From: Syntrophales bacterium
GTDB lineage: Bacteria > Desulfobacterota > Syntrophia > Syntrophales > PHBD01
Length of the DNA stretch: 64,000 bases
Assembly: GCA_963668175.1 (NCBI GenBank)
Contig: OY764159.1
Span: forward strand, 2,208,001 to 2,272,000
Direction of reading: 5' to 3'
Shown here: piece by piece, positions 1 through 64,000 of the stretch
Numbering within the stretch: the first letter of the stretch is position 1
How the letters are laid out: each line of letters opens with the position of its first letter
Translations under genes and position numbers: made by a program
Notes under the pieces: model-generated
The model's database searches: none
What the model was told of the DNA's origin: nothing
Seen by the model: only the letters and a program-made list of their open reading frames with translations

Positions 1-1340
1 TCGATGACCTCCCCCGTCGTCCCCTTCACGAGCAGGCCGCCCATCGTGTGGTGGCGCTGCATGGCCCGGCTGTTCCCCTGGAAGGGGCCCGTCCGGATGG
101 GGGTGAGGACCGACGGATGCTTCCCCAAAACCGCGTCCTTCTTTGCATCGCAGGCGGCGTTGTATTCCCGGACCGTCGCCACGAGGCTTCCCTTGGGCAG
201 GTTCAGTTTCGCTTCCAGCTCTTCGATGGTGTCGGCCTTCATCTCCGGCAGCGGCTCGAAAAGCGGCTGCGCGAGGACGGCCTCCTTGATGACGTCGCGG
301 CGGGCGCTTTCGTCGACGAAGCGCTTGCCGTCCTTGTTGACGAAGATCCGGTAGGGCATGCTGGCCGAGGCCTTGCGCACCTCTTCGCTCTCGATGAGGT
401 AGAAGCTGGCCTTGTACGGCGGCTTCACGTCGTTCAGCGGGATCGCCTGGATGTAGTCCATGTGGAGCGTATCCGCGCCGACGTCCTGGGCGAACTTGAT
501 GCATTCCCCCGTGGCCCCCGGGTGGTTGGTCGTTCCCGTCGAGGCGAGGCGGCGGTCGAGCTGGGTCACCCAGGCGATGTTGGCGCCGAATCCGCCGCTG
601 GCGAGAATGACGCCCCGCCTGGCCTTGAAGTACATCTTCTTTCCCTTGAGCTTCACCTCGACGCCGAGGACGCGGCCGTCCAGGGGCTTTTCCCGGACGA
701 AGCCCGTCACTTCGTGCCCGAGGAGCACGGGCTGGCCGATCCTGTCCATTTCATCCAGCATGGCATGGATATTGGCCGCCCCCATCTTCCAGTTCCGGCC
801 TTTCGCGTCCTTGTAGGTGCCGGGATAATGCGTCCGCTCCCAGAGGGCGCCGTAGCCCCGGACGACCTTCTCCGGCCATTTGACGCCGAGGCGCTCGAGG
901 TAGTTCACGGCGTCCTCGAGGGCATGGTCCACGAAGTAGCGGACCTTTTCCGGATCGTTGATGTTGTCGCCCCCTTCCATCGTGTTCTTGAAATGCAGAT
1001 CCGTGGAATCCTCGATGCCCTGGCGGTTCTGCCGCACCGGGTCCACGGCGTTCGCGCCTCCGTGGGCGATGACCGAGTTGCCGCCCGCGACGGGCATCTT
1101 CTCCAGCACGACGACGCTCATCTTGAGCTGGCGCGAGACGATCGCCGCGGCGAGTCCCGAATAGCCCGACCCGACGATCACGACGTCCGCCGTCTGGTCC
1201 CATTTCTTCGGTACGGGGACGGCCTCGGCGCGGCCCGGGGAGAGCGACATCGCTCCCACGGCGGCCCCGGCCAGGGCGGTTGTTTTGATGAAATCCCTTC
1301 TTGACAGTTTTCCCTTTTGATTCTCTTCTCTCGTTTTCAT
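1..1340 (-). CDS. Tat-exported FAD-dependent oxidoreductase (flavocytochrome c / fumarate reductase flavoprotein family); 3' end runs off the window
   Basis: Absent from the ORF track because it has no stop in the window. Manual translation from ATG 1340 (GGAGG RBS upstream) gives MKTREENQKGKLSRRDFIKTT... (twin arginine), then DVVIVGSGYSGLAAA (FAD-binding), LEKMPVAGGNS and LASGGFG. Confidence 0.85.
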   Translation of the reverse strand, partial: MKTREENQKGKLSRRDFIKTTALAGAAVGAMSLSPGRAEAVPVPKKWDQTADVVIVGSGYSGLAAAIVSRQLKMSVVVLEKMPVAGGNSVIAHGGANAVDPVRQNRQGIEDSTDLHFKNTMEGGDNINDPEKVRYFVDHALEDAVNYLERLGVKWPEKVVRGYGALWERTHYPGTYKDAKGRNWKMGAANIHAMLDEMDRIGQPVLLGHEVTGFVREKPLDGRVLGVEVKLKGKKMYFKARRGVILASGGFGANIAWVTQLDRRLASTGTTNHPGATGECIKFAQDVGADTLHMDYIQAIPLNDVKPPYKASFYLIESEEVRKASASMPYRIFVNKDGKRFVDESARRDVIKEAVLAQPLFEPLPEMKADTIEELEAKLNLPKGSLVATVREYNAACDAKKDAVLGKHPSVLTPIRTGPFQGNSRAMQRHHTMGGLLVKGTTGEVI

Positions 1341-1573
1341 TCTCGACCTCCTGTAGTCAGAACACGCACTAAGATTATCCGGATAAGGGATTGATTTGAT
1401 AACGTGTCGAAAGGGTTAGCAGGAATGGCGATGCCGTGTCAACGGAATAATGGCCGCCGGGACGATTGCAGGACAGGAGGGGGGCCGGCCGGCGCGTATC
1501 GTAGATCGGTAAATCGTGAGAACGGCGTTCGCCCGCCGTCAAGCGATGATTCGTTCGGCCTAGGGGCGAGGCG

Positions 1574-1861
1574 TCATTCCAGGAACTCGAATTCCGATAT
1601 CCACTCGTCGAGTTCGGCCCGGATTTCCGGCGTCAGCGGGTATGCCTCCATGAGGAGGTCGTGCAGCTCGGGGGCGAGGGCGCGGACCTCGCCGTAATCG
1701 GGGGCGGTGGCCATAAGCTGGCGCAGGCCGATGGAGACGTCGAGCCCCCGGTCGCGGAAGGCCTCCCACGTGCGGACCCGGTCGATCCAGGCGAAGTCCC
1801 ACCCCGTTTCCGGCAGGGGCGGCAGGGCCTCGTACCGCCTTCTGATATCGTCTTGATCCAT
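1574..1861 (-). CDS. hypothetical protein (95 aa)
   Basis: ATG with AAGGA upstream; acidic, protein-like composition; no recognisable motif. Confidence 0.6.
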   Translation of the reverse strand: MDQDDIRRRYEALPPLPETGWDFAWIDRVRTWEAFRDRGLDVSIGLRQLMATAPDYGEVRALAPELHDLLMEAYPLTPEIRAELDEWISEFEFLE

Positions 1862-1893
1862 GTTTACCGTTCCTTGTGACCATGTCCCCGGAT

Positions 1894-1983
1894 TGCGGCC
1901 GGGGATTGGTTACTTCTTTGCTTCTTCCTGAGCGCCCGGGTCCGTTATTTTTTTCCTTCTGCGGGCCCGTTCGCGGCGCTGAA
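1894..1983. repeat. direct repeat copy 1 (matches about 2650-2746)
   Basis: ATTGGTTACTTCTTTGCTTCTTCCTGAGCGCCCGGG.CCGTTATTTTTTTCCTTCTGCG is shared almost exactly with the copy near 2660-2720. Confidence 0.9.
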
Positions 1984-2024
1984 AATCGGCCGGAGCGGCG
2001 CATTAACAAATAGGATTTCGGAGA

Positions 2025-2411
2025 TTATTGAAAAAAGCGCTCCATCATTGGAACATCCGATAAATAGGTATCGATTTTCCTGATGAGGCCGGAATCGATC
2101 GTGAGAACCGTTGCAAGTTCTTCGTCGAGTATCCGACCGTCCGGCTTGGTTGCAGTGTTATGCAGGGAAAGCGTTATGCCGAACTGACCGATTAATATGT
2201 AATGAAGCTCCGTTTTAGTGCCATGTTCGATGATGGTTTTGACCCGTTCGACGACGGCATCGATGCCGACAGCAACACCTGAAATTTTGCCGTTGCCCGG
2301 AAGGCTCCAATGAATATCTTTATGCAGCAGCCGTGTTATGCGTTCGAAGTCGCGAGCTGCATAGGCTGCCAGGAATTCCTCGGCGATTTTGCGATCTGCT
2401 TGGTTTGTCAT
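2025..2411 (-). CDS. SnoaL/NTF2-like family protein
   Basis: 128 aa with pattern FLAAYAARDFERITRLLHKDIHWSLPG...G..VG.DAV typical of SnoaL-like folds; AGGAG RBS. Confidence 0.8.
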   Translation of the reverse strand: MTNQADRKIAEEFLAAYAARDFERITRLLHKDIHWSLPGNGKISGVAVGIDAVVERVKTIIEHGTKTELHYILIGQFGITLSLHNTATKPDGRILDEELATVLTIDSGLIRKIDTYLSDVPMMERFFQ

Positions 2412-2607
2412 TTCTTCTCCTTTGTGTTCGTTCGGTCATGCCGGGACCGACTGTGTCATACCGCAAGAACGTACGCGGTGCGGTCTGCAAGGCATCCATC
2501 CATGAAGTGTCTCGCGGGACTTCGTGTTCATATCCCATATTCCGGAAAGAACATCAATGATTGCGGCTCGAAAATTCGTATATCCGTCAAAACCGCCGGA
2601 TGCTCTC

Positions 2608-2746
2608 TTTCAGGAAGCAAGCTGCGGATAACGAGGCGGCCGGTTTGATGCGGTCCGGGTATTGGTTACTTCTTTGCTTCTTCCTGAGCGCCCGGGGCCG
2701 TTATTTTTTTCCTTCTGCGCGCCCATTTGCGGCGCGCGGCGCTGAA
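2608..2746. repeat. direct repeat copy 2 (5' half matches 3679-3745, 3' half matches 1894-1983)
   Basis: TTTCAGGAAGCAAG.TGCGGATA...CCGGTTTGATGCGGTCCGGG is shared with 3679-3730. Confidence 0.9.
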
Positions 2747-2867
2747 CGCCGCGAATGGGGCCTGACAGGCGTGAAAAGAAGGTTACGGTGTGTCCGGAGA
2801 GAAATGGTTCACCTACAAAGAGTGAGTCATGGCAGCTTATCGGAAGTAAGCATTACGGATCGAAAGA

Positions 2868-2957
2868 GAGTAACACCAGCGTAACCAGCGCGGGCGTGAC
2901 CACCTGGCAGAAAAAGCACCGCTATCTACCCGAGTCGGGTTCACGCATTCGTTAGCC
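2868..2957 (-). mobile_element. solitary integron attC recombination site
   Basis: Minus strand: R'' GGCTAAC (contains the stop of 2952..3419), 5 nt, L'' CGTGAACC, central region, L' GGTTACG, 5 nt, R' GTTACTC. L'' and L' are complementary except for one extra base; total length 90 bp. Confidence 0.75.
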
Positions 2958-3419
2958 TCTCGCTTTATCTATACGATCAATCAGTTCCACAATATCCGGG
3001 TTCTTCTTAAAAGGAATGAAACTCATAGGCGGTGAAAAGCTCAGATCTTCTCCAAGTTCGGTCATTCGGCGAAGAGTTATAGTCACTCTTGGCGGGCTAA
3101 CCATTACAGAGTAACTGACATTCTTGATTTCGTTCAGGTTGACCCGGACCTCTTTCTGCCCGTTCTTGAAAAGCAGTGAGGTACCTTCGTCATACACTTC
3201 GTTGATGAGGTCGAAAACCAGTTTCTTCATTATAAAATAGAAGAAGGCCACCATGAAAAGGGGCATGATGATTGGCATAACCGAAGCTAATGAGTAGAAA
3301 TTGGAGCCTTTGGACATCTGAAACAAGGCCGTTACCATGAACAAGCCCAGACATCCGAACAAAAAAATGGGATAAACGGTCTTTAACAGGTATGTGGTTT
3401 TTGATGACAATCTCTTCAT
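2952..3419 (-). CDS. hypothetical membrane protein (2 TM plus small soluble domain); probable former gene cassette
   Basis: 155 aa, low GC, two hydrophobic segments; stop codon lies inside the attC R'' box. Confidence 0.8.
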   Translation of the reverse strand: MKRLSSKTTYLLKTVYPIFLFGCLGLFMVTALFQMSKGSNFYSLASVMPIIMPLFMVAFFYFIMKKLVFDLINEVYDEGTSLLFKNGQKEVRVNLNEIKNVSYSVMVSPPRVTITLRRMTELGEDLSFSPPMSFIPFKKNPDIVELIDRIDKARG

Positions 3420-3678
3420 GTCTATTTTTCAGGATTGACAATTAATATACCCAATGGGTATTTTCCTATGTTTTGCGCTATACTAATTTATTTTAGGGAA
3501 AATAAAAAGATATTTATCTTGTGAAATCAAGTCTAGCTCTTACCATTGGGTATTTTATGTTAATAAAGACTAAATACCTCGGTGGTTTTTACGGTAATAT
3601 TGTCCAACGCAAGAAAAATCGCCTTCAATGATTACCGATTGGAAGATGCATTGTATTATTAGATCCGGATTACGCAGC

Positions 3679-3745
3679 TTTCAGGAAGCAAGTTGCGGAT
3701 ACCGGTGCCCCCGGTTTGATGCGGTCCGGGGCGCCGTTATTTCTT
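3679..3745. repeat. direct repeat copy 3, overlapping the stop of the ferredoxin gene
   Basis: Shares its 5' block with 2608-2660 and the CCGTTATTT end with copies 1 and 2. Confidence 0.8.
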
Positions 3746-4744
3746 TTCTGTTTCCGGTGTGCCCGGCGTGCGCGGTGCGGCTGACTCTGCGGGTTTGTCG
3801 CGAAGCTCGGCGGGTTCGGCCGTGACGATCCCTTTCCGGGCCTTGAATTTGTTGAAGCCGTAGAGCTTCGTGCCGCTCATCTCCATCTCCATGGCCTCGG
3901 TGGGGCAGTTGTTGAGGCAGCCGAAACAGGCGATGCAGCGGTCGCGGTCGATCGCGGCCGCATCGATGTCGATTGCCTTGACGGGGCAGACGGCGGCGCA
4001 GGTCCCGCAGCGGATGCAGATGCTCCGGTTGATGGCGTGCTTCGCGATCCGCGATTTTGACAGCCTCGCAATGGGCAGGGCGGCGGCGAATTCCCGGAGG
4101 GTGACGTTCCGCGAAAACGTTATGGCCTGGACCTTCCGGATGCGATCCAGGACGGCCGCGCTGAAGGCGCGGACGCGCTCGTACGTCGCCTCGTCCGGCA
4201 GGTGCATGTGGCCCTCGATGCCGGGGCCTTTCCAGTCCGGGAAGGGGAAGGTGCCGATGTTCATGAAGGCGTCCAGTCCCACGGGGACGCCGCCTTTCTT
4301 CGTCAAGCGTTCCAGGATCGAGCAGCCGGCATTGTGCTGGTTCCCTTCCGGGCCGCCGAAGGAGACGTAGGCGGCGGCCGCAATGCCGTCAAGAACGGGC
4401 AGGCCGTCCAGCCATTGCCTCACGTTGGACGGGGCGTCGTAGTACTGGACGGCCGACCCGACGACGACGAGGTCGCAGCCGGGAAGGGCCGCGATGTCGA
4501 ACCGTCGCATGTCGCCGGAGGAAACGGTCAGGCCCGCCAGCTCCAATCTGCGCGCGATCAGCCGGCCGTACCGCTCCGTGTGGCCCGTCTGGCTGTACCA
4601 GAGGACCGCGGCCTTGCGCGGGTCCTTTGTCCTGAGGGGCTTCGCCGCCTCCTGCGTCGCATAGTGCGAACAGCCCGCAGGCCCCAGGGACAATGCCGCA
4701 ACCGCCGCCGCCCCCTTCACGCAAAACGATCGTCTCGTTTCCAT
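3737..4744 (-). CDS. EFR1-type flavodoxin-domain / 2x[4Fe-4S] ferredoxin protein with Tat-like lipoprotein signal
   Basis: Start METRRSFC...LGPAGC; flavodoxin loop WYSQTGHT; CIRCGTCAAVCP and CIACFGCLNNCP. Confidence 0.85.
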   Translation of the reverse strand: METRRSFCVKGAAAVAALSLGPAGCSHYATQEAAKPLRTKDPRKAAVLWYSQTGHTERYGRLIARRLELAGLTVSSGDMRRFDIAALPGCDLVVVGSAVQYYDAPSNVRQWLDGLPVLDGIAAAAYVSFGGPEGNQHNAGCSILERLTKKGGVPVGLDAFMNIGTFPFPDWKGPGIEGHMHLPDEATYERVRAFSAAVLDRIRKVQAITFSRNVTLREFAAALPIARLSKSRIAKHAINRSICIRCGTCAAVCPVKAIDIDAAAIDRDRCIACFGCLNNCPTEAMEMEMSGTKLYGFNKFKARKGIVTAEPAELRDKPAESAAPRTPGTPETEKK

Positions 4745-4889
4745 GGTTTCCTCGCTTGTGCGTTTCGTCCGTGTTGTGTATAGAGAATGACATATCAATT
4801 ACAACAGCAGACGGCGCAAAGCAACGGGTTTGTTGCGCCGGGGACGCCGTTCCTGTTCCGATACGGAAACGCAGAAGCCGGAGGGGACG

Positions 4890-5741
4890 ATGATCGTCGA
4901 TTGCCATTGCCACGCCTTTACGGAGCAGGTCGTCCGCAATGTGGTTTCGCGGACGGCGCTGGTGGCGGAACTCAAGCTGGACCCGGAAGCCGGGCGAAGG
5001 GCCGACGCCCGGATTTTAAGCGAATCGGCCGTTGCGCACGGCATCGACTGGTGCATCCTTTTCCCGACGGCCCCTCCGCAGGGTGTGAGGGAGGAGAACG
5101 ACCGCAGCATCGCCGCCGCTTCCTCTCATCCCCGCCTCCGGACCCTGGCGACGCTCCACCCCCGGATGGACGGCCTGGCGGCAGAACTGGAACGGATGCT
5201 CGCCCTGGGGATCGCCGGGTTCAAGTTCTCTTCGTTCTCGCAGCGCTTCGATGTCCTGTCGGAGGAAGCGGGAAGGATGTTTGCGGTTCTGGAAGACGCG
5301 GCCGCCTCGGGCAGGTCGTTCATGGTCGTCCTCGACACGTTCAACCGGGCCGACGTCCACTTCGGGGCCCGTCCGGAGCACATCGCGACGCCCGCGAAGC
5401 TCAACGCCGTCGTCGCCCGCCATCCCGCCCTTTCCTTCCTCGCCGCCCACATGGGAGGCCTCGCGGCCGACTTCGGCCTCATCCGCCGCGACCTGAAACC
5501 GGCCCCTAACCTTTTCCTCGACACGTCCAACGCCGCGCACGTCCTTGCGGAAGGTCAGTTTGTCGAGCTTCTGAAAATCCACGGGGCCGATCGTATTCTT
5601 TTCGGCACGGACTGGCCGTGGTTCGATCACGGCTCCGAAATGGCGCTGATCGACGCCCTTCTGGATTCGGCGGGATTCAGCCGGGCACAGAAAGACGCCG
5701 TTTTCGGCGACAATGCCGCCAGGCTCTTTTCGCTTGACTGA
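4890..5741 (+). CDS. amidohydrolase family (TIM-barrel metal-dependent hydrolase)
   Basis: MIVDCHCH, AAHMGG, LDTS, RILFGTDWPW, GDNAARLF; GGAGGGG RBS before ATG 4890. Confidence 0.9.
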   Translation: MIVDCHCHAFTEQVVRNVVSRTALVAELKLDPEAGRRADARILSESAVAHGIDWCILFPTAPPQGVREENDRSIAAASSHPRLRTLATLHPRMDGLAAELERMLALGIAGFKFSSFSQRFDVLSEEAGRMFAVLEDAAASGRSFMVVLDTFNRADVHFGARPEHIATPAKLNAVVARHPALSFLAAHMGGLAADFGLIRRDLKPAPNLFLDTSNAAHVLAEGQFVELLKIHGADRILFGTDWPWFDHGSEMALIDALLDSAGFSRAQKDAVFGDNAARLFSLD

Positions 5742-5831
5742 ACAAAGAAAACACAGAGGAAGGGGAAGAGAGAAGACCGTCAGGGCCGGGCGGCCGTAAC
5801 GGCGGTCGACGAACGGTCGCTGATCCGGCGC

Positions 5832-6116
5832 CTATATCGGCTTCCAGCCGGTGAGACACAGCATCTTGAAACCGAACAGGTTTTGAAGGCCGATCGCCAG
5901 GGGAAAGGGCGACTCGAATCCGACAGGCAGATACACTTTGACCTCGTTGACGACGGACATGCTGTAGTCGCCGGCGTTTTTCGGTATGCCCCGTCTCACG
6001 GACGGACCAAGGTTGATGCGCCCTCAGCAAAGACGCGAGTTCCCCGTGGTGAACAGGTGCACAACGCCGCCTTTGGTCAGCAGGTAATCGCGGGCGGGAT
6101 CGGTGATGGTAAGCAC
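5832..6116 (-). CDS. small selenoprotein with Cys-Sec motif (CC/Se-motif, HesB-like family), 94 aa; in-frame TGA at 6024-6026
   Basis: GTG start reads MLTITDPARDYLLTKGGVVHLFTTGNSRLC-TGA-GRINLGPSVRRGIPKNAGDY...VYLP...LFGFKMLCLTGWKPI*. The frame stays open for 63 codons after the TGA, and a hairpin CCGTC-CGTGA-GACGG follows it. Confidence 0.8.
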
Positions 6117-6321
6117 GACGATGCCTTTCTGTTTTTTGCTTTACGCCGGTCCGCAATGACCGGGCCGTTTCATTATTCAAAGGGACCCGACCAGTAAGCC
6201 GGGCGTTGCCTTCCCCTGCACCATTTCTTCGCTGGAAGAGACCCCCTCCCCGGAATCAAGCGTTATGGCCTTCCGCTCAAGACTTCCGGCCGTCCGCCGT
6301 CAGATATCCCAACGACCGTGA

Positions 6322-6331
6322 CATTATAGCA
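6322..6331 (-). promoter_or_regulatory. extended -10 promoter element upstream of the selenoprotein gene
   Basis: TGCTATAAT on the minus strand about 200 nt upstream of the GTG. Confidence 0.45.
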
Positions 6332-6559
6332 CGGAAAGGGGGGATTTAAGAAAACAACTTTTCGCGATGCGATCTTTATTAAAACCCTCGGCGATGGGCA
6401 ATAAAACAGAATGGGAGCGGGAGAGCTTCCGCAATATTCAGGACCGGGGGCGATTTCCATCCGGAAAGGAATAAGACGCCCTGATATCGGGTGGAAGAAC
6501 AGGTTGCCCTCCGATCAGGAGCAGGCATCGCCGGAATGCTTTGATTCTGCCGGGCCGTT

Positions 6560-7087
6560 CTATCTCTGTCTCTTCGCGATTTCTTTCAAACGGCTGCCGG
6601 CGAAAGGCTGGAAGGCGAACTGGGCCTCGGACTGGATGCTCGGGCAGCACATGGCGTCGCTCGGCGCGTAATTCTTTGTCGGTACGGCAACGACGACGTC
6701 GTTCTTCGATCGTCTCATTTTGATGTTGCCGGATTCGACGGCGCGTATGCCCTTGCCGCCCACGGCCATGACGTCGATCAGGCTCATCCTCGGCGGGCGG
6801 CCCGCCGCTTCGGCATCCAGGGACGCAAAGACGGCCATGTACTGGATGTGATTGTTGCCGCCGCCGAAGCCCTCAATCGTGAAGACCGCAACAGCCACGG
6901 TTGTGCCGTCCCGGTCCGTCGCGATCCGGATACCGCGGTATTCGGGGGACGAGACGGAATGCGAATCGCCCAGCATCGCCGCCAGCGCCGTCACCCTGGC
7001 GCCGACGTCGTCCCTGATCGCCCGGTCGTCGGCATGAGACAGAACGGGAACAAGTACCAGCAGTGCAGCAAGAATAAATCTTTTCAT
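6560..7087 (-). CDS. secreted hypothetical protein
   Basis: Signal peptide MKRFILAALLVLVPVLSHA; EGFGGGNN and DAMCCPS motifs; AAGGAA RBS. The ORF-track N-terminal extension is probably spurious. Confidence 0.75.
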   Translation of the reverse strand: MKRFILAALLVLVPVLSHADDRAIRDDVGARVTALAAMLGDSHSVSSPEYRGIRIATDRDGTTVAVAVFTIEGFGGGNNHIQYMAVFASLDAEAAGRPPRMSLIDVMAVGGKGIRAVESGNIKMRRSKNDVVVAVPTKNYAPSDAMCCPSIQSEAQFAFQPFAGSRLKEIAKRQR

Positions 7088-7163
7088 GTCTTCATTCCTT
7101 TCGGCGTAACGCCTCGATGGCGCGGGGATTCCCGCAAAAAACGTCCGGCGCGGCTTTGCGCGG

Positions 7164-8195
7164 TCAGGCCGCCGTGTCGTCGTCCCCGCCGATGAAGAGT
7201 CTCCGGCATTCGCGGACATCTTCGCGCTGTTCGGGGGTGTCGCCGGTGGCGCTGTAGTGGCACGTCGTGCAGGGTGCGGCCTTGGGCCCATAGCGGTAGA
7301 GGGCCTTGCGCCAGGCGACGAAGCGGCTGTTCGACCAGAGGAGGAAGATGTCCGTGTCCGCTTCGATCCGTCCCAGGACGTACTTTTCATGTTCCGGCAG
7401 GTCGGGGTAAATGTTGCAGCAGGGCAGCACCCGGCCGTCCCATTCGACCTGAAGCTCCGTGAAGGAGATGAGGCAGGGGTCGGTGCGCGAGTAGTTGGTC
7501 GCGAAGGCGAGGCTCTGCCCCCGGTCGAGCATGTTCGGGACGCCGTCGGCGTTCCGGTAGTAGTAGTCGATGGCGTTCCACGACACGAGCATACCTTCCC
7601 CCGCGTCCACGAAGGCGATGCGCGCGTCCTCCCTGTTTTGCATGTAGTGAAAAGCGAGGCCGAGGCGACGCAGCGCCTCGTCCTGCCTGTGGAAGATGCC
7701 TTCGGGGGCCGTTTCGCCCGGCAGGGCGTGGGTCGTCGCCAGGATCTGAGACACGCCCGCCGCCTTCAGTTCGAAAACGATTTCCTTCGTCAGGTAGTCG
7801 CCGTTGGTGACGACGGCTACGGTGACATCCGGGAGTGCGGCCCGTATTTCACGAACGCGCCTGAGGGCGTAGTCCTTGTCTGCGAGGGGCTCGTTGTACC
7901 GGTGCAGGGCGACCCTTCCCGCGTAGCCGATGGACCTGAGCTGATCGAGGATGGAGGCCATGACGCCGTCGTCGATGAGGTTCCGGGCGGAGCGCCTGTC
8001 CGTGACGGCGTTGGGGCAGTAGGGGCAGACCCGGTTGCAGTAGCTCGATATGGATATCTCCACGTTGGCGACGGAGGCCTTGAACAGCCGGGCCGCCGTG
8101 TCACGGTCGAGACGGTCCTGAAAATGTTCGCGATAGATGTTGACGACCACGTGCCTGCCCCCGGTTGCGCCGTGAAGTATGAGACTTGTCTCCAT
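7164..8195 (-). CDS. radical SAM / SPASM-domain protein
   Basis: CNRVCPYC (CxxxCxxC), YNEPL, VTNG, and C-terminal C...DGRVLPCC...PCTTC. True start is METSL at 8195. Confidence 0.9.
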   Translation of the reverse strand: METSLILHGATGGRHVVVNIYREHFQDRLDRDTAARLFKASVANVEISISSYCNRVCPYCPNAVTDRRSARNLIDDGVMASILDQLRSIGYAGRVALHRYNEPLADKDYALRRVREIRAALPDVTVAVVTNGDYLTKEIVFELKAAGVSQILATTHALPGETAPEGIFHRQDEALRRLGLAFHYMQNREDARIAFVDAGEGMLVSWNAIDYYYRNADGVPNMLDRGQSLAFATNYSRTDPCLISFTELQVEWDGRVLPCCNIYPDLPEHEKYVLGRIEADTDIFLLWSNSRFVAWRKALYRYGPKAAPCTTCHYSATGDTPEQREDVRECRRLFIGGDDDTAA

Positions 8196-8465
8196 CGCCG
8201 TACCCTTTTTCCGGGAACTTGTCAATTGCCGGAGAAGGGCTGGCTGCCGGCGGCACATCGCCGGTGCGAAGTCCGGACGTCCGTCCGGGCGGCAGCAGCG
8301 CCCCCTGCCGGGACCGGCTTTTCCGTTGCTTTTCGGCCCCGATTCCGTTAAAGGTAGGAACGCGCCGGGGCAGTCCCGGGCTGCGTATCGTCCGCGGCGG
8401 GTTGCCCGCCCAGCGGGTTTGGGGCCGGCCTTTGCGGCAAACGGCGCCTCTTGGGGAGACCCGCA

Positions 8466-9494
8466 ATGAACGTCCTTTTCCTGACATACCCGTATCCCAA
8501 TTATGTCCCCGATCTGCTCCTCCACGGCCTGAGGAAACTCCTGGGACCGGCGGTCGTCGATTACCCGAGGAAGGACAGCCTCTACCGGGGCGAGATCTTC
8601 GGCGTGGCCCCGGAGGATCAGCTGATTTCCCGTCTGTTCCCGCCGGAGGACACCGCCATCGACCGGGAGGACATCGCCGGCAAAATCGAAAAGGGTTTCT
8701 TCCGATACATCGTCTGCGACAGCCGCCTGGTGGCCGAAACGGTCGCGACGGACGGCGACCGCGCCCTGATGCGTTTCGGCGGCATCCGTTCCATCCCGCT
8801 GTTTCAGGACGAAACCCGGCCCCTGCCGCGGGGGCTCGCCCTCATCGACGGGAACGATTACCCCTTTCCCATTCCGCCCGGCCCCTACGTCGTCTGCCGG
8901 AGAGAGACGGACGGGACCGACGGCACCGTTCCCCTGCCCATGGCCCTGCCGGAGGAGATCTGGCAGTGGATTCACGCCTACAGGAGAGAGCCCAAGGCCT
9001 ATTCCGTGGGTTTCCTGGGCAGCAACCGGCCCTTCTTCCACGGCGAAGACCGGAGCGGCCTCATGGAAGCCATCGCCGCGCGCTACCCCGACAGCCTGCT
9101 CGGTATGTCCGCGATCCCCACGGCGGATACGCCGAGCCCCTCGGGCAGGATGGGCCGGGACGACTATTACCGCGGCCTCCAGCAGTGCCGCGTCGTCCTC
9201 AGCCTGCGGGGCGAGGGCTACGACACGTTCCGGTTCTGGGAGAACGCGGCCTGCTCGGCCGTGCACGTCGCCCAGCGGATGCCGCTCTACATTCCCGACG
9301 ATTTCGAACACGGCCGCAGCATCCTCCGGTTTTCCGACGCGGACGAGATGATCCGGCTGATCGACATGGTCCTCGACGGGAGCATCCGGGGCGAATGGAT
9401 CGTGCAGGAGAGCCACCGCCGTCTTGCCCGATACCACACGACGGAAAGGCGGGCCGCCTATTTCCTGGACAGGATGAAGGCGTCTTTTTCGTGA
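8466..9494 (+). CDS. glycosyltransferase-like protein (GT-B type C-terminal domain)
   Basis: YYRGLQQCRVVLSLRGEGYDTFRFWENAAC and C-terminal HTTERRA motifs. Confidence 0.75.
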   Translation: MNVLFLTYPYPNYVPDLLLHGLRKLLGPAVVDYPRKDSLYRGEIFGVAPEDQLISRLFPPEDTAIDREDIAGKIEKGFFRYIVCDSRLVAETVATDGDRALMRFGGIRSIPLFQDETRPLPRGLALIDGNDYPFPIPPGPYVVCRRETDGTDGTVPLPMALPEEIWQWIHAYRREPKAYSVGFLGSNRPFFHGEDRSGLMEAIAARYPDSLLGMSAIPTADTPSPSGRMGRDDYYRGLQQCRVVLSLRGEGYDTFRFWENAACSAVHVAQRMPLYIPDDFEHGRSILRFSDADEMIRLIDMVLDGSIRGEWIVQESHRRLARYHTTERRAAYFLDRMKASFS

Positions 9495-9531
9495 AGGCGG
9501 AAGGACAGGGCTGCCGGTCTTTCTCGATTGG

Positions 9532-10557
9532 TCATCGGCTGCGTCTGCGTCCGACGACGCGGAGGCTCAAGGCGGCCGTGACCTCGACGAAACCTTCCGG
9601 TCTTTCCAGCAGTTCCCGGTAGAAGGCGGATACGCCTTCGCTGGCCTCGACGTCGTGAAAGGCGATGAGGCCGTCCCGATGGACGAATGGCGACCAGCAC
9701 TCGAAATCCCGCTTCGAGGCTGCGTAGGAGTGGTCCCCGTCTATGAAAAGAAGGCGGATGGGCCGGTTCCATCCCAATACGGCCTGTTCGGAAGGGGCGA
9801 CGATCGGGTCGATCCAGTCGGCCACGCCCATGGCTTCGATGTTATGCCGGAAGCGGCGATACGTCGAGCCCTCTTCGAGGATGACCTTCTCTTCCTGGTT
9901 CTCCGGCGACCCCTGGAAGTGATCGACGGCCGTCACGCATTCCCGCCCCTTGCTGCGGGAGCCCGCGGCCAGGCAGTAAGTCGATTTTCCCATCCATGAG
10001 CCGATTTCCACGATCTCCCCGTTTCCGCCGCCGTCCGCCGCCAGCATCGAAAGGGTGTAGCCCTCGAGGCACCTCAGCCAACCTTCGAGCTGAAAAACGG
10101 TCCGGCAGAACGGCGGGAAATCTTTTTCCAGGCCGTCGAAGATGCCGCGCAGTTCCGGGAAGTCGCGATGGACCTTCAGGGCCGCCCTGCTCGCCACGAC
10201 CGCGTCAGCCATCTCTTCCACGCGGCCGTTGTCTTCCAGCATCGTGACGAGATTGAAAAACGGTCCGGTATCTTCGGGGACCAGGGCTATTGCCTGACGT
10301 AAGAAAGCGGCGGCTTCGTCGAATCTCCTCAGGCGCCAGCTGCATTTGCCCATGTTGTTGAGGGTGCGGTAGTCTCCGGGGCGGAGTTCGAGGGATTTGT
10401 TATAGCAGGCAAGGGCGCGGTCGTCCTCGCGGCGCTCTTCGAAGGCGTTTCCGAGGGCGAAGTACCATTCGGCGTTGTTCGGGTCGGACGCTATCCTTTC
10501 CATGATGAAGGATATCCGTTCGTCCGTCGCGAAGTCGGGGACTTTCGTCGATGTCAT
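9532..10557 (-). CDS. TPR-repeat plus class I SAM-dependent methyltransferase
   Basis: N-terminal TPRs (WYFALGNAF...ALACYNKSLELRP); VEIGSWMGKST; LLFIDGDHSY; IAFHD. Confidence 0.9.
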   Translation of the reverse strand: MTSTKVPDFATDERISFIMERIASDPNNAEWYFALGNAFEERREDDRALACYNKSLELRPGDYRTLNNMGKCSWRLRRFDEAAAFLRQAIALVPEDTGPFFNLVTMLEDNGRVEEMADAVVASRAALKVHRDFPELRGIFDGLEKDFPPFCRTVFQLEGWLRCLEGYTLSMLAADGGGNGEIVEIGSWMGKSTYCLAAGSRSKGRECVTAVDHFQGSPENQEEKVILEEGSTYRRFRHNIEAMGVADWIDPIVAPSEQAVLGWNRPIRLLFIDGDHSYAASKRDFECWSPFVHRDGLIAFHDVEASEGVSAFYRELLERPEGFVEVTAALSLRVVGRRRSR

Positions 10558-10803
10558 AACCCGTCCGTTTGGGGTCCGAAAGGAATTATGCCATATTCGG
10601 GGAGGAACGGCAACGGCGATTATTCGTTCGAAGGGAAGCCTGTTCCCCGTTTGGAACCGCATGCCCCGGCTTGCCCGCCCGATGAGCGCAGCCAGGCGTG
10701 GCCGTTTCCGCAGGCGTCCCGATTTTTCCTTGCTTTATGAAGGAATAAGATGCACGCTGTTTCACACCGGCGAAAACAATAACGCAAACGCGAGAAGTGC
10801 CGC

Positions 10804-11457
10804 ATGCAAACCGACCGTCCAGCCTGCAAAATCTGTTCAGGGCCGGCCCAGTTGTTCTACAGGGACTGGCGCAGCTTTTACATATGCCCGGTATGCTTCT
10901 TCGTCTTTACGGCGGAAACCATCGGCGAGGATCAGCAACGCACGCATTTCGCCTCGCAGGATATGCAGGAGCCGGACTTCTGGAATAACGAAGCCGAGAA
11001 GTATATCCGGTTCGCCGGGCAATTTGTCGAACCGGGGACGATACTCGATTTCGGGTCCGGCAGAGGCTGCCTGTCCGAGGCGTTGAAGGCCATGGGCTTC
11101 GATGTCTCGTCCTTTGAACCCATGATACACGGCCGTTTCGACCGGCAGGCCTATCCCCGTCAATTCAACCTGGTCATCGCCAACCAGGTGATCGAGCACA
11201 TGACGGACATCGTCAGCGAGATCGGGAACATCCTCCCCGTCCTCGAACCCGGCGGCCTGCTGTTTTTCAGCAGCCTGTTCACCGATCACTTCATCTTCGA
11301 CCGCGATTCGCCGGAGTACTTCAAGAACTGGTGGTACAAGGACGATCCGACGCACGTATCCTTCTACTGTTTTCTGACATTGGACCAAGTCGGCAAACAT
11401 ACGGGCCTGAACATCGTCGGTTACGGGCCCAACGCCGTCGCGCTCATGCGGGCCTGA
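10804..11457 (+). CDS. class I SAM-dependent methyltransferase with N-terminal Cys zinc-ribbon
   Basis: CKIC...CPVC; ILDFGSGRG; VIEHM; WWYKDDPTHVSFY. Confidence 0.9.
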   Translation: MQTDRPACKICSGPAQLFYRDWRSFYICPVCFFVFTAETIGEDQQRTHFASQDMQEPDFWNNEAEKYIRFAGQFVEPGTILDFGSGRGCLSEALKAMGFDVSSFEPMIHGRFDRQAYPRQFNLVIANQVIEHMTDIVSEIGNILPVLEPGGLLFFSSLFTDHFIFDRDSPEYFKNWWYKDDPTHVSFYCFLTLDQVGKHTGLNIVGYGPNAVALMRA

Positions 11458-11595
11458 CGTCTTCGGTTCGCTGCCGTCTTGCTCCCCCCGATTCCTTAAC
11501 GTGCCTCACGGACGATTCCGATGCATGCGCCTCCGCTGCCGGCACGCTTCGCGTCGTCAGGCTCCGGACAAAAAGCCGGGGGAAGGTCCGGTTCC

Positions 11596-12261
11596 CTATT
11601 TCGCGAAACCCACCGTCTGGGCGAGGATGATCGTCTGGCCGGGCTTGAGCTTCATGATCGGCGCCAGCGCCGCCTTGTCCACATAGGCGCGGACGACCGT
11701 GGCGAGGCCCGCCGAGGCGCAGTAGAGGTAGACGTTTTCGCTGATGAAGCCCGTAGCCGCCGCCGCATAGAGGAGCTTGATCTCGTCGGTCTTGCCGCCC
11801 GACTTCGTCATGTCCGCCACGTAGATCAGGTTGAGGGGGACGTCCTTCACATAGGCCTGCGTGCCCGCCGCCGCCCGGTGGTCCCCCGATGCGACCAGTT
11901 TCAACTGGTTGGCCTTGGCATCGTAAAGGTAAATCCCCTTCTCCATGACTGCGTAGACGTCGATTTCCTGCTTGTTGTTGGCCGTGGGCGCCGTGCGTTT
12001 CCCGGAATCGGCGCGGCTGACGCCGAAGGCCGCCCACAGGAGGTTGGAAAGGGTCTGCGGGGGGAGCGGCTGGTTCGTGTATGTGCGCGTGGACGTCCTT
12101 TTTCCCAGGAGTTTCAGGAAGGGATCGGTGTCCGTCTGGGGCTTCATGAGCTGCACGGTCGCCTCCGCATCGGCGGCCGCCGATCTTTCAACGGAGCAGA
12201 TCATGCCCGCAACGAATAAAACCAAAGTTACGGTTGCCAGCAGACCAATATTCTTTTTCAT
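11596..12261 (-). CDS. nitroreductase family protein (SagB/ThcOx-like) with signal peptide
   Basis: RTSTRTY, LSNLLWAAFG, KRTAPTA, ENVYLYCASAGLATVVR, AQTVG. Confidence 0.9.
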   Translation of the reverse strand: MKKNIGLLATVTLVLFVAGMICSVERSAAADAEATVQLMKPQTDTDPFLKLLGKRTSTRTYTNQPLPPQTLSNLLWAAFGVSRADSGKRTAPTANNKQEIDVYAVMEKGIYLYDAKANQLKLVASGDHRAAAGTQAYVKDVPLNLIYVADMTKSGGKTDEIKLLYAAAATGFISENVYLYCASAGLATVVRAYVDKAALAPIMKLKPGQTIILAQTVGFAK

Positions 12262-12468
12262 CGTGAGCCTCCTTGTTCAAGTTAAAGGTTGTTGAAGAAC
12301 GGTGTGCCTCTGTGAAGACTATAAGCGAATGGCGGCTTCGTGTCAATGGCGCGGGCTGGACAGGCGGATTCGGGGCTTCAGGCGGCGGCGGTTTCGGCCC
12401 GTTTTCGGAACGCAAACGCGGAATTCCGGGCGCGGCCGGGTGCGATGGAAATGCGCCGGTTCCCTCTC

Positions 12469-13395
12469 CTATCTGAACGAAGCCGGTTTCTGGTGGCAGC
12501 GAAGCCCCGCGATGCGTTCGAGTTCCGCTGCGTTTGCGGCGGATACGTGCCAGCCGTCGGCCTGCAGGGTGAAGCGGAGCGGCGCCGCCGCGAAGGCCGT
12601 CTCTTTTTTCGACGCCTTCTGTTCAACGACAAGGACAAGATCGAAACCGGGATAGAAGGACATGTGCCAGCCTTTGAAGAAAGGCGCGATCTGGCCGGGC
12701 TGTGACGCGGCGCTGCCGCGGCATATAATCTCCACGGCGGGTTCGTCGCAGCCCACGTTGGCGACGAGGAGTGCGAACGGCGGGTTGATGCCGTCGTTCA
12801 AAACGAGCATCCGCTTGCCGTCCGGCGATATGGCAACCGTATCGACGCCGTTGTGGGCGTAGAGGGTTTTGCCGTTCTTCGGGTTGACGAAGAAGGAGCC
12901 GGGCGAATCGTGTTGGTAAAGGGCCTCCACGCGGTAGAAGCCGTTGTGCGCCGCTTTCCCCAGGTACATGAAATGACGCGCGTCGCCCTCGGATTGATCC
13001 GTGGCGGGCAGGGACCAGTCCTTGAAGACGACAGGCGGCCCCGATTCCGGCTTGACGGTGAGCGTCTGCCCGTCGCGGCTTATGGCGGCCTTGTCGGCTT
13101 CGATGCGCGCCGGCTCGGACTTCGGCGCATACATGTCGGAGATGGAGACGACCTTCGGATCGCTGCGGCCGAGCTGGGGGAGCCTTAAAATCTGCCGCGC
13201 GGCATCGAGGGCCAGCTGGTCCGTCTTGGCCGGCGCGTTGCTCAGGAGCGGGTGCTTCGCGTCCTTCAGATATCCGGACAGGTTCGCGACGCCGGGGCTG
13301 TCGGCGGACATTTTCTCCTCGGCCGGACAGGGCGCAGCCAGGCCGATGACAAGGGCCAGGAAGGCGGCTGCGGCTATATAAAGCGAACGATACAT
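12469..13395 (-). CDS. secreted hypothetical protein
   Basis: Signal peptide; SPDGKR beta-propeller-like motif; immediately downstream of add. Confidence 0.7.
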   Translation of the reverse strand: MYRSLYIAAAAFLALVIGLAAPCPAEEKMSADSPGVANLSGYLKDAKHPLLSNAPAKTDQLALDAARQILRLPQLGRSDPKVVSISDMYAPKSEPARIEADKAAISRDGQTLTVKPESGPPVVFKDWSLPATDQSEGDARHFMYLGKAAHNGFYRVEALYQHDSPGSFFVNPKNGKTLYAHNGVDTVAISPDGKRMLVLNDGINPPFALLVANVGCDEPAVEIICRGSAASQPGQIAPFFKGWHMSFYPGFDLVLVVEQKASKKETAFAAAPLRFTLQADGWHVSAANAAELERIAGLRCHQKPASFR

Positions 13396-13410
13396 GCCAA
13401 ACTCTTTGCC

Positions 13411-14373
13411 TCAATCGATCAGAGAAAGCAATCGCTTTTTTTTCTCTTCTTCCAGCCACGACGAGCGTATCGCATTTGCCGAGAGCACTTTCAAATCCTG
13501 CTTTGAAAACTGCAAATGTTTTTCCATCATGTCGTACTCGCCGGAAAGCGAATTGCCGAACATCTTAGGATCGTCCGTGTTGATGGAGACCAATATCCCG
13601 CGGTCGAAATACCGCTTGATGGGATGGGACGCCATATCGGGCACGACTTTGGTGCAGACGTTGGAATAGGGGCACATTTCCAGCGGAATCTTGTGACCGG
13701 CGAGATAATCGAGCAGGCCTTCGTCTTCGAACGCCCGCGTGCCGTGGCCGATGCGTTCCGCCCGCAATGCCGTCAGGGCGGCCCGGATGCTCGGGGCCCC
13801 CGCCGCTTCGCCCGCATGGGCGGTCGTATGGAATCCCAGCTTCCGGGCGTGTTCGAAAGCGTCTTTGTATAATTCGGCCGGAAATTCGTTCTCGCTTCCT
13901 CCCAGCCCTATACCGACAACGCCCAGGTTTTTGACCTCGTTTACCTCCTCAAGCGTACGCATGGCATTCTCGGGGCCGTAATTCCTGACCAGGTCGATAA
14001 TGAGCGCAACCTCGATCCCCGCCACGCGGTCGAGCCCTTTTCTGACCGCCTGCGTTATCTCCCGGACATCGAGGCGGAAATTCCTGAAATCGGATGGGGA
14101 ATAATGGACTTCGGCATACAGGATTTTCTGGTTCCTGAGATCGAGGGCGAACTGTTCCGCGATGAACGTGAAATCCTCATACTCGCGAATGAAGGCGCTC
14201 TTCCACATCCAGGTTTCAATAAAATGACCGAAATCCGTAAATCGAAAGCGCTTGACGAGCGCATCCATGTCCGGCACGGACGGATCGCCTCCATATTTCC
14301 GGATAAGCTGCCAGAGGGCTTCGTAAGGGATGGCGCCTTCCAGGTGCAGATGGATTTCAACGAGAGGCAGCAT
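13411..14373 (-). CDS. add: adenosine deaminase family protein
   Basis: EIHLHLEGA, TAHAGE, RIGHG, EMCPYSN, INTDDP; start MLPLVE at 14373. Confidence 0.92.
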   Translation of the reverse strand: MLPLVEIHLHLEGAIPYEALWQLIRKYGGDPSVPDMDALVKRFRFTDFGHFIETWMWKSAFIREYEDFTFIAEQFALDLRNQKILYAEVHYSPSDFRNFRLDVREITQAVRKGLDRVAGIEVALIIDLVRNYGPENAMRTLEEVNEVKNLGVVGIGLGGSENEFPAELYKDAFEHARKLGFHTTAHAGEAAGAPSIRAALTALRAERIGHGTRAFEDEGLLDYLAGHKIPLEMCPYSNVCTKVVPDMASHPIKRYFDRGILVSINTDDPKMFGNSLSGEYDMMEKHLQFSKQDLKVLSANAIRSSWLEEEKKKRLLSLID

Positions 14374-14438
14374 GAGCGTATCCTTATTCTGCTTATGCAG
14401 GCGCACCAGGGGGCATGCCCGCGGGAGCGTCCCGCCGT

Positions 14439-16535
14439 TTATTTGAAGAACACCCGGCAGTCCACGACGGACAGGCCCTTGCCCGCCCCGTGAACGATGA
14501 CGGGGTTGAGGTCGATCTCGGCGATCTCCGGCACGGCGGAAAGCAGCCGCGCCACGCGGCAGATCAGGTCGGCCAGGGCGTCGATGTCGGCCTTGGCCCG
14601 GCCCCTCGCCCCCTGCAAAACAGGGTAGGCTTTGAGCTGCGTCAGCATGTCCGCCGCTTCGCTCTTCGTCACCGGGGCGAGGCGGATGGCCGTGTCCTTG
14701 AATATTTCGAGGAAGACGCCGCCCAGGCCGGCCGTCACGATGGGGCCGAAGACGGGGTCCTGGCGGCCGCCCACGAAACATTCGACGCCCTCCGCCGCCA
14801 TGGTCTGGACGAGAAAGCCGTCGATAGTCGGTTTATCAGGCAAAGCCCCGATGGCCTTTTCCATTGCGCCGACGGCCGCGGCAAGCTCCGCCGGGCCTGC
14901 GATCCCGAGCTTCACACCGCCCACGTCCGACTTGTGCGAGGCGTCGCGGGAGAGGAGCTTCACGGCGACGGGATAGATCATTTTCAGGCCTTCCGCCTCG
15001 CGGGCGGAACGGACGACCGTGCAGGGAACGCTTTCTATCCCCACGGCGGCCGCGATATCCAGGGCCTCGTCGGTAAGCGGTATGCGCTTTTCGGCGTTGC
15101 ACCGCGCGCGGACGGCCGCAATCTTCTCCGTATCGACCGGGTCCGCCGGATACGCCCCGCGCCCGTCCCGGGCCTTCTTCTCTTCATGGTACGTCGCGGA
15201 GACGTCGAGGGCCTTGACCGCCGCAAGGGGCGTCATGAAGACGGGATAGCCCTGGTTCTTCGCGATGTCGAGGCGCTCCTTCGCGTCGGTGATGAGGGCG
15301 ATGGCGACGGGTTTCCGGTACTCCTCGACCATGCGGCCGACGTTCGCCAGGAACGTCCGGGACATTTCCGCCTCGTAGCTCGACGCGTAGACATGGTTGA
15401 AGAGGACGCCGTCCACGTCTGGAAGCTTGAGCGTCTCTTCCAGGATGCGGATGAAGATCGTGTAGTCGAAGATCTCCCCGAGGTCGAGGGGGTTCTGGTG
15501 GGCGATGACGCGCGTATGGTAGATCGTCTTGACCTTCTCGATGAACGAGGCGGGGAAGTCGACGAGGGTAAAGCCGTATTTCGCGCAGGCGTCGGCCGTG
15601 AGGACCGCGTGCCCGCCGGAGCGCGAGAGCACCGCGACGCGGCGGCTTTTCATGAGGGGCAGGCGGACGATCTTGACGGCGTTGATGAGATCGCCGTCGT
15701 CCTCCGCGCGGATCACCGCGGCCTGCCGGAAGCAGCCGTCCACTACGTCGTCGCCGGCGGAAAGGGCCGTCGTGTGCGACCGGGCGATGGCGGCGGAGGC
15801 CTCGCTGCGGTTGGATTTCTGGACGACGAGGGGCTTGCCCGAGGAAACCGCGAGGTCGAAGAAGGCCCGGCCCCGCTTGAAGCCTTCGAGGTACAGGGCC
15901 ACGACGTCCGTCCCGGCGTCCTTGAGGAAATAGTCGAGGATGTCCACCTCGTCCACCTGCAGTTTGTTGCCGACGGCGGCGAACTTCCCCGGGACGATGG
16001 CGTTGTCGCCGAAGGTCGCCAGGTGGGTCGCGCCGACGCCGCCGCTCTGGGCGATCATGGCGACGCGGCCGCCCTTCGGCACTTCCGCGAAGAAGGCGAA
16101 GGGCATCATCATCCGGATGTCGAAGTTGATCGTCCCGATGCAGTTGGGGCCGATGAAGCGGATGCCGTACCGGTTCGCGATCTCAAGGACCTGCTCTTCC
16201 AGGGTGTGTTCCCCTTCCGTATATTCGCTGAACCCGCCGGATTCGATGACGACGTGGGTGATCCCCTTGCGCCCGCAGGCCTCCATGAAACCGGGGACGG
16301 TCTGGGCCGGGGAGATGATGACGGCGACGTCGGGCACCTCCGGGAGCTTCTCGACGCTGTTGTAAACGGGGACGCCGCCGACGTTCCCCTCCTCGCGGCC
16401 GACGCCGTAGAGGGCCCCCTCGTAGCCTTGCTGCTTGTTGTTCAGAAGGATGATCTGACCGAGATTCAACTTGGTCACCGAGGCGCCGATGACCACCATG
16501 CTCTGCGGATAGAAAAACTTGTCCATGCCGTTCAT
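14439..16535 (-). CDS. ADP-forming acetate/acyl-CoA ligase (fused alpha/beta, ATP-grasp)
   Basis: VVIGAS, SGGFSE, GPNCIG, AQSGG, SHTTAL, HKSDVGGV, DPVFGP, EIDLNPV. Confidence 0.93.
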   Translation of the reverse strand: MNGMDKFFYPQSMVVIGASVTKLNLGQIILLNNKQQGYEGALYGVGREEGNVGGVPVYNSVEKLPEVPDVAVIISPAQTVPGFMEACGRKGITHVVIESGGFSEYTEGEHTLEEQVLEIANRYGIRFIGPNCIGTINFDIRMMMPFAFFAEVPKGGRVAMIAQSGGVGATHLATFGDNAIVPGKFAAVGNKLQVDEVDILDYFLKDAGTDVVALYLEGFKRGRAFFDLAVSSGKPLVVQKSNRSEASAAIARSHTTALSAGDDVVDGCFRQAAVIRAEDDGDLINAVKIVRLPLMKSRRVAVLSRSGGHAVLTADACAKYGFTLVDFPASFIEKVKTIYHTRVIAHQNPLDLGEIFDYTIFIRILEETLKLPDVDGVLFNHVYASSYEAEMSRTFLANVGRMVEEYRKPVAIALITDAKERLDIAKNQGYPVFMTPLAAVKALDVSATYHEEKKARDGRGAYPADPVDTEKIAAVRARCNAEKRIPLTDEALDIAAAVGIESVPCTVVRSAREAEGLKMIYPVAVKLLSRDASHKSDVGGVKLGIAGPAELAAAVGAMEKAIGALPDKPTIDGFLVQTMAAEGVECFVGGRQDPVFGPIVTAGLGGVFLEIFKDTAIRLAPVTKSEAADMLTQLKAYPVLQGARGRAKADIDALADLICRVARLLSAVPEIAEIDLNPVIVHGAGKGLSVVDCRVFFK

Positions 16536-16556
16536 GCCGTCCTGCTCCTCTCCTTA

Positions 16557-16698
16557 CGGGACATTGAAAAACGCCCATCTGTGGCGTTGTTTATCACCTT
16601 CAGGTGACGCAACAAGCCTCGTCATTCAACATACGTCTATGTATGCCTCATTCCTCAGCTGTTGCACGCCTTGCATCCGGGCATTTTTGAACGGCCCG
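16557..16698. mobile_element. MITE-like palindromic repeat, copy A
   Basis: Imperfect terminal inverted repeats CGGG.C.TTGAAAAACGCCC and GGGCATTTTTGAACGGCCCG; core GCCTCGTCA...ATGCCTCATT...GCCTT.CATC.GG.CATTTTTGAA is shared with 48108-48354 and 50369-50597. Confidence 0.8.
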
Positions 16699-16833
16699 TT
16701 TAATTAAACTGACTTGCGGTCAGTCTTACTACCATAAAAGGAGGAGGAATGCCGCTATTTTCATGACGGCCGCGATGGATATTGCATTTGATAATAGCAA
16801 ATCAAGATGTCTGGAATGAAAAACGCCGGAAGC

Positions 16834-16950
16834 TGTCGGTATGCTTTACATTCTCCAAGACGGCCGGATATCCTTTGCTATCGCCTGTTTTGCTTTGTTT
16901 TTGTATTATAAAGTATATAATGCATCATTAATCTGTCAATGTATTTTACA
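16834..16950. promoter_or_regulatory. two TGT-N11-ACA enhancer-like sites (16834-16850, 16934-16950)
   Basis: TGTCGGTATGCTTTACA and TGTCAATGTATTTTACA, 100 bp apart, upstream of a sigma54 site and PEP-CTERM genes. Confidence 0.65.
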
Positions 16951-17014
16951 AATGACTCATGATCTATCAAAGCGTGCAAATCGATAGTCCATGGAAAATC
17001 AGATAGATACAGAT

Positions 17015-17032
17015 CAGGCATGAGGATTGCTT
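17015..17032 (+). promoter_or_regulatory. sigma54 (-24/-12) promoter
   Basis: CAGGCATGAGGATTGCTT gives GG-N10-GC. Confidence 0.7.
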
Positions 17033-17067
17033 ATATTTATATGATATTATATAGGGGGGATGACAAT

Positions 17068-17559
17068 ATGAAAAGGAAACTTTTTCTGTGGGTCGCCTGT
17101 CTGAGCCTGATCGTAGGGTTTCCGGCGACGAGCTCGGCTGTTACATACACGTTTTCAGCTACTTATACTTTCGGTACAGGGGTCGGCTCATTTACTCTCG
17201 ATATACCGAATTATATCTCAGCCGATACGACCTTTCTTCCGGGTACGGATTTGACGTGTTCGAATTGCGTGCGCGTTCAGTTCATGATCGATGCCGAAGC
17301 GAGTCATCTTGCGTCAACTCACGACAGTGTCATAGCATATTCAGTCCCGGAATATGGAGGTACCTGCTATTACTACTTTCCTAACGGATCATTTGCGGTT
17401 GACGGAACCTATTATTACGAAGCATTCGGTATTAATCATAGCGCAACGCTGATTGTGAGTAGTGGAACGCCTGCCGCGGTTCCCGAGCCGGCCACCATGC
17501 TGCTTTTGGGTCTGGGCCTCGCCGGTGTCGTTTTTGCGAGAGGGAAGTTCCAAAAATAG
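17068..17559 (+). CDS. PEP-CTERM sorting-domain protein
   Basis: Signal peptide MKRKLFLW...; C-terminal VPEPATMLLLGLGLAGVVFARGKFQK. Confidence 0.92.
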   Translation: MKRKLFLWVACLSLIVGFPATSSAVTYTFSATYTFGTGVGSFTLDIPNYISADTTFLPGTDLTCSNCVRVQFMIDAEASHLASTHDSVIAYSVPEYGGTCYYYFPNGSFAVDGTYYYEAFGINHSATLIVSSGTPAAVPEPATMLLLGLGLAGVVFARGKFQK

Positions 17560-18511
17560 TCATCGGTGTATTAAGGGGACTGCCCCTATTGTTTCTTAAT
17601 CGTCATATTTATATATGGGGGTATAATTGATGCGCAGGACGTTGAGAATTGCAATACTGCTGGCGGCTCTATTCGTCGTTACGATGGATGCAAATGTTTA
17701 TGCGGCTCCGATATTCGAGTACGAGCTCTGGATGCAGTCCAAAACGAGCCTCGATCAGGGGCATGTCGAAATCATGGGGAAGATTGTCAACAAAGGGACA
17801 GCGACGCTCGATTTAGGCAATTCCTCGGCTGGTTGGGGACCCTGGCCCGGCGATCTGGTAGTACCGCCTGTTTATGAATATCCTACCAACCGTGTGCCTG
17901 AACATCTTCTGCTCGTACCCGGCGAAACGTTTGACTTCCTGTGGTTCAGCGCAACGATTATCAAAGACGAGTCTATGTGGGCGGGATTATTGTTTCAAGG
18001 CGCTTTTAATTTTGTTCCCTACGGCTCCGGCTGGAAGTGGACTACCGGGGGATGCCTCCCCGGAATTATTGTTACAAGCGAATGGGTTATCGGCCCTGTC
18101 GGGGAATTGACATGGAATGTGACGACTATAAACCTGGACACTGCCGGCAAGTATATGAAGATCACGCCGTTTGAGCCCGTTCCCGAGCCGGCCACCATGC
18201 TGCTTCTGAGCCTTGGCCTCGCCGGTGTCGTTTTTGCGAGAGGGAAGTTCCAAAAATAGTCATCGGTGTATTAAGGGGACTACCCCTATTGTTTCTTAAG
18301 CGTCATATTTATATATGGAGGTATAATTGATGCGCAGGACGTTGAGAATTGCAATACTGCTGGCGGCTCTATTCGTCGTTATGATGGATGCAAATGTTTA
18401 TGCGGCTCCGATATTCGAGTACGAGCTCTGGATGCAGTCCAAAACGAGCCTCGATCAGGGACATGTCGAAATCATGGGGAAGATTGTCAACAAGGGGACG
18501 GCCACGCTTGA
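17479..18511 (+). repeat. about 330-bp near-identical direct repeat with 700-bp period (17479-17811 and 18179-18511)
   Basis: Covers the PEP-CTERM tail, intergenic region and first ~60 codons of the next gene; only scattered substitutions by eye. Confidence 0.92.
17630..18259 (+). CDS. PEP-CTERM sorting-domain protein (paralog 1)
   Basis: Signal peptide; VPEPATMLLLSLGLAG plus basic tail. Confidence 0.92.
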   Translation: MRRTLRIAILLAALFVVTMDANVYAAPIFEYELWMQSKTSLDQGHVEIMGKIVNKGTATLDLGNSSAGWGPWPGDLVVPPVYEYPTNRVPEHLLLVPGETFDFLWFSATIIKDESMWAGLLFQGAFNFVPYGSGWKWTTGGCLPGIIVTSEWVIGPVGELTWNVTTINLDTAGKYMKITPFEPVPEPATMLLLSLGLAGVVFARGKFQK

Positions 18512-18956
18512 ATTGGGAGGTTGGGCTGCCTACCGTGGCGTTCCGGGTCCTTTGGATTGGCCGCCTCAGAATCAAAGCCCTCTTTACCAACTGGCCCAAC
18601 ATGGTCTGCTCGCATCGGGAGAATCTCTTGACTTTATATGGTACAGCACAACTATAAGTATGAATGTATCGATGTATGCGGGGATGCTTTTTGAAGGAGG
18701 TTTTGGCTTTTTACCATACGGCTCCGGATGGAAGTGGACATTAGGGGGATTCGTTCCCGAACTTCTTGCCGCAAGTGAATGGGTTAACGGGCCTGTCGGA
18801 GAATTAACATGGAATGTGAAGACGATAAACCTGGATAGCGTGGGACAATATTTGAATATCACGCCGTTCGAGCCGGTCCCCGAGCCCGCCACGATGCTGC
18901 TTCTGGGCCTTGGCCTCGGCGGTGTTGCGGTCGCCAGGAAGAATTTCCGGAAATAA
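18330..18956 (+). CDS. PEP-CTERM sorting-domain protein (paralog 2)
   Basis: Signal peptide; VPEPATMLLLGLGLGG plus RKNFRK. Confidence 0.92.
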   Translation: MRRTLRIAILLAALFVVMMDANVYAAPIFEYELWMQSKTSLDQGHVEIMGKIVNKGTATLELGGWAAYRGVPGPLDWPPQNQSPLYQLAQHGLLASGESLDFIWYSTTISMNVSMYAGMLFEGGFGFLPYGSGWKWTLGGFVPELLAASEWVNGPVGELTWNVKTINLDSVGQYLNITPFEPVPEPATMLLLGLGLGGVAVARKNFRK

Positions 18957-18979
18957 TATTCATTCAACTGATATAATTG

Positions 18980-19012
18980 AAAAGGCAGGGCGCTTCGGAC
19001 CCTGCCTTTTTT
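18980..19012. terminator. bidirectional intrinsic terminator
   Basis: AAAAGGCAGGG-cgcttcgga-CCCTGCCTTTTTT between convergent genes. Confidence 0.85.
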
Positions 19013-19028
19013 GTTTTTATCCTCCGAA

Positions 19029-20330
19029 TCAATGTATACTTCGTTTTCGGCAGTATCCGTGCGATGCGGGTTGACGGCCCGTTATCTCCTCAATCTGTTC
19101 CAGGCCGTGATAGGCGAATGTGTACCCGGAGCCGATGTCCTTGCAGGCAACGACGATGCAGATGCCCTCTCGTCCCTCTTCCTCGCTGACGGCTGCATAA
19201 CGACGTTTCTCTTCCTCTGAAAAGAACAACTCGGGCTCCTCGTTTTCGATGAAGAAACGCACCCACACGTTGATCTCTTTTTCCCGGTATTCGGCAAGAA
19301 AGGCGGGCATGTCGGTCTGCTCGCCGTAATCGGCGTATCTTGTGATCTTCATCCTGTTATGGATCAGTGTGAGACCCACCGCTTGCACGCCTGAAGGTAA
19401 ATCGGAGAGATACTCTTCGGCCGCGATTACTTTCGGGATGGTATCGTAAGCAGGCGCTCCGCGTCCCAGCGCCGCCCAGGATTCGGGATCGTCCACCTCT
19501 TTGACGGCGTATCCCTGCATCCAGAGCGTACCGCGGATCGTATCCCCGGTCTGCGGCCTGTAGCCTTTCAGGACATGTTCCGAAGCGTAAAGGTTGATCC
19601 TGAAATTCCGGTTGTCGCCCATCTTCATTTCGACGGGCATGCGGCAGATTTCGATGCCGTCGAAGCGGAAATAGTCGACGTCTTCCACCACGGTTTGAAA
19701 TTGCGCATCCTCGGGAAAGTCGTCATCCATGAATATAAGTGTGCCCAATTGGCTTACGTCTATTTTTACGGAGCCTATGGCGCCGACATCCGCATCGGGG
19801 TTCTCTTTCAGGGCCCTTTCGCGCTCGATCGCCAGGATGGGACCCCTGCTGACGGTTATTTCCGTTTCGACTAGTTTCTCCAGGCCGTATGCGATGGCGG
19901 CCAGGGAGAATTCGTATTTCCCGCCGGTCCTCAGGATGAATCGATTCCTGAAATAGAGGGGCTCGAAAAAGGAGAGCACGCCCCCGGCGCGGCTGACGCC
20001 CGTCACGGTCGTCTCGCAGACTTGCGGCAGGGTTTTGAGGTCCGTAATTTCCATGACATTCGGGACGCCGTCCCTGAGGAACGGATAGGCCGTCATAAGC
20101 ACATTCTTGTTCTTTTCCGGGAATTTCTCCACGACGGCGAGACAGCCGACGGGGGCGTCGCCGTACTCGATGCCCAGAAAAGTGTTCTCCGCGGGATGTG
20201 CGTCCTGGTATTGCTTCTGCTCGTCGGTGACGGGTGAGAGCGCCCCCTCGACAAGGATCGTCGTGAGCATATTGACGAGGGGTTTCTCGATGCTCCCCAA
20301 CAGCGCCGTCCAATGGTCCCCGTGGCCCAT
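19029..20330 (-). CDS. hypothetical protein (433 aa, acidic)
   Basis: Long ORF with GGAGG RBS; no motif I recognise with confidence. Confidence 0.8.
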   Translation of the reverse strand: MGHGDHWTALLGSIEKPLVNMLTTILVEGALSPVTDEQKQYQDAHPAENTFLGIEYGDAPVGCLAVVEKFPEKNKNVLMTAYPFLRDGVPNVMEITDLKTLPQVCETTVTGVSRAGGVLSFFEPLYFRNRFILRTGGKYEFSLAAIAYGLEKLVETEITVSRGPILAIERERALKENPDADVGAIGSVKIDVSQLGTLIFMDDDFPEDAQFQTVVEDVDYFRFDGIEICRMPVEMKMGDNRNFRINLYASEHVLKGYRPQTGDTIRGTLWMQGYAVKEVDDPESWAALGRGAPAYDTIPKVIAAEEYLSDLPSGVQAVGLTLIHNRMKITRYADYGEQTDMPAFLAEYREKEINVWVRFFIENEEPELFFSEEEKRRYAAVSEEEGREGICIVVACKDIGSGYTFAYHGLEQIEEITGRQPASHGYCRKRSIH

Positions 20331-20445
20331 GTCATTATCCTCCGCGTTGTCAAGCGTACTCGCGCATGCGGCGTTCCGAAGGGAATCGTATGAATCGCAC
20401 AGGGCGCGTATTCCCGGGGCATGTGCCGCTTTTTACCTGATATAC

Positions 20446-22437
20446 CTACGGCGACCGGACGAGGCGGAAGCCCAACCAACTGAGCCTCAACGTCGAGGGG
20501 CCGCAATTGCGGCTCTCGACCTCTCGTTTTACCATCCAATCGTTATAGGCGCCGCCGCGATAGACCCGGCATTTCCCATCGGACGGTCCAAAGGGATCGG
20601 TAACGCTGCCGGACGGATAGTCGCCATACCAGTCCTGGACCCATTCCCAAACGTTTCCCGACATGTCGTACAGCCCCAGGCCGTTTGGCGACTTCAAGCC
20701 TACCGGGTGTGTTTGGTTGCCAGAATTGTCATTGTTCCAGGCATAGTTGTCGAGCTTTGACGCATCGCTGGTTCCGGCGTATGCCTCCCGCTTTCCGCCG
20801 CTCCGGGCGGCGTATTCCCATTCCGCTTCCGTCGGCAGCCGGTACAGGGTTGTACCCTCACTCATGTTCAGCCTGCGGATGAATTCCTGGACATCGTCCC
20901 AACTTACCTGCTCCACCGGGCAGTCGTCGCCGCAATCTTTGAAGTATGACGGATTGTTTCCCATCACCCGTTTCCACTGGGCCTGCGTCACTTCGGTGGT
21001 CTGCATGTAGAAGGGGCGGCTTATCGTCACTTGATGGGGCTTCTCATCGCTTCCTTTTCCCCCCATGGTGAATGTCCCGGCGGGAACGAAGACGAAGGCC
21101 GCCCCTAGGGTGCGGCTGGCGAAAAGTTCATCGATGGTCTGTTTTGGGGGACTGGCCGCTTTCGGCGCAGTGCCGCCGGCGGAGCGCACCGGCAGCACGC
21201 GGGAATTGGAGGCGTTCGACTGCAAGGCCGTGTTCACGCTTCCGTATTCAAAATCGAAGAAGTTGGCAGAAGGCCAGATATTTTCTGCCGCCCAGGCGCA
21301 ACAATTGGTCAGGTGGATCGAGGCGGTAAGGCGGTAATAGTTTATGCCCTCTATCTCTCGATCGAAAAGCGTATTTAATTCGTTCTGTGTCGGCATCCGC
21401 CAGTCCGTATAGCCGCCGCCGCGATACTCTTTACAATATGATTTTGCGTCGGACCAATTGATGTTCGACCCGTTGTCCCTTGCCGCCCACATGAGGCCGG
21501 TTCTCGTATCCGTCACGGTGCCGTTGCCGTTGTCGATAAACCTACCGTCGTTTTTAATCTCCTTCTGCGGCTTTTCTGTTTGAACGGCCGATTTCGGTGC
21601 CTTGTCGTCGCGGACTGCGGCAGACGGCGTCGCGGGGAGCAGCGCAGGCGCGGCAGCAGCCGTTTTTTCGCCCGTCGCGCCGGGGACGAAATAGAAGTCC
21701 CCCTTGAGGGAGGAGAGTTCCCACGGCACCTGTTTGCCCCTCGTCTGTGCGTCCAGCTTGACGCGGACGTGCTTGAAGACCTGCTCGATGCCCACGCCCG
21801 GCTGCTGCATGTTTTCCAGGAGGGCCGCCGTATAGGGGCTGTTCCTCCCCTTGCCGTCCTGAGCCACGCTGCCGGGGCTCGTGGAGTAGGAGATGTACGT
21901 GCCCGTCGGGGCGGAGCTGACGACGGCGAGGCCCCTGGTCGTGCTCCTGTAGTTGCGGGAGAAGGGATTGTCGCGGCAGGCGTCGAGGATGACGATGTTG
22001 AGGCCGTTCTTGGCGTTTCCCATCTCGTCGAGGACGCGGTTCGCATCGACGGCCCTGTACTTGAGGTCCGTCTCCTTGTTGATCCGGGCATCGACGGGGA
22101 TGAGGTAGTTCGCACCCTTGACCCGCACGCCGTGGCCCGCATAGAAGAAGAGGCCGACGCCGCCCTGTTTCAGCTTCTTGCCGAAGGCCTCGATGGCCTC
22201 GTCCATCTCTTGGAGCTTGGCGTTTTTGAGGAGCGTGACCTTGAAGCCGAGCTTCGTAAGCTGCGCCGCCATGTCCGCCGCGTCGTTGGCGGGATTTTTA
22301 AGCGCGCCGGTGGAGTAGGCGGCGTTGCCGACGACGAGGGCCGTGCGGTTTTCCGTTGCAGCGGAAACGCGGGGCGGAAACAAAAACAGGAAAAGCAGAA
22401 AAGCAACCGAAACGATCCTGATCAAGGCAGACTTCAT
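20446..22437 (-). CDS. secreted caspase-like peptidase (C14) + DUF1566/Lcl + FGE-sulfatase (SUMF1) domain protein
   Basis: Signal peptide; ALVVGNAAY, FFYAGHG, ILDACR (His/Cys dyad); DNGNGTVTDTRTGLMW...DWRMPT; TEVTQAQW, YRLPTEAEWEYAAR, GLYDMSGNVWEW, GFRLVR. Confidence 0.92.
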   Translation of the reverse strand: MKSALIRIVSVAFLLFLFLFPPRVSAATENRTALVVGNAAYSTGALKNPANDAADMAAQLTKLGFKVTLLKNAKLQEMDEAIEAFGKKLKQGGVGLFFYAGHGVRVKGANYLIPVDARINKETDLKYRAVDANRVLDEMGNAKNGLNIVILDACRDNPFSRNYRSTTRGLAVVSSAPTGTYISYSTSPGSVAQDGKGRNSPYTAALLENMQQPGVGIEQVFKHVRVKLDAQTRGKQVPWELSSLKGDFYFVPGATGEKTAAAAPALLPATPSAAVRDDKAPKSAVQTEKPQKEIKNDGRFIDNGNGTVTDTRTGLMWAARDNGSNINWSDAKSYCKEYRGGGYTDWRMPTQNELNTLFDREIEGINYYRLTASIHLTNCCAWAAENIWPSANFFDFEYGSVNTALQSNASNSRVLPVRSAGGTAPKAASPPKQTIDELFASRTLGAAFVFVPAGTFTMGGKGSDEKPHQVTISRPFYMQTTEVTQAQWKRVMGNNPSYFKDCGDDCPVEQVSWDDVQEFIRRLNMSEGTTLYRLPTEAEWEYAARSGGKREAYAGTSDASKLDNYAWNNDNSGNQTHPVGLKSPNGLGLYDMSGNVWEWVQDWYGDYPSGSVTDPFGPSDGKCRVYRGGAYNDWMVKREVESRNCGPSTLRLSWLGFRLVRSP

Positions 22438-22640
22438 CGATGCATTCCCCCCTCTTATTCGATGAATCGATTATATTCCCTTCATACACCAATCGTCCGG
22501 AAAAAGGAAAAGGAATGTGTATACACTCGTCGCCGGCCCGCCGCCTCCCGCCGAGGGAAACCGAACGCGTCCCGTCCCCGAAATAACCGTTTTGCCGCGA
22601 AGCGGGCGACTAACCCGAAGCGCCGCCGCCCGCCGTGCGG

Positions 22641-23030
22641 CTATTCGAAGGCGTTCGAGAAGGCGAGCCACAGCGGAACGAAGTAAACGCCGTTTTTGAA
22701 GTTGAGGAGATCGAACGTCCAGCCGCCGTAAACGATGCACCGTTCCGCCGCGCTCTGGCGGGCCTGCGCGTTGTCGTCCACATAGACGGGATAGGTGCGG
22801 CACGTTACGATCTCGCGCTTCCAGATCGAATCGTAGGTGGTCACGCACTCCTCTTCGTCGCCGACATACCTCGACTTCTTGGGATAGGCGTCGGCCGCGT
22901 CGTTCCAGCACTGGTTGTAATCCGCCTGGAAATTCCTGTCCGGGTGGCGCTCGTTGATCCACGTGCCGCAGCCGGTTAGGCCGAGGATGAACACGGCGAC
23001 CGCGCAGATCGTGACGGTGGTCTTTCTCAT
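22641..23030 (-). CDS. Cys-rich hypothetical lipoprotein
   Basis: Lipobox LTGC; four further cysteines. Confidence 0.75.
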   Translation of the reverse strand: MRKTTVTICAVAVFILGLTGCGTWINERHPDRNFQADYNQCWNDAADAYPKKSRYVGDEEECVTTYDSIWKREIVTCRTYPVYVDDNAQARQSAAERCIVYGGWTFDLLNFKNGVYFVPLWLAFSNAFE

Positions 23031-23370
23031 AAAATATCCCCCCTTCTGCCGCTGCGGGCGGCATGAAATATCTTATTGAAAACCGACGATGGAACTGCCC
23101 TTATGTAAAAGCATCATCCATGCCATGCACCGCCAGCATTGCAACATGTTAATATGATTCACGATACGAGAAGTGCCTGACGGTATGGGCGCCCCTTGGG
23201 TGGGCATGCAATGGATACTATGTATCCATTACATGCATAATATGTATCCATATGGGCAATAAGTATGCACAGAAAGCAAAGTTCGATGTATTGCGGCAGC
23301 TTGCCGGTATTCAATATATAGAAATGAGTATAAAAAATGGTTAAAAATAATAAAATATACATATTCCATC

Positions 23371-24936
23371 TTGACAACGTACATAATGTATGGCAAGGGT
23401 GTCGCCATAGACGGAACGCTCATGGCCCCTATTGTCAACATCATATCAAAAACGTCGAAAACATTGTGGATATTCTACTGCGGTCTGGCGCTGTCGACCA
23501 TCGCCGCAGCGCTGAAATATCCCGGCCAGGTATATTCCTATATTCTGTTTTCCATCGTTTTTAACGCCCTGCTCTTCATGGGGTTCAGGAAGAATAAGAT
23601 CTTTTTCGACACCTTTATCGGGATTCTCTTCTGGCTTGGGTTCTGGCTGAAATATACGTTCGTGCTCCTGTTTTGCGGTTATATCTTTGTCGAGCCGATC
23701 GGCGACTTCGATTATTCGGGGATTTCGTCCGATTACGCCCTTCTGGTCTGCACCGTGGGGGGCGTTGCCTTGATGATGGCCAGTTGCGTGAGGGAAAGAT
23801 ACCTGCTGCCGCGCGAATTGCACGATCAAACCGCAAAAGACAATTATATCGCCTTGCTGTATCGCGACTACCGAAAGCTTGTTCTTGCGTCGTTCGTTCT
23901 GCTCTTCATCTTCATTGCCGCGTCAAACGTATGGTTCGGCATCTATCAAAGGGGCCTCTCTTCGAGAACGGTGCTGCTTCCGGGCCTTAAGGGCGTCTAT
24001 ACGTGGCTGTTGCTGTTCGGTATGGCTTCCTTTTCCTCCGTGATTATCGATTCCGAGTTGCGATACAAAAGCAATATTTATCTGGCGGCGACCATAGGCT
24101 TGCTGGAGAGCTTTTTTTCCAGCGTGTCCATGCTGAGCAGGGCCATGATTGTCAATGCCGGCTTTTTGATGTTCGGGGCGAATGAAGTGGGAAAAAATAA
24201 AGCGGGATCCATGAACGGCAGGTTTAAAATCGCGATGCTTGCGATATTCATCGCACTGTTTGTCAGCTCCGTTTTCATGGTGAACGTCGTCAGGGGAATT
24301 TCATACAGCACGGAAGATAGTACGCAAGATAGTACGCAAGAATCTTTGAACGCGTCCTATTTAAGCAACGCAAAGAATGCGGCGTATCTGATAAATGTCG
24401 CGTACAAAGCAACGTATCGGTTATGCCTGAATCGCTGGGTGGGCATTGAAGGGGTTCTGGCGATATCGAGCCATGGAAATCTGGGACCGGATCTGTGGGC
24501 GGAAGTATGGCGGGAGAAATATTCGGATTATGGGACAAGTTATTTCGATAGGGAAATTGCCAAAGCGCCATATCGAGGAATGAATTCAGTCAGGCATCAT
24601 TTCATAACCATGCCCGGTATATTGGGTTTCTTCTATTATAAAGGATCGTTGCCGTTCCTGTTTGCCATGATGTTTGCCGCAGGCATGCTCGGCGCCCTTA
24701 TAGAAATAGGCGTTTATAAAACCGCCGGATCGAACCTGATATTATGCTCGGTGATCGCGGGGACGGTGGCGTACCGTTATGCCCATTTCGGCTATGCCCC
24801 GGGGCAGAGCTACCTGCTGTTCGGCTCGATTTTCGCCAATATCTTTATCATTTTCCTGCTTAATAAAATATGCAAATCCGTAGTGACCAGGAACGGGCGC
24901 ATCAAGGTTTCCGCCGCATCGATATCCGCCGCCTGA
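23371..24936 (+). CDS. polytopic membrane protein (possibly Wzy/O-antigen polymerase-like); start uncertain
   Basis: About 11-12 hydrophobic segments with a large loop; lower GC than the flanks. Confidence 0.65.
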   Translation: MTTYIMYGKGVAIDGTLMAPIVNIISKTSKTLWIFYCGLALSTIAAALKYPGQVYSYILFSIVFNALLFMGFRKNKIFFDTFIGILFWLGFWLKYTFVLLFCGYIFVEPIGDFDYSGISSDYALLVCTVGGVALMMASCVRERYLLPRELHDQTAKDNYIALLYRDYRKLVLASFVLLFIFIAASNVWFGIYQRGLSSRTVLLPGLKGVYTWLLLFGMASFSSVIIDSELRYKSNIYLAATIGLLESFFSSVSMLSRAMIVNAGFLMFGANEVGKNKAGSMNGRFKIAMLAIFIALFVSSVFMVNVVRGISYSTEDSTQDSTQESLNASYLSNAKNAAYLINVAYKATYRLCLNRWVGIEGVLAISSHGNLGPDLWAEVWREKYSDYGTSYFDREIAKAPYRGMNSVRHHFITMPGILGFFYYKGSLPFLFAMMFAAGMLGALIEIGVYKTAGSNLILCSVIAGTVAYRYAHFGYAPGQSYLLFGSIFANIFIIFLLNKICKSVVTRNGRIKVSAASISAA

Positions 24937-25136
24937 ACCGGTCCGCTGCCGTTAGCGGCGTCTCCTCCTGTTCCGGCCGCCGGGCGGGCCGCTGCGATCC
25001 CGGCGATATCGGTGCCTCCTTCGTTCATCCCCGGTCATGACCCGTTTCCCCATCCAAAAAGGTGCGATTTGACGGTTGACGGACGCGCCGTCAACCGCTA
25101 ATGTGACGGCCGAACGATACCAAGGAGGAACTCGAA

Positions 25137-26189
25137 ATGAACATAACGAACAAGCACGCAGGCGTATCGGTGTTGATCGCGGCGGTTCTTTTGCTTTGCG
25201 CTTATCAGGCGGCGGCCTGCACGAGGGTCGTCTATCGCGGGCCGAACGGGACGACCATGACGGCGAGGTCGATGGACTGGAAATCGGATACGAAGAGCAA
25301 CCTGTGGCTCTTCCCCCGGGGCATGGAGCGCGACGGCGCGACGGGCCCTAAAACCGTGAAATGGGTGTCGAAATACGGCAGCATCGTGACGTCCTTCGGC
25401 GACAACGGCACCACGGACGGCATGAACGAAAAGGGCCTGGCGGCGAATCTCCTGTGGCTCGCCGAGTCGGAATACCCGAAGATCGACCTGACGAAGCCGG
25501 CCATCTCCATCGGCGCGTGGGTGCAGTACGTCCTGGACCATTTCGCTACGGTGAAGGAGGCCGTCGATTTCCTGCGGAAGGGGACCTTCGCCGTTTATTC
25601 GGACAAGATGCCGGGGAGCGACTTGAGCGCGACGCTGCACATGTCCATTTCGGATGCCTCGGGCGACAACGCCATCTTCGAATACATCAAGGGGAAGCTC
25701 GTCATCCACCACGACCCGTCCTACCAGGTCATGACCAATTCGCCGATCTTCGAGAAGCAGCTTGCGCTCGCCGAGTACTGGCGTGAGATCGGCGGGACGA
25801 CGATGCTGCCCGGCACGAACAGGGCGGCCGACAGGTTCGTGCGCGCGTCGTTCTACATCAACGCCATCCCCCGGACCGACGACACCTATACGGCGCTGGC
25901 CGGCGTCATTTCCGTCATTCGCAACTGCTCCGTGCCTTACGGCATCTCCACGCCCTCGCAGCCGAACATCTCCAGCACGCGCTGGCGGACGATCGCGGAC
26001 CAGAAGAACCTGGTCTATTACTTCGACAGCGTGACGACGCCGAACGTCTTCTGGGTCGATCTCACGAAGGTCGATTTCTCGAAAAAGGCGAAGACGAAGA
26101 AGCTGTCGCTCGTCAACAACGAGATCTATGCGGGCGATGCCGGGAAGGCGTTCAAGGAGGCCGCGCCGTTCGTGTTTGCGGGGATCTAG
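25137..26189 (+). CDS. linear amide C-N hydrolase (choloylglycine hydrolase / penicillin V acylase family)
   Basis: Signal peptide then catalytic CTR; ARSMDW, DGMNEKGL, VMTNSP, LPG...DRFVRA. Confidence 0.93.
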   Translation: MNITNKHAGVSVLIAAVLLLCAYQAAACTRVVYRGPNGTTMTARSMDWKSDTKSNLWLFPRGMERDGATGPKTVKWVSKYGSIVTSFGDNGTTDGMNEKGLAANLLWLAESEYPKIDLTKPAISIGAWVQYVLDHFATVKEAVDFLRKGTFAVYSDKMPGSDLSATLHMSISDASGDNAIFEYIKGKLVIHHDPSYQVMTNSPIFEKQLALAEYWREIGGTTMLPGTNRAADRFVRASFYINAIPRTDDTYTALAGVISVIRNCSVPYGISTPSQPNISSTRWRTIADQKNLVYYFDSVTTPNVFWVDLTKVDFSKKAKTKKLSLVNNEIYAGDAGKAFKEAAPFVFAGI

Positions 26190-26417
26190 GCGGAAGGCGT
26201 CCCGGAGAACCGCGCCGGATCAGGGCCGGACGGCTCCAACACGCGGGCGGCGCGCCCGGCGGCGGGATGCGTGCATTCGTGAATCGGCCGTTGCGTTGGA
26301 CGGCATGCCGGTAGACATGCCTGCGCTGCGCCGGAACGTCCCCTGATTTTCGAGTGGACACGCGGCGCCGAAAAGGATTATAAACGGAAAAAATACATTC
26401 AAGGGGAAATAGAGAAC

Positions 26418-26990
26418 ATGGCTGTATCGTCTTATACTTGCAGTGTCCGTCAGGGGTTTAATTTCGAGAAAGATAAGCAGGAGTACGTCGGTCATATCGT
26501 TTCCTGCAAGGTGGGGAACGATCAGTTCGACGCCGACCTCAACGTGGCCAATCCGGAAGACCCGGCGAAGACGGTCAAGGCGTTCGGCATCGTGTCCTAC
26601 ATCGGTTGGAACGGCGGCTACGCAGACGCGATTCAGTTTTCCTGCCAGGTCTCCAACGCCAACAAGACCAAGATCGCGACCTTGACCCACAAAAGCCTCG
26701 CCAACACGGAGGTGCTCTTCAAGTTCAACATCTACGATTACGATCCGAAGGAGAAGAAGTATTATAAGTGCTTTCACTCCAACGACGCCGAGCTGAAGGG
26801 TCTCGTGTTCAAATCGGGAGGGGAACTCGCGATGCGGATCGACATGGACCAGTCCATGGAGATCGTATCGCCGAAGAACTTTATGTTCACCCTCGGCGTC
26901 ATGCCCCAGGATGTGAACATGGAAATCCACATGGCCGTTTCCGTATCCGACAAGTTCGTCAAGAAATGGGGCGTGGAAGTGGCGAAGTAG
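26418..26990 (+). CDS. hypothetical protein, beta-rich, 190 aa (possibly tube/Hcp-like)
   Basis: AGGGG RBS, host-like codon use, no signal peptide; fold suggestion is inference only. Confidence 0.75.
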   Translation: MAVSSYTCSVRQGFNFEKDKQEYVGHIVSCKVGNDQFDADLNVANPEDPAKTVKAFGIVSYIGWNGGYADAIQFSCQVSNANKTKIATLTHKSLANTEVLFKFNIYDYDPKEKKYYKCFHSNDAELKGLVFKSGGELAMRIDMDQSMEIVSPKNFMFTLGVMPQDVNMEIHMAVSVSDKFVKKWGVEVAK

Positions 26991-27158
26991 GGGCGTCCGG
27001 GAAAGATCGGTCCGTAATCATTCGGGGAAGAAATAAACGAAGAGAATAATCAGTCGCGCCGCGACGGTTGCCGCATTTTGCCGCGCAGTTCCGGAAAGCC
27101 GGAACCGCGGGAATGCCGGAAGGGTGCGGTATGCGAAGGAAAAAATGACCATTATAGG

Positions 27159-27749
27159 ATGATTATCCCGTTGAACAGCGAATTCGAGAAAATAAAATCC
27201 ATTTTGTCCAAACTGCGATCTGAATATATGTCAGGCTGTAAAAAGGCCGATATTGACCCCAATATCCCAATTACAGAACGGGATATCGTGGCCGAGATTT
27301 ACGGAAGGCTGAGAAAGGAATTTCTCAAACACAATAATTTGGCTGTGCATTGTGAGGTAAAACCGGCTCCGAATGTCAATGCATCGACTGATGTCTTGAA
27401 AGGTCTGCCGAGAATAGATGTAGCTATTCTATCCGATAAAGGTAACCGCACTTGGATTTCAGAGGCCGAAATCCTTCAAGCAAAATATAAGAAAGGTGAT
27501 ATTGAGGCAAGGTTCTCATCAATTCCCTATGAATTCTTCCACACCGCAATAGAAGTGAAGATTCAGAGTAATGTGAAGGATGCAAAGAGGGATATTGATA
27601 TTCTGAAACAGCTTTACGTCTCTTCAAAAAGTGCATGCAATTGTTTCTTTGTCTTGCTGAACGCAAGGGGTTCAAGAAGAGATCATGATGCTATTAAGGA
27701 ATATGGTGATGGGGAAAATATCTGCGTTATCGAGTATACTCGGGGATAA
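27159..27749 (+). CDS. hypothetical protein, putative PD-(D/E)XK nuclease fold
   Basis: TERD...E...RIDVAIL...AIEVK...DIDIL pattern; low GC; start uncertain. Confidence 0.6.
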   Translation: MIIPLNSEFEKIKSILSKLRSEYMSGCKKADIDPNIPITERDIVAEIYGRLRKEFLKHNNLAVHCEVKPAPNVNASTDVLKGLPRIDVAILSDKGNRTWISEAEILQAKYKKGDIEARFSSIPYEFFHTAIEVKIQSNVKDAKRDIDILKQLYVSSKSACNCFFVLLNARGSRRDHDAIKEYGDGENICVIEYTRG

Positions 27750-27827
27750 TCTGCACCATAAATCCGGGACTACCACCCCCTGGCCGGTGAACCGCGTTCC
27801 GGGATTTTGCCCTGGCCTGCAATCCAG

Positions 27828-28763
27828 ATGAATAGAAGACAATTCCTGAAAACCCTGGCCGCGGGCGCGATAAGCACGGCCGTCGGCCGTCCCGGCCTTT
27901 CGTTCGACGGCCCCAAACCGCAGATCGCAATCACCGTCGACGATTTCAATATCTCCGGCCTGTCGGAGGCGGAGGCGGCAAGGCGCAGCCGCGCATTGCT
28001 CTTCGCCCTGCGGTCGCACTCGTCCCTGAAGGCCGCCGCGTTCGTCTGCGCGAAATACACGGACAGCGCCGTCGGCCGCAACCTCCTGCGGGAATGGGGC
28101 GAGAGCGGGCACATCGTCGCGAACCACACCTATGCCCACCGGTCCTACCACGATTGCGATTTCACGGAATTCAGCGGGGATGTCCTGCGCGCCGAAAGGG
28201 TCCTGGAGGCGATACCGGGCTTCCGGCGATATTTCCGGTTCCCCCAGCTCAAGGAGGGCGACACGGCCGAAAAGCGCGATGCGATGCGGGCGTTCCTCAA
28301 GCAGCGCGGCTATCGCATGGGATACGTGACCGTCGATGCGTCGGACTGGTATATCGACCGGCGCCTGCGCGAACGCCTTGCCCGCAATCCGGGGCAGTCC
28401 CGCGCCGCCTACAGGGATTATTACCTCGATCACCTGTGGGACAGGGCCGCCTATTACGACGGCCTGTCGCGAAAAGTCCTGGGGCGGAGCGCCAGCCACA
28501 CGCTGCTTGTCCATTACAACCTGCTGAACGAGCTGTTTCTGGGCGACGTTCTCGATATGTTCGCGGCCAGGGGCTGGAAGCTTGTCGATGCGGGGGCGGC
28601 GTTTGAGGATGCCGTCTTTTCGGCCGCGCCGGACGTGGTGCCCGCGGGCGAAAGCATCGTATGGTCTTTAGCCAAGGCGTCGGGCAGGTTTGACGATGCC
28701 CTGCGCTACCCGGCGGAGGACAGCCGATACGAAGAACCGGAAATGGACCGGCTCGGGTTGTGA
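27828..28763 (+). CDS. polysaccharide deacetylase (NodB-like) with Tat signal
   Basis: MNRRQFLK; AITVDD, ANHTYAH, YFRFPQL, LLVH. Confidence 0.9.
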   Translation: MNRRQFLKTLAAGAISTAVGRPGLSFDGPKPQIAITVDDFNISGLSEAEAARRSRALLFALRSHSSLKAAAFVCAKYTDSAVGRNLLREWGESGHIVANHTYAHRSYHDCDFTEFSGDVLRAERVLEAIPGFRRYFRFPQLKEGDTAEKRDAMRAFLKQRGYRMGYVTVDASDWYIDRRLRERLARNPGQSRAAYRDYYLDHLWDRAAYYDGLSRKVLGRSASHTLLVHYNLLNELFLGDVLDMFAARGWKLVDAGAAFEDAVFSAAPDVVPAGESIVWSLAKASGRFDDALRYPAEDSRYEEPEMDRLGL

Positions 28764-28782
28764 GGCGGGCTTACTCCTGCGA

Positions 28783-29460
28783 TTATATGTTTTTCACGGC
28801 GACATAATATCTTTCGCCGAAACGCAAGATGAAAAAAATGAACTTATCCTGCTGCTTATCGGATAACATCCTTTCAAATTCCTCCACGGTTCGTACTTCC
28901 CTCCTGTTTATTTCGATGATGATGTCGCCTCTTCGCAGGCCTGCGCGGTCGGCGGGGCTTTCGGGCTGAACGCGGCCGATAACCAGTCCCGACGCCGTAT
29001 CGGCGCTCACGGTCAAGCCGAGATATTTTGTTTTATCTGCATCCCGGCGAGGCGGTTGAAACGAGTCTTTCTTCAATCGCACATGTTCCTCGCATCGATC
29101 ATCCACATAATCGTAGACGATTTTATTGTTCAGGATGAAAGCACAACCGCTTTTTCGACCGGCGCGCCCGCCGATATTATCTTCGGCCTGGAATGAATAA
29201 GTCGCCCAATATCCGTATAAAACATCCATCCCGCGATCTATGGAAATCCAACCCTCCTGCGGCATGTCGACGCGAAGATTCTTCATGCTGCCGGGATCTT
29301 TCAATGTCTCTTTGAGTAAACTTCCCACAAGCTGCTCGACGTTCGCCGGCTTTGCGCCATAATCGGCAATCTGGATTTGCTCCGGCGCGGGTCTTAAAGG
29401 ACAGCCCATGAGCAGGACGACGGCGAAGAACAGGATGGATATAGAAAATATAATTCTCAT
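28783..29460 (-). CDS. lipoprotein with C-terminal PDZ domain
   Basis: Lipobox LMGC; YLGL...VQPESPADRAGLRRGDIIIEIN. Confidence 0.85.
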   Translation of the reverse strand: MRIIFSISILFFAVVLLMGCPLRPAPEQIQIADYGAKPANVEQLVGSLLKETLKDPGSMKNLRVDMPQEGWISIDRGMDVLYGYWATYSFQAEDNIGGRAGRKSGCAFILNNKIVYDYVDDRCEEHVRLKKDSFQPPRRDADKTKYLGLTVSADTASGLVIGRVQPESPADRAGLRRGDIIIEINRREVRTVEEFERMLSDKQQDKFIFFILRFGERYYVAVKNI

Positions 29461-29618
29461 ATTTATCCCCCCCAATCGATGCGTTGCATTGCGTATGGCG
29501 CGCGATATCCGGAGCACCGGGCCTATCGAGACGGGCCGTCGGGCCGGACTAATGAAGTGCCGCGTCCCCCGGACCGAGAGGCGCGCCCTGACTAGGGCTG
29601 ATGGCATTTCCGGAATGG

Positions 29619-29867
29619 TCAGATTACATTTTTCAGATAACGAAATATTTTTTTGAAAGTTAAATAACCGACATAAATTGTTGCGATGATTCCTATAGCA
29701 ACAATCAAAGCAACTGTTGTTTCAGGTAAATGTGAAATAAAAGGCCAAAATGCGAAGGTTGTAAAAAACATTACCATTTGGGCTGCAGTTGCTGCGATGC
29801 AAATTGAAAGACCTATTATCCCCAACTTTCTCATTAATGAGTCTTTCCTGTCCCGGTTGTTTTCCAT
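29619..29867 (-). CDS. small 2-TM hypothetical protein
   Basis: 82 aa, two hydrophobic helices, very low GC. Confidence 0.55.
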   Translation of the reverse strand: MENNRDRKDSLMRKLGIIGLSICIAATAAQMVMFFTTFAFWPFISHLPETTVALIVAIGIIATIYVGYLTFKKIFRYLKNVI

Positions 29868-29934
29868 AGGCTTTGTTATATCCGCATCGGGATCGAATCA
29901 ATGAAGGATGCTAGATCCGGAATGCGATTCGGCT

Positions 29935-30330
29935 TCAGCTCTCATCGACAATCGACACGATGAGTCCGTCTTTCAGAACGAATTCGGATTTCCCCGGCAT
30001 CGAGATCGTATCGCCGGCTTTGAGGCCGTCGGGCATGTCTTTCGCGAGGACTGCGGTAAAATCGATTTCCGCGATAACCTTCTCCCCGGCCGCTTCGATG
30101 GATTTAAGAGATTGCGTCCTCGTCCGGAAGAATTCCGCGGATTGCCGGGCGAGTCGTTCAAGCTCCCGCTTGCCGGCGGTCCGGACGTTCGCCTCCCCGC
30201 CCGCGATATTGGCGAACCGGACATCTTCGGACATCAGCGCCAGCATGGCATCGATGTCGAACCTGTTGTAGGCGTCGATATACTTTCTGACGATTCGTTC
30301 CCGATCGGTTTGCATGGCCATCTCCTTCAA
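29935..30330 (-). CDS. SnoaL/NTF2-like family protein
   Basis: YIDAYNRFDIDAMLALMSEDVRF...G.SEF...DGLI. Confidence 0.85.
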   Translation of the reverse strand: MKEMAMQTDRERIVRKYIDAYNRFDIDAMLALMSEDVRFANIAGGEANVRTAGKRELERLARQSAEFFRTRTQSLKSIEAAGEKVIAEIDFTAVLAKDMPDGLKAGDTISMPGKSEFVLKDGLIVSIVDES

Positions 30331-30437
30331 ACTCCTCTAAAGCGCAACTTTCATCGTCGCATTCCGGATTACCAGGCGGAGCGGCAATCGATAAGCACGA
30401 CGGCCCCGGAACGGTCCCGGCACGACATAAAGGCAGG

Positions 30438-30821
30438 TCATTTGACGCATACGATTTTGCGCAATACGTCGACGGGCATCTCTTCCGTGATGTCGTGCCA
30501 TTGCGCATTGGTGCGGCCGGAATCGGTCGATCCGTCTTCAAGAAACAGCGTGAGTTCCAACGGCCTGTATCGCTTCTTTGCGCAGTCGATTTCGCAAATC
30601 GAAATCGACGATTTCACGTAAGCGGGTTTATTCGGGTGCTTTTTGGGCGTCCGGTATATCGCTTTAACGGGCATCAGCTTATTGTTTTCGTCCGTTGTCT
30701 CCACGCTGCTTCTATCGTAATAGAGCGCAAACTCTTCCTTCCCGGCGTACTGGACCCATTCGGCGGCGTGGGCCATGCCGCCCGCGAGCATGAAGCATAA
30801 AACCAACAGAACCTTTTTCAT
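30438..30821 (-). CDS. secreted protein, surface-adhesin E-like family
   Basis: Signal peptide; EWV...YYDRSSV...EIDC...W..I.......L...VC pattern. Confidence 0.75.
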   Translation of the reverse strand: MKKVLLVLCFMLAGGMAHAAEWVQYAGKEEFALYYDRSSVETTDENNKLMPVKAIYRTPKKHPNKPAYVKSSISICEIDCAKKRYRPLELTLFLEDGSTDSGRTNAQWHDITEEMPVDVLRKIVCVK

Positions 30822-31009
30822 TTCTTCGCCTTCTTTTGGTGCGCCGTAACGGCTTGTCGAAAAACCCGGGATATTCTCCTGGAGACCGCCAACTCAGATT
30901 ACCCCGCCATCAGCCCCAGGACGGAGCTGAAGTTTGCCGGTGTCGTCACGGGCGTCATCCGAAAGTATCACCAATGATGAAAACCCTGCAAACAGGGATC
31001 TCCTCTAGG

Positions 31010-31981
31010 TCAACAGTTACCATAATGGTATATAAAGGCCGCCACAGAATCTGCATTATATGTGTAAGCTAAATCGCTGTTCTTTTTGCATCCTTTTTCA
31101 ACACACTCTTCCATTACCAGGGTCTTGTTATCGCCCCATGCAAAACTAATTTTATATTTGTTGTCGTCGCCGCCGCAATAATCATGGTCCGATTTATTTT
31201 CTGCATCCTTGCCGTGGTAAAAGTATGATACATCTTTTGTAGCCGAATACTTATGGCTTGCCTCGTGTATCAGAGCGAAAACCGCGAATTTATTGGGATC
31301 CTCTAAAACTGTTTTACTTCTTATATGAATTACATTCTTTTTCTTATACTCCTTTTTTTCCTCCTCGGTCATCTTATCCGTTTTTTTATACTGAAAATTC
31401 TTAACTGTTAAATTGTGGATCTCCGAAAAATATTCAAAGTAATCAACATTTTTGACGTTTGATGAATATGGATGTAATTTTAAAAATCCCTTCTCGTTTC
31501 CCACAAAACCCTCACGATCATCACCCGTGTATGGCTTCACCGCAATCTCTTTTTGCAGCAGTCCTGCGAGGGTCAGATATAGTATAAGCGAAAGGGGTTC
31601 TTTTACTTGAATTTTAGATTCTTTGTCCTTTAATCTCATAAATGCCTTCAATCCCCAGTCGAATCTTTGCCATTGAAGCGATTGCTTAAATTTAAGGAAC
31701 CCAAAATTCAAATCTGATTGTTTTGGTTTTGGCGGAGTTTCCCATAGGTCTGATTTCGGCGCAGCGAGCTCTAAAAAAGAGTGAATTGTCTGATAAGTTC
31801 TCGCAACCATCGTTTTTGTGCATTCTAATATGATATTCTTTTTTATTTCCTGGTCAATTTTGCGGATTCCTATAGATAGGTTTGTGTCATATGCCGGATC
31901 GCTTTTCCCCGCCCTATTTATTTTTACTTTGATTATATCATCCGGTCCCATTTTAAAGGCGATTTTGTTCCCATTGCACAT
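31010..31981 (-). CDS. M35 (aspzincin / lysine-specific metalloendopeptidase-like) domain protein
   Basis: LIHEASHKYSATKDVSY (HExxH plus TxD) and NADS motif; low GC; no signal peptide; start uncertain. Confidence 0.75.
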   Translation of the reverse strand: MCNGNKIAFKMGPDDIIKVKINRAGKSDPAYDTNLSIGIRKIDQEIKKNIILECTKTMVARTYQTIHSFLELAAPKSDLWETPPKPKQSDLNFGFLKFKQSLQWQRFDWGLKAFMRLKDKESKIQVKEPLSLILYLTLAGLLQKEIAVKPYTGDDREGFVGNEKGFLKLHPYSSNVKNVDYFEYFSEIHNLTVKNFQYKKTDKMTEEEKKEYKKKNVIHIRSKTVLEDPNKFAVFALIHEASHKYSATKDVSYFYHGKDAENKSDHDYCGGDDNKYKISFAWGDNKTLVMEECVEKGCKKNSDLAYTYNADSVAAFIYHYGNC

Positions 31982-32102
31982 TCTTCCGCTCCTTTTCGTT
32001 ATGTCGAATAATTATCCGGAAATATTCATCCATGACCGCAAGAAAACCCTTCCCTCTCTTATATAATATGATCATGTAAGTCTAATCTGCCAAAGCAGAG
32101 CA

Positions 32103-32136
32103 GCCAAGAAGAGATCCATCTGGATCTCTTCTTGGC
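32103..32136. terminator. perfect 15-16 bp stem hairpin (terminator or operator)
   Basis: GCCAAGAAGAGATCC-ATCT-GGATCTCTTCTTGGC. Confidence 0.55.
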
Positions 32137-32462
32137 AAATCGGAAATCTTTGCCCTATTGAAACATTGTTGAAAATACCTTTCTATTGACCATCATGTCA
32201 ATCTTAATATTGGCCTATATCAGGAGGATTGTTTGGAAGGAATAAGGAAGGAAGAAATAAGGGGACGGTTCTATTTTATCCAGCACGATCGTGTCAAATG
32301 TTTCTCGATTAATGGAGCCGTCTTTGATTATTTCTGAACGGAATGAATGAAGTACCGCGGCCCCCGACCAGGGGGGATGGCAGCCCCTGAATTGGTTCGG
32401 TATATAAAACTCACATGGCTGTCAGTAGAATTGTGTCGATAGTTTTGTGTAGAATATTACTA

Positions 32463-35400
32463 CTAACTTTTTAATTGGCGATAATCAGGTTCTTTTTTTG
32501 GAGCAGTGATAAGAGGTGTTTGGCTCGCTTCTATGTCGAGGTGGCTGCAAACGCGTTGTCTCAATTGGATATCCCTTCGAAATAGCTTGAAGTGTTCCCA
32601 AACAATAACCCGCAATACTTCCCGCCCGATAAATTTCCCTTCAAGTTCCTTGGCAATTGTCTTGACATCACCTTCGGGAAAGTCATTAAAATAGCATTCC
32701 AATCGGGTAGAAAGATCAAGTATGCGATGCGATACTGTTATTGAATCTGTCAAAAGATACTTGTCATAACTCGGTTTAAGTACTGCTAGTCCGAGAGCTT
32801 TTGATGTGTGTTTTATTAGGCCATATGCTATCCTAAGAGCAATGGCGTTCAAGGATTGTCTCACATTCTTATCTAACTCCTCATACTCTTTTTTCGGATA
32901 TCGATGCTGTATGATTTCAGCAAGAGATTGGGCAATCATGTCTTTATCCTTCTCCAGATGCTCATATAGCTCACACATCAGTCGTAAACACAGGCCGTAA
33001 CATTCACGAATGACTTCGATTTGTTTTATGCCTTTCATATTGCCATAAAAGTTACGAAGTAATTGACCGCAGATCCTAATCGCATGATGAGCAGAATTCG
33101 CAGCATTGATTAAGGAAATTGCTTCATCATCCTCTTCCTTCAAGTCACGCTCTGCACTCGTAATTTCAGATAGGCTATGCGGTCTCTCCGATTCATCTCT
33201 TAGTCTCATTTCATTAATCAGTTCATTTTCTGGCGTCTCAGAGGGCAAGATAAGTCTTGCTGGCTTTATTGTTTCTTTGGGTAGGATTGCTGGTGAGTCA
33301 ATTAAATTGTATTCCTTGGCATTAGAGAAATGCCCCCTTATAGTCGACATTATAAGATTAAAAATACGAGGGTCCTTTGATTGATGACACAAAAACAATA
33401 TAGTGTTAGCGACGTCAATATTGTGTAATGAAGAACATAAATATTCGATAATTCGCATGATTTCCTGATCATGAATATTATTGGACAAGTAGCGAGCAAG
33501 AAAAAAACAATAGTAATATCGGTACTTGAATCCAATATCAGTTCCACATCTATTAAAGACGCCAATATTAATGAAGTCCTTGACTACTTTTTCAAAGTGA
33601 AGCTTACAATTATAATTATCACAATAATCTTCATGCCATCTTTCGCATTTGATGTCATTAATGGCGCGCTTTCCCGATGAATGAATTGCAAATGCAAATT
33701 CAGACAGGTAATTTAACATAACTTCCAGCTCTGCCGGTGTCCTGGCGACACCATAAATCACGTCCCTGATTATAAGTTCGTATAGTGTGCCATACACACC
33801 TGTTGAACCTTCTACCGGTGTGCCCGCTTCTAGTTGCTGCATCATCATGAGAATAAAAATAGGCAATGAAGGAATTGCACCTTTATCAATGATATTATCG
33901 ATAATGGCTCCATAGCGAAGTTTCTCCTGATATAGCTGAGCCGTATCAATTTGATAAGCGTCCGTTCCCGTAAGCAACCACTTGCCAATAAGCGCGAAAC
34001 GAGATTCTGCATCACATTCAGTTATGTCTGCATGATCGAATGTCCATAGGATCGTCTCTACTTCAGTTTTATGAAGAATCTCTGTCATCCTAATGCCCGG
34101 TGAAGATATGACTATCACCAAACCAAAGTTATTATCGAACCAACGGATTAATTTATCACGTCCCCCGTCACCGAGGGTTAACCTGTCATAATCGTCTATG
34201 ATGATGGCCCTATCTTTGATCGCTGATTGCCAGAAGGCAACAGCGCTATTGCCCGAATATATTTTTTTCACGACATGGTCGATTGCGTTGTGAATCCTAT
34301 CAAAATCGAAAGTTTTCTTGTCTTGTCTAGGGACCGAAAAGTCAGATCTGATCAAGAGAGTTGCAAACCCCGCTTCTCTAAGATCTTTGAATAATTGCTT
34401 AGACAAAGATGTCTTCCCTATCTTTTCAGAACCAGATATGAATATTCTCTTTTTTTCTTGAATATATCCCACTAAATCCCTGTCACGAACTATACCCATT
34501 GGGCTGCAAGCTTTTCGTATATCCAACTTTTGGAGGTCTGGATAAATAAAAACGTCGCTCATTTTAAGATTCTGTTCTCGGGGATGCCTGAAATCTGTGC
34601 CTATCTCTTCCAGCCACGAGTTCCACTCATTACGAATTTCGAGTTCATTCATGAGCGGTTGGCGTAAGCGAAGATATCTGTGCTCATAAAATTCGGTTAT
34701 TTGCTCATATGACTTACCATTCCATTTAAATGTCGTGCACAAAAATGTCTGATTTTCAGGCCTCAATTTGATCATATTGAAAGAACTGTTTTCCGAATCA
34801 TCAGGATCTTGGAGAATACCACCCTCGACATAAAGGTTCTGCTCTATTGTCCGTCTTGTCTGTTTTATAATGTCTGGATTGTGTTCATGCCCTGTAAAGA
34901 CAATATCACATCTTGATTCAAGCAATCTTTTGAAATCCTTTGCGTTATCTCGACGATACCAATCATACGGATGATGGAGGACTGCGATATTTAGGTTGCC
35001 ATTATTCGCATCACGTTTGAATTCTTCAGAAAGGTGTTCGATTGGAAACCACGAAATCCCAGGTGAATCATGTTTTTTCGTGAATCTAGTTGTATTCAAG
35101 AGATAAAATTTTATACTGATTAAATCAAACTTAACCGTCATGGATTCAAGAAGATTTGAAGGTGCGTATACTTCTGTTGAAGAGGAGAGGTTATCAATAA
35201 AATCTCCAAAACATTTCAGAGTGGCCATCAACTTTTCATTCATTCCTGGACTTGGTGGCTTGCTCGGACTTGTATTGTCAATGATCATATCCCTTATACT
35301 CTCATCATAATTTGGCGAAGTGAAGTTGTGATCATGGTTGCCCGGGACTAGCAATAAACAAGGCTTCTTTCCGGTATGCGTATGGATCACTTTCTCAAGA

Positions 35401-35603
35401 TCAACTAAATAATTAGCGGCTATCCCATAATCCTCGGGTCTGCCAGAATAGGCGACATCACCAGAAAAGATGATTGCACAATAGTCGCCCCAATCCATTA
35501 CTGAACGGATAGCGCATTGAATTGATTGAGATCGCGTTGACGCTAAGTTTTCACCTTCCATACTAAAGTGGCTGTCACTTAAGTGAACTATAATTATACT
35601 CAT
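32463..35603 (-). CDS. calcineurin-like metallophosphoesterase fused to STAND/NACHT-like P-loop NTPase (1046 aa); candidate anti-phage protein
   Basis: HLSDSH, FSGDVA, VPGNHD, LHHP, FTGHEH; Walker A GSEKIGKTS; Walker B IIIDDYD; FKYRYYYCFFLA winged-helix-type motif; low GC. Confidence 0.85.
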   Translation of the reverse strand: MSIIIVHLSDSHFSMEGENLASTRSQSIQCAIRSVMDWGDYCAIIFSGDVAYSGRPEDYGIAANYLVDLEKVIHTHTGKKPCLLLVPGNHDHNFTSPNYDESIRDMIIDNTSPSKPPSPGMNEKLMATLKCFGDFIDNLSSSTEVYAPSNLLESMTVKFDLISIKFYLLNTTRFTKKHDSPGISWFPIEHLSEEFKRDANNGNLNIAVLHHPYDWYRRDNAKDFKRLLESRCDIVFTGHEHNPDIIKQTRRTIEQNLYVEGGILQDPDDSENSSFNMIKLRPENQTFLCTTFKWNGKSYEQITEFYEHRYLRLRQPLMNELEIRNEWNSWLEEIGTDFRHPREQNLKMSDVFIYPDLQKLDIRKACSPMGIVRDRDLVGYIQEKKRIFISGSEKIGKTSLSKQLFKDLREAGFATLLIRSDFSVPRQDKKTFDFDRIHNAIDHVVKKIYSGNSAVAFWQSAIKDRAIIIDDYDRLTLGDGGRDKLIRWFDNNFGLVIVISSPGIRMTEILHKTEVETILWTFDHADITECDAESRFALIGKWLLTGTDAYQIDTAQLYQEKLRYGAIIDNIIDKGAIPSLPIFILMMMQQLEAGTPVEGSTGVYGTLYELIIRDVIYGVARTPAELEVMLNYLSEFAFAIHSSGKRAINDIKCERWHEDYCDNYNCKLHFEKVVKDFINIGVFNRCGTDIGFKYRYYYCFFLARYLSNNIHDQEIMRIIEYLCSSLHNIDVANTILFLCHQSKDPRIFNLIMSTIRGHFSNAKEYNLIDSPAILPKETIKPARLILPSETPENELINEMRLRDESERPHSLSEITSAERDLKEEDDEAISLINAANSAHHAIRICGQLLRNFYGNMKGIKQIEVIRECYGLCLRLMCELYEHLEKDKDMIAQSLAEIIQHRYPKKEYEELDKNVRQSLNAIALRIAYGLIKHTSKALGLAVLKPSYDKYLLTDSITVSHRILDLSTRLECYFNDFPEGDVKTIAKELEGKFIGREVLRVIVWEHFKLFRRDIQLRQRVCSHLDIEASQTPLITAPKKEPDYRQLKS

Positions 35604-36217
35604 GACTTTCCCTCGGATAAGGATATTGTTAGAATATTTATTAGTACGATCAGTTTTATTTATCTCGTCACAGTCAAGTGCCGCAAGATATATTCATATC
35701 TTCTCGCGGTCTTATAGGTATAGAAACCCCGCCAACTTCTTTTCAAGCTGCGGGGTCTTTATCCGTCCACTTGTCCCTCCATAAGCTGTTCACGGTTATG
35801 CGGGATGGATCTCATGCTGTTTCTGTGTAGCGATTCATTACCACTGTTTTAATGGAAAATCCAGAATAAATACTAGTAGTATGTTATGATATTCTACAAA
35901 ATTGTGCCTGTCGGCGGTGCGGCCGGGCGTGCGGCATTCGGCCCGCGCACGCTGGCGGCATCGGCCCCGCCGACGGCTGCGCCATCCGCAGCGGCGGCGC
36001 GCTATTCAAGGCCCGGCGGCCTTTCCCTGTCGCGCTTCTCCGCGATCCGGACGCAGCAGGCCGTCGCGTCCCGTTTCCCCGTAAGCCCAACGAATCATTA
36101 TCCGATTGACGGACGGCGGTCGTCGTGTCATAAGATATGCGTCGGTTCAAGCCGGGCAGGCATAACGTCCTTGTGCGGAGGAAACCTGTCTCTTGGAGCG
36201 CGATAGGGGGAAAGAGA

Positions 36218-37210
36218 ATGAAAACCGCAAGAACTCGGTTGTTTGCAGTCTGCCTGATTCTTACGGTCCTGGCGGTCCCGGCCGCGTACGGGCAGGATGT
36301 GGAAAAGAGCAAAGAGGGAAAGGCGTCGTGGATCGGCGGCAGGATTTCCGTCGAGGTCTACGGCGGCTATCTCAAGGGAGAGGCGCGCGAACTCGTCTAC
36401 AATGCGGCGACGGGGCATAAGGACAGCGAGCTTTTCTGGAGCATCGACGAGGCTTACGTCGTCGGCGGCACGCTGGCCGTGCGGCCGCTGGATTGGCTGA
36501 CCTTCAGGGTCGGCGGCTGGATGCCCTTCAAGTCGAACAACACGATGGACGATTACGACTGGCTTACCGCAGGCGAGACGGATTGGACCCACCACTCCAA
36601 CCATTCGGATACCACACTGAACAGCGCCCACCAGATCGACGCGGCCGTCGTTGCCAGGCTCGTCAAGTTCAGGAAAACCTCGTGGTTCGACAGCGCCCAG
36701 ATAGACCTGCTGGCGGGGTACCGCTGGCTTTACACGAAATGGATGGCGCGGGGCGGGAGTTTTATTTATTCCGACGGAGGACGCTTCCGCAACGAAACCA
36801 TGACGTTTCAGAACGGCATGGCGGTCATCGGCTACGAGCAGTGGATCGAAACCCCGTATGTCGGCCTGGGCGGCAGCATCGCCTTCGGCCGGTGGTCGTT
36901 CGCCGGCGAGTTGACGGGCAGCCTCTGGGGGCGGGCGGAAGATCGCGACAACCACTACCTCCGCACGCTGCTCTTCGAAGGCAGCTTTACCGACGTGCCC
37001 ATGATCGCGGGGTCGTTCAGGGCCGACTACGCCTTGACGGCGCACCTCTCCCTTTTCGGGAATATCATGTATCAGAGGTATTTCGAGACGAGGGGGCCGA
37101 ACAGCATGGCGAACTACACAACCGGAGAGACGGACTATTTCGCCGGCGATTCGGCCGGGATAGCCCACTACTCGACGATTGCGAGCCTGGGGATCAGGTG
37201 GACGTTCTGA
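36218..37210 (+). CDS. omptin family outer-membrane protease
   Basis: Signal peptide; ARELVY, SELFW, MDDYDW, HHSNHSDT, DRDNHYLR, C-terminal Phe. Confidence 0.9.
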   Translation: MKTARTRLFAVCLILTVLAVPAAYGQDVEKSKEGKASWIGGRISVEVYGGYLKGEARELVYNAATGHKDSELFWSIDEAYVVGGTLAVRPLDWLTFRVGGWMPFKSNNTMDDYDWLTAGETDWTHHSNHSDTTLNSAHQIDAAVVARLVKFRKTSWFDSAQIDLLAGYRWLYTKWMARGGSFIYSDGGRFRNETMTFQNGMAVIGYEQWIETPYVGLGGSIAFGRWSFAGELTGSLWGRAEDRDNHYLRTLLFEGSFTDVPMIAGSFRADYALTAHLSLFGNIMYQRYFETRGPNSMANYTTGETDYFAGDSAGIAHYSTIASLGIRWTF

Positions 37211-37383
37211 CCCCCCCGGCGGCGCTGTGGCATATTGCGGCAACTCCCGCCCGGCGGGCGGCCGCCGGTGCGGATATTGTTCGTTCCCGGCAAAGGCGCG
37301 CCCCGCAAGGGCAGGCGGGGCAAAGACAGGCCGCGGCCCGCTGCGCCGCGATGGCCGGTGCCGTTCCCGCGGTGCCGGTATGT

Positions 37384-38046
37384 TCACCTGAGTTTAATGT
37401 TCGCCGACATTTTCGCATGACTCATGACGTATTTATAGGCGTAGTCCATGATTGGCGCTGACGGCTCATTGGCGGCGCGGTGCATAAGCTCGGCGTCAAG
37501 CTGCTGTGGAGATATGGAATAGTGCACCTGAACGTAATCCTGGGGGTGCGTCTGCCCCTTGAACATATATCTTTCGCACCATGTGAGCCTTACGGTCGGG
37601 TCGAGCGCGGCATATTTGGACAGCGTCATGGATGGGATCGCCGACATCACCAGTTCCAACGCCTTTTCCTGGGCCTCTTTGAGTTCCGCGTCGATCTTCT
37701 CGATCTTGTCCTTCACCCTCACATTGCCGGAGTTCGTGACCAGGACCTTTTCATAATTCCTGATTGCGGCTTCGAGTTTCTTGTTCTTCGCGTCGATGTC
37801 GCCCATGACCTCGTAGGGCACCGTCTGTCCGACGCATTTATCGATAACCTCCCTGCACTCTTTCAGCACCTTGGCCTCGTCGCCGATGGCCTTGGAGCCG
37901 TCGGCGTAGCGGGTCAGCTCCTTTTCGGCGTCGGCGCAGTTCTTCGTGCAGCCGCCGAGGCCCAGGCATAACGTCAGCGCCGCGAGCAGCAGGATGAAGC
38001 GAAGCGGCGTCCTGTCGAACCCAACCGGACTTCTTTTCGATTCCAT
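37384..38046 (-). CDS. TPR-containing hypothetical lipoprotein
   Basis: Lipobox LGGC; YEVMGDI...AAIRNYEKVL TPR; AGGAG RBS before 38046. Confidence 0.7.
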   Translation of the reverse strand: MESKRSPVGFDRTPLRFILLLAALTLCLGLGGCTKNCADAEKELTRYADGSKAIGDEAKVLKECREVIDKCVGQTVPYEVMGDIDAKNKKLEAAIRNYEKVLVTNSGNVRVKDKIEKIDAELKEAQEKALELVMSAIPSMTLSKYAALDPTVRLTWCERYMFKGQTHPQDYVQVHYSISPQQLDAELMHRAANEPSAPIMDYAYKYVMSHAKMSANIKLR

Positions 38047-38402
38047 GATTGCTCCTTTCGCATCGAATCGGGCCGGCCGCCGCGGTACGAAAGCTCCGGG
38101 GGGGCAGCGGCGTTTATCGGGTCTTGCCGCAAAATCGCATAAAGCGAGGGCTGTACGAATGCCGAAACATATCGTTTCGCCGAACGATAACATGCTTATG
38201 CGTTGCGGAACCGGAGCCGTATCGCTTCGGAAACGATTACCATGATCACTCGAAGTAATCCAGAGAAATATTAACAATATATCGTCACATTCCACAACGC
38301 TGCGTGTATTTGCCGCCGGAAATCAAAGACGGCGCTATACATTGCGCGCCCGGCGGCCGTGAACGGCGGGGCGACGGAATGACTGCCAGTCTCTTGCCGC
38401 GC

Positions 38403-38810
38403 TGTAAAAAAATCCGACAAATCGCGCCTGCAAGACGCGCGCAGCCCGGAAAATATTTTTCCTTTTTCATGAAATGCAATAACCGTGCGGGTAAGCGTGG
38501 CAGAGCCGCGTCTTTTATGCCATTGCTTTATGGAAGCAGCTGGATATATGCCAAAGTTTGCATATGAGGATAATAACAGGTCGCCTCCGGCCCTTCTATA
38601 TAACCGTATAACATGAACGGTAAAATGCCCCTTCTCGGACGGCCAGACGGCATCATCGCCAATTGCCCGATATTCCACAAATTATTTCAAAAACTGGAAA
38701 CAGGCGCGGTCCTGCCGTAACATTTCTTTACAATTCCCGCCGCCCCAAACGGCCTCTAAAGCCATAAGTATCGTATATTCGATAGTTTACAATCTGGAAT
38801 AGGTATTGCT
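38403..38810 (+). promoter_or_regulatory. enhancer-like sites (38403-38419, 38716-38732) and sigma54 promoter (38795-38810)
   Basis: TGTAAAAAAATCCGACA (reverse complement TGTCGG...TTTACA), CGTAACATTTCTTTACA, and TGGAATAGGTATTGCT (GG-N10-GC); same layout as 16834-17032. Confidence 0.65.
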
Positions 38811-38916
38811 TACTATGTGCTCATCCCGGAAGGCGCATTTGCTTCGATCGCCGTTCACGTGGGCATCGTCCTGTCTTCGGGCCGCAGTCGTCGATTTCTC
38901 ATGTTCGAGGTGCAAG

Positions 38917-39345
38917 GTGAAGGAAGCGTCATACGCCCGTCCGGCGATTCTGTTGTTTCTTGCGCTGCTTGGCGCACCCATCCTTGTGGGCCTCGCCGGA
39001 TGCAGTTCAGGGACCTCCACCCCTGCGGGCAGCGTGCCCAAAACGTCCACCGAATACCAGGCTGTTTTCCTCGATAACGGCCAGGTCTTTTTCGGCAGGC
39101 TGGAAGGCGGCAGCGCCGACTACCCGCTCCTCAAGGACGTCTACTACATCCAGCGCCAGGAGGACCCGGCCACGAAACAGGCCAAGATCGTCCTCGTGAA
39201 GCGGGGCAACGAACTCCACGGGCCGGACGCCATGGTCGTCAATTCGCGGCATATCGTCGTCGTCGAATCCGTCACGCCCAACTCGAAAGTGGCGCAGCTC
39301 ATCAGGGAAGCCAAGGCGCAGAAACCGGCGGGGACGAACCCTTAA
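38917..39345 (+). CDS. hypothetical lipoprotein (Sm-like beta domain suspected)
   Basis: GTG 38917 after GAGG; lipobox LAGC; YQAVFLDNGQVFFGRL...LKDVYY...LVKRGNELHGP. Confidence 0.75.
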   Translation: MKEASYARPAILLFLALLGAPILVGLAGCSSGTSTPAGSVPKTSTEYQAVFLDNGQVFFGRLEGGSADYPLLKDVYYIQRQEDPATKQAKIVLVKRGNELHGPDAMVVNSRHIVVVESVTPNSKVAQLIREAKAQKPAGTNP

Positions 39346-39398
39346 GCCGGCAGCGATAAAACGCAAGTCAACACGATCTTAACATACGGAGGTTCAAG

Positions 39399-41444
39399 AT
39401 GCAGCGTCGTTCCTGGAAATTATCGTATCTCGCGGGAATTTTCATCGCGGTTCTCTCCCTCGTTTTCATGCCGGCAACGCCCGTCCGGGCGGCCGACAAC
39501 GACTGGACCGGGGCATCGGGAGACGGCCTGTGGAGCACGGCGGGCAACTGGTCGAGCGGCGTCCCCACAACGGGACAAAATGTGTCCCTGGACAAATACG
39601 ACACTCCGCAGAATACGACGTATGATCTCACATCGCTCTCCCTCGGCAACGTCTATCAGTGGGACAACATCGCCGTCACCCAGAACAATGCGCTCTCCAC
39701 CCTGAGCGTCCAGAGATTGCAGATCGACGGCCTCGGTGGGAAGATGCCCGTCTACAACCTCGTCAACGGCGCCCTCGCCGCCAATTCGGAGGAAATCGGA
39801 AACTATCACGTCGGGAAGATCGTCCAGAGCGGCGGGACTAATACGGTGCAGACCAGCATCATTTTAGGCTACTACGGCTACGGCACGTACTCCCAGAGCG
39901 GCGGGGAAGTGCAGACTGGCGCGCTTTACCTGGGCTACGACCAGGGCGGAAGCGGGCGCTACGAGCTCAGCGGCACGGGAAAACTGACGGCGACCATCGT
40001 CCTCGGCAACGCGGGGTTCAACGGCGTGGGGCAGGGCACCTTCGTCCAGACCGGCGGCACGATCACGGGCAATATCGCGGTCGGCTACGGCGGGTACGGC
40101 GCATTCGACCAGAGCGGCGGGACGATAACGGCGCCGGATAAAATCTCCGTCGGCGCGAAAGTCGCCGGCGTGGGCAGCTCCTACAAGCTGAGCGGCACGG
40201 GCCAGGTGACGTCCAAGTGGATGTACATCGGCGAATCCGTCTCGGGCAGCTTCCAGCAGGACGGCGGGTCGAACACGGTCCAGAAGTCCATGATGGTCGG
40301 GTACAATGCGACCGTCAGCGGGACGTACACGCTGAACGACGGCACGCTCACGGTTACGGGTTCCACGATCGTCGGCTGGGACGGCAAGGGCGGCTTCGTC
40401 CAGAACGGCGGGACCCATAGCACCGGCGAGCTTAACGTCGGGCACCACACCGGGGCGACGGGGACCTACACGATGAAGGGCGGCACGCTGCAGGCGAATG
40501 AAATCCATATCGGCGACATGGGGACGGGGACCTTCAACCAGACGGGCGGCAACGTCAACGTGACGTACGAGTTGGTCGTTTCGCCGCCGGACGGGGGCAG
40601 CGGGCAGTACAACCTGTCGGGCGGCAACCTCAATGCGGCCAAGCTCACGAACTACGCGACCCTGAACTATACGGGCGGCACGCTCACCGTGGCGCACGAC
40701 ATCGTGAACAACGGGGATATGGTCCTCGGCGGCTCCGGGACCAGGACCGTCGCCGGGGGCGGCCGGGTGACGAATTACGGGAACATCGAAGTGAACAGCG
40801 TCACGGCCACGTTCTCCGTCCTGCTCGATAACCGCGGCGGATACGTGAGCGAAAACGCCCGGACCAATTTCACGGACGTCTACATCAGGCAGGACGGCTA
40901 CATCCGCTCCGCCAAGGGCGACTTCTTCTCCGTGTCGGGCAACTTCCAGAGCGCGAGCACCCAGAACGCCCTCTGGAACACCAACGGCGCAATCCTCCGA
41001 TTCACGAAATCCGATAACCCGCACATCTTCTCGATTACAGGCGGGGACGTCGGCGCCGTCATGACGGGATTCGAGCACAATTTCGCATGGAATACGCTCA
41101 TCCTCGGCGCGGACATCCTGCTGTCGCTGGAAGACGGGAACGATGCCCTGGGCGGCGCCCTGTACGTCCGGGAGCTGATCGGCCTGATGATTCACGGGGG
41201 GTATGCCCTGAACATCTCCGAGGGGGAGGGGACGGACCTCAACATCTACTACGACGCGGCGCTTGCCGAAAACGCCTACCTGGATTACGGAAAGTACCGG
41301 ATCGCGGGCGGCGGCTGGATCATCCCCATCGGGGAGAAGCCGGAAGAGCCGCCGAGCGGCGCCGTGCCCGAACCTGCGACCTTGCTTCTTCTCGGCCTCG
41401 GCCTTGCCGGTGCGGTTGCGGCAAGAAAGACATTCTGCAGATAA
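39399..41444 (+). CDS. large PEP-CTERM surface protein with Gly-rich beta-helix-like repeats
   Basis: Signal peptide; WTGASGDGLWSTAGNW; repeated QSGGTNTV / GTYxLSGG units; VPEPATLLLLGLGLAG. Confidence 0.92.
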   Translation: MQRRSWKLSYLAGIFIAVLSLVFMPATPVRAADNDWTGASGDGLWSTAGNWSSGVPTTGQNVSLDKYDTPQNTTYDLTSLSLGNVYQWDNIAVTQNNALSTLSVQRLQIDGLGGKMPVYNLVNGALAANSEEIGNYHVGKIVQSGGTNTVQTSIILGYYGYGTYSQSGGEVQTGALYLGYDQGGSGRYELSGTGKLTATIVLGNAGFNGVGQGTFVQTGGTITGNIAVGYGGYGAFDQSGGTITAPDKISVGAKVAGVGSSYKLSGTGQVTSKWMYIGESVSGSFQQDGGSNTVQKSMMVGYNATVSGTYTLNDGTLTVTGSTIVGWDGKGGFVQNGGTHSTGELNVGHHTGATGTYTMKGGTLQANEIHIGDMGTGTFNQTGGNVNVTYELVVSPPDGGSGQYNLSGGNLNAAKLTNYATLNYTGGTLTVAHDIVNNGDMVLGGSGTRTVAGGGRVTNYGNIEVNSVTATFSVLLDNRGGYVSENARTNFTDVYIRQDGYIRSAKGDFFSVSGNFQSASTQNALWNTNGAILRFTKSDNPHIFSITGGDVGAVMTGFEHNFAWNTLILGADILLSLEDGNDALGGALYVRELIGLMIHGGYALNISEGEGTDLNIYYDAALAENAYLDYGKYRIAGGGWIIPIGEKPEEPPSGAVPEPATLLLLGLGLAGAVAARKTFCR

Positions 41445-41467
41445 TTTCTATTCGGAATATCCGCAAC

Positions 41468-41499
41468 GAAAGGCAGCGCCGTTTCCGGCGCTGCCTTTC
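41468..41499. terminator. bidirectional terminator hairpin
   Basis: GAAAGGCAGCGCCG-TTTC-CGGCGCTGCCTTTC between convergent genes. Confidence 0.8.
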
Positions 41500-41670
41500 C
41501 ATGAACAGACTGAATGTGAAACGCGTCGTCTGGACGATGCATCCGCCGGACGCGGAAACAGGGAACCCTTGTCTTGACTCGTGCATGTCTTACGGATGGC
41601 GGTGCAGTTGCCCGGAACCGCCCGGCTGTCCGTTTCGCAAAACCATCGCCTTCGTTGTTCGTATCCGCTT

Positions 41671-43068
41671 TTACCCGGCGTTGTTCTCCTGCTTCTTTTC
41701 GTTACCGACCGGAGAAGCTATTTTAAACGTTTTGGCTTCCGAGCATTTGCCGCCGCCGTTCGTAACAACGATGAAAACGTCTTGCCCCGGGGTAAAACCG
41801 GACGGGACGGTGACTTTGATGGACGTGTCCTTCCAATCTTTGATGTCTGTAACTTTTGTGTTGTCGAACGTCACCGTTCCGTTTCCCTGCCGATCGCCGA
41901 ACCCTTCTCCGATCACTTCGAGTTCCCGGCCTGCGAGCGCACCGTCGCTCGGATTGAAGCCCGTGATCTTAGGAGTCGCAGCGCCTCCGGTCTTGAGGCC
42001 GTCCGTCCGGGCAGGCGGAGAGGCTATTTTGACCGTTTTGGCTTCCGAGCATTTGCCGCCGCCGTTCGTAACAACGATGGAAACGTCTTGCCCCGGGGTA
42101 AAACCGGACGGGACGGTGACTTTGATGGACGTGTCCTTCCAATCTTTGATGTCTGTAACTTTTGTGTTGTCGAACGTCACCGTTCCGCTTCCCTGCTGAT
42201 CGCCGAACCCTTCTCCGATCACTTCGAGTTCCCGGCCTGCGGGCGCACCGTCGCTCGGATTGAAGCCCGTGATCTTAGGAGTCGCAGCGCCTCCGGTCTT
42301 GGGGAGGCTCGGCCCGGAAGTCGATGGGGCTGCTGCCTGCGCTGTTGTCCTGCTGCCGAAGTAGAAGCCCGTGATGGCCGTCAAGGTGCCGGCGAGCAGT
42401 GTAAGGAGTTGGTCTGCAATTTTGGGAATATCCGAGGGCGTGAATACGACAAGATGGAAGATTGCCACGGCAAGGACGAGAATGAGCGTTACCGCTATGG
42501 TGCCTCGTGTAAGGCCGGTGAGGCCGGACGGCCCCTTGTCCATGGTTTCGAGAAGCGTGTTGACCTCGGCGATTTTTGCGTTCCCCGATAGCAGCTTGAG
42601 AACTTCCCGGCGCTCTCTGTAGCTCAGGTAAATGTCGTAAATATTGCTTCCCGCGGGCGGTATGGCGATGATCAGGATGTACAGGATGAGAATCCAGTAG
42701 CTGTTGTAGGATCGTTCCTGGGATTCGACATAATTGAGCTGTCCGCTGGCGACCGGCCGGTCGTCCTTGCCGATGACCTCGATATCGACCCTCCCCACGA
42801 TGTTCAGCTTCGGAAGCGGAAGGGATATTCCGCCGTCCGCCCCCGGCGCCTGCACGGCGACGACATGCCCGCCGATGTTGACCTTGTTTATGTCTTTCCA
42901 GCCGGGAGTATTCTTGTCCCCTGTGAGTATGATAGTCGGCGCGGTTCCCTTGAGAATGCGGTCGGGTTTGGGGGATACCGGCGGTAATTCTCCGGCGGCG
43001 GCGAAGGCAGCCGCTGCCGCGACGAACATCCCGATTACGGCAAAAAAGCTGATATGACGTGCGCGCAT
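41671..43068 (-). CDS. membrane protein: signal peptide, Ig-like domain, 3 TM segments ending GFYFGSR, two IPT/TIG domains
   Basis: PKITGFNP...GRELEVIGEGFG...VTF...WKDTSIKVTVP occurs twice; TM helices at about aa 120-240. Confidence 0.85.
   Translation of the reverse strand: MRARHISFFAVIGMFVAAAAAFAAAGELPPVSPKPDRILKGTAPTIILTGDKNTPGWKDINKVNIGGHVVAVQAPGADGGISLPLPKLNIVGRVDIEVIGKDDRPVASGQLNYVESQERSYNSYWILILYILIIAIPPAGSNIYDIYLSYRERREVLKLLSGNAKIAEVNTLLETMDKGPSGLTGLTRGTIAVTLILVLAVAIFHLVVFTPSDIPKIADQLLTLLAGTLTAITGFYFGSRTTAQAAAPSTSGPSLPKTGGAATPKITGFNPSDGAPAGRELEVIGEGFGDQQGSGTVTFDNTKVTDIKDWKDTSIKVTVPSGFTPGQDVSIVVTNGGGKCSEAKTVKIASPPARTDGLKTGGAATPKITGFNPSDGALAGRELEVIGEGFGDRQGNGTVTFDNTKVTDIKDWKDTSIKVTVPSGFTPGQDVFIVVTNGGGKCSEAKTFKIASPVGNEKKQENNAG
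41711..42301. repeat. intragenic tandem duplication, 306-bp period (IPT/TIG domain)
   Basis: 41711-41995 and 42017-42301 are nearly identical at the DNA level. Confidence 0.95.
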
Positions 43069-43090
43069 AATGCCTCCTTGCTTTCATGCA

Positions 43091-44611
43091 TTAAGGGTGG
43101 TCCTTGAACGCGTTTCTGATTTGAAGCACGGCGGCGTCCTTTCGCCATTTCAACTGATCGTCATAGGCACCCCGGTTATAGAGACTGTTGCTTCCGTTCT
43201 CCTTGTCCACGGCAATTTCGTTATGGTGGGGCAGCGCTCCGCGGAAGGCGAAGTTCTTGTCCTTTTTGATAATATCGGCGGGAATATAGCACGGGGCTTC
43301 CAGCACTCCCCTGGAGTCGCCCGTCTGGCCGAAGCGTCCCGATATGATCCTTCCCTTCCAGAAGGCGACGGCTTTTCCCATCTGCGCTGGCTCGATCACA
43401 TCGGGATTCGTGCTGAGAGGTTTGCTGCCGAGCCGGTACTGGGGATCGGTACTGTAATCGATGCTGAAGGCGGGCGTCTTCTTCACGGGGTCATAAGGCG
43501 TGGGCTTGCCTGCCAGGCCGTTTGCAATGGCCATATGGGCGTAATTCGTATGCGCATAGAAGTCGCCGATGCCGTGGGCCGCCTTCGCAAAACTGTCGAT
43601 TCCGTCCGGGTCCGTCAGCGGTTGATTTTTGAAGGTGTCGAGGCGGGTCCGGACGAGCTCCCAGCTTTCATCGATATAGCCGTTGTCGAAGTGATCGTAG
43701 GGATTGTATTTGAAAAGATTCAAGTCGGGCGCGTCAATGCATTGGCCGAACAGGATCGTAAAGTTTCGGTTTGCCTGCTGCAGCCACCAGTCTGGAGCCG
43801 TGCCGTCCCTCCCCAGGGCTTCGTTCAGGATGGTCCTGTGGACTTCTCCGTAAAAAGTGGGATGCAGGCCGGACCACCGTTGCTTGAGGGTGCGTCGCCG
43901 CTTGCGCGCGGTATGGAGGGGATTGTTGACTTCCCAGAGATGATCGCCATTGAAGACGAACTCGGGAACATATTCCAGGCCGACGGTGTCTTTCGCGTTT
44001 CTCAGAGCATCCCCGTCGGGCTTCATCCCCGACTGCGGCGCATCGGCCGAAGGTTCGAGAATGGACCAGCGCCCCGCCTCGTCCTTGTACATGACCCAGC
44101 AATGATCGAAATGCCCGGTTCGATTCCCGGTATCGAAACGCCTCACGTATCCGAGCGCCACCCTGACATTGTAAGGGCTGATGCCGGCGGCGGTGAGAAG
44201 CGACGCCAGCAGCAGGGCGCGATCCTCGCAGTCGCCTTCTTTCACGAAAAGGGTTTCGTCCGGGAACTGCCAGTAATCGACTTTACGGTTGGCGTACCGG
44301 ATCTCGTGCTGGACGTACGAGGTAAGAAGGCTGCTCATGTGATCGAACGATCCGGGGCCCCTGCTGTGCAGGAAGTCCCAGTCCGCACCGCGCTGCTGCC
44401 TTACAAACGATTTGAAGTCTTCGGACAGTGTCTCCCGCATGACGGCGTTGTGATCCGAGCCGATAAATTCCCGGACGTCGATTTCGTATCTGCGACTGTT
44501 CCCGTACCCTGCAACGGGCCGCGACGAAGGCACCACGCATTCATGGAGTATGCGGTCTCCGTCCCAGTTCCATCGGATTGTAGAGGAGATTTTAGGGCGT
44601 GCAAACGACAT
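43091..44611 (-). CDS. transglutaminase-like Cys domain fused to Het-C/VWA7-like (phospholipase C/P1 nuclease fold) domain
   Basis: DYWQFPDETL...GDCEDRALLLASLL...HCWV...WSILE; then EVH...HFDN...HGIGDFYAHTNY...HHNEIAVD; no signal peptide. Confidence 0.75.
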   Translation of the reverse strand: MSFARPKISSTIRWNWDGDRILHECVVPSSRPVAGYGNSRRYEIDVREFIGSDHNAVMRETLSEDFKSFVRQQRGADWDFLHSRGPGSFDHMSSLLTSYVQHEIRYANRKVDYWQFPDETLFVKEGDCEDRALLLASLLTAAGISPYNVRVALGYVRRFDTGNRTGHFDHCWVMYKDEAGRWSILEPSADAPQSGMKPDGDALRNAKDTVGLEYVPEFVFNGDHLWEVNNPLHTARKRRRTLKQRWSGLHPTFYGEVHRTILNEALGRDGTAPDWWLQQANRNFTILFGQCIDAPDLNLFKYNPYDHFDNGYIDESWELVRTRLDTFKNQPLTDPDGIDSFAKAAHGIGDFYAHTNYAHMAIANGLAGKPTPYDPVKKTPAFSIDYSTDPQYRLGSKPLSTNPDVIEPAQMGKAVAFWKGRIISGRFGQTGDSRGVLEAPCYIPADIIKKDKNFAFRGALPHHNEIAVDKENGSNSLYNRGAYDDQLKWRKDAAVLQIRNAFKDHP

Positions 44612-44683
44612 TTCTTCATCCTTTCTTCGAGGAAGCGGCAGGTAATAAACGTGATCCCGTCCCTTTGCAGATTCGCGGTTCGT

Positions 44684-45328
44684 TTATTTGCACCAGACGG
44701 ATTTGGTCTTCCTGAGCCAGTCCGTGCGTTCCGCAATCCCGATGTATCCGCCGTTGATCCTGCGGGTGACGCTTTTGACGAGGTCCTGGTCCGCAAGCTC
44801 GTTGCATCCTTTGGCGACCCATTCCGATGCCGCGACGTTCAGGCACCATGCGGCGTTCACGGCCTCGTCCGGATTTGCGACGAGATCGGGCGCGGAAGGG
44901 TAGGCGTCCCGAAGCATCTTCGTCGCCTCGGTATAACTGTCCCTGCCGGTCAGTTGCAGCAGACCGCGTCCGCGATAGTTGAAACCGTCGTTCGGGCCGG
45001 TGTTGCCCATGCGACCGCCGTAGACTTCGTTCGCAAGCTTCTGCGGGTTGTGCGCATATGCGGCCGGATCGAGGGGGCCTCCGGGCTTGAAGCGCTCCGG
45101 CCATACCTTGGGCAGCCTTTCGGGGCTGTAATTGAGGTTCTCGTAAAGGATCGCAAGCTCTCCGGTCTCGTGGAGGACCTGGGCCATGAAATGGGCCACG
45201 CGAAGGCCTGTCGCCGATATGCCGTTTTTATCGAAAACGCCCTGGCCGTTCTGAAAGGCCTCGCGATAATTCGATCGCACGTTCGGCGCAAGATGCAGGA
45301 TTTGATCCATCGTAACGGCTATGGTCAT
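44684..45328 (-). CDS. glycoside hydrolase family 19 (endolysin-type lysozyme/chitinase)
   Basis: AHFMAQVLHETG, ENLNYS, YGGRMGN...DGFNYRGRGLLQLTGR, TRRINGG..G..ER; no signal peptide. Confidence 0.92.
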   Translation of the reverse strand: MTIAVTMDQILHLAPNVRSNYREAFQNGQGVFDKNGISATGLRVAHFMAQVLHETGELAILYENLNYSPERLPKVWPERFKPGGPLDPAAYAHNPQKLANEVYGGRMGNTGPNDGFNYRGRGLLQLTGRDSYTEATKMLRDAYPSAPDLVANPDEAVNAAWCLNVAASEWVAKGCNELADQDLVKSVTRRINGGYIGIAERTDWLRKTKSVWCK

Positions 45329-45476
45329 GTGACATTCCTCCTTTCTGCCGATAAAAATAGGCGGCTGTTCCCCGCTTAAGGCGGGCTTCCGGGGGTTAGC
45401 GGCCGTTCATGTGAGGGGTGCGCATGGATTGGATCCGACATGATGGACCCTCTGAAAATAAGCTCCGCCTCCGCGC

Positions 45477-46277
45477 CTAGACGGTCACCCCGTAGGCCTC
45501 TGTGAATGCGGCTTTAGCATAGGGGTAGCTCGCGTAAGCGAAGCCCTTGTCGCCCCACTCTTCCGTCCCCCAGCTGTTGCGGACGATGAATCTGTCGGGC
45601 GTGTACCCGACGAAAGCCACGGCGTGGCCGCTATTGTTCGCCGGATCAGGCCTGTATGCATCGAGTTTGCCGCCCGTCTCCTTGGCCTTCATCCATGTCT
45701 CGTCGACGTTCAACCTTGTGAGAATGGGTCCGTGGTTCGCCAGCCATTCCTTCCAGGCATTCAAATCGATGCCCAGGTTGAAGTAATTGGCGATTTTAAG
45801 TTGCGACGCCGTGGCGTAAAAGGTCTGCGTATCCCCCTTGAACAGCTGGTTGGTCCAGAAAGGAAGGACGGAATCCCTGACGATGCCGTATTTTCTGGCG
45901 ATATCCAGCGCCGCCTTGAGGCTCGTGCCCTGCTCCTCGATAAAGGTCGTGGGCTCGTCTATAAATTCGTCGGTCTCCTTGGCGCTCATCCAGATGAAGC
46001 GGACGGAAAGCAGCTCGTCCTTCTTCAGGCGGCCCGCCTTCACGAAATGCCAGCGGATGACCGAGTCCGTGGAGGCCCATCCGACGCACGATCCCGTATC
46101 TTGCTGATCCGCGACCTTCCACCAGGATTCACGCAGGTCCTTTCTGGCGGGTACGGGCGGCTGTGCCGCGAGCAGCCCCGCACTCTTGGCGTGCGAAATC
46201 TGCCAATCCTTTTCGATGCCGCGCGACGGAACGCAATTTAAGATCCTTTGACTGGCCGAACTTTTCTTTGCTTTCAT
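45477..46277 (-). CDS. papain-like C1 family cysteine peptidase
   Basis: DLR...DQQDTGSCVGW, GHAVAFVGY, FIVRNSWG..WGDKGFAY; AAGGAGG RBS before 46277; no signal peptide. Confidence 0.92.
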   Translation of the reverse strand: MKAKKSSASQRILNCVPSRGIEKDWQISHAKSAGLLAAQPPVPARKDLRESWWKVADQQDTGSCVGWASTDSVIRWHFVKAGRLKKDELLSVRFIWMSAKETDEFIDEPTTFIEEQGTSLKAALDIARKYGIVRDSVLPFWTNQLFKGDTQTFYATASQLKIANYFNLGIDLNAWKEWLANHGPILTRLNVDETWMKAKETGGKLDAYRPDPANNSGHAVAFVGYTPDRFIVRNSWGTEEWGDKGFAYASYPYAKAAFTEAYGVTV

Positions 46278-46793
46278 AACGACCTCCTTACGAAATGATG
46301 ATGGAGCGAATCGTTTACATGGGACGCGCGGCGCAGGCGATGCCCGTGCTTCGCCGCTTTCTTGTTTGCGGGTCGACGACACCGCCCGGCTGCATGAATG
46401 CCTGGCGATCTTCATCAATCCCTTAAGGCAAGGAGGAGCGGGAGGTACGCTTTCCGGTCGGGAAGCCGGAGATAATACGCAATGGGATCAGAATGTGAGT
46501 ATGAAATGGCGATTTGTACAATATGCTTAAGAAATATCGATGTACCCGTCGAAAAGGTGATGAGTTGTGTGATGTATGGAAGATATGGTATTATATATTT
46601 AAACAAATGTTACAAAATTGTCAAGAACTATTTCAATAATAAAATATTAATATAATATCGTTTATATCTTAGTTGCCCGAGGAGTGCTTTACATTCGATC
46701 TGTCGGGCTGCCGGCTAAACGCACGGGTGCGGTCTGTTGCGAATGCAGGGAAATACAAGGTGCTTCTTCCCCTTGCGAGTATCTTCATCTCCT

Positions 46794-46913
46794 GAACGAC
46801 GGCACGGCGAGGACCAGCACGAGGGAAAACAGGGGGAAGATAACCTGGCCGCCCAGGAGCCATTCGACATTCGTGAGTTCGGCGATCCTTGCGAAGACGA
46901 CGACAAGCACCCC
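46794..46913 (-). pseudogene. duplicated 3' end (about 40 codons) of the MFS gene; direct repeat of 48581-48700
   Basis: 120 bp aligning without gaps; encodes ...FARIAELTNVEWLLGGQVIFPLFSLVLAVPSFRR*. Confidence 0.9.
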
Positions 46914-46923
46914 TGAGAAGGCG

Positions 46924-48093
46924 TTATCTCAACTGTTGCGATACGATTTCTGCGTTCGAGCAGCCCTTCGGCTGCCCTAATTCACAGGCCTTCTGAAAGT
47001 CGGGAAGCGCCCTTCTCAGATTCCCTTCCCGGTAGCAGGCCACGCCGCGATTCAGATATATCCTGCTTTGAACATCCCGTACGTTAATCGATATGGTAAG
47101 GGCGGTATCGTAATCTCTTATGGCCATCCCGTATTGACCGATCGCACTGTAGCTGTTGCCTCGATTGTAATAGATATTGGTCATCTCTTTGTACAGGGGG
47201 TCGTAATTATACCGGTCATAGATGCCCTGGATGAGCATGGTGTAGGTTTCTATCGCCTTGTGATGCTCATTCATGCCTGCATAACGATTCCCGATATCCA
47301 CCACCCGGTAAAGCAGGGAATACTCGTCTTTTTCCTGACATTTGACGTCGCATAGACTCAGCGCCTTTTTATAATCGGAAATGGCCCTGTCGAAATCGCC
47401 CAGTATAATGTAACAATGCCCCCGATAGGAATAGGCCTGGCCGTTCTGGGGGTCCAGGGCAAGCGCCGCGGTAAAAGCTTCCAGCGCTTTGTTCCATTCC
47501 GCCCCGCTCCAGATAGACCTGTTATAATATCCTACGGCCTTCTCATACCATTCATTCGCCTGGAAGCGCTTCTCGTCTCCGGCAATTTTTCCCTCCACCT
47601 CTTTTTTCCGGTCGCCCTTGGCGAGCAGCAACTGTTTCTTCAATTCCTCGATATCCGTTTGGCTCTTATCATAGGCGGTCTTGATTCTTTTGTAATCCTC
47701 GACGATAGTTCTTTCTTTCACTTTGCCTGCCATCTGATCCATTCTGTCCGAGTTTACCAAGGCCTTTATTTTGACCCAAAAATGAAACCCTTCTCCGACG
47801 ACCGTTCTTTTCTTGTCCAAAACGGTGACCTCCATGACTCCGGAAGCCATGATCTTTACTTCATCCGCCGTCAGTTGAAAATTTTTCACTTTGGAATAGC
47901 TTTCCACATAGGTACCCGCCTGCTCGACGGCGAGTCTTTTGGCATTCAACAAAGCCCGGCTTTCCGCAACACCCGGTGTCTCACCGTCACCCATATTATA
48001 CGTGCCTTCGCAGATAATTTCCTTGACTTCGGCAGGCGCTGCGATGGGTATTAATAAAAGAACAAGGATAAAGAACTTCACGAAGTATTTCAT
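46924..48093 (-). CDS. secreted TPR-repeat protein
   Basis: Signal peptide; AKRLAVEQAGTYVES N-terminal domain; several TPRs (AYSYRGHCY, YYNRGNSY, YLNRGVA, DFQKACELG). Confidence 0.88.
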   Translation of the reverse strand: MKYFVKFFILVLLLIPIAAPAEVKEIICEGTYNMGDGETPGVAESRALLNAKRLAVEQAGTYVESYSKVKNFQLTADEVKIMASGVMEVTVLDKKRTVVGEGFHFWVKIKALVNSDRMDQMAGKVKERTIVEDYKRIKTAYDKSQTDIEELKKQLLLAKGDRKKEVEGKIAGDEKRFQANEWYEKAVGYYNRSIWSGAEWNKALEAFTAALALDPQNGQAYSYRGHCYIILGDFDRAISDYKKALSLCDVKCQEKDEYSLLYRVVDIGNRYAGMNEHHKAIETYTMLIQGIYDRYNYDPLYKEMTNIYYNRGNSYSAIGQYGMAIRDYDTALTISINVRDVQSRIYLNRGVACYREGNLRRALPDFQKACELGQPKGCSNAEIVSQQLR

Positions 48094-48107
48094 GATATTC
48101 TCCTTTT

Positions 48108-48354
48108 AGCAGGCCGCGCTCCTGCGCAGGAGGCCAGCCTCGTCAATCGGCATCATTCTGCATATGCCTCATTATCACTGTGCCCCGCAGGGGGGCTTTT
48201 GCGCGTCCCCTAAAGGGGATAAACCCCCTAAAGGGGATAAACCCCCTGAAGGGGGCAAGGTCACCTAAAGGTGACAAGCCTTGCATCCGGACATTTTTGA
48301 ACCCCCCATTCGGGGGGCGCGGCAGCCTGTTTGAAATCGAGTATTTCAACAAGC
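48108..48354. mobile_element. MITE-like repeat, copy C, interrupted by about 7 short hairpin insertions
   Basis: Core blocks of copies A and B are present but split by TCCCCTAAAGGGGATAAA-type and CCCCCCATTCGGGGGGCGCGG-type units. Confidence 0.8.
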
Positions 48355-48571
48355 TTTTGGTAAATATTCTTCAAATTATCATTTATTAAGGAAGAAATCT
48401 ACGATTAACGATTGGCGCAGGGTTTTCAAATTCGTTGAGAGGGGCTGTTCAATGCATGATCCAAAGGCAGGACAAAGAAAATATATTCGGAAACAGATGT
48501 AAGTGGAAATGAGTTCGCAAAAGTGCATGGAATCGAACCCGTCGGGAAACTGGGATATTCTGTTCGGTTCC

Positions 48572-49714
48572 TTACCGCCGGAATGACGGTACGGCGAGGA
48601 CCAGCACGAGGGAAAACAGCGGGAAGATAACCTGGCCGCCCAGGAGCCATTCGATATTCGTGAGCTCGGCGATCTTTGCGAAGAGGACGACGAGCACCCC
48701 GCCCAGGCCCCAGACGAAGCCGCCCAGGAAGGAGGACACCGTCCCGACATAACCGGGGGCGCGCTCCTGCGCCATGACGATAAGGAGCGAAAAGGGGAGC
48801 ATCAGGAAGAGCCCCAGGAAGGCGAGGACGGTGATCTGGACGAGGCCCGCAGGCGGGGACAGGTTAAAGAGGGTCAGGAACAACGCGGACAAAACGGCGG
48901 AGAGGGCAAGCAGGGGAAGCCGCCCGGTCTTTTTGGCGGCGAGCGATCCGGCCAGCGGCCCCAGGGCGCAGCCCAGCGAAAAGGCGGACAGGAACAGGCC
49001 GGTCGCGCCCACGGACGCCCCCCACTGCCGCAGGTAAATCGGCACGAAGCTGTACAGGTTCATGGCCGTGATGCTCACGGCGAGGGCGAAAAGGAAGAGG
49101 GGGAAGATCGGGACGGCGATCTTCGCGAGGGGATAGCGGAAGCCGTCCGCATCCTTAGGCGCGGCCCTCTCCCCTTTCGGCAGGACGGCGAAGAGTGCGG
49201 CGGCCGCCGCGATGCCCGGAACGGCGATGAGATAGAGTCTCGAAAGGCCGAAGCGGGAAACGAACAGGGAAACGAGGGAAGGTCCGGCCACGAAGCCCAG
49301 CGACGTGGCGAGGAGAAGATACGAGATGACCGTGGGCATGCCGCCGGGGCGGGGGGCCTTCACGGCGGCGAAGGAAGCGGGATGGAAGGCGCAGATGCCG
49401 ACGCCCGCCAGGAGCAGGAGCACGATCAGCGTTGCGTAATCCGGGGCGAACCCCAGGCCGCCCATGCACGCGCCCACGGCCAGCGGCGAGAGGCAGAGGA
49501 AATAGTAATACCCCAGCCGGTCCTCGACCCAGCCGAAGAGGGGCTGCGGGAGGGCGTTGAAAAGGGAAAAGACGGAGACCAGGGCGCCCGCCTCGGTGAT
49601 CGTGAGCTTCATGTCCTGCATGAAGACGGGGAGCAGCGCCGGCAGGATGCTCGTGTAGGACGTGATCAGGAATTTGACGAAATAAAGCGAACCGTTTCTC
49701 ACGCGCGTTGCCAT
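48572..49714 (-). CDS. MFS transporter (Fsr-like)
   Basis: About 12 TM segments; QPLFGWVEDRLG motif A variant; GICAFHP. Confidence 0.9.
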   Translation of the reverse strand: MATRVRNGSLYFVKFLITSYTSILPALLPVFMQDMKLTITEAGALVSVFSLFNALPQPLFGWVEDRLGYYYFLCLSPLAVGACMGGLGFAPDYATLIVLLLLAGVGICAFHPASFAAVKAPRPGGMPTVISYLLLATSLGFVAGPSLVSLFVSRFGLSRLYLIAVPGIAAAAALFAVLPKGERAAPKDADGFRYPLAKIAVPIFPLFLFALAVSITAMNLYSFVPIYLRQWGASVGATGLFLSAFSLGCALGPLAGSLAAKKTGRLPLLALSAVLSALFLTLFNLSPPAGLVQITVLAFLGLFLMLPFSLLIVMAQERAPGYVGTVSSFLGGFVWGLGGVLVVLFAKIAELTNIEWLLGGQVIFPLFSLVLVLAVPSFRR

Positions 49715-49756
49715 TCTTGGATTTCCGGCCGCGATGCCCCGGGTTTCACTTGCGCT

Positions 49757-50320
49757 TCACGCTCCGCCCCAGCGCCGGAAAAGATTGTGCTCGACGCCCA
49801 GGAAATCGAAAACCTTCCCGACGGTCTGATGGACGATGTCGTCGATCGTCCGGGGCTGATGGTAGAAGGACGGGATGGGCGGCAGGATATGGGCGCCGCA
49901 TTCGGCCGCGGCCGCCATCAGCCGGATGTGGCCGAGGTGAAGGGGCGTCTCGCGGACAGCAAGGACGAGCTTGCGTTTCTCTTTCAATGTGACGTCGGCG
50001 GCCCGGATCAGGAGGTTCGCCGTATAGGAATGGGCGATGCCCGAAAGGGTCTTGATGGAGCAGGGGGCGACGACCATGCCGTCCGTAAGGAACGAACCGC
50101 TCGACAGGACCGCGGCCATGTCCTGATTGTCGTAGCTGTAATCGGCGAGCGCCTCGACCTCGGCGGGCTTGTACGCGGTCTCGATCTCCATCGTCTTCTT
50201 CCCCGCCTCGGAGACGATCAGGTGCGTCTCGACGTCCGTGTCCCGGAGGATCTCCAGCATCCTGATCCCGTAAATAACGCCGCTCGCCCCGGTTATGCCG
50301 ATCACGATCCGTTTCGCCAT
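49757..50320 (-). CDS. ubiX: flavin prenyltransferase UbiX
   Basis: GITGASG, SSGSF, APCSIKTL, RAADVTLKEKRKLVL, RETPL, PSFY. Confidence 0.96.
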   Translation of the reverse strand: MAKRIVIGITGASGVIYGIRMLEILRDTDVETHLIVSEAGKKTMEIETAYKPAEVEALADYSYDNQDMAAVLSSGSFLTDGMVVAPCSIKTLSGIAHSYTANLLIRAADVTLKEKRKLVLAVRETPLHLGHIRLMAAAAECGAHILPPIPSFYHQPRTIDDIVHQTVGKVFDFLGVEHNLFRRWGGA

Positions 50321-50368
50321 GCGCTGCCTTTATCCTTTCCGGGCCGCGGGGCCCGCATCTTCCTTCTG

Positions 50369-50597
50369 CAGGCTGTTGCTAATGTTAGGCGCGTTGCAAT
50401 GAGGGACCGCAACGCTTACACCGCCACATCTGTCGTTTATCACCTTCAGGTGACGTTGCGCTGCTGCGCCCCCTGCATAGGGGGCAAGCCTCGTCAATCG
50501 ACATACTCCTATGTATGCCTCATTCCTCGGCTTTCGCGCGCCTTACATCTGGACATTTTTGAACAGCCTGTTCAGAATCGAGTTTTTCAGCAATCTG
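50369..50597. mobile_element. MITE-like repeat, copy B, with 2-3 hairpin insertions
   Basis: CAGGCTGTT and AACAGCCTG inverted ends; core shared with copies A and C. Confidence 0.8.
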
Positions 50598-50985
50598 CCA
50601 GATATCGCGCCATGAATTTAATGAGGGCATCGACGTTGCCGACGACGTCGCGGATGGCGCCTTCGTCCAGGTTGTCCCAGTGAATGCCGGCGGCGACGGT
50701 CACGCGCGTGTCGAGGGCGGCGGAGAGATACTCGGACGCCTTCTTCACGACCTCGTCCTCCTTGTGGCCCACCACGCAAAGGACGGACGCCGTGGCGCTG
50801 GCCGCGGCGGGGTCCTTCAGGCTCGGCCGCGGCTGGGCCAGGGCGACGGCCCCGATATGCGGGCGCTCCCCGCCCCAGATGGCGACAAGGAGATCCCTGC
50901 CGATCCAGCGCGCGCAGGCGTCAAGGTCGTAACGGCCTTCTTCCGTCCTGAATGTGGCCCCATCCTGGGTTTTCGCTGCCTGCAC
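50587..50985 (-). CDS. LpdD-like prenylated-flavin binding/chaperone protein
   Basis: GRDLLVAIWGGERPHIGAV...GHKED...VAAGIHWDN; located between ubiD and ubiX. Confidence 0.8.
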   Translation of the reverse strand: MQAAKTQDGATFRTEEGRYDLDACARWIGRDLLVAIWGGERPHIGAVALAQPRPSLKDPAAASATASVLCVVGHKEDEVVKKASEYLSAALDTRVTVAAGIHWDNLDEGAIRDVVGNVDALIKFMARYLADC

Positions 50986-51184
50986 GTTTTCGCCTCTTTA
51001 ACTTCCGGTGAAATAAGCGGCCCCTGCCGCGCAACTTTTACATTGAAAATCATGGTCAATGCAAGACTTATCTATTTACAAACGGGCGGCCGTATGATTA
51101 TGCTCTGCTCTCCAAGTCGCCCATGATTTGGTCACATCGCATACATTACTGCCAGGAATACATAGAAAAGAAAGGATTCGGATT

Positions 51185-52633
51185 ATGAAAAGGGTCACTT
51201 TGCTGCTGCTTCTCGTTCTCATGACGGCTGTCGCTGCGCCGTCGTACGGAGCCGGAAAGGCTTCCGCGGACCTTCCCGGGACGGCCGACCGCCTCGTCGA
51301 CCTGAAGGCGACCATCGATTTCCTGGACAAGACGGGGAATCTCGTGCGCGTCAAATCGGAAGTCGATCCGGTGCTTGAACTTGCCGGCATCGCCAAGAAA
51401 TACGAAGGCAAGAAATGCATCCTCTTTGAAAAGGTCAAGGGGAGCGCCTACCCGGTTTTCATGGGCCTCCTGTGGAACCGCGACACCGTCGGCGCCCTCT
51501 TCAACGTCCCCAAGGAACAGGTCCCCTTCGTGATTGCGAGCGCCATCGGCGCCTGGCGTAAGGACAAGGAGGCGCTGGCCTCGCCCGTGCTGGCGAAGGG
51601 TCCGGCCAACGAGGTCGTCGTGACGAAGAACATCAACCTCTACGAACTGCCCGCGCCCGTTCACGCCCTGAAGGACGGCGGACCCTATTTCGATTCGTCT
51701 GTGGTGGTCGTGAACGACCCGGAAACGGGGAAGCCCAATATCTCCATTCACAGGATCATGATCGCCGGCAAGGACCGCCTCACGTTCCTCATCGACCCGG
51801 GGCGGCACCTGGGCGCCTATCTCGACATCATGGAAAAGAAGGGGAAGCCCCTCCAGGTGACGATCAACAACGGCGTCGGCCTCGCCCCCTGGCTGGTGTC
51901 CTCCGTGCCCGGAACGGGCCCCGGCAAGGCGACCATCGCGAGCCGGATCATCGGCAGGCCCATCAACTTCATCAAGGCGCAGACGGTCGATGTCCCGGCG
52001 TTCGCCGATGCGCAGTTCGTCATCGAAGCGGAGATCCTCCCGAACGTGCGGGAGCCGGAAGGCCCCTTCGCGGAAGTGACGGGCTACTACGGCGCGCGCG
52101 AGAAGCGCTGGGTCATGCAGGTGAAGGCCATCACCCACCGCAAGAAGCCCGTCTTCCATTCGCTCCTTTCGGGGCAGGAGGTGTGGAACGCCGTCGGCTT
52201 CACCGCCGAGGCGAAGATCTTCGGGACGGTCAAACAGAAGGTCGCGGACCTGAAAGCCGTTTACCTGCCGCCGGGCGGCTGCGGCTTCTACGGCGCGGTC
52301 CTGCAATTATCCAAGACGAAGGAAGGCGTCCAGAACACGGCCATCGAGGAGGCGTTCAAGGCGTTCCCGTCGCTGCAATGGGTCGTCGCCGTGGACGACG
52401 ACGTGAACATCTACGACCCCATCGACGTCGAGTGGGCCGTGACGACCCGCTTCAACGCGAAGAAGGGGTTCATGATGCTCCCGGACCAGCCGGGCCATAT
52501 CCTCAACCCCATGGTGGAGGGCGGCAAGGTCACGAAGGTCGGGGTGGATGCGACGGCGCCGTTCCCGCGCACGTCCGCGTTCGAGCGCACGAAATTCAAG
52601 GACGTCGATTTGAAGAAGTACAGGATCGAATAG
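51185..52633 (+). CDS. UbiD-family prFMN-dependent (de)carboxylase with N-terminal signal-peptide-like extension
   Basis: LVRVKSEVDP..EL, LFEKVKG, DGGPY, NISIHR, EGPFAEVTGYY, VDDDVNIYD..DVEWA..TR, KVGVDAT; N-terminus MKRVTLLLLLVLMTAVAAPSYGA. Confidence 0.93.
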   Translation: MKRVTLLLLLVLMTAVAAPSYGAGKASADLPGTADRLVDLKATIDFLDKTGNLVRVKSEVDPVLELAGIAKKYEGKKCILFEKVKGSAYPVFMGLLWNRDTVGALFNVPKEQVPFVIASAIGAWRKDKEALASPVLAKGPANEVVVTKNINLYELPAPVHALKDGGPYFDSSVVVVNDPETGKPNISIHRIMIAGKDRLTFLIDPGRHLGAYLDIMEKKGKPLQVTINNGVGLAPWLVSSVPGTGPGKATIASRIIGRPINFIKAQTVDVPAFADAQFVIEAEILPNVREPEGPFAEVTGYYGAREKRWVMQVKAITHRKKPVFHSLLSGQEVWNAVGFTAEAKIFGTVKQKVADLKAVYLPPGGCGFYGAVLQLSKTKEGVQNTAIEEAFKAFPSLQWVVAVDDDVNIYDPIDVEWAVTTRFNAKKGFMMLPDQPGHILNPMVEGGKVTKVGVDATAPFPRTSAFERTKFKDVDLKKYRIE

Positions 52634-52665
52634 AAAAATTATCGTGGAATCTCTTTAATGGTGCA

Positions 52666-52700
52666 AAGAAGGCGGGGCCGGCAACGGCTCCGCCTTTTTT
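52666..52700 (+). terminator. intrinsic terminator after ubiD
   Basis: AAGGCGGGGCCG-GCAA-CGGCTCCGCCTTTTTT. Confidence 0.85.
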
Positions 52701-52835
52701 ATTGTCTCAACTTCTTTCCCGTTCGAATATCAGGTGGATGATTCTCGCAGGCCTTCAATATTTTGATCAGGTCTTGATCGCTATCTATTTCACGTCCGGA
52801 AGGGGATATATTCATCGGTACGCTTCTTGCCCTCA

Positions 52836-53510
52836 TCACTTGTTGCCGGAGTCTGCCTTTTTCGCGGCAAGCCATCGGCGCAGCTCGCCAAGCGTGGTAA
52901 CGGGCAAATCGGGGCTGCCGACGACCGGGTGCGGCTGGGAACGACGGACCAGTTTATAGCCGCGGATATCAGCGTCCGCGGGCGGCTCAGCGGCCGGCGG
53001 CGTGAATTTCATCGTACCTTCGTGTCTGACACCCTTCGTCCCGGATGGCGCGGCCGGCCCGCCGTCGATATACGCATAGGCGAGGACGCCCGGCGATATC
53101 GGCGATATTTCTCCTTTGGCGCTGAATGCCGTAAAAGATGTCTTCTGCGTTAAGCTGCAAGGCCCGTTGGGGAAAGCGGAGGCAAGAAGAACGGCCGACA
53201 TTCCCTGGGTCATGGGAAGCATCCAGATGCTGTCGTATTGCAGCTCCGAGTCGGCGAGGCCTTTGACGAGAAGCGTTCCGCGGAGATAATAAATATCCGC
53301 AACGGTCCCGCCCGTTGTTAACGACAAATGATGTTCCTGGTTGGCAAATGCCGTCCAGACCGTTTGCATCTCCGGTGTCTTCAAGCTGTGGAAGGATGGA
53401 AAGGACCAATTGTTCGAACATGTTTCCGCATGCGAGATGGACAGAAATGTGATGAGAAATATCTGAATGAGAACAGAATGAAGAATTGTTGCTGCAATCC
53501 TGAAGATCAT
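52836..53510 (-). CDS. secreted hypothetical protein
   Basis: GGAGG RBS; hydrophobic N-terminus ending SHA. Confidence 0.7.
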   Translation of the reverse strand: MIFRIAATILHSVLIQIFLITFLSISHAETCSNNWSFPSFHSLKTPEMQTVWTAFANQEHHLSLTTGGTVADIYYLRGTLLVKGLADSELQYDSIWMLPMTQGMSAVLLASAFPNGPCSLTQKTSFTAFSAKGEISPISPGVLAYAYIDGGPAAPSGTKGVRHEGTMKFTPPAAEPPADADIRGYKLVRRSQPHPVVGSPDLPVTTLGELRRWLAAKKADSGNK

Positions 53511-53673
53511 GTTGCCTCCCCCCCCGATGACATCCCGGCGAACACTTGCCTCACAGGTTCTCGCGAAATAACATCTAGTTCATTTCATGACGCCTCCTGT
53601 AAAGGTCTTTCCATATGCGGGAGACGCGCAGCGAGGCTGCTATCTTCTCGTTTCTGCCGGGTGTGCGGCGACG

Positions 53674-54267
53674 CTATTTGACGTAAATCTTCTTAATGAC
53701 GACGGGGTCGACCGGTACGTCGCTCATGCCGTCCGTGAAGGTCGTCCGCACCGCCTCGATCTTGTCCACGACGTTCATGCCGTTGACCACCTTGCCGAAG
53801 ACGGTATAGCCGTAGCCCGCCTGCGTGGGGGCCGTATAGTTGAGGGGCGTGTTGTTGACCGTGTTGATGAAGAACTGGCTCGTGGCCGAGTGGGGATCGG
53901 ATGTCCTCGCCATGGCGATGGTGCCCCGCTCGTTTTTCAGGCCGTTCCCCGCTTCGTTCCGGACGGCGGGGCCCGTGTTCTTGGGCTGCATGTTGGCCGT
54001 GAAGCCGCCGCCCTGGATCATGAAGCCCCGGATGACCCGGTGGAAGATCGTGCCGTCGTAGAAGGTGTACTCGACGTAGCGCAGGAAATTCCTGACCGTG
54101 TCGGGGGCCTTCTCCGCGTTCAGCTCGACTTCGATGTTTCCCATGCTGGTCTCCATGACGACGACGGGGAACTTGGGATCGGCAGCCCGGGCGGCGCCGC
54201 CCGCAGAAAGGACGAAAAGGCAGGCGCAGAGTCCCGCCAGAATCAGTGTGCTGTACAGTTTTCGCAT
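53674..54267 (-). CDS. ppiA: periplasmic cyclophilin-type peptidyl-prolyl isomerase
   Basis: Signal peptide; YDGTIFHRVIRGFMIQGGG, AMART, SATSQFFIN, GYTVFGKV. Confidence 0.93.
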   Translation of the reverse strand: MRKLYSTLILAGLCACLFVLSAGGAARAADPKFPVVVMETSMGNIEVELNAEKAPDTVRNFLRYVEYTFYDGTIFHRVIRGFMIQGGGFTANMQPKNTGPAVRNEAGNGLKNERGTIAMARTSDPHSATSQFFINTVNNTPLNYTAPTQAGYGYTVFGKVVNGMNVVDKIEAVRTTFTDGMSDVPVDPVVIKKIYVK

Positions 54268-54531
54268 GGATGTTCCTCCCGGTGTTATATGTGTGAAAAT
54301 GAGCCGCTCTTTACGTGGTAGGTTTCAGTGCGATTCGGCCGCCGTAGCAAACTGAAACGTCATGAATGCCTCAGTAATAATGTACATTCATATACTATAA
54401 ATCATCGGTGTGGCAAGTCAAACTAATCGGGGTTTGGCAAACGGCGCCGCGGTTGACAAGAAAACGGCCACCTGCCCCCTGAAGGACATCGTGGCCGTAC
54501 TTCATGCTCCGGAGCGATCTTCGGCCCTTCC

Positions 54532-55695
54532 TTAAAACGAATGTTTGCATGCCCTGCCGGAGAGGAGCGACAGTTTGCCCGCGCCCAGATCGAGGCCGAA
54601 AACGACATCGGAGGAATCGGACGGTCCGCATACGGGACATTCGTTGCCTTTTACGCCGAAACAGGCGCTCTTCTGCTTCGCATCCCGGTTGCGCTGCGTG
54701 CAGATCAATTTGGCGCCCGCTTTCTGCAATTCCCTGAGCGGTTCTTCGTCCGGTATGCCGTGTTTCTGGCCGACCATGTTGACGGCATACTCAGGCCGGA
54801 CTTTGAGGACGCCCGCCGGGCTGATGCCGTTCTTGCTGCCGTGGTGGGGAATTTTCAGTACATGGGCCTCGAGGAGCTTGCCGTAGGTCTTGTCCGACGC
54901 GAGGTCGTCCCACACGTCGTTTTCGGCGTCTCCCGGGAAAAGGAATTTGAATTTGTCCGCCGGTTTACCGCTGTCCATCGGCGTCAGTGCGAACACGATG
55001 CTCTGGTTGTTGATGGACGTCTTGGCTTTTTCGGCCAGGGCTGCTATTTTCGCATGGACGGCCTGCGTCAGCTTCGATAGGTCGTCCCCTTCGTTCAACG
55101 TCGCACCTTCGGCGAAATCGCCCCCGAAGCCGAACGCCTGTTTTTCGAACAGCGAGGCCGATACCTGCTCGCGGGGAGAGAGAATGTCGATCTTGACATT
55201 CGCGAAGATTTTCGGCGGCAGGTCTTCGCGGCTCGGGTGCCTGATGTTGCCTTGGGGCACGAGCTGGGAGAGGCTTTCGAGCAGCTCCTCGTTTTGCGCG
55301 ACACTCGTCATCACGAACTGCCGGGCCTCCAGGGCCGGTCCGCCCGTCCCGCTCTGCTCGACGTCCGCCAGGTCCCGAAAGGCGCTGTCCGTCCTCGGCA
55401 TCGGCCCCCAGTAGTGGCGGACGGCAATGTGGGCCTTGCCTTTCTGTTTCAAGTCCAGCTGGCTTTTCGCAAACAGTTTCAGGCCGTTGATGTGATCCGC
55501 GTCCAGATGGGTGCAGACCAGCAGATCGATGGCATCGACCTTGTTCTTCTTCAGGTGATTCGTCAGGGCGTTGCACCCGTTCTTGCCTTCTCCGCCGTCG
55601 ACGACGATACAGGCTTGCTTTGCCTTTTCATCGAAGAGGATCACCGAACAGTCCCCGTGTTCTTCGATATCCAGGAACGAAATTTTCATTTTCAT
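54532..55695 (-). CDS. MBL-fold metallo-hydrolase (ComEC/Rec2-like)
   Basis: FLDI..GD, VDGG, THLDADHINGL, NNQSIV, LFPGDA, KIPHHGS, HGIP; Cys-rich tail. Confidence 0.9.
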   Translation of the reverse strand: MKMKISFLDIEEHGDCSVILFDEKAKQACIVVDGGEGKNGCNALTNHLKKNKVDAIDLLVCTHLDADHINGLKLFAKSQLDLKQKGKAHIAVRHYWGPMPRTDSAFRDLADVEQSGTGGPALEARQFVMTSVAQNEELLESLSQLVPQGNIRHPSREDLPPKIFANVKIDILSPREQVSASLFEKQAFGFGGDFAEGATLNEGDDLSKLTQAVHAKIAALAEKAKTSINNQSIVFALTPMDSGKPADKFKFLFPGDAENDVWDDLASDKTYGKLLEAHVLKIPHHGSKNGISPAGVLKVRPEYAVNMVGQKHGIPDEEPLRELQKAGAKLICTQRNRDAKQKSACFGVKGNECPVCGPSDSSDVVFGLDLGAGKLSLLSGRACKHSF

Positions 55696-55719
55696 CGTCC
55701 GTCTCCTTTCCCCGGCAGC

Positions 55720-56991
55720 TTACACGGCCTGAATCATCCGCAGGACGTCCACCAGACCGGCACCCTGGAAATAACGGTCCCGCCCCAGGTCGGTGCAGCT
55801 TTTCATCATGATTTGCTTCACTTCCCTGGCGTGGCCGATGAATTCCGGCTTGACGCTTAAAAACAATGCCAGGGCGCCGGAGACGTGCGGCGTCGCCATG
55901 CTGGTTCCGGACATTTCGGCGGTTGCCGTGCTGCTTTCGTGGTAGGCGGAGACGATCTTTTCCCCGGGTGCGACCACATCCGGCTTGTATCGGCCGTCGC
56001 CGGTCGGGCCCTTGGAGGAGAAGTAGGAGATGCCGTAGGTATGGGGCTTTTTGCTGTGCACGGAGCCGACGGTGATCACCTCTTCGGCGTTGCCGGGATC
56101 GGAGATACCGATATCGAGGTACGTGTCGAAAAAGCTGACCGTGTTTTGCGGGCTGGCGGTCACGAGCTTCTTGTAGCCGTCGTTTCCCGATGCCACGCAG
56201 ACGATGACGCCGCTCAGCATCAGGCGGTTCGCTTCCTCGCATAGCGGCGTCGCGCCGCATCCGAAGCTCAGCGCTTCGACCGGGCCGCCCAGGCTCATAT
56301 TGACGCCGTGGACGACCATCTTCTTTTCTTCAAAGTTCAATTTTCTGATGTCGTACATGGCCTGTATGATATTCGACGAACTGCCCGTTCCTTGAGCGTC
56401 CAGGACGCGGTACGAATAAATGGTCGCTTTCGGGGCTATTTTGCAGATGATGCCCGCAACGTGCGTTCCGTGGCCGATTTGATCGTCATACCCGCGGCCG
56501 GTATAATCGAATTGCCGACCCTGTCTTACGTTTTCGACCAGCCACGCGTGGTCCCAGCGGACTCCCGAGTCGATCACGGCCCAGGTTACGTCTTCGCCTT
56601 CCCGGAGGAACACGCGTCTTGCCGGACCGGCCGAAATCGTCTCTCCGCTTTCATCGACGGTTACGGTCATGTTGACCGGTTTATCCAGCCATACCCTGTC
56701 GATGAACCGAATCTCGCTTCCCTCCTGATGGTCCTTTTCGATTCTGTCCGCCTGCTTTTCCGTGACCGTGGCGAAGATGTAGCAATCCGTTCCCGGCTTC
56801 TCCTTCTTCATCACTATTCTCACGTTTAATCCTTCGAGGTATTCCACAACGCTTTTCCTCTCGCTGCGCTCGTCGAAGCCGATGATGACAGGTACTTCCT
56901 CTCTCTTCGAGAACTCCCGCCAGACTTCGTCAAGGACGACACGGCTCTGAAAAAATCTGTCTTTGAACCTCGGTATCTGCTTCCCGGCCAT
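55720..56991 (-). CDS. S8 subtilisin-like serine peptidase, no signal peptide
   Basis: AVIDSG, GHGTHVAG, NMSLG, ASGNDG, KPDVVAPG, SGTSMATPHV; N-terminal prodomain-like region. Confidence 0.93.
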   Translation of the reverse strand: MAGKQIPRFKDRFFQSRVVLDEVWREFSKREEVPVIIGFDERSERKSVVEYLEGLNVRIVMKKEKPGTDCYIFATVTEKQADRIEKDHQEGSEIRFIDRVWLDKPVNMTVTVDESGETISAGPARRVFLREGEDVTWAVIDSGVRWDHAWLVENVRQGRQFDYTGRGYDDQIGHGTHVAGIICKIAPKATIYSYRVLDAQGTGSSSNIIQAMYDIRKLNFEEKKMVVHGVNMSLGGPVEALSFGCGATPLCEEANRLMLSGVIVCVASGNDGYKKLVTASPQNTVSFFDTYLDIGISDPGNAEEVITVGSVHSKKPHTYGISYFSSKGPTGDGRYKPDVVAPGEKIVSAYHESSTATAEMSGTSMATPHVSGALALFLSVKPEFIGHAREVKQIMMKSCTDLGRDRYFQGAGLVDVLRMIQAV

Positions 56992-57495
56992 ATTCCCCTC
57001 CTTTCCGTAAATGACTTGCGACGCATAACGCGTTTGACTTGTTGCCGACGAAACTGCCGTATCGCTTCATGTGAGCAGAAATCTTTGCAGGACGAAAAAC
57101 ACAAGGATGCTGGAACAGCGGTTGGAAAGATATACAGGAGCCGTGCGAATCGTTACAGACGATGATTCGGCGCTGCCTATGAATAAATCACAAAGGGATG
57201 GGAAATACAATAGATTTTTATCATTATATCACGATAATAATAGTAGCAAATATCCTCATATTATTGTGTCTGGCCTGCCAACCTCCACGAGGGACGAATG
57301 GTGTTTCTGTGCAACATAACACGTAATGATATTATATGGATTGATACTTATGGGCGTGGGTGTTCCGATGGACGGACTGATTGATTGAGAGAATGCATTT
57401 CAGACGGTATGCCTGCAATATCCCATGGCAGATGTCTCTTTTGCATCCCCCGCGCTCAAATCTTTTCAGGGCGGATCGACACAAAGACAGAAATG

Positions 57496-57533
57496 AAAAG
57501 GCCGCCCGCACCTTTAAAGGTATGGCGGCCTTT
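57496..57533 (-). terminator. intrinsic terminator after the aminotransferase gene
   Basis: AAAGGCCGCC...GGCGGCCTTT stem followed by TTTTCATTT on the minus strand. Confidence 0.75.
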
Positions 57534-57601
57534 GTCCGCTCTTCAGAATATCTCTATTGGATATGGTTACCGGGTGGACCCGACGTTCCCCATCGAGAAA
57601 A

Positions 57602-58780
57602 TCAGAGCGCCGCTTTCGCGCCCGCCCTGATCGCCATAACGATCTTCTCCACGGAGGCGTCGTCCATCTTGATGTTGAGGCCGAACATGACCGCGCGGCT
57701 GAGGATCGCGTCGCTTGCGGCCATCGTCGCCGGCGCGTACGAGGGCGTCTTCGTGCCGAAGTAGTCCTTCCCGCCCATGTCTTCGAGGGCCTTCCAGTGC
57801 TTCGCGTAATGCCACGTGTTGTCCGCGATGATCGCGCACTTGCTGCCGGCCATGGCCGTTGCGTCCTGAAATTTCTTCGCGGCCTCCGCGGTGGGCATGA
57901 GGAAAACGACGTGCGTCGCCGTGTCGCCCGCGGGGTCGTTCTCGGGGCGCGGCCTGATGCCCGTCGCTTTGACGGCGTCGAGGATCTTCTTCTTGGTGGC
58001 GCGCAGGAGCCCCAAAGCCATCTGCATCTTGCCCAGCGCCACGAGGCCCAGTGCGCCCTGGATCTCGCTGATGCGGTAGTTCACGCCCAGTCCGGACTTG
58101 GCGTCCGCGCCGCGGTCGTGGGCCTTGCTGTGGACGTGCCCGTGGTCGTGGTAGTATTCCATCCTGCCGTAGATCCCCTCGTCGTCGGTGAGGACGATGC
58201 CGCCCTCGCCGATCGTGAGCGTCTTGTTGGGGTCGAAGCTCCATGCGCCGCAGGTGCCGATCGCGCCGAGGCAGCGCCCCTTGTAGGTGCCGCCGACGAC
58301 TTCGCAGGCGTCCTCGATGACGGGGATGTTGTACTTTTTGCCGATGGCGGCGAAAGCGTCCATGTCCGCCGCAACGCCGAACATGTGCACGGGCATGATG
58401 GCCTTCGTCTTCGGCGTGATGAGCTTCTCGACGGAGGCGGGACTCAGGCTCAGGGTCTCGTCGATGTCGCCCAGGATCGGCACGGCGTCGCAGGCGACGA
58501 TGGCCTCGATGGACGCGATGAACGTGAACGGCGTCGTGATGACCTCGTCGCCGGGTTTGATGCCGATCCCCTTGAGCGCCACGATGAGCGCCGCCGTCCC
58601 GCTGGAGAGCGCCAGCGCGTATTTCGCGCCGGCGATCGCCTTTGCCTTGTCCTCGAATTCGTCCACGCGGTAGTGGCCCTTCCTTGCGTCGTGCGAACCG
58701 TAGCGGTGGATCATCTTCCTTTCGATCACGTCCACGACGGCCTTGATCTCTTCGCTGTCGAATATCTCCGTGCCTGCCAT
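57602..58780 (-). CDS. DegT/DnrJ/EryC1/StrS PLP sugar aminotransferase (KdnA-like)
   Basis: SSGTAAL, TFIAS, PVHM, EDAC, SFDPNK, GEGG; DHGHVH...DRGA and WHY motifs. Confidence 0.9.
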   Translation of the reverse strand: MAGTEIFDSEEIKAVVDVIERKMIHRYGSHDARKGHYRVDEFEDKAKAIAGAKYALALSSGTAALIVALKGIGIKPGDEVITTPFTFIASIEAIVACDAVPILGDIDETLSLSPASVEKLITPKTKAIMPVHMFGVAADMDAFAAIGKKYNIPVIEDACEVVGGTYKGRCLGAIGTCGAWSFDPNKTLTIGEGGIVLTDDEGIYGRMEYYHDHGHVHSKAHDRGADAKSGLGVNYRISEIQGALGLVALGKMQMALGLLRATKKKILDAVKATGIRPRPENDPAGDTATHVVFLMPTAEAAKKFQDATAMAGSKCAIIADNTWHYAKHWKALEDMGGKDYFGTKTPSYAPATMAASDAILSRAVMFGLNIKMDDASVEKIVMAIRAGAKAAL

Positions 58781-59084
58781 GCTTTATGCCTCCTTTTAAA
58801 TACGGTGGAGGCCGCACCGGCTGGATAACCCTGTGCGGCCCCGATCATTCTTTTAACAGTCTGCCGGAGTATATCGGGATGAACCGGTCGCGTCAATGGG
58901 ATTTTGAACGGACGAAAGGCGCACCGGGTTTTATCCGCACTCGCAGATGCGAAGAGTATGATTCTCCGGATTCTTCCCCGCAAGTTTAGGATTAGCAGAT
59001 TTTTGTTGACACGGGTGTGTTTGTCATGTAAAAATTGACAAAAATAACATAATAAAAAATAATGTAAGGGAATGATTGACAGCC

Positions 59085-59555
59085 ATGGAGCGACAGATAC
59101 CGAAGGACATGCAGCAGTGCTGGGATGACGGCACAAGACATCCGGACCCGCTCAAGGCGCTTGATGCGACGAAGCAGTTCTGGCCGCTCTGGGCGCAGTG
59201 GCAGGCGTCCCTCGCCCGCGAGGCGATGGCCGGCGGCGCGACATGGGATGACATCGGCCGTGCCATGGGCACCAGCCGGCAGGCCGCCTGGGGCAAGTTC
59301 AAGGCTGCCGTGGAGGGAGACAAGGAGCTTGAGATGGAAAAGGAAAGCGAACGTAAAATCAAGGAGACGATCAGGGAGATACAGGCGAGGGGACACGAAC
59401 GCGACAGGGCGCTGGCGGCCGACCGGAAGCATCTGCGCGACGACCTGCGGGCATTGGACAGGAAGAGGGCGCAGGAAAGGAAGGAGCTGAAACAGCAGAT
59501 TGACGAACTTCGCGGACGCCTGGCCCAAGGGCGATCCCGGCATCGCAACGTATAG
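59085..59555 (+). CDS. HTH plus coiled-coil hypothetical protein
   Basis: GATWDDIGRAMGTSRQAAWGKF helix-turn-helix; charged helical C-terminus. Confidence 0.7.
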   Translation: MERQIPKDMQQCWDDGTRHPDPLKALDATKQFWPLWAQWQASLAREAMAGGATWDDIGRAMGTSRQAAWGKFKAAVEGDKELEMEKESERKIKETIREIQARGHERDRALAADRKHLRDDLRALDRKRAQERKELKQQIDELRGRLAQGRSRHRNV

Positions 59556-59684
59556 CTTCTCCTACTTTCCCGCGATGGCCGGCGATGACAGCGGATGCCG
59601 TAAGGCGGCAAGCGGCGGGACCGTCCGCCCGCGCGTGTCCGCAAAATGCCGTACGATCGGACGGCGCACAGGCCCGCTTTGCCC

Positions 59685-60560
59685 CTATTCGCCGGGGTCG
59701 TAGGCCCTTTCGGGAATCGCGGGAAGAGGCCCCTTGCCTTTCAACTCCTTCTCGATGAACCAGTCGATGAGCTTCCGGGCGATGCTGACCTTGCCGGGGA
59801 CCGGCGGCAGGTCGTCCGGCGCGAACCAGCCGGCGTCGACGATCTCCTCCGGGTCCTCCCTGATCTCTCCGCCCGCATACTCGGCGGTGAAGCCGATCAT
59901 GAGGGAGTCGGGATACGGCCAGGGCTGGCTCCCGAAATAGCGGATGTTTTTGACCCTGATGCCGACCTCCTCCCCGATCTCGCGGTGGACCGTGTCTTCC
60001 AGCGATTCGCCCGGCTCCACGAAACCGGCGAGCACGCTGTAGAAGGGCAGGGCGAAACGCCGCCCGCGGGCGAGGAGCATCTTGCCGTCTCTCTCCACAA
60101 GGACGATCACGGCTGGCGATATCTTGGGGAAGGCCGTAAGTCCGCAGCCGGGGCATTGCAGCGCGTTCAGTTCCGCGCCGGGGGCCGTCTCGTGTCCGCA
60201 GCGGCCGCAGTAGCGGGCCGTCCCTTCCCAGGCGGTGAGGTGCATGGTCCTGACGGCGACGGCGTGAAGCGCCTCCGGCAGGCGGCCGAACAGGTAGCGC
60301 AGGCCGTAGAGGCCCATGCCGGGCGGGACGGGGGCGTCCTTTGCGATTTCGGCGCGGAAGCAGTGGCGGCCGTCGAGGATGCCCAGGTATTTCTCGCGAA
60401 TGGGCGTAAGCCCCAGCGACGCCGGATCGTCCACGAAGGGGACGGAGAACGATGTGCCGTTGGGTGCGGCGAGAAGTTTTCCCGCCGAGAAGATGAACCA
60501 CCAGGCCGGTTCGGCCTTCGCCTGCGGCAGCGCGCCTGTGGGAATAATCAATCGGTCCAT
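59685..60560 (-). CDS. nudC: NAD(+)/NADH diphosphatase NudC
   Basis: YCGRCG...CPGC zinc ribbon; AGFVEPGESLE...REIGEEVG Nudix box; SQPWPYP. Confidence 0.93.
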   Translation of the reverse strand: MDRLIIPTGALPQAKAEPAWWFIFSAGKLLAAPNGTSFSVPFVDDPASLGLTPIREKYLGILDGRHCFRAEIAKDAPVPPGMGLYGLRYLFGRLPEALHAVAVRTMHLTAWEGTARYCGRCGHETAPGAELNALQCPGCGLTAFPKISPAVIVLVERDGKMLLARGRRFALPFYSVLAGFVEPGESLEDTVHREIGEEVGIRVKNIRYFGSQPWPYPDSLMIGFTAEYAGGEIREDPEEIVDAGWFAPDDLPPVPGKVSIARKLIDWFIEKELKGKGPLPAIPERAYDPGE

Positions 60561-60564
60561 GGGC

Positions 60565-61020
60565 TCAAACCTTCGCCACGGCGGCAACGAGCGTTTTGCC
60601 CATCTCGAAGCAGCGCTTCCGGGCCTCGTCGTCGATGGGGCGGCTGCAGGACACCGTTTCGCCCGTGCGCCTGAAAAAGCGGTCCGCGAAGGTTTCAAAG
60701 GGCTGCTTGGCGCGTCCGCCGCCCCCGTGAGACATGAACAGGGACGCGGGCTTCCCCTTGACGGGCTGCCCCGCCTGGTCCCACAGATAAAGATCGTCGA
60801 AGAAGGTCTTGATCGTGCCGGCGGGGTAGGAAAAATAATCCGGCGTGCCCAGCGCGAAGGCGTCCGCCCCAAGGACGTCTTCCAGCTTGACGCGGCAGAC
60901 GTTCGTGTCGATCAAGGTCACTTCGCCGCCCGCATCGCAGACGCCCGCGGCGACTTCCTCGGCCAGTATCTTTGTATTGCCGTACTGCTGGCTGTGATAG
61001 ACGATAAGGATGTTGGTCAT
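60565..61020 (-). CDS. flavodoxin family protein
   Basis: IVYHSQQYGNT, GTPDYF, SHGGGG. Confidence 0.9.
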   Translation of the reverse strand: MTNILIVYHSQQYGNTKILAEEVAAGVCDAGGEVTLIDTNVCRVKLEDVLGADAFALGTPDYFSYPAGTIKTFFDDLYLWDQAGQPVKGKPASLFMSHGGGGRAKQPFETFADRFFRRTGETVSCSRPIDDEARKRCFEMGKTLVAAVAKV

Positions 61021-61154
61021 GAATAGCCCCCTGAATGCTTCACTCCCTGTTTTTTACCACTCTTTTTGTTGAGAGAGAAATACTTTTTCGGGGGGGTGTG
61101 ATCGCCGAAGATTTCGACGCAGCAAGGTACTGTATTTCCGAAGCACTTCACTTA

Positions 61155-61967
61155 TCAAGAACTGCGATAAGCATATTGCTGCAAATCTTCCGGCGTTATG
61201 CTCGATGCAGCGACTAATTGATAGTGCTTTTCGTCGATCACCCTGATTTCGCCTTGATTTACAGTAAGTTCGAACATAGCTATTCTGTCTTCGCTCATAA
61301 ACTGCGCCGATACGGCCCGGCAGATGAGATTGGGAAACTTTTCTGCACAGCATAGAACGTCCTGTTGCGTTTGAACTACGCCATGCATATCGCTGCCGCC
61401 TTTAGCTTGTACGGGAACGACGAATTGTCTTCCGTGTCGGTCTATGCCAACATAAATCTCGTCTATTTCGATTTGTCCGACAGCCTTTACTGTCGTCCTT
61501 AAATGATTCTGAAGCGAAAAAGCCGTAATTCCTAAGAATACGTCGACAAGTCTGTTATAGCGAACTTTTGCGAGTAGTGCTTGTTCGTCTCCTAGCGCAT
61601 AAGCAGAAATAATCTCGGGTGTTGCGTCGGGCACTTTTATCGCGAGTAATTCTTCGCGCGGAATAATGCGATTCAAATGCACCTGCTTGAATCTATAGCG
61701 TGCCCGGCCTGCGCCTTCGATAATCCATTCATAGCCTTCGGGGGCTGTTACCGCAATTTTCTCCGGCAACTCGTTACGGTAACGGAATGAATAAATCACA
61801 TCTCCCACGTTCTTCGGAAGAACGATCTTTAATTTTTTTGCTATCGATTCGAACTCGCCTCTAGTAAATTCGAAATCCGTTATATTTGTTTCGAAATGAT
61901 TAAAGAATACCTGGGTTATAATGGCTTGGTAACGATTGCGTTTTTTTTCGGCTTGCTTGTCAACCAT
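61155..61967 (-). CDS. putative type II restriction endonuclease (PD-(D/E)XK)
   Basis: DEQALL...EIDEIY...PVQAK; overlaps the end of the methyltransferase gene; low GC. Confidence 0.75.
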   Translation of the reverse strand: MVDKQAEKKRNRYQAIITQVFFNHFETNITDFEFTRGEFESIAKKLKIVLPKNVGDVIYSFRYRNELPEKIAVTAPEGYEWIIEGAGRARYRFKQVHLNRIIPREELLAIKVPDATPEIISAYALGDEQALLAKVRYNRLVDVFLGITAFSLQNHLRTTVKAVGQIEIDEIYVGIDRHGRQFVVPVQAKGGSDMHGVVQTQQDVLCCAEKFPNLICRAVSAQFMSEDRIAMFELTVNQGEIRVIDEKHYQLVAASSITPEDLQQYAYRSS

Positions 61968-63249
61968 ATGCCTCCTTCCACAGGTCCAGATTGGCTGAAT
62001 TTTTCCCGCGCGTGCGTTGCGGGATAGTATCGTGCGGGACTCCGAAATATCGCGCTGCACTACCCATATCGTAAGATAATAAGATTGGGTCGCCAAGATC
62101 AAGCATTGCTTGGGGCTTCTTTGGATTATATTCTAAAGCCTTAACGATTTGGTTTGCAACGGCGCGCGCTAGTAATGGCGGTACGCTATTCCCGATCTGT
62201 CGAAATCCATGCCACTTAGTGACGTGGAATCGGAACCAATCCGGATAAGAATGAAGACGTGCGGCTTCTCTTACGGTAATGACGCGCGGAAAAGAAGGAT
62301 GAATAGGCCGCGGCGACGTGAATGCACCGCGCGCGCTGTCCGTACCCGCACGTAGCGTATTGCAGAGACCGTCAGGTGGCAGTTTACGGAAATGGCTCAC
62401 GGGTTCTACCTTACCATGCGGTGTCGCCGAAAACCGTTTTATCGAGATTTCCGTGTGTGCTGTGCGAAGACTTGAGGTCAGTATATCGGTGTCGTATTTT
62501 CGTTTGTAAGCAAAATCGTAGGAATCGGGGACGAGACCTCTCAATTTTTTCGCATATGTTCCGTTCGACTCCCATTTTGTTCGAACTGCGTCCGATGAAA
62601 TCAATTCGGAAAAAAGATCGGCATCCGGTAAGTCCCCAATCGCATCCCAAACGGTTGTTTCTTGTTCGATTGCCTTTGGATATTTTGGTAATTTCATATC
62701 GTTTCTTGCGCCGATAACGAAAAGCCTTCGACGATCTTGCGGCACACCGAAATGTGCGGCGTTAAGAACCTGGTACGGCGACGTCACACGGTAACCGGCA
62801 TCGCATAGTGCTTCGATCAGTTCGTCTAGGAAAGTCGCATGTTTCCCCAGCATCAACCCTCTCACGTTTTCGAATACGAAATACTTCGGTTTCAATTCTG
62901 AAAGGATGCGAACATAGTGAAAAACTAACTGATTTCGTGGATCGTCTAGAGCTCTCTTGCCGATTAGAGAAAACCCTTGGCAAGGTGCACCGCCGAACAG
63001 AACATCTACTTCGGTATCGTCCAGGCCTGTTCTGCGGCGTATATCCGTACCAGTCATCTTTATAACATCGGCACAGATTGTCTTAGTGAGGGGAAAGTTG
63101 AATTTATGAGTTGCGCAGTGAATGGGATCTATTTCTACCGCTGCTGCAATGTCGAATCCCGCCTGCTCGAATCCGAGAGACATACCTCCGGCTCCGGCGA
63201 AAAGATCGATGCCGATAGGGCGATTCTTATTCTTTGTCGATGAAATCAT
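61960..63249 (-). CDS. dcm: DNA (cytosine-5) methyltransferase
   Basis: DLFAGAGG, GAPCQGFS, FENV, PQDRRR, TVREAARL, QIGNSVPP. Confidence 0.96.
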   Translation of the reverse strand: MISSTKNKNRPIGIDLFAGAGGMSLGFEQAGFDIAAAVEIDPIHCATHKFNFPLTKTICADVIKMTGTDIRRRTGLDDTEVDVLFGGAPCQGFSLIGKRALDDPRNQLVFHYVRILSELKPKYFVFENVRGLMLGKHATFLDELIEALCDAGYRVTSPYQVLNAAHFGVPQDRRRLFVIGARNDMKLPKYPKAIEQETTVWDAIGDLPDADLFSELISSDAVRTKWESNGTYAKKLRGLVPDSYDFAYKRKYDTDILTSSLRTAHTEISIKRFSATPHGKVEPVSHFRKLPPDGLCNTLRAGTDSARGAFTSPRPIHPSFPRVITVREAARLHSYPDWFRFHVTKWHGFRQIGNSVPPLLARAVANQIVKALEYNPKKPQAMLDLGDPILLSYDMGSAARYFGVPHDTIPQRTRGKNSANLDLWKEAYG

Positions 63250-63637
63250 TTATTTTTTTCTTTAATTTTTCGATGTCCTTTAGTTCGCATTGCCATATCG
63301 TGAGAGATTTCCAATCGTTCTCTGCCAGCGATTCTATATTTCTTTTATCTCTTTCTTTATTTTTCGAGATCTTTTCTCGCCAGTAACGAACACGCGATTT
63401 CGGAAGTCGTCCATATCTGCAGTCTATGTGTCCATGCCAAAAACAGCCGTTTATAAAGATGACTTTTCGGCGACCTCGAAATACCAAATCCGGTTTTCCC
63501 GGTAAACTTTTGTCGTGTAATCTATAGCGATATCCCATGCCGAAAATTAGACGACGTATGGCGACTTCCGTGGTCGTGTTTTTCGGCATCACATGGCTCA
63601 TCAGCCAACTGCGCCGTTCCTTGCTTAGCCTGTCCAC
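63227..63637 (-). CDS. vsr: very short patch repair endonuclease
   Basis: D......RS..M...NT..E, LPGKPDLVF, FINGCFWHGH, N..RD, IWQC. Confidence 0.95.
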   Translation of the reverse strand: MDRLSKERRSWLMSHVMPKNTTTEVAIRRLIFGMGYRYRLHDKSLPGKPDLVFRGRRKVIFINGCFWHGHIDCRYGRLPKSRVRYWREKISKNKERDKRNIESLAENDWKSLTIWQCELKDIEKLKKKINDFIDKE

Positions 63638-63843
63638 TTATTGCCTTATATTGGAAACCCACTTTCCATTTCGGCCAGGAAAGATCGATAAGAGGCTTCT
63701 TATTTTGCGATTTTCATAGTTCTTGTGAAGTGTCGAAAGAATCTACATCTTTCCATGCCGCCTGTCAAATGTCGTTTGAAGAAATGCAGCAAACGAAATT
63801 ATTAATCATAGGTTATTTGCATACGAATTCTTTGCTCCAAGAT

Positions 63844-64000
63844 TCAGCCCTTCCCGATGGCCTTCCCCGAAAAGCCGGTGACGGTTTGCGCCTTGTATTT
63901 TCCCACGCGTTCCCTGTAGATGCGGACGGCGTTTTCGTTCCCCCTGATCTCCTCGTCGGTCAGGTCCCGGATGCGCTTGGCGGGGACGCCCAGGATCAGG
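63844..64000 (-). CDS. C-terminal end of a gamma-carbonic-anhydrase / hexapeptide-repeat family protein (5' part outside the window)
   Basis: Manual translation: LILGVPAKRIRDLTDEEIRGNENAVRIYRERVGKYK...GKG*. Confidence 0.7.
   Translation of the reverse strand, partial: LILGVPAKRIRDLTDEEIRGNENAVRIYRERVGKYKAQTVTGFSGKAIGKG

Follow-up and report, generated by a model that had tools for sequence, protein, structure and literature searches.

The window analysed here is a stretch of 64,000 nt (G000:C1:2208001-2272000) from the single-contig, 4.57-Mb genome of a Syntrophales bacterium (55.8% G+C, 100% complete). Three copies of a long palindromic repeat (A, B and C) lie in it, and each contains units of 18-21 nt, made of a hairpin with a short tail at the foot. 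A first-pass annotation had proposed that these units were inserted independently into a MITE family and moved by an HUH transposase (IS200/IS605 TnpA or RAYT). The question is whether the units were inserted, at which points, and by what. The units are a new family of REP/SDR-like mini-elements. That they are small, non-autonomous mobile insertions of the REP/SDR kind is the reading that we favour and consider fairly probable.

The genome was searched by blastn with the three window copies. Thirty-six clusters were obtained, about 32 of which were copies or fragments of one repeat; copy A was homologous to about 30 copies across the genome. The terminal inverted repeats of full-length copies are CAGGCTGTTGAAAAAC (5') and GTTTTTCAACAAGCTG (3'). 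The 4 nt flanking both ends were identical in five of ten full-length copies (TTAA twice, TTTA, TTAG and ATAA) and differed by 1-2 nt in the remaining five. Three of the five identical flanks are non-palindromic direct repeats, and these look like a 4-nt target duplication of the host repeat. A core of roughly 125 nt was found in 24 of the 41 genomes searched, the present one included, and in all eight genomes of the same family; this hairpin core is spread across the order. The 20 host copies examined from other genomes were all without units. When 17 copies were aligned, a long hairpin emerged, with changes on both sides in 20 of its 40 pairs. The predicted RNA fold favours the bottom strand (-60.3 vs -42.9 kcal/mol), where many G-U pairs are formed. 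'MITE' seems a fair label, and the element would also be a strand-specific structured repeat.

The host repeat was rejected as an Rfam family, no curated covariance model matching it. No match to it was obtained within the window at gathering score, nor at E-values up to 0.1 in the host loci of four relatives, and copy B gave one chance match (E 0.52). A profile search of the genome with DDE_Tnp_1 (PF01609) gave no match, and no autonomous IS with the ends of the host repeat was found in the genome. The sole multicopy IS found is a 1.33-kb element with an rve-type transposase (ORF of 298 aa), present in six copies that are 99-100% identical (genome positions 525479, 1667359, 2116953, 2148822, 2403647 and 2742207). 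It was rejected as the source of the host repeat or of the units, since its ends are unrelated to both.

Table 1. Host copies and units in the window, followed by the insertion sites S1 to S11 of the host repeat (^, insertion point; empty copies, number of copies, empty at the site, that support the insertion)
Feature	Position	Strand	Description	Site	Empty copies
Host MITE copy A	16554..16697	+	5' inverted repeat and long hairpin core; without 3' extension		
Class-1 unit, copy A	16590..16607	+	18-nt insertion, TTTA+TCACC-TTCA-GGTGA	S4 (CGYGTTG^CG)	8 (3 from other genera)
Host MITE copy C	48110..48354	+	5'-truncated; units make up more than half its length		
Unit, copy C	48115..48132	+	CGCG+CTCCTGCGCAGGAG	S1 (CAGGC^)	
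Class-3-like unit, copy C	48178..48195	+	CTGTG+CCCCGCAGGGGGG	S6, before GCTTTTGCGCG	
Four-unit class-1 array, copy C	48206..48278	-	Head to tail; tails of the members read on the minus strand	S7	
Array member 1	48206-48223	-	Tail TTTA	S7	
Array member 2	48224-48241	-	Tail TTTA	S7	
Array member 3	48242-48259	-	Tail CTTG	S7	
Array member 4	48261-48278	-	Tail CTTG	S7	
Class-3 unit, copy C	48302..48322	-	21 nt, CCGCG+CCCCCCGAATGGGGGG	S8	6
Host MITE copy B	50369..50597	+	Full length, both inverted repeats		
Replacement of AAAAA of the 5' inverted repeat, copy B	50379-50421		43 nt with a different hairpin (GCGTTGC...GCAACGC)	S2 region	
Class-1 unit, copy B	50436..50453	+	TTTATCACCTTCAGGTGA	S3 (CTGTCG^CG)	8
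Class-2 unit, copy B	50464..50484	+	21 nt, CTGCG+CCCCCTGCATAGGGGG	S5 (GCGCTG^CAAGCC)	9
Insertion site			Class 3	S1, CAGGC^TGTTGAAAAACG	
Insertion site			Further 18-nt class, CCGATATCGTAAGATATT, 3 copies	S2, AAAAACGC^CCATCTG	
Insertion site			Class 1	S3, CTGTYG^CG	
Insertion site			Class 1	S4, CGYGTTG^CG	
Insertion site			Class 2	S4', TTGCG^TTGCG	
Insertion site			Class 2, 21 nt	S5, GCGCTG^CAAGCC	
Insertion site			Class 3, 21 nt	S6, CCTCG^GCTTTTGCG	
Insertion site			Class 1, reversed	S7, TTTTGCGCG^CCTTACATCTGG	
Insertion site			Class 1 (CTTG tail), reversed	S8, TTTTTGAA^CAGCCTG	
Insertion site			Class 2 (CATG tail), reversed	S9, TTTTTGAACA^GCCTG	
Insertion site			Class 2	S10, CAGCCTG^TTCAAAATCG	
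Insertion site			Class 3	S11, equivalent point in the 3' inverted repeat	

Units of all classes consist of a tail of 4-5 nt and a perfect hairpin of 14-16 nt, 18-21 nt in total. Class-1 units have a YTTR tail and a 14-nt hairpin, a rule that holds for 31/31 units; class-2 and class-3 units have a YRYG or CTGCG tail and a 16-nt hairpin. The tails seen were TTTA, CTTG, CGYG, CATG and CTGCG. When the genome was scanned with the class-1 pattern YTTRYCMCCTNNAGGKGR, 31 matches were obtained and none with the same pattern written backwards. The class-2 hairpin CCCCCTGCATAGGGGG, at most one mismatch being allowed, gave 35 matches (control 0). The commonest perfect hairpins of the genome are unit hairpins: CCCCCTATGCAGGGGG occurs in 15 copies and its reverse complement in 13, and TCACCTTCAGGTGA in 7 + 6 copies. 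One 16-mer has 28 exact copies genome-wide. Among hairpins with a CCCC or CACC stem, 64 of 165 sit in about 30 repeat loci. The stems co-vary, as had been noted from the window, and they do so in other genomes as well (TAACC/GGTTA, CCACC/GGTGG and TACCC/GGGTA around an invariant CC-TTCA-GG).

Further short units were observed. At S2, the host copies at genome positions 2870617, 3183166 and 2542469 carry a fourth 18-nt class, whose stem is A+T (CCGATATCGTAAGATATT, with variants), and the 43-nt replacement in copy B looks like another kind of insert in that region. Outside the window, two paralogous intergenic regions (genome 2142741-2142775 and 2144989-2145060) contain two and four tandem copies, respectively, of the 19-nt hairpin GTCCCCCGCATGGGGGAAA. 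The tail variants CGCG, CGTG, CATG, CACG and TGCG of classes 2 and 3 differ solely by transitions at CpG, the pattern expected from cytosine-methylation decay. A CRISPR origin was rejected; all that the array scan gave was a pair of overlapping short-period repeat runs near 4.048 Mb, and the 20-mers of these have no relation to the units.

Filled and empty sites were compared by aligning 32 host loci pairwise, together with 16 unit-free copies from other genera. Sixty-one supported insertion calls were obtained. Class-1 inserts were 18 nt long and those of classes 2 and 3 were 20-21 nt long; the other lengths (36, 41, 44 and 55 nt) were sums of these. At S3, S4, S7, S8, S9 and S10 and in RHS genes, the filled sequence minus the empty one was exactly the unit, so no target site is duplicated. 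The empty state is the older one, since the unit-free copies from other genera serve as an outgroup for many of the calls. Empty alleles thus exist, and removal of the units restores the MITE core as the first-pass annotation had claimed. Its coordinates also hold, including those of its second class (48114-48132, 48178-48195 and 48302-48322). The 20-bp variant that it placed at 50469-50488 is present, but the alignment puts the insert at 50464-50484, with a length of 21 nt. In other host copies, S1 is filled by CGCG/CACG+CCCCCCGCATGGGGGG, S6 by a homologous 21-nt unit (copy at genome position 2064650, supported by nine empty copies), and S7 either by the first unit alone (supported by 13-18 empty copies) or by two units. 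The units are insertions of quantised size, placed without duplication and with a site bias.

Short G+C-rich hairpins can disturb sequencing, and an assembly artefact in repeats was considered for this reason; no support for it was found. The genome is one 4.57-Mb contig, the same units are present in independent assemblies of other species, the inserts have exact lengths and reading frames are kept. We give an artefact practically no credence.

The bias was strong, for both the site and the orientation. Several motifs are used (CTGTYG^CG, GTTG^CG, AAGG^CG, CAGSCTG^TTCAAAA and CAGGC^TGTT), some sites are mirror images on the two arms of the host palindrome (S3~S7, S1~S9~S11 and S8~S10), and the units always point the same way with respect to the local motif. 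All sites fall in hairpin loops, internal loops or junctions of the predicted fold, although this could reflect the survival of tolerated insertions and not a targeting mechanism. Read tail-first, class-1 units are preceded by G in 26/31 cases and followed by CG in 16/31. No single short target word was found 5' of the units, the G being all that these left flanks share. All ten copies of the exact 18-mer TTTATCACCTTCAGGTGA lie between G and CG; the two in copies A and B, which the first-pass annotation had pointed out, are 5 nt apart on the host. At S10, the 16-nt hairpin is invariant in eight of nine fills, and the 20-nt right flank averages 74% pairwise identity: the unit hairpins are more uniform than the surrounding host.

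Not every filled site records a separate event. The same pair of S6 and S7 fills is common to seven host copies, which implies that the host multiplied after acquiring them. The copy at genome position 2820842, with an empty S4, and that at 2224560 (window copy A), with a filled S4, have private core variants in common. The exact 18-mer was found at five different sites at least (S3, S4, to the left of the S6 fill, to the left of the S10 fill and beside other units), and the class-2 hairpin at S4', S5, S9 and S10 as well as within RHS genes and at free intergenic positions. Independent insertion, as first proposed, is borne out by these non-homologous positions, but many copies are shared by descent. 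A manual tally, not a computed figure, gives roughly 30 separate insertion events by site and variant. A metagenome scan with a neighbouring protein gave no conspecific filled or empty loci; the best matches among the accessible records were 60% identical over most of the length or 75% over a fragment.

The arrays raise another explanation, namely that units and arrays are replication errors produced by slippage or template switching in quasi-palindromes, without transposition. Template switching yields perfectly complementary arms without selection. Tandem arrays are present, with four units in copy C and two against four copies of the 19-nt hairpin, and the second unit of the copy C array has the arms of two variants (CCCCC/GGGGA), as misalignment with a neighbour predicts. 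Slippage cannot, however, put one 18-mer at unrelated sites, and it leaves the 28 exact copies of a 16-mer unexplained. Adjacent members of the array are different variants, not duplicates. Mirror copying between the arms of the host palindrome was rejected as well, because the two arms hold different unit variants at mirror sites. Replication errors are very unlikely to be the origin of the units.

Units were also found outside the host repeat, in genes and in intergenic sites. Seven paralogous RHS/YD core ends were compared: four read FY-CAPCIGG-RARYYDP and three read FYRARYYDP, the empty form. The extra 21 nt are a class-2 unit (CTGCG + hairpin, the same 21-mer as in copy B at S5) inserted in frame as seven codons. 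These core ends lie in one cluster outside the window (L122, genome 2080300-2089500), where they lead into differing C-terminal tips with small ORFs downstream, the arrangement of an orphan toxin-tip array. Free intergenic copies are present at genome positions 2371584 and 2851446, with two tandem units at the latter. The length-variable linker of an alpha-2-macroglobulin gene contains an in-frame class-1 copy, the boundaries of which cannot be fixed with the orthologues (46-55% identity).

The distribution of the units among genomes is patchy: they are present here, related ones occur in other Syntrophales-type genomes, and the eight genomes of the same family have none. Neither unit pattern had a match in eight same-family genomes, though all eight have the host repeat. 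Among 301 genomes of the order, hairpin fills at S8/S9 were found in the present genome alone, with two weak candidates elsewhere (G081 and G045). An exact scan for the 18-mer followed by CG, with one genome per species, gave 13 loci; in 11 of them, the unit belongs to a host repeat from another delta-proteobacterial or Smithella-type assembly. Five unit-bearing genomes contain 6, 13, 21, 3 and 3 units (control matches 0). Their tails are CGCG, CTTG, TTTA or CGAG, and their stems TAACC/GGTTA, CCACC/GGTGG, TCACC/GGTGA or TACCC/GGGTA around the invariant CC-TTCA-GG. In 20 sister-genome regions, many units carry 10-nt repeats on the left (CGCGTCACCT) and 8-nt repeats on the right (TCAGGTTA). These units appear to have been inserted one inside the loop of another at CCT^TCAGG, the left side gaining 10 nt and the right side 8 nt per level; the repeat counts are balanced in three regions (L109, L115 and L117) and unbalanced in two (L108 and L113). 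Host repeats of other species contain further inserts: two (L060 and L064) have a roughly 100-nt insert of the 3' arm in common, and hairpin inserts are present in L058 (CCCCGGCCTTCGCCGGGG) and L061 (CCCCGTGTCCAGCACGGGG).

These comparisons bear on the possibility that the units are not mobile but are old functional modules (for example protein-binding or RNA hairpins) that selection maintains and that gene conversion, recombination and deletion reshuffle among copies, in the manner of BIME motifs or pneumococcal boxB modules. In all 11 host repeats of other species, the exact 18-mer is at S3 despite strongly diverged host ends. Two of these loci (L054 and L055) are an orthologous site in two species, between two tRNA genes, where the unit is identical and the host core differs at several positions. 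Because the 18-mer is conserved at S3 from genus to genus, a selected module stays under consideration. It is joined by the CC-TTCA-GG core, invariant while the outer stem co-varies, by the covariation-supported host fold, by the one-strand G-U pairs and the difference in folding energy, which suggest a transcribed and selected structure, and by the S6 and S7 fills common to seven copies, hence inherited. Against this, an identical unit is found at no fewer than five non-homologous host positions, in RHS coding sequence and in free intergenic DNA, so that homologous exchange cannot be the source. Nor do the lack of units in eight same-family genomes that all have the host repeat and the self-nesting in sister genomes fit with static modules. 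We regard this explanation as unlikely, and mobile insertion is kept as the preferred reading below.

The mobilising enzyme was searched for in the complete genome. No match was obtained with the Y1_Tnp profile (PF01797), for which the control was positive in six of 14 genomes, nor with the TnpB, IS110 DEDD and RVT_1 profiles. The control of the Y2_Tnp profile was silent everywhere, and this search is hence uninformative. The best tblastn match of the genome with two Syntrophales Y1 proteins had an E-value of 0.27, which is at chance level, and the search for IS200-like remnants (hairpins H2, H3 and LE) gave chance matches only. The HUH/Y1 mobiliser put forward by the first-pass annotation was not found in this genome. 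The Y1 domain was detected in 64 of 81 genomes of the order (at least 95% complete) and in three of the five unit-bearing genomes tested.

It had also been suggested that a Y1/RAYT gene flanked by the same hairpins should be looked for. In relatives, no palindromic CC-TTCA-GG unit was present within about 1.5 kb of the 20 long RAYT-like Y1 loci, but in 8 of the 31 IS200-like loci examined an identical 14-nt hairpin comes right behind the stop codon of tnpA. These eight are all the members of one family with the 3' end in view, and their TnpA proteins are 68-91% identical. The hairpin, (A)ACCACCTT[C/T]AGGTGGTT with the 14-mer CCACCTT[C/T]AGGTGG, is the 14-mer of the CGCG-CCACC units and has the same TTCA/TTTA loop polymorphism. 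The left-end hairpin (LE) of this family resembles the third 3' hairpin H3 (CCTCCGGCTTTGCCGGAGG) and not the unit-like H1, so its transposase may not recognise the units; the hairpins that this transposase most likely binds differ from them. CCCCC...GGGGG hairpins are present 3' of tnpA in other IS200-like elements of the order too. The post-tnpA 14-nt hairpin is the only link found between the units and a transposase.

The absence of the enzyme from the genome implies that it was lost, is supplied in trans or is of an unrecognised kind. If the units are mobile in the REP/SDR manner, a Y1 enzyme might have been their past or external mobiliser, a possibility that we take seriously but consider less likely than not. 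An RNA route is unlikely, since no RVT_1 reverse transcriptase was found. Precise junctions, the lack of duplications, fixed orientation, loop targets and self-nesting fit with a mechanism in which one folded DNA strand is cut and rejoined. We infer that units would be inserted by this route, HUH/Y1 chemistry being the leading candidate. The targets would be single-stranded loops and internal loops of the older palindromic MITE, points within other units or adjoining them and, now and then, tolerant gene positions. Pasting would be precise and would duplicate no target, the local sequence setting a fixed orientation, and units once inserted would be carried along as the host MITE multiplies.

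A bolder version would be a long-lived, order-wide system that writes exact cassettes of 18-21 nt into loops of folded strands (MITE loops, the unit's own tetraloop and tolerant gene positions) by means of an enzyme that is neither Y1/RAYT nor a reverse transcriptase. The candidates would be a host-encoded or otherwise unrecognised single-strand nuclease-ligase. We find this version rather doubtful; if true, few mobile DNA elements would be as small as these units, and none before them would have had its structural target mapped.

We know of no account of how the smallest bacterial repeats (REPs without RAYT, cyanobacterial SDRs) move. The closest likeness is to the small dispersed repeats SDR1-8 of Nostoc and relatives, reportedly described by Elhai and colleagues in 2008 (Genome Res 18:1484) as 21-27 nt long, and for which an RNA route is said to have been proposed. 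Like the SDRs as they are reported, the units are very short hairpins with compensatory stem changes, are embedded in mini-transposons, nest in their own copies, have short tandem repeat flanks, belong to one coherent lineage and lack an identified mobilising enzyme. The features said to define SDRs (a hairpin of at most 30 nt, compensatory changes, location in MITEs and self-nesting) were all observed, the self-nesting in sister genomes. The units differ in size (18-21 nt), in phylum and probably in sequence. Beyond what is reported of SDRs, insertion points could here be assigned to loops of a host fold that covariation supports, and RHS genes contain one unit in frame.

Elements of the IS200/IS605 family transpose as single strands by 'peel and paste'. 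The units resemble them in the lack of target duplication, in orientation-specific insertion and in a hairpin with a short, guide-like 5' tail. They differ in having one hairpin in place of a left and a right end and, it seems, no single 5' target word of 4-5 nt. Moreover, the unit-like H1 differs from the LE/H3 pair presumably bound by the transposase, and the genome has no tnpA.

Modular mosaic repeats include the BIMEs of E. coli, pneumococcal BOX (boxA-boxB(n)-boxC) and ERIC with site-specific internal insertions. As in these, an old interspersed palindromic repeat carries optional internal modules in variable number; unlike in these, the module occupies several different positions of the host and is also found away from it. 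Rickettsia palindromic elements, of about 100-150 bp, are likewise inserted in frame into protein-coding genes, the insert in the present case being 21 nt (seven codons). ERIC is among the repeats listed in the accessible part of one article (PMC3184786), and RPE-4 and RPE-6 are discussed in that of another (PMC3733652).

The accessible part of the latter article describes tagged REPs of the GTAG and CGTC super-families, 20-40 bp long with a short unpaired tag at the foot of the hairpin, the CGTC super-family having no dedicated transposase; some families sit inside longer palindromes, and intragenic in-frame copies occur (Di Nocera et al. 2013, PMC3733652). On that description, the units are similar in the tag at one foot of a G+C-rich hairpin, the location inside longer palindromes and the in-frame genic copies. 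They are different in their tails (TTTA/CTTG or CGYG/CTGCG), which fit neither GTAG nor CGTC, and shorter (18-21 nt vs 20-40 bp). REPINs are presented, in the part of the text available, as inverted doublets paired with RAYT transposases (Bertels and Rainey 2011, PMC3116915). Compared with what is described there, the units are mostly single or in head-to-tail arrays and not inverted doublets. Unlike in REP/RAYT systems, the genome has no RAYT, and none of the 20 RAYT-like loci of relatives is flanked by units. No description of these repeats was found in the accessible portions of the literature on Syntrophus/Smithella MITEs or REPs.

Filled and empty sites with exact junctions occur naturally here by the dozen, and every insertion point maps to a loop of the covariation-supported host fold. 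Because Y1, TnpB, IS110 and reverse transcriptase are all lacking and sister genomes differ sharply in their unit loads, the mobilising activity can be searched for by phyletic profiling, and it is testable with short oligonucleotides. Such units change the structure of intergenic RNA, lengthen proteins by 6-7 codons and confound repeat annotation. Along the chromosome, 28 of the 32 host-repeat loci lie, in mixed orientations, within 1.32-2.87 Mb (34% of the genome). By GC skew (origin at about 0.56 Mb, terminus at about 2.89 Mb), this interval is the terminus-proximal part of one replichore.

Follow-up and report, generated by a model that had tools for sequence, protein, structure and literature searches.

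A UbiD-family (de)carboxylase encoded by a Syntrophales bacterium probably works, together with its prFMN cofactor, outside the cytoplasm, because its gene carries a secretion signal and adjoins genes for making and holding the cofactor and for a membrane transporter. All four genes lie in the window, i.e., the whole 64,000-nt stretch of DNA analyzed (GCA_963668175.1 OY764159.1:2208001-2272000). In the proposed scheme, to which as a whole we give a probability of roughly 0.6, UbiD would pass the Sec translocon unfolded by means of a cleavable N-terminal signal peptide and would be active in the periplasm as a prFMN-dependent (de)carboxylase. The prFMN would be produced in the cytoplasm by the adjacent UbiX, probably kept there as prFMNH2 by LpdD, and would cross the inner membrane apart from the enzyme. 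In this lineage, the MFS protein (Fsr-like by source label) that closes the lpdD-ubiX-MFS string is the foremost candidate carrier; in other lineages of the same enzyme, the corresponding place is taken by an ABC-2 pump.

Gene calls and profile searches recovered the layout of the initial annotation, with UbiD opposite lpdD-like, ubiX and MFS genes, all at the positions claimed. The UbiD gene (51185..52633, + strand) encodes 482 aa and is divergent from the lpdD-ubiX-MFS string, of which the MFS gene (48572..49714, - strand; 380 aa; PF07690 MFS_1, 3.3e-30) is the end gene. The ubiX gene (49757..50320, - strand; 187 aa), 865 nt away from where UbiD starts and on the opposite strand, encodes the flavin prenyltransferase making prFMNH2 (NF004685, 265.6 bits, cut-off 188; TIGR00421, 251 bits). 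The LpdD-like protein of PAC_bac fold (50587..50985, - strand; 132 aa) matches PF21758 at 6.3e-35 and 119.8 bits (cut-off 27). Direct reading of the divergent intergenic region (50986..51184) finds the UbiD ribosome-binding site GAAAGGA at 51170-51176; the same region has a sigma-70-like match, by consensus only, at 51075-51104 (+ strand). The lpdD-ubiX spacer (50321..50586) is 266 nt long, vs. 43 nt in Syntrophus buswellii (L007: lpdD 6276-6668, ubiX 5673-6233), and contains a short repeat that is dispersed in the genome, with 38 more partial matches of 22-165 nt and 75-100% identity in the rest of the genome (blastn) and no Rfam match within the spacer.

The ATG at 51185 is preferred as the UbiD start over the TTG at 51128, to which the frame is open upstream, because GAAAGGA lies 8 nt 5' of this ATG and P0001, a 97%-identical homologue, begins at the same position. 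Residues 1, 13, and 93 are Met, and the sole other in-frame starts are GTG codons at 54 and 63, inside the UbiD_N domain (Pfam) that begins at residue 44; the next Met after the N-terminal segment lies well inside the UbiD core, as first noted, and alternative starts would truncate UbiD_N. The three-domain architecture (UbiD_N, UbiD, UbiD_C) scores above the curated cut-offs (PF20695 60.2, PF01977 166.9, and PF20696 83.3 bits), as does TIGR00148 (270.1 bits, cut-off 244.85). The catalytic motif, already described as intact, reads EGPFAE at residues 292-297, and the E(D)-R-E network of the family is in place in the predicted mature part (51251..52633, + strand) as R190, E292, and E297, conserved in 81/82, 81/82, and 82/82 family rows, respectively; their equivalence to Fdc1 R173/E277/E282 is taken from alignment spacing and PDB entry titles. 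The genome also has the UbiX needed for prFMN. By domains, motif and solved relatives, the gene product is predicted to belong to the AnInD/HmfF branch and to be a (de)carboxylase that uses prFMN and acts on (hetero)aromatic acids. Identity with the menaquinone decarboxylase MqnL/SCO4490 was rejected, TIGR03701 giving only 145.1 bits against a cut-off of 495.9; MqnA/MqnD (PF02621) had 0 matches in the 100%-complete genome, which offers no futalosine pathway support for that identity.

The best solved match, AnInD (PDB 7p9q), is the indole-3-carboxylate decarboxylase of Arthrobacter nicotianae (PMC8988006). It matches the window UbiD over residues 39-481 (phmmer, 4.8e-103); Foldseek aligns the two at 41% identity and TM 0.77-0.82, and they share the three-domain UbiD fold and the E(D)-R-E network. 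HmfF, the 2,5-furandicarboxylate decarboxylase of Pelotomaculum thermopropionicum (6h6v, 6h6x), is second (6h6v, 1.7e-88; 37-38% identity, TM 0.68-0.78), Foldseek returning the same entries over TM 0.68-0.82. The name HmfF is also carried by many homologues at JGI, by automatic transfer. Unlike the window enzyme, HmfF has no signal peptide, and AnInD begins at the fold, without N-terminal extension or signal; UbiD residue 39 aligns with residue 5 of both, leaving an extra 38 residues ahead of the canonical fold. AnInD differs further in the D-E pair before the IA motif, which is G-K in the window UbiD. The acidic residue of this conserved pair is, we assume, the Mn2+ ligand holding the prFMN phosphate. 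Its column contains Lys (K248) in 82/82 family rows, with and without signal, vs. Glu in 95/126 and Lys in 23/126 outgroup sequences.

The UbiD N-terminus reads MKRVTLLLLLVLMTAVAAPSYGAG. The predicted signal peptide (51185..51250, + strand) has the n-region MKR, the h-region VTLLLLLVLMTAVAA, and candidate cleavage after residue 17 (AVA↓AP) or 22 (SYG↓AG). This pattern fits Sec-type (SPase I) signals, which have positive charge in the n-region, some 7-15 apolar residues in the h-region, and small residues at -3 and -1. In a home-made strict n/h/c-region heuristic, used in place of SignalP, it passes with an n-charge of +2, a 9-residue hydropathy of 3.39, and the site AVA↓AP. The AF2 model has a helix at residues 2-17, pLDDT <50 for 17-29, and the fold from near residue 33. 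The Sec-type signal described in the initial annotation, together with its concern that homologues might lack the extension or start later, was followed through the 120 closest homologues. The heuristic passes 92 of these, vs. 0/132 outgroup UbiD representatives and 0/68 distant UbiDs, and it also passes 269/2579 own-genome ORFs of at least 300 aa; among the 28 failing homologues, 20 still have a hydrophobic segment when read by eye, but their gene start is shifted or K/R is absent. Judged by the pass rates in homologues and outgroup UbiDs, the segment is not a product of chance. Its properties are kept and its sequence is not: across 108 usable homologues the n-region net charge has a median of +2 and the 15 residues past the segment a median of -1, the n-side being more positive in 102, and the median apolar core length is 14 residues. 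These features support the view that the segment acts as a genuine Sec-type signal throughout a large clade, which makes export of UbiD quite likely. The signal state is labile, switching 3-4 times on the tree, and some seemingly signal-less forms (e.g., L061) may be gene-call or assembly effects.

The window UbiD is the sole UbiD-family gene of its genome and ubiX the sole UbiX, PF02441 matching only ubiX and one 410-aa frame elsewhere; a sole, signal-bearing UbiD with a single UbiX is found in three genomes, G000, G046 (complete), and G063 (94% complete). With one UbiD and one UbiX in the genome, the cofactor must therefore reach the signal-bearing enzyme. LpdD has no hydrophobic N-terminus and no signal peptide; an alignment of 13 orthologues has 28 invariant columns and a hydrophilic N-terminus in 13/13, and the protein is presumed to be a cytoplasmic prFMNH2-binding chaperone by analogy with LpdD of Lactobacillus plantarum. 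The initial annotation had proposed export of the enzyme with separate delivery of prFMN; the signal across the clade and the sole UbiD and UbiX speak for this reading, and the co-conservation of the MFS gives a mixed result.

Gene neighborhoods were compared in 91 related loci and the window. An adjacent exporter gene was found at 28/50 signal-bearing vs. 0/38 signal-less loci, ubiX at 16/50 vs. 0/38, and lpdD at 14/50 vs. 0/38. The contrast in exporter genes stands on only 1-2 phylogenetically independent pairs, so that kinship could produce much of it. The exporter is either the window-type MFS or an ABC-2 pump accompanied by a membrane methyltransferase, the latter arrangement in 23/50 signal-bearing loci and in four more with a cut N-terminus. 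Close sisters (61-71% identical) are without the hydrophobic segment, and several adjoin TRAP importers: a 433/166/348-aa ORF series occurs in 6/12 signal-less sister loci examined, and is DctM/DctQ/DctP by Pfam in both loci so analyzed. The link between signal and exporter is not universal: of 38 signal-bearing rows that are non-identical and extend 1 kb or more downstream, 13 have no adjacent exporter.

The MFS protein has about 10-12 hydrophobic spans (10 peaks in a 19-residue hydropathy scan) and belongs to a small family of 33 proteins at E<=1e-30. MFS_1 is the only model above its cut-off, all 11 NCBIfam hits lying far below theirs; several sources (JGI, NCBI, automatic Atlas cluster names) label it "FSR family fosmidomycin resistance protein-like." Its orthologue adjoins UbiD in 5/5 Syntrophus-like loci whose flank is long enough (window, L007, L021, L023, L026). 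In the order, MFS orthologues occur in 3/301 genomes, each beside ubiX-lpdD and a signal-bearing UbiD, and G063 has the single further one outside the narrow Syntrophus-like clade. The G063 operon runs lpdD-ubiX-UbiD-MFS, and its products are 71% (UbiX), 62% (LpdD), and 54% (MFS) identical to those of the window, vs. only 27% for UbiD, which bears its own signal peptide (MKKKQYFTALSIIIFLILLFCPVQSKA). Co-conservation of the MFS, on which the earlier proposal depended, held in the five Syntrophus-like loci and in G063 and failed in the other signal-bearing lineages, which have the ABC-2 pump and methyltransferase or nothing adjacent. Whole-genome searches of five MAGs whose signal-bearing UbiD has no exporter next to it recovered the MFS orthologue in 0/5 (best 29-31% identity), the membrane methyltransferase in 0/5, and LpdD in 1/5. 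The distribution of the MFS follows the cofactor genes rather than the UbiD subfamily, G063 being the single extra instance. A prFMN exporter function for the MFS is a lead only, somewhat short of even odds and not universal, and the broader idea of lpdD-ubiX-MFS as a portable module, able to make, hold and export prFMN for unrelated Sec-exported UbiDs, is more tentative still.

Other locations for the enzyme may be weighed against Sec export. With an uncleaved signal anchor, the catalytic domain would be extracytoplasmic and stay attached to the inner membrane at its outer side. This would suit the N-in, C-out charge bias of 102/108 homologues and the uncharged runs of up to 30 residues in some of them, and homologue P0112, with a lipobox (LLAGC) in place of the SPase I-type signal, shows that membrane tethering is tolerated; the window UbiD has no lipobox, with no Cys in residues 1-40. 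The median apolar core is, however, short for a membrane span, and small -3/-1 residues follow a Pro/Gly break in most homologues (e.g., VSA↓Q, GFS↓Q, AVA↓A), which leaves an anchor improbable. Chances are lower again for a cytoplasmic enzyme whose N-terminus is untranslated or tethers it to the inner membrane face, e.g., for a prenylated lipid-soluble substrate in quinone synthesis. The problem of cofactor export would then vanish, a UbiE-like membrane methyltransferase is paired with the gene in other lineages, and a UbiA prenyltransferase is convergent to UbiD at one locus (L012); yet the charge bias is opposite to that expected, the lipobox variant implies translocation, the alternative starts cut into UbiD_N, the nearest solved relatives use small soluble heteroaromatic acids, and both the MqnL score and the lack of MqnA/MqnD in the genome run counter to a quinone role. 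Folding and prFMN uptake in the cytoplasm followed by Tat export of the holo-enzyme, despite an atypical signal, would solve cofactor delivery without a carrier, and the window n-region has K-R. This is highly improbable: the Tat motif S/T-R-R-x-F-L-K is absent from the window UbiD, which reads MKRVTLL, in agreement with the earlier remark on the missing twin arginine, an RR-like string occurs in only 3/108 homologues, and many have a single K. Short, strongly hydrophobic h-regions are typical of Sec signals, not of Tat signals, and those of this family, including that of the window with its hydropathy of 3.39, are of this kind.

If UbiD is exported through Sec, the MFS could still be unrelated to the cofactor, carrying the aromatic substrate or product or importing a flavin precursor for UbiX, with prFMN taking some other, general route. 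MFS genes beside UbiD decarboxylases are commonly substrate carriers, a 30%-identical MFS adjoins an unrelated UbiD paralogue in G001, and aromatic acid:H+ symporters are among the sub-threshold NCBIfam hits (TIGR00895, 36 bits, cut-off 418.55). Moreover, the lack of an MFS orthologue in five genomes whose UbiD bears a signal means that the MFS cannot be a general requirement, and G029, G080, and G160 of the order sample have UbiD and no MFS orthologue at E<=1e-40. A substrate carrier would not be expected, however, to stay with lpdD-ubiX while UbiD is swapped for a 27%-identical one, nor does it accord with the MFS being found at 0/38 signal-less sister loci and in none of the order-sample genomes without a signal-bearing UbiD, as judged from two 301-genome searches with possibly different genome draws and with orthologues of the G063 UbiD sought at E<=1e-100 only. 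A role apart from the cofactor is rather unlikely; in G063 the MFS keeps company with lpdD-ubiX and with a signal-bearing but unrelated UbiD, which favors a cofactor-linked over a substrate-linked role.

Partial precedents for the periplasmic scheme exist. Bfe is a MATE-family carrier of FAD, and its likeness to the proposed role of the window MFS is one of logic. In Shewanella oneidensis, this dedicated flavin exporter serves periplasmic FccA with flavin made in the cytoplasm (PMC12485616), the same combination of a periplasmic flavoprotein and an exported cytoplasmic flavin as proposed here. The LpdB/LpdC/LpdD gallate decarboxylase system of L. plantarum, in which LpdD is a prFMNH2-binding chaperone (PMC10865409), also encodes ubiX, UbiD, and an LpdD-fold protein together; it is wholly cytoplasmic, whereas the client UbiD of the window has a predicted export signal and an MFS completes the lpdD-ubiX string. 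Other lineages of the same UbiD family have the ABC-2/methyltransferase pair instead of this string.

Literature searches found no paper on an extracytoplasmic UbiD, in line with the initial annotation, and no described prFMN exporter in the literature searched. Two further points are counted against the scheme: we know of no precedent for prFMN export, and prFMNH2 would have to be oxidized to the active iminium form outside the cell of an anaerobe. To our knowledge, UbiD-family decarboxylases have so far been known only as cytoplasmic enzymes that need a special flavin cofactor. If the portable-module reading is true, anaerobes would carry out prFMN-dependent (de)carboxylation in their periplasm, the holo-enzyme would be assembled and its cofactor matured outside the cytoplasm, and the MFS would be the first known transporter dedicated to exporting a modified flavin cofactor.

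The locus comprises an MFS transporter gene (48572-49714, minus strand; 380 aa; PF07690, 3.3e-30), ubiX (49757-50320, minus strand; NF004685, 265.6 bits against a cut-off of 188) and an LpdD-like gene (50587-50985, minus strand; PF21758 PAC_bac, 6.3e-35). Divergent from these three is a UbiD-family gene (51185-52633, plus strand; 482 aa), whose three Pfam domains and TIGR00148 match all score above cut-off. The UbiD reading frame opens at TTG 51128, and ATG 51185 has GAAAGGA 8 nt 5' of it; P0001, a 97% identical homologue, starts at the position matching this ATG. Domain, frame, alignment and model data agree in every particular with the initial annotation of the four genes, their arrangement, the N-terminal segment of UbiD and its EGPFxE motif.

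The lpdD-ubiX spacer (50321-50586) is 266 nt long, versus 43 nt in Syntrophus buswellii, and carries a short dispersed repeat with 38 more partial matches genome-wide (22-165 nt, 75-100% identity). The repeat resembles a REP- or MITE-like insertion in the operon. An Rfam search of positions 47800-53800 gave no family above the gathering score and no FMN riboswitch; the L20_leader and ar35 matches at 52610-52707 are weak and below threshold. Downstream, on the minus strand, lie a 224-aa hypothetical protein (52836-53510; hydrophobic, signal-bearing N-terminus, no Pfam or NCBIfam match) and a candidate cyclophilin-type prolyl isomerase (53674-54267; 197 aa; signal-like N-terminus), identified by sequence reading. 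Both were rejected as members of the system, neither having a match in the 11 genome loci.

The UbiD product begins with MKRVTLLLLLVLMTAVAAPSYGAG. The Pfam UbiD_N domain begins at residue 44; in AnInD (7p9q, 4.8e-103) and HmfF (6h6v, 1.7e-88), the nearest solved enzymes, residue 5 is the aligned counterpart of residue 39. Met13 lies within the hydrophobic stretch; the following Met is residue 93, well inside the UbiD core as first noted, and in-frame GTGs at 54 and 63 are also inside the domain. The EGPFAE motif occupies residues 292-297. In an AlphaFold model (31 sequences; mean pLDDT 74.9), residues 2-17 form a helix, pLDDT drops below 50 over residues 17-29 and the fold begins at about residue 33; Foldseek places HmfF and AnInD at the top (TM 0.68-0.82). 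By sequence, the enzyme is assigned to the AnInD/HmfF branch of the UbiD family. Menaquinone decarboxylase MqnL was rejected (TIGR03701, 145.1 bits versus a cut-off of 495.9); with this score below cut-off, no MqnA or MqnD in the window genome, and nearest structures that use soluble acids, a role in a quinone pathway was rejected too.

Residue K248 (51926-51928) is part of a G-K pair in all 82 of 82 family rows, signal-bearing or not, where most UbiDs have D-E; the outgroup column holds E in 95 and K in 23 of 126 rows. The Glu of this column is presumably a Mn2+ ligand holding the prFMN phosphate. The accessible portions of PMC8988006 and PMC8379154 contain no confirmation of this column as a metal ligand. 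A lysine here could mean metal-independent cofactor binding.

A word-indexed search with UbiD returned 1426 proteins at E<=1e-20, and the best 120 of these 1426 (67-97% identical, mostly 475-496 aa) were examined for a signal. In a 31-row alignment the homologue cores are strongly conserved, with a mean column identity of 77%, and the first ~30 residues are without consensus. In nearly all of the best 120, a basic start still leads into a hydrophobic run, with a small-residue site after it (VSA/Q, GFS/Q, AAA/Q). A home-made strict heuristic was applied, requiring K/R before an uncharged run that reaches a hydropathy of 2.0 or more over 9 residues and is followed, within 12 residues, by small residues at -3 and -1. 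It was passed by 92 of the best 120 of 1426 homologues and by 0/132 outgroup representatives (at least 420 aa, exhaustive search), which upholds the initial reading of the segment as a Sec-type signal. None of 68 distant UbiDs passed; 269 of 2579 own-genome ORFs of at least 300 aa did. Twenty of the 28 failures keep the hydrophobic segment by eye, their gene start being shifted or K/R absent; the remaining eight are without it (three start at the c-region, two are fragments and three have short hydrophilic ends).

Among 108 usable homologues, the median net charge is +2 in the n-region versus -1 in the 15 residues past the segment, the n-side is more positive in 102, and the median length of the apolar core is 14 residues. 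Only 3 of the 108 have an RR-like motif, and a Tat substrate was rejected by this motif. In the homologue P0112, a lipobox (LLAGC) replaces the usual signal form. Charge, core and site features fit a cleavable Sec signal that would place the catalytic domain outside the cytoplasm, and export of this UbiD is predicted to be likely, with a probability of about 0.8.

Related loci were taken from one species-genome scan (11) and one metagenome scan (80), and signal status was read from the frames that precede the conserved RLVDL motif. The split is clean: L002-L057 and L059 have a hydrophobic segment (10-residue hydropathy maximum at least 2.4, except 1.8 in L046), and in L058 and L060-L099 (61-71% identical) a short hydrophilic extension takes its place, e.g., MKKHASVSNKPMPEKMAQRL. 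The N-terminus is cut in four loci. A quick maximum-likelihood tree was built from 82 non-identical family rows and 6 outgroup rows, with L034, L049, L078, L083, L084, L086, and L090 left out as truncated. The window belongs to a clade of 35 rows, all signal-bearing (support 99), and to a nested clade of 10 rows inside it (support 99); the remaining 47 rows are mixed (12 signal-bearing, 35 signal-less). The signal label needs 3-4 changes on the tree and is therefore labile within a tight family.

Gene neighbourhoods were searched by tblastn with the window proteins and the neighbours of UbiD locus L010, and 63 + 39 ORFs were checked against Pfam. In arrangement A, which occurs in the 10-row Syntrophus-like clade, MFS-ubiX-lpdD is divergent from UbiD. 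The MFS gene is present in 5/5 such loci with at least 2.9 kb upstream (the window, L007 of Syntrophus buswellii, L021, L023, and L026); in L020, L022, L024, L025, and L031 the contig stops before the MFS position, past lpdD and/or ubiX. In arrangement B, found in 23 signal-bearing loci and 4 with a cut N-terminus, the genes following UbiD encode an ABC ATPase, ABC-2 permease and methyltransferase, often with ubiX and/or lpdD near. This methyltransferase (~353-355 aa; L006, L008-L011 and others, e.g., L010 10215-11276) carries two hydrophobic spans at its N-terminus, and past the class I fold its C-terminal region is conserved; the window genome has no orthologue of it. Arrangement C is signal-bearing with none of these genes adjacent (e.g., L002-L005, L012, L027-L033, L044).

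The 38 signal-less loci (arrangement D) have no MFS, ABC-2 set, methyltransferase, ubiX or lpdD in their flanks. A series of 433/166/348-aa ORFs lies beside 6 of the 12 signal-less loci whose flanks were mapped (L065, L066, L068, L074, L075, L077) and is DctM/DctQ/DctP by Pfam in both loci scanned (L065, L075). Beside the Dct genes are a 3-hydroxyacyl-CoA-dehydrogenase-like and an octopine-dehydrogenase-like gene. The UbiDs of these six TRAP-adjoining sisters are 66-69% identical to the window enzyme. The TRAP and dehydrogenase neighbours are a possible clue to the substrate of the family. An exporter gene is adjacent in 28/50 signal-bearing versus 0/38 signal-less loci (25/38 versus 0/26 when only non-identical rows having 1 kb or more downstream are counted); the pattern is therefore one of importers by cytoplasmic forms and exporters by signal-bearing forms. 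With just 1-2 independent contrasts available on the tree, no statistics are claimed for signal versus exporter.

The MFS transporter belongs to a small family of 33 proteins at E<=1e-30; source labels describe it as Fsr (fosmidomycin resistance)-like, which no curated model confirms. Among 301 sampled order genomes, an MFS orthologue (E<=1e-40) occurs in three, namely the window genome (G000), that of S. buswellii (G046) and G063, and a window-type UbiD in five (G000, G046, G029, G080, G160). Eight other genomes of the window's own family have neither, and a phylum sample of 401 genomes gave just two MFS matches (32-34%), without UbiX or UbiD adjoining. The GC content of the cassette (48572-52633) is 62.5% versus 55.8% for the genome, ranking among the top 4% of 4-kb windows; its left flank has 47.8%. 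This deviation and the patchy occurrence (5/301 order genomes, 0/8 of the same family) suggest that the cassette was horizontally acquired or spread.

In G063, the operon reads lpdD (62%) - ubiX (71%) - UbiD - MFS (54% identical to the window's), and its UbiD (L122 5472-6911), with the N-terminus MKKKQYFTALSIIIFLILLFCPVQSKA/KMF, is only 27% identical to that of the window. Relatives of this second UbiD (P0304-P0353) include signal-bearing ~480-aa and signal-less ~458-aa forms, with 65-79% identity between the two; the heuristic was passed by 10 of 44. With two forms in this family too, gain or loss of an export signal recurs in UbiD evolution. When the order and phylum were searched with the G063 UbiD, the matches were limited to G063 itself and a single contig-end fragment. 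An MFS protein (P0297) and a signal-bearing UbiD of the second family (P0306) are both reported on a 10454-nt JGI contig, which is a hint only. The signal-bearing protein is the sole UbiD-family gene in G000, G046 (complete) and G063 (94% complete), and each has one UbiX, within the module. UbiD-domain matches number 15 in G029 and 36 in G080 versus 1 each in these three genomes, a striking expansion.

The MFS protein may carry either the cofactor or the substrate. The MFS gene follows the cofactor genes across an enzyme swap, with G063 as one extra instance, and the prFMN apparatus of G000, G046 and G063 would have no cytoplasmic client. Cofactor export is ranked above substrate transport because the MFS stays with the cofactor genes in single-client genomes, and the assignment of the MFS as prFMN exporter is itself tentative, at somewhat under even odds. 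A complex prediction for MFS and LpdD scored 0.00 against a mark of 0.32, evidence for neither side. What this window adds is the lpdD-ubiX-MFS string, a candidate module for cofactor supply and export; this reading is supported by the G063 operon and the single-client genomes but weakened by lineages without it. The check on co-conservation of the MFS gave a mixed result: it holds for the five flanked Syntrophus-like loci and G063 and fails in other signal-bearing lineages. In five arrangement C MAGs searched whole (completeness not established), UbiX lies elsewhere in the genome in 5/5, LpdD was found in 1/5, and the MFS orthologue and the membrane methyltransferase in 0/5; the best MFS matches are 29-31% identical, one of them adjoining another UbiD paralogue. 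If the arrangement C enzymes are exported and active, prFMN must have a way out that does not need this MFS.

To our knowledge, every characterised UbiD enzyme has been treated as cytoplasmic. In the accepted picture of activation, UbiX makes prFMNH2, which UbiD binds and oxidises, one compartment being assumed. The literature searched, subscription journals excepted, holds no description of an exported UbiD or of prFMN outside the cytoplasm, in keeping with the initial view that such a pathway is undescribed; the accessible parts of PMC8269228 and PMC13416013 report signal peptides on other proteins only, none on UbiD. The founder of the LpdD family, PF21758, which the window LpdD matches, binds prFMNH2 and helps to activate apo-UbiD, according to the available text (PMC10865409). 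A precedent for a periplasmic flavoenzyme fed from the cytoplasm is Shewanella Bfe/FccA, in which exported flavin supplies a periplasmic flavoprotein (PMC12485616, in the part available).

For substrates that stay outside cells, whole-cell (de)carboxylation biocatalysis would benefit from an export-competent UbiD together with a prFMN exporter. The window offers a compact, testable four-gene set, the cultured relative S. buswellii shares the arrangement, and in both genomes the exported enzyme would be the sole possible UbiX client; the close signal-less sisters by TRAP importers form a natural control pair. If the large Sec-signal UbiD clade is real, prFMN would cross the inner membrane, the periplasm would allow apo-UbiD to fold and to take up its cofactor, and oxidative maturation would take place in this compartment in strict anaerobes.
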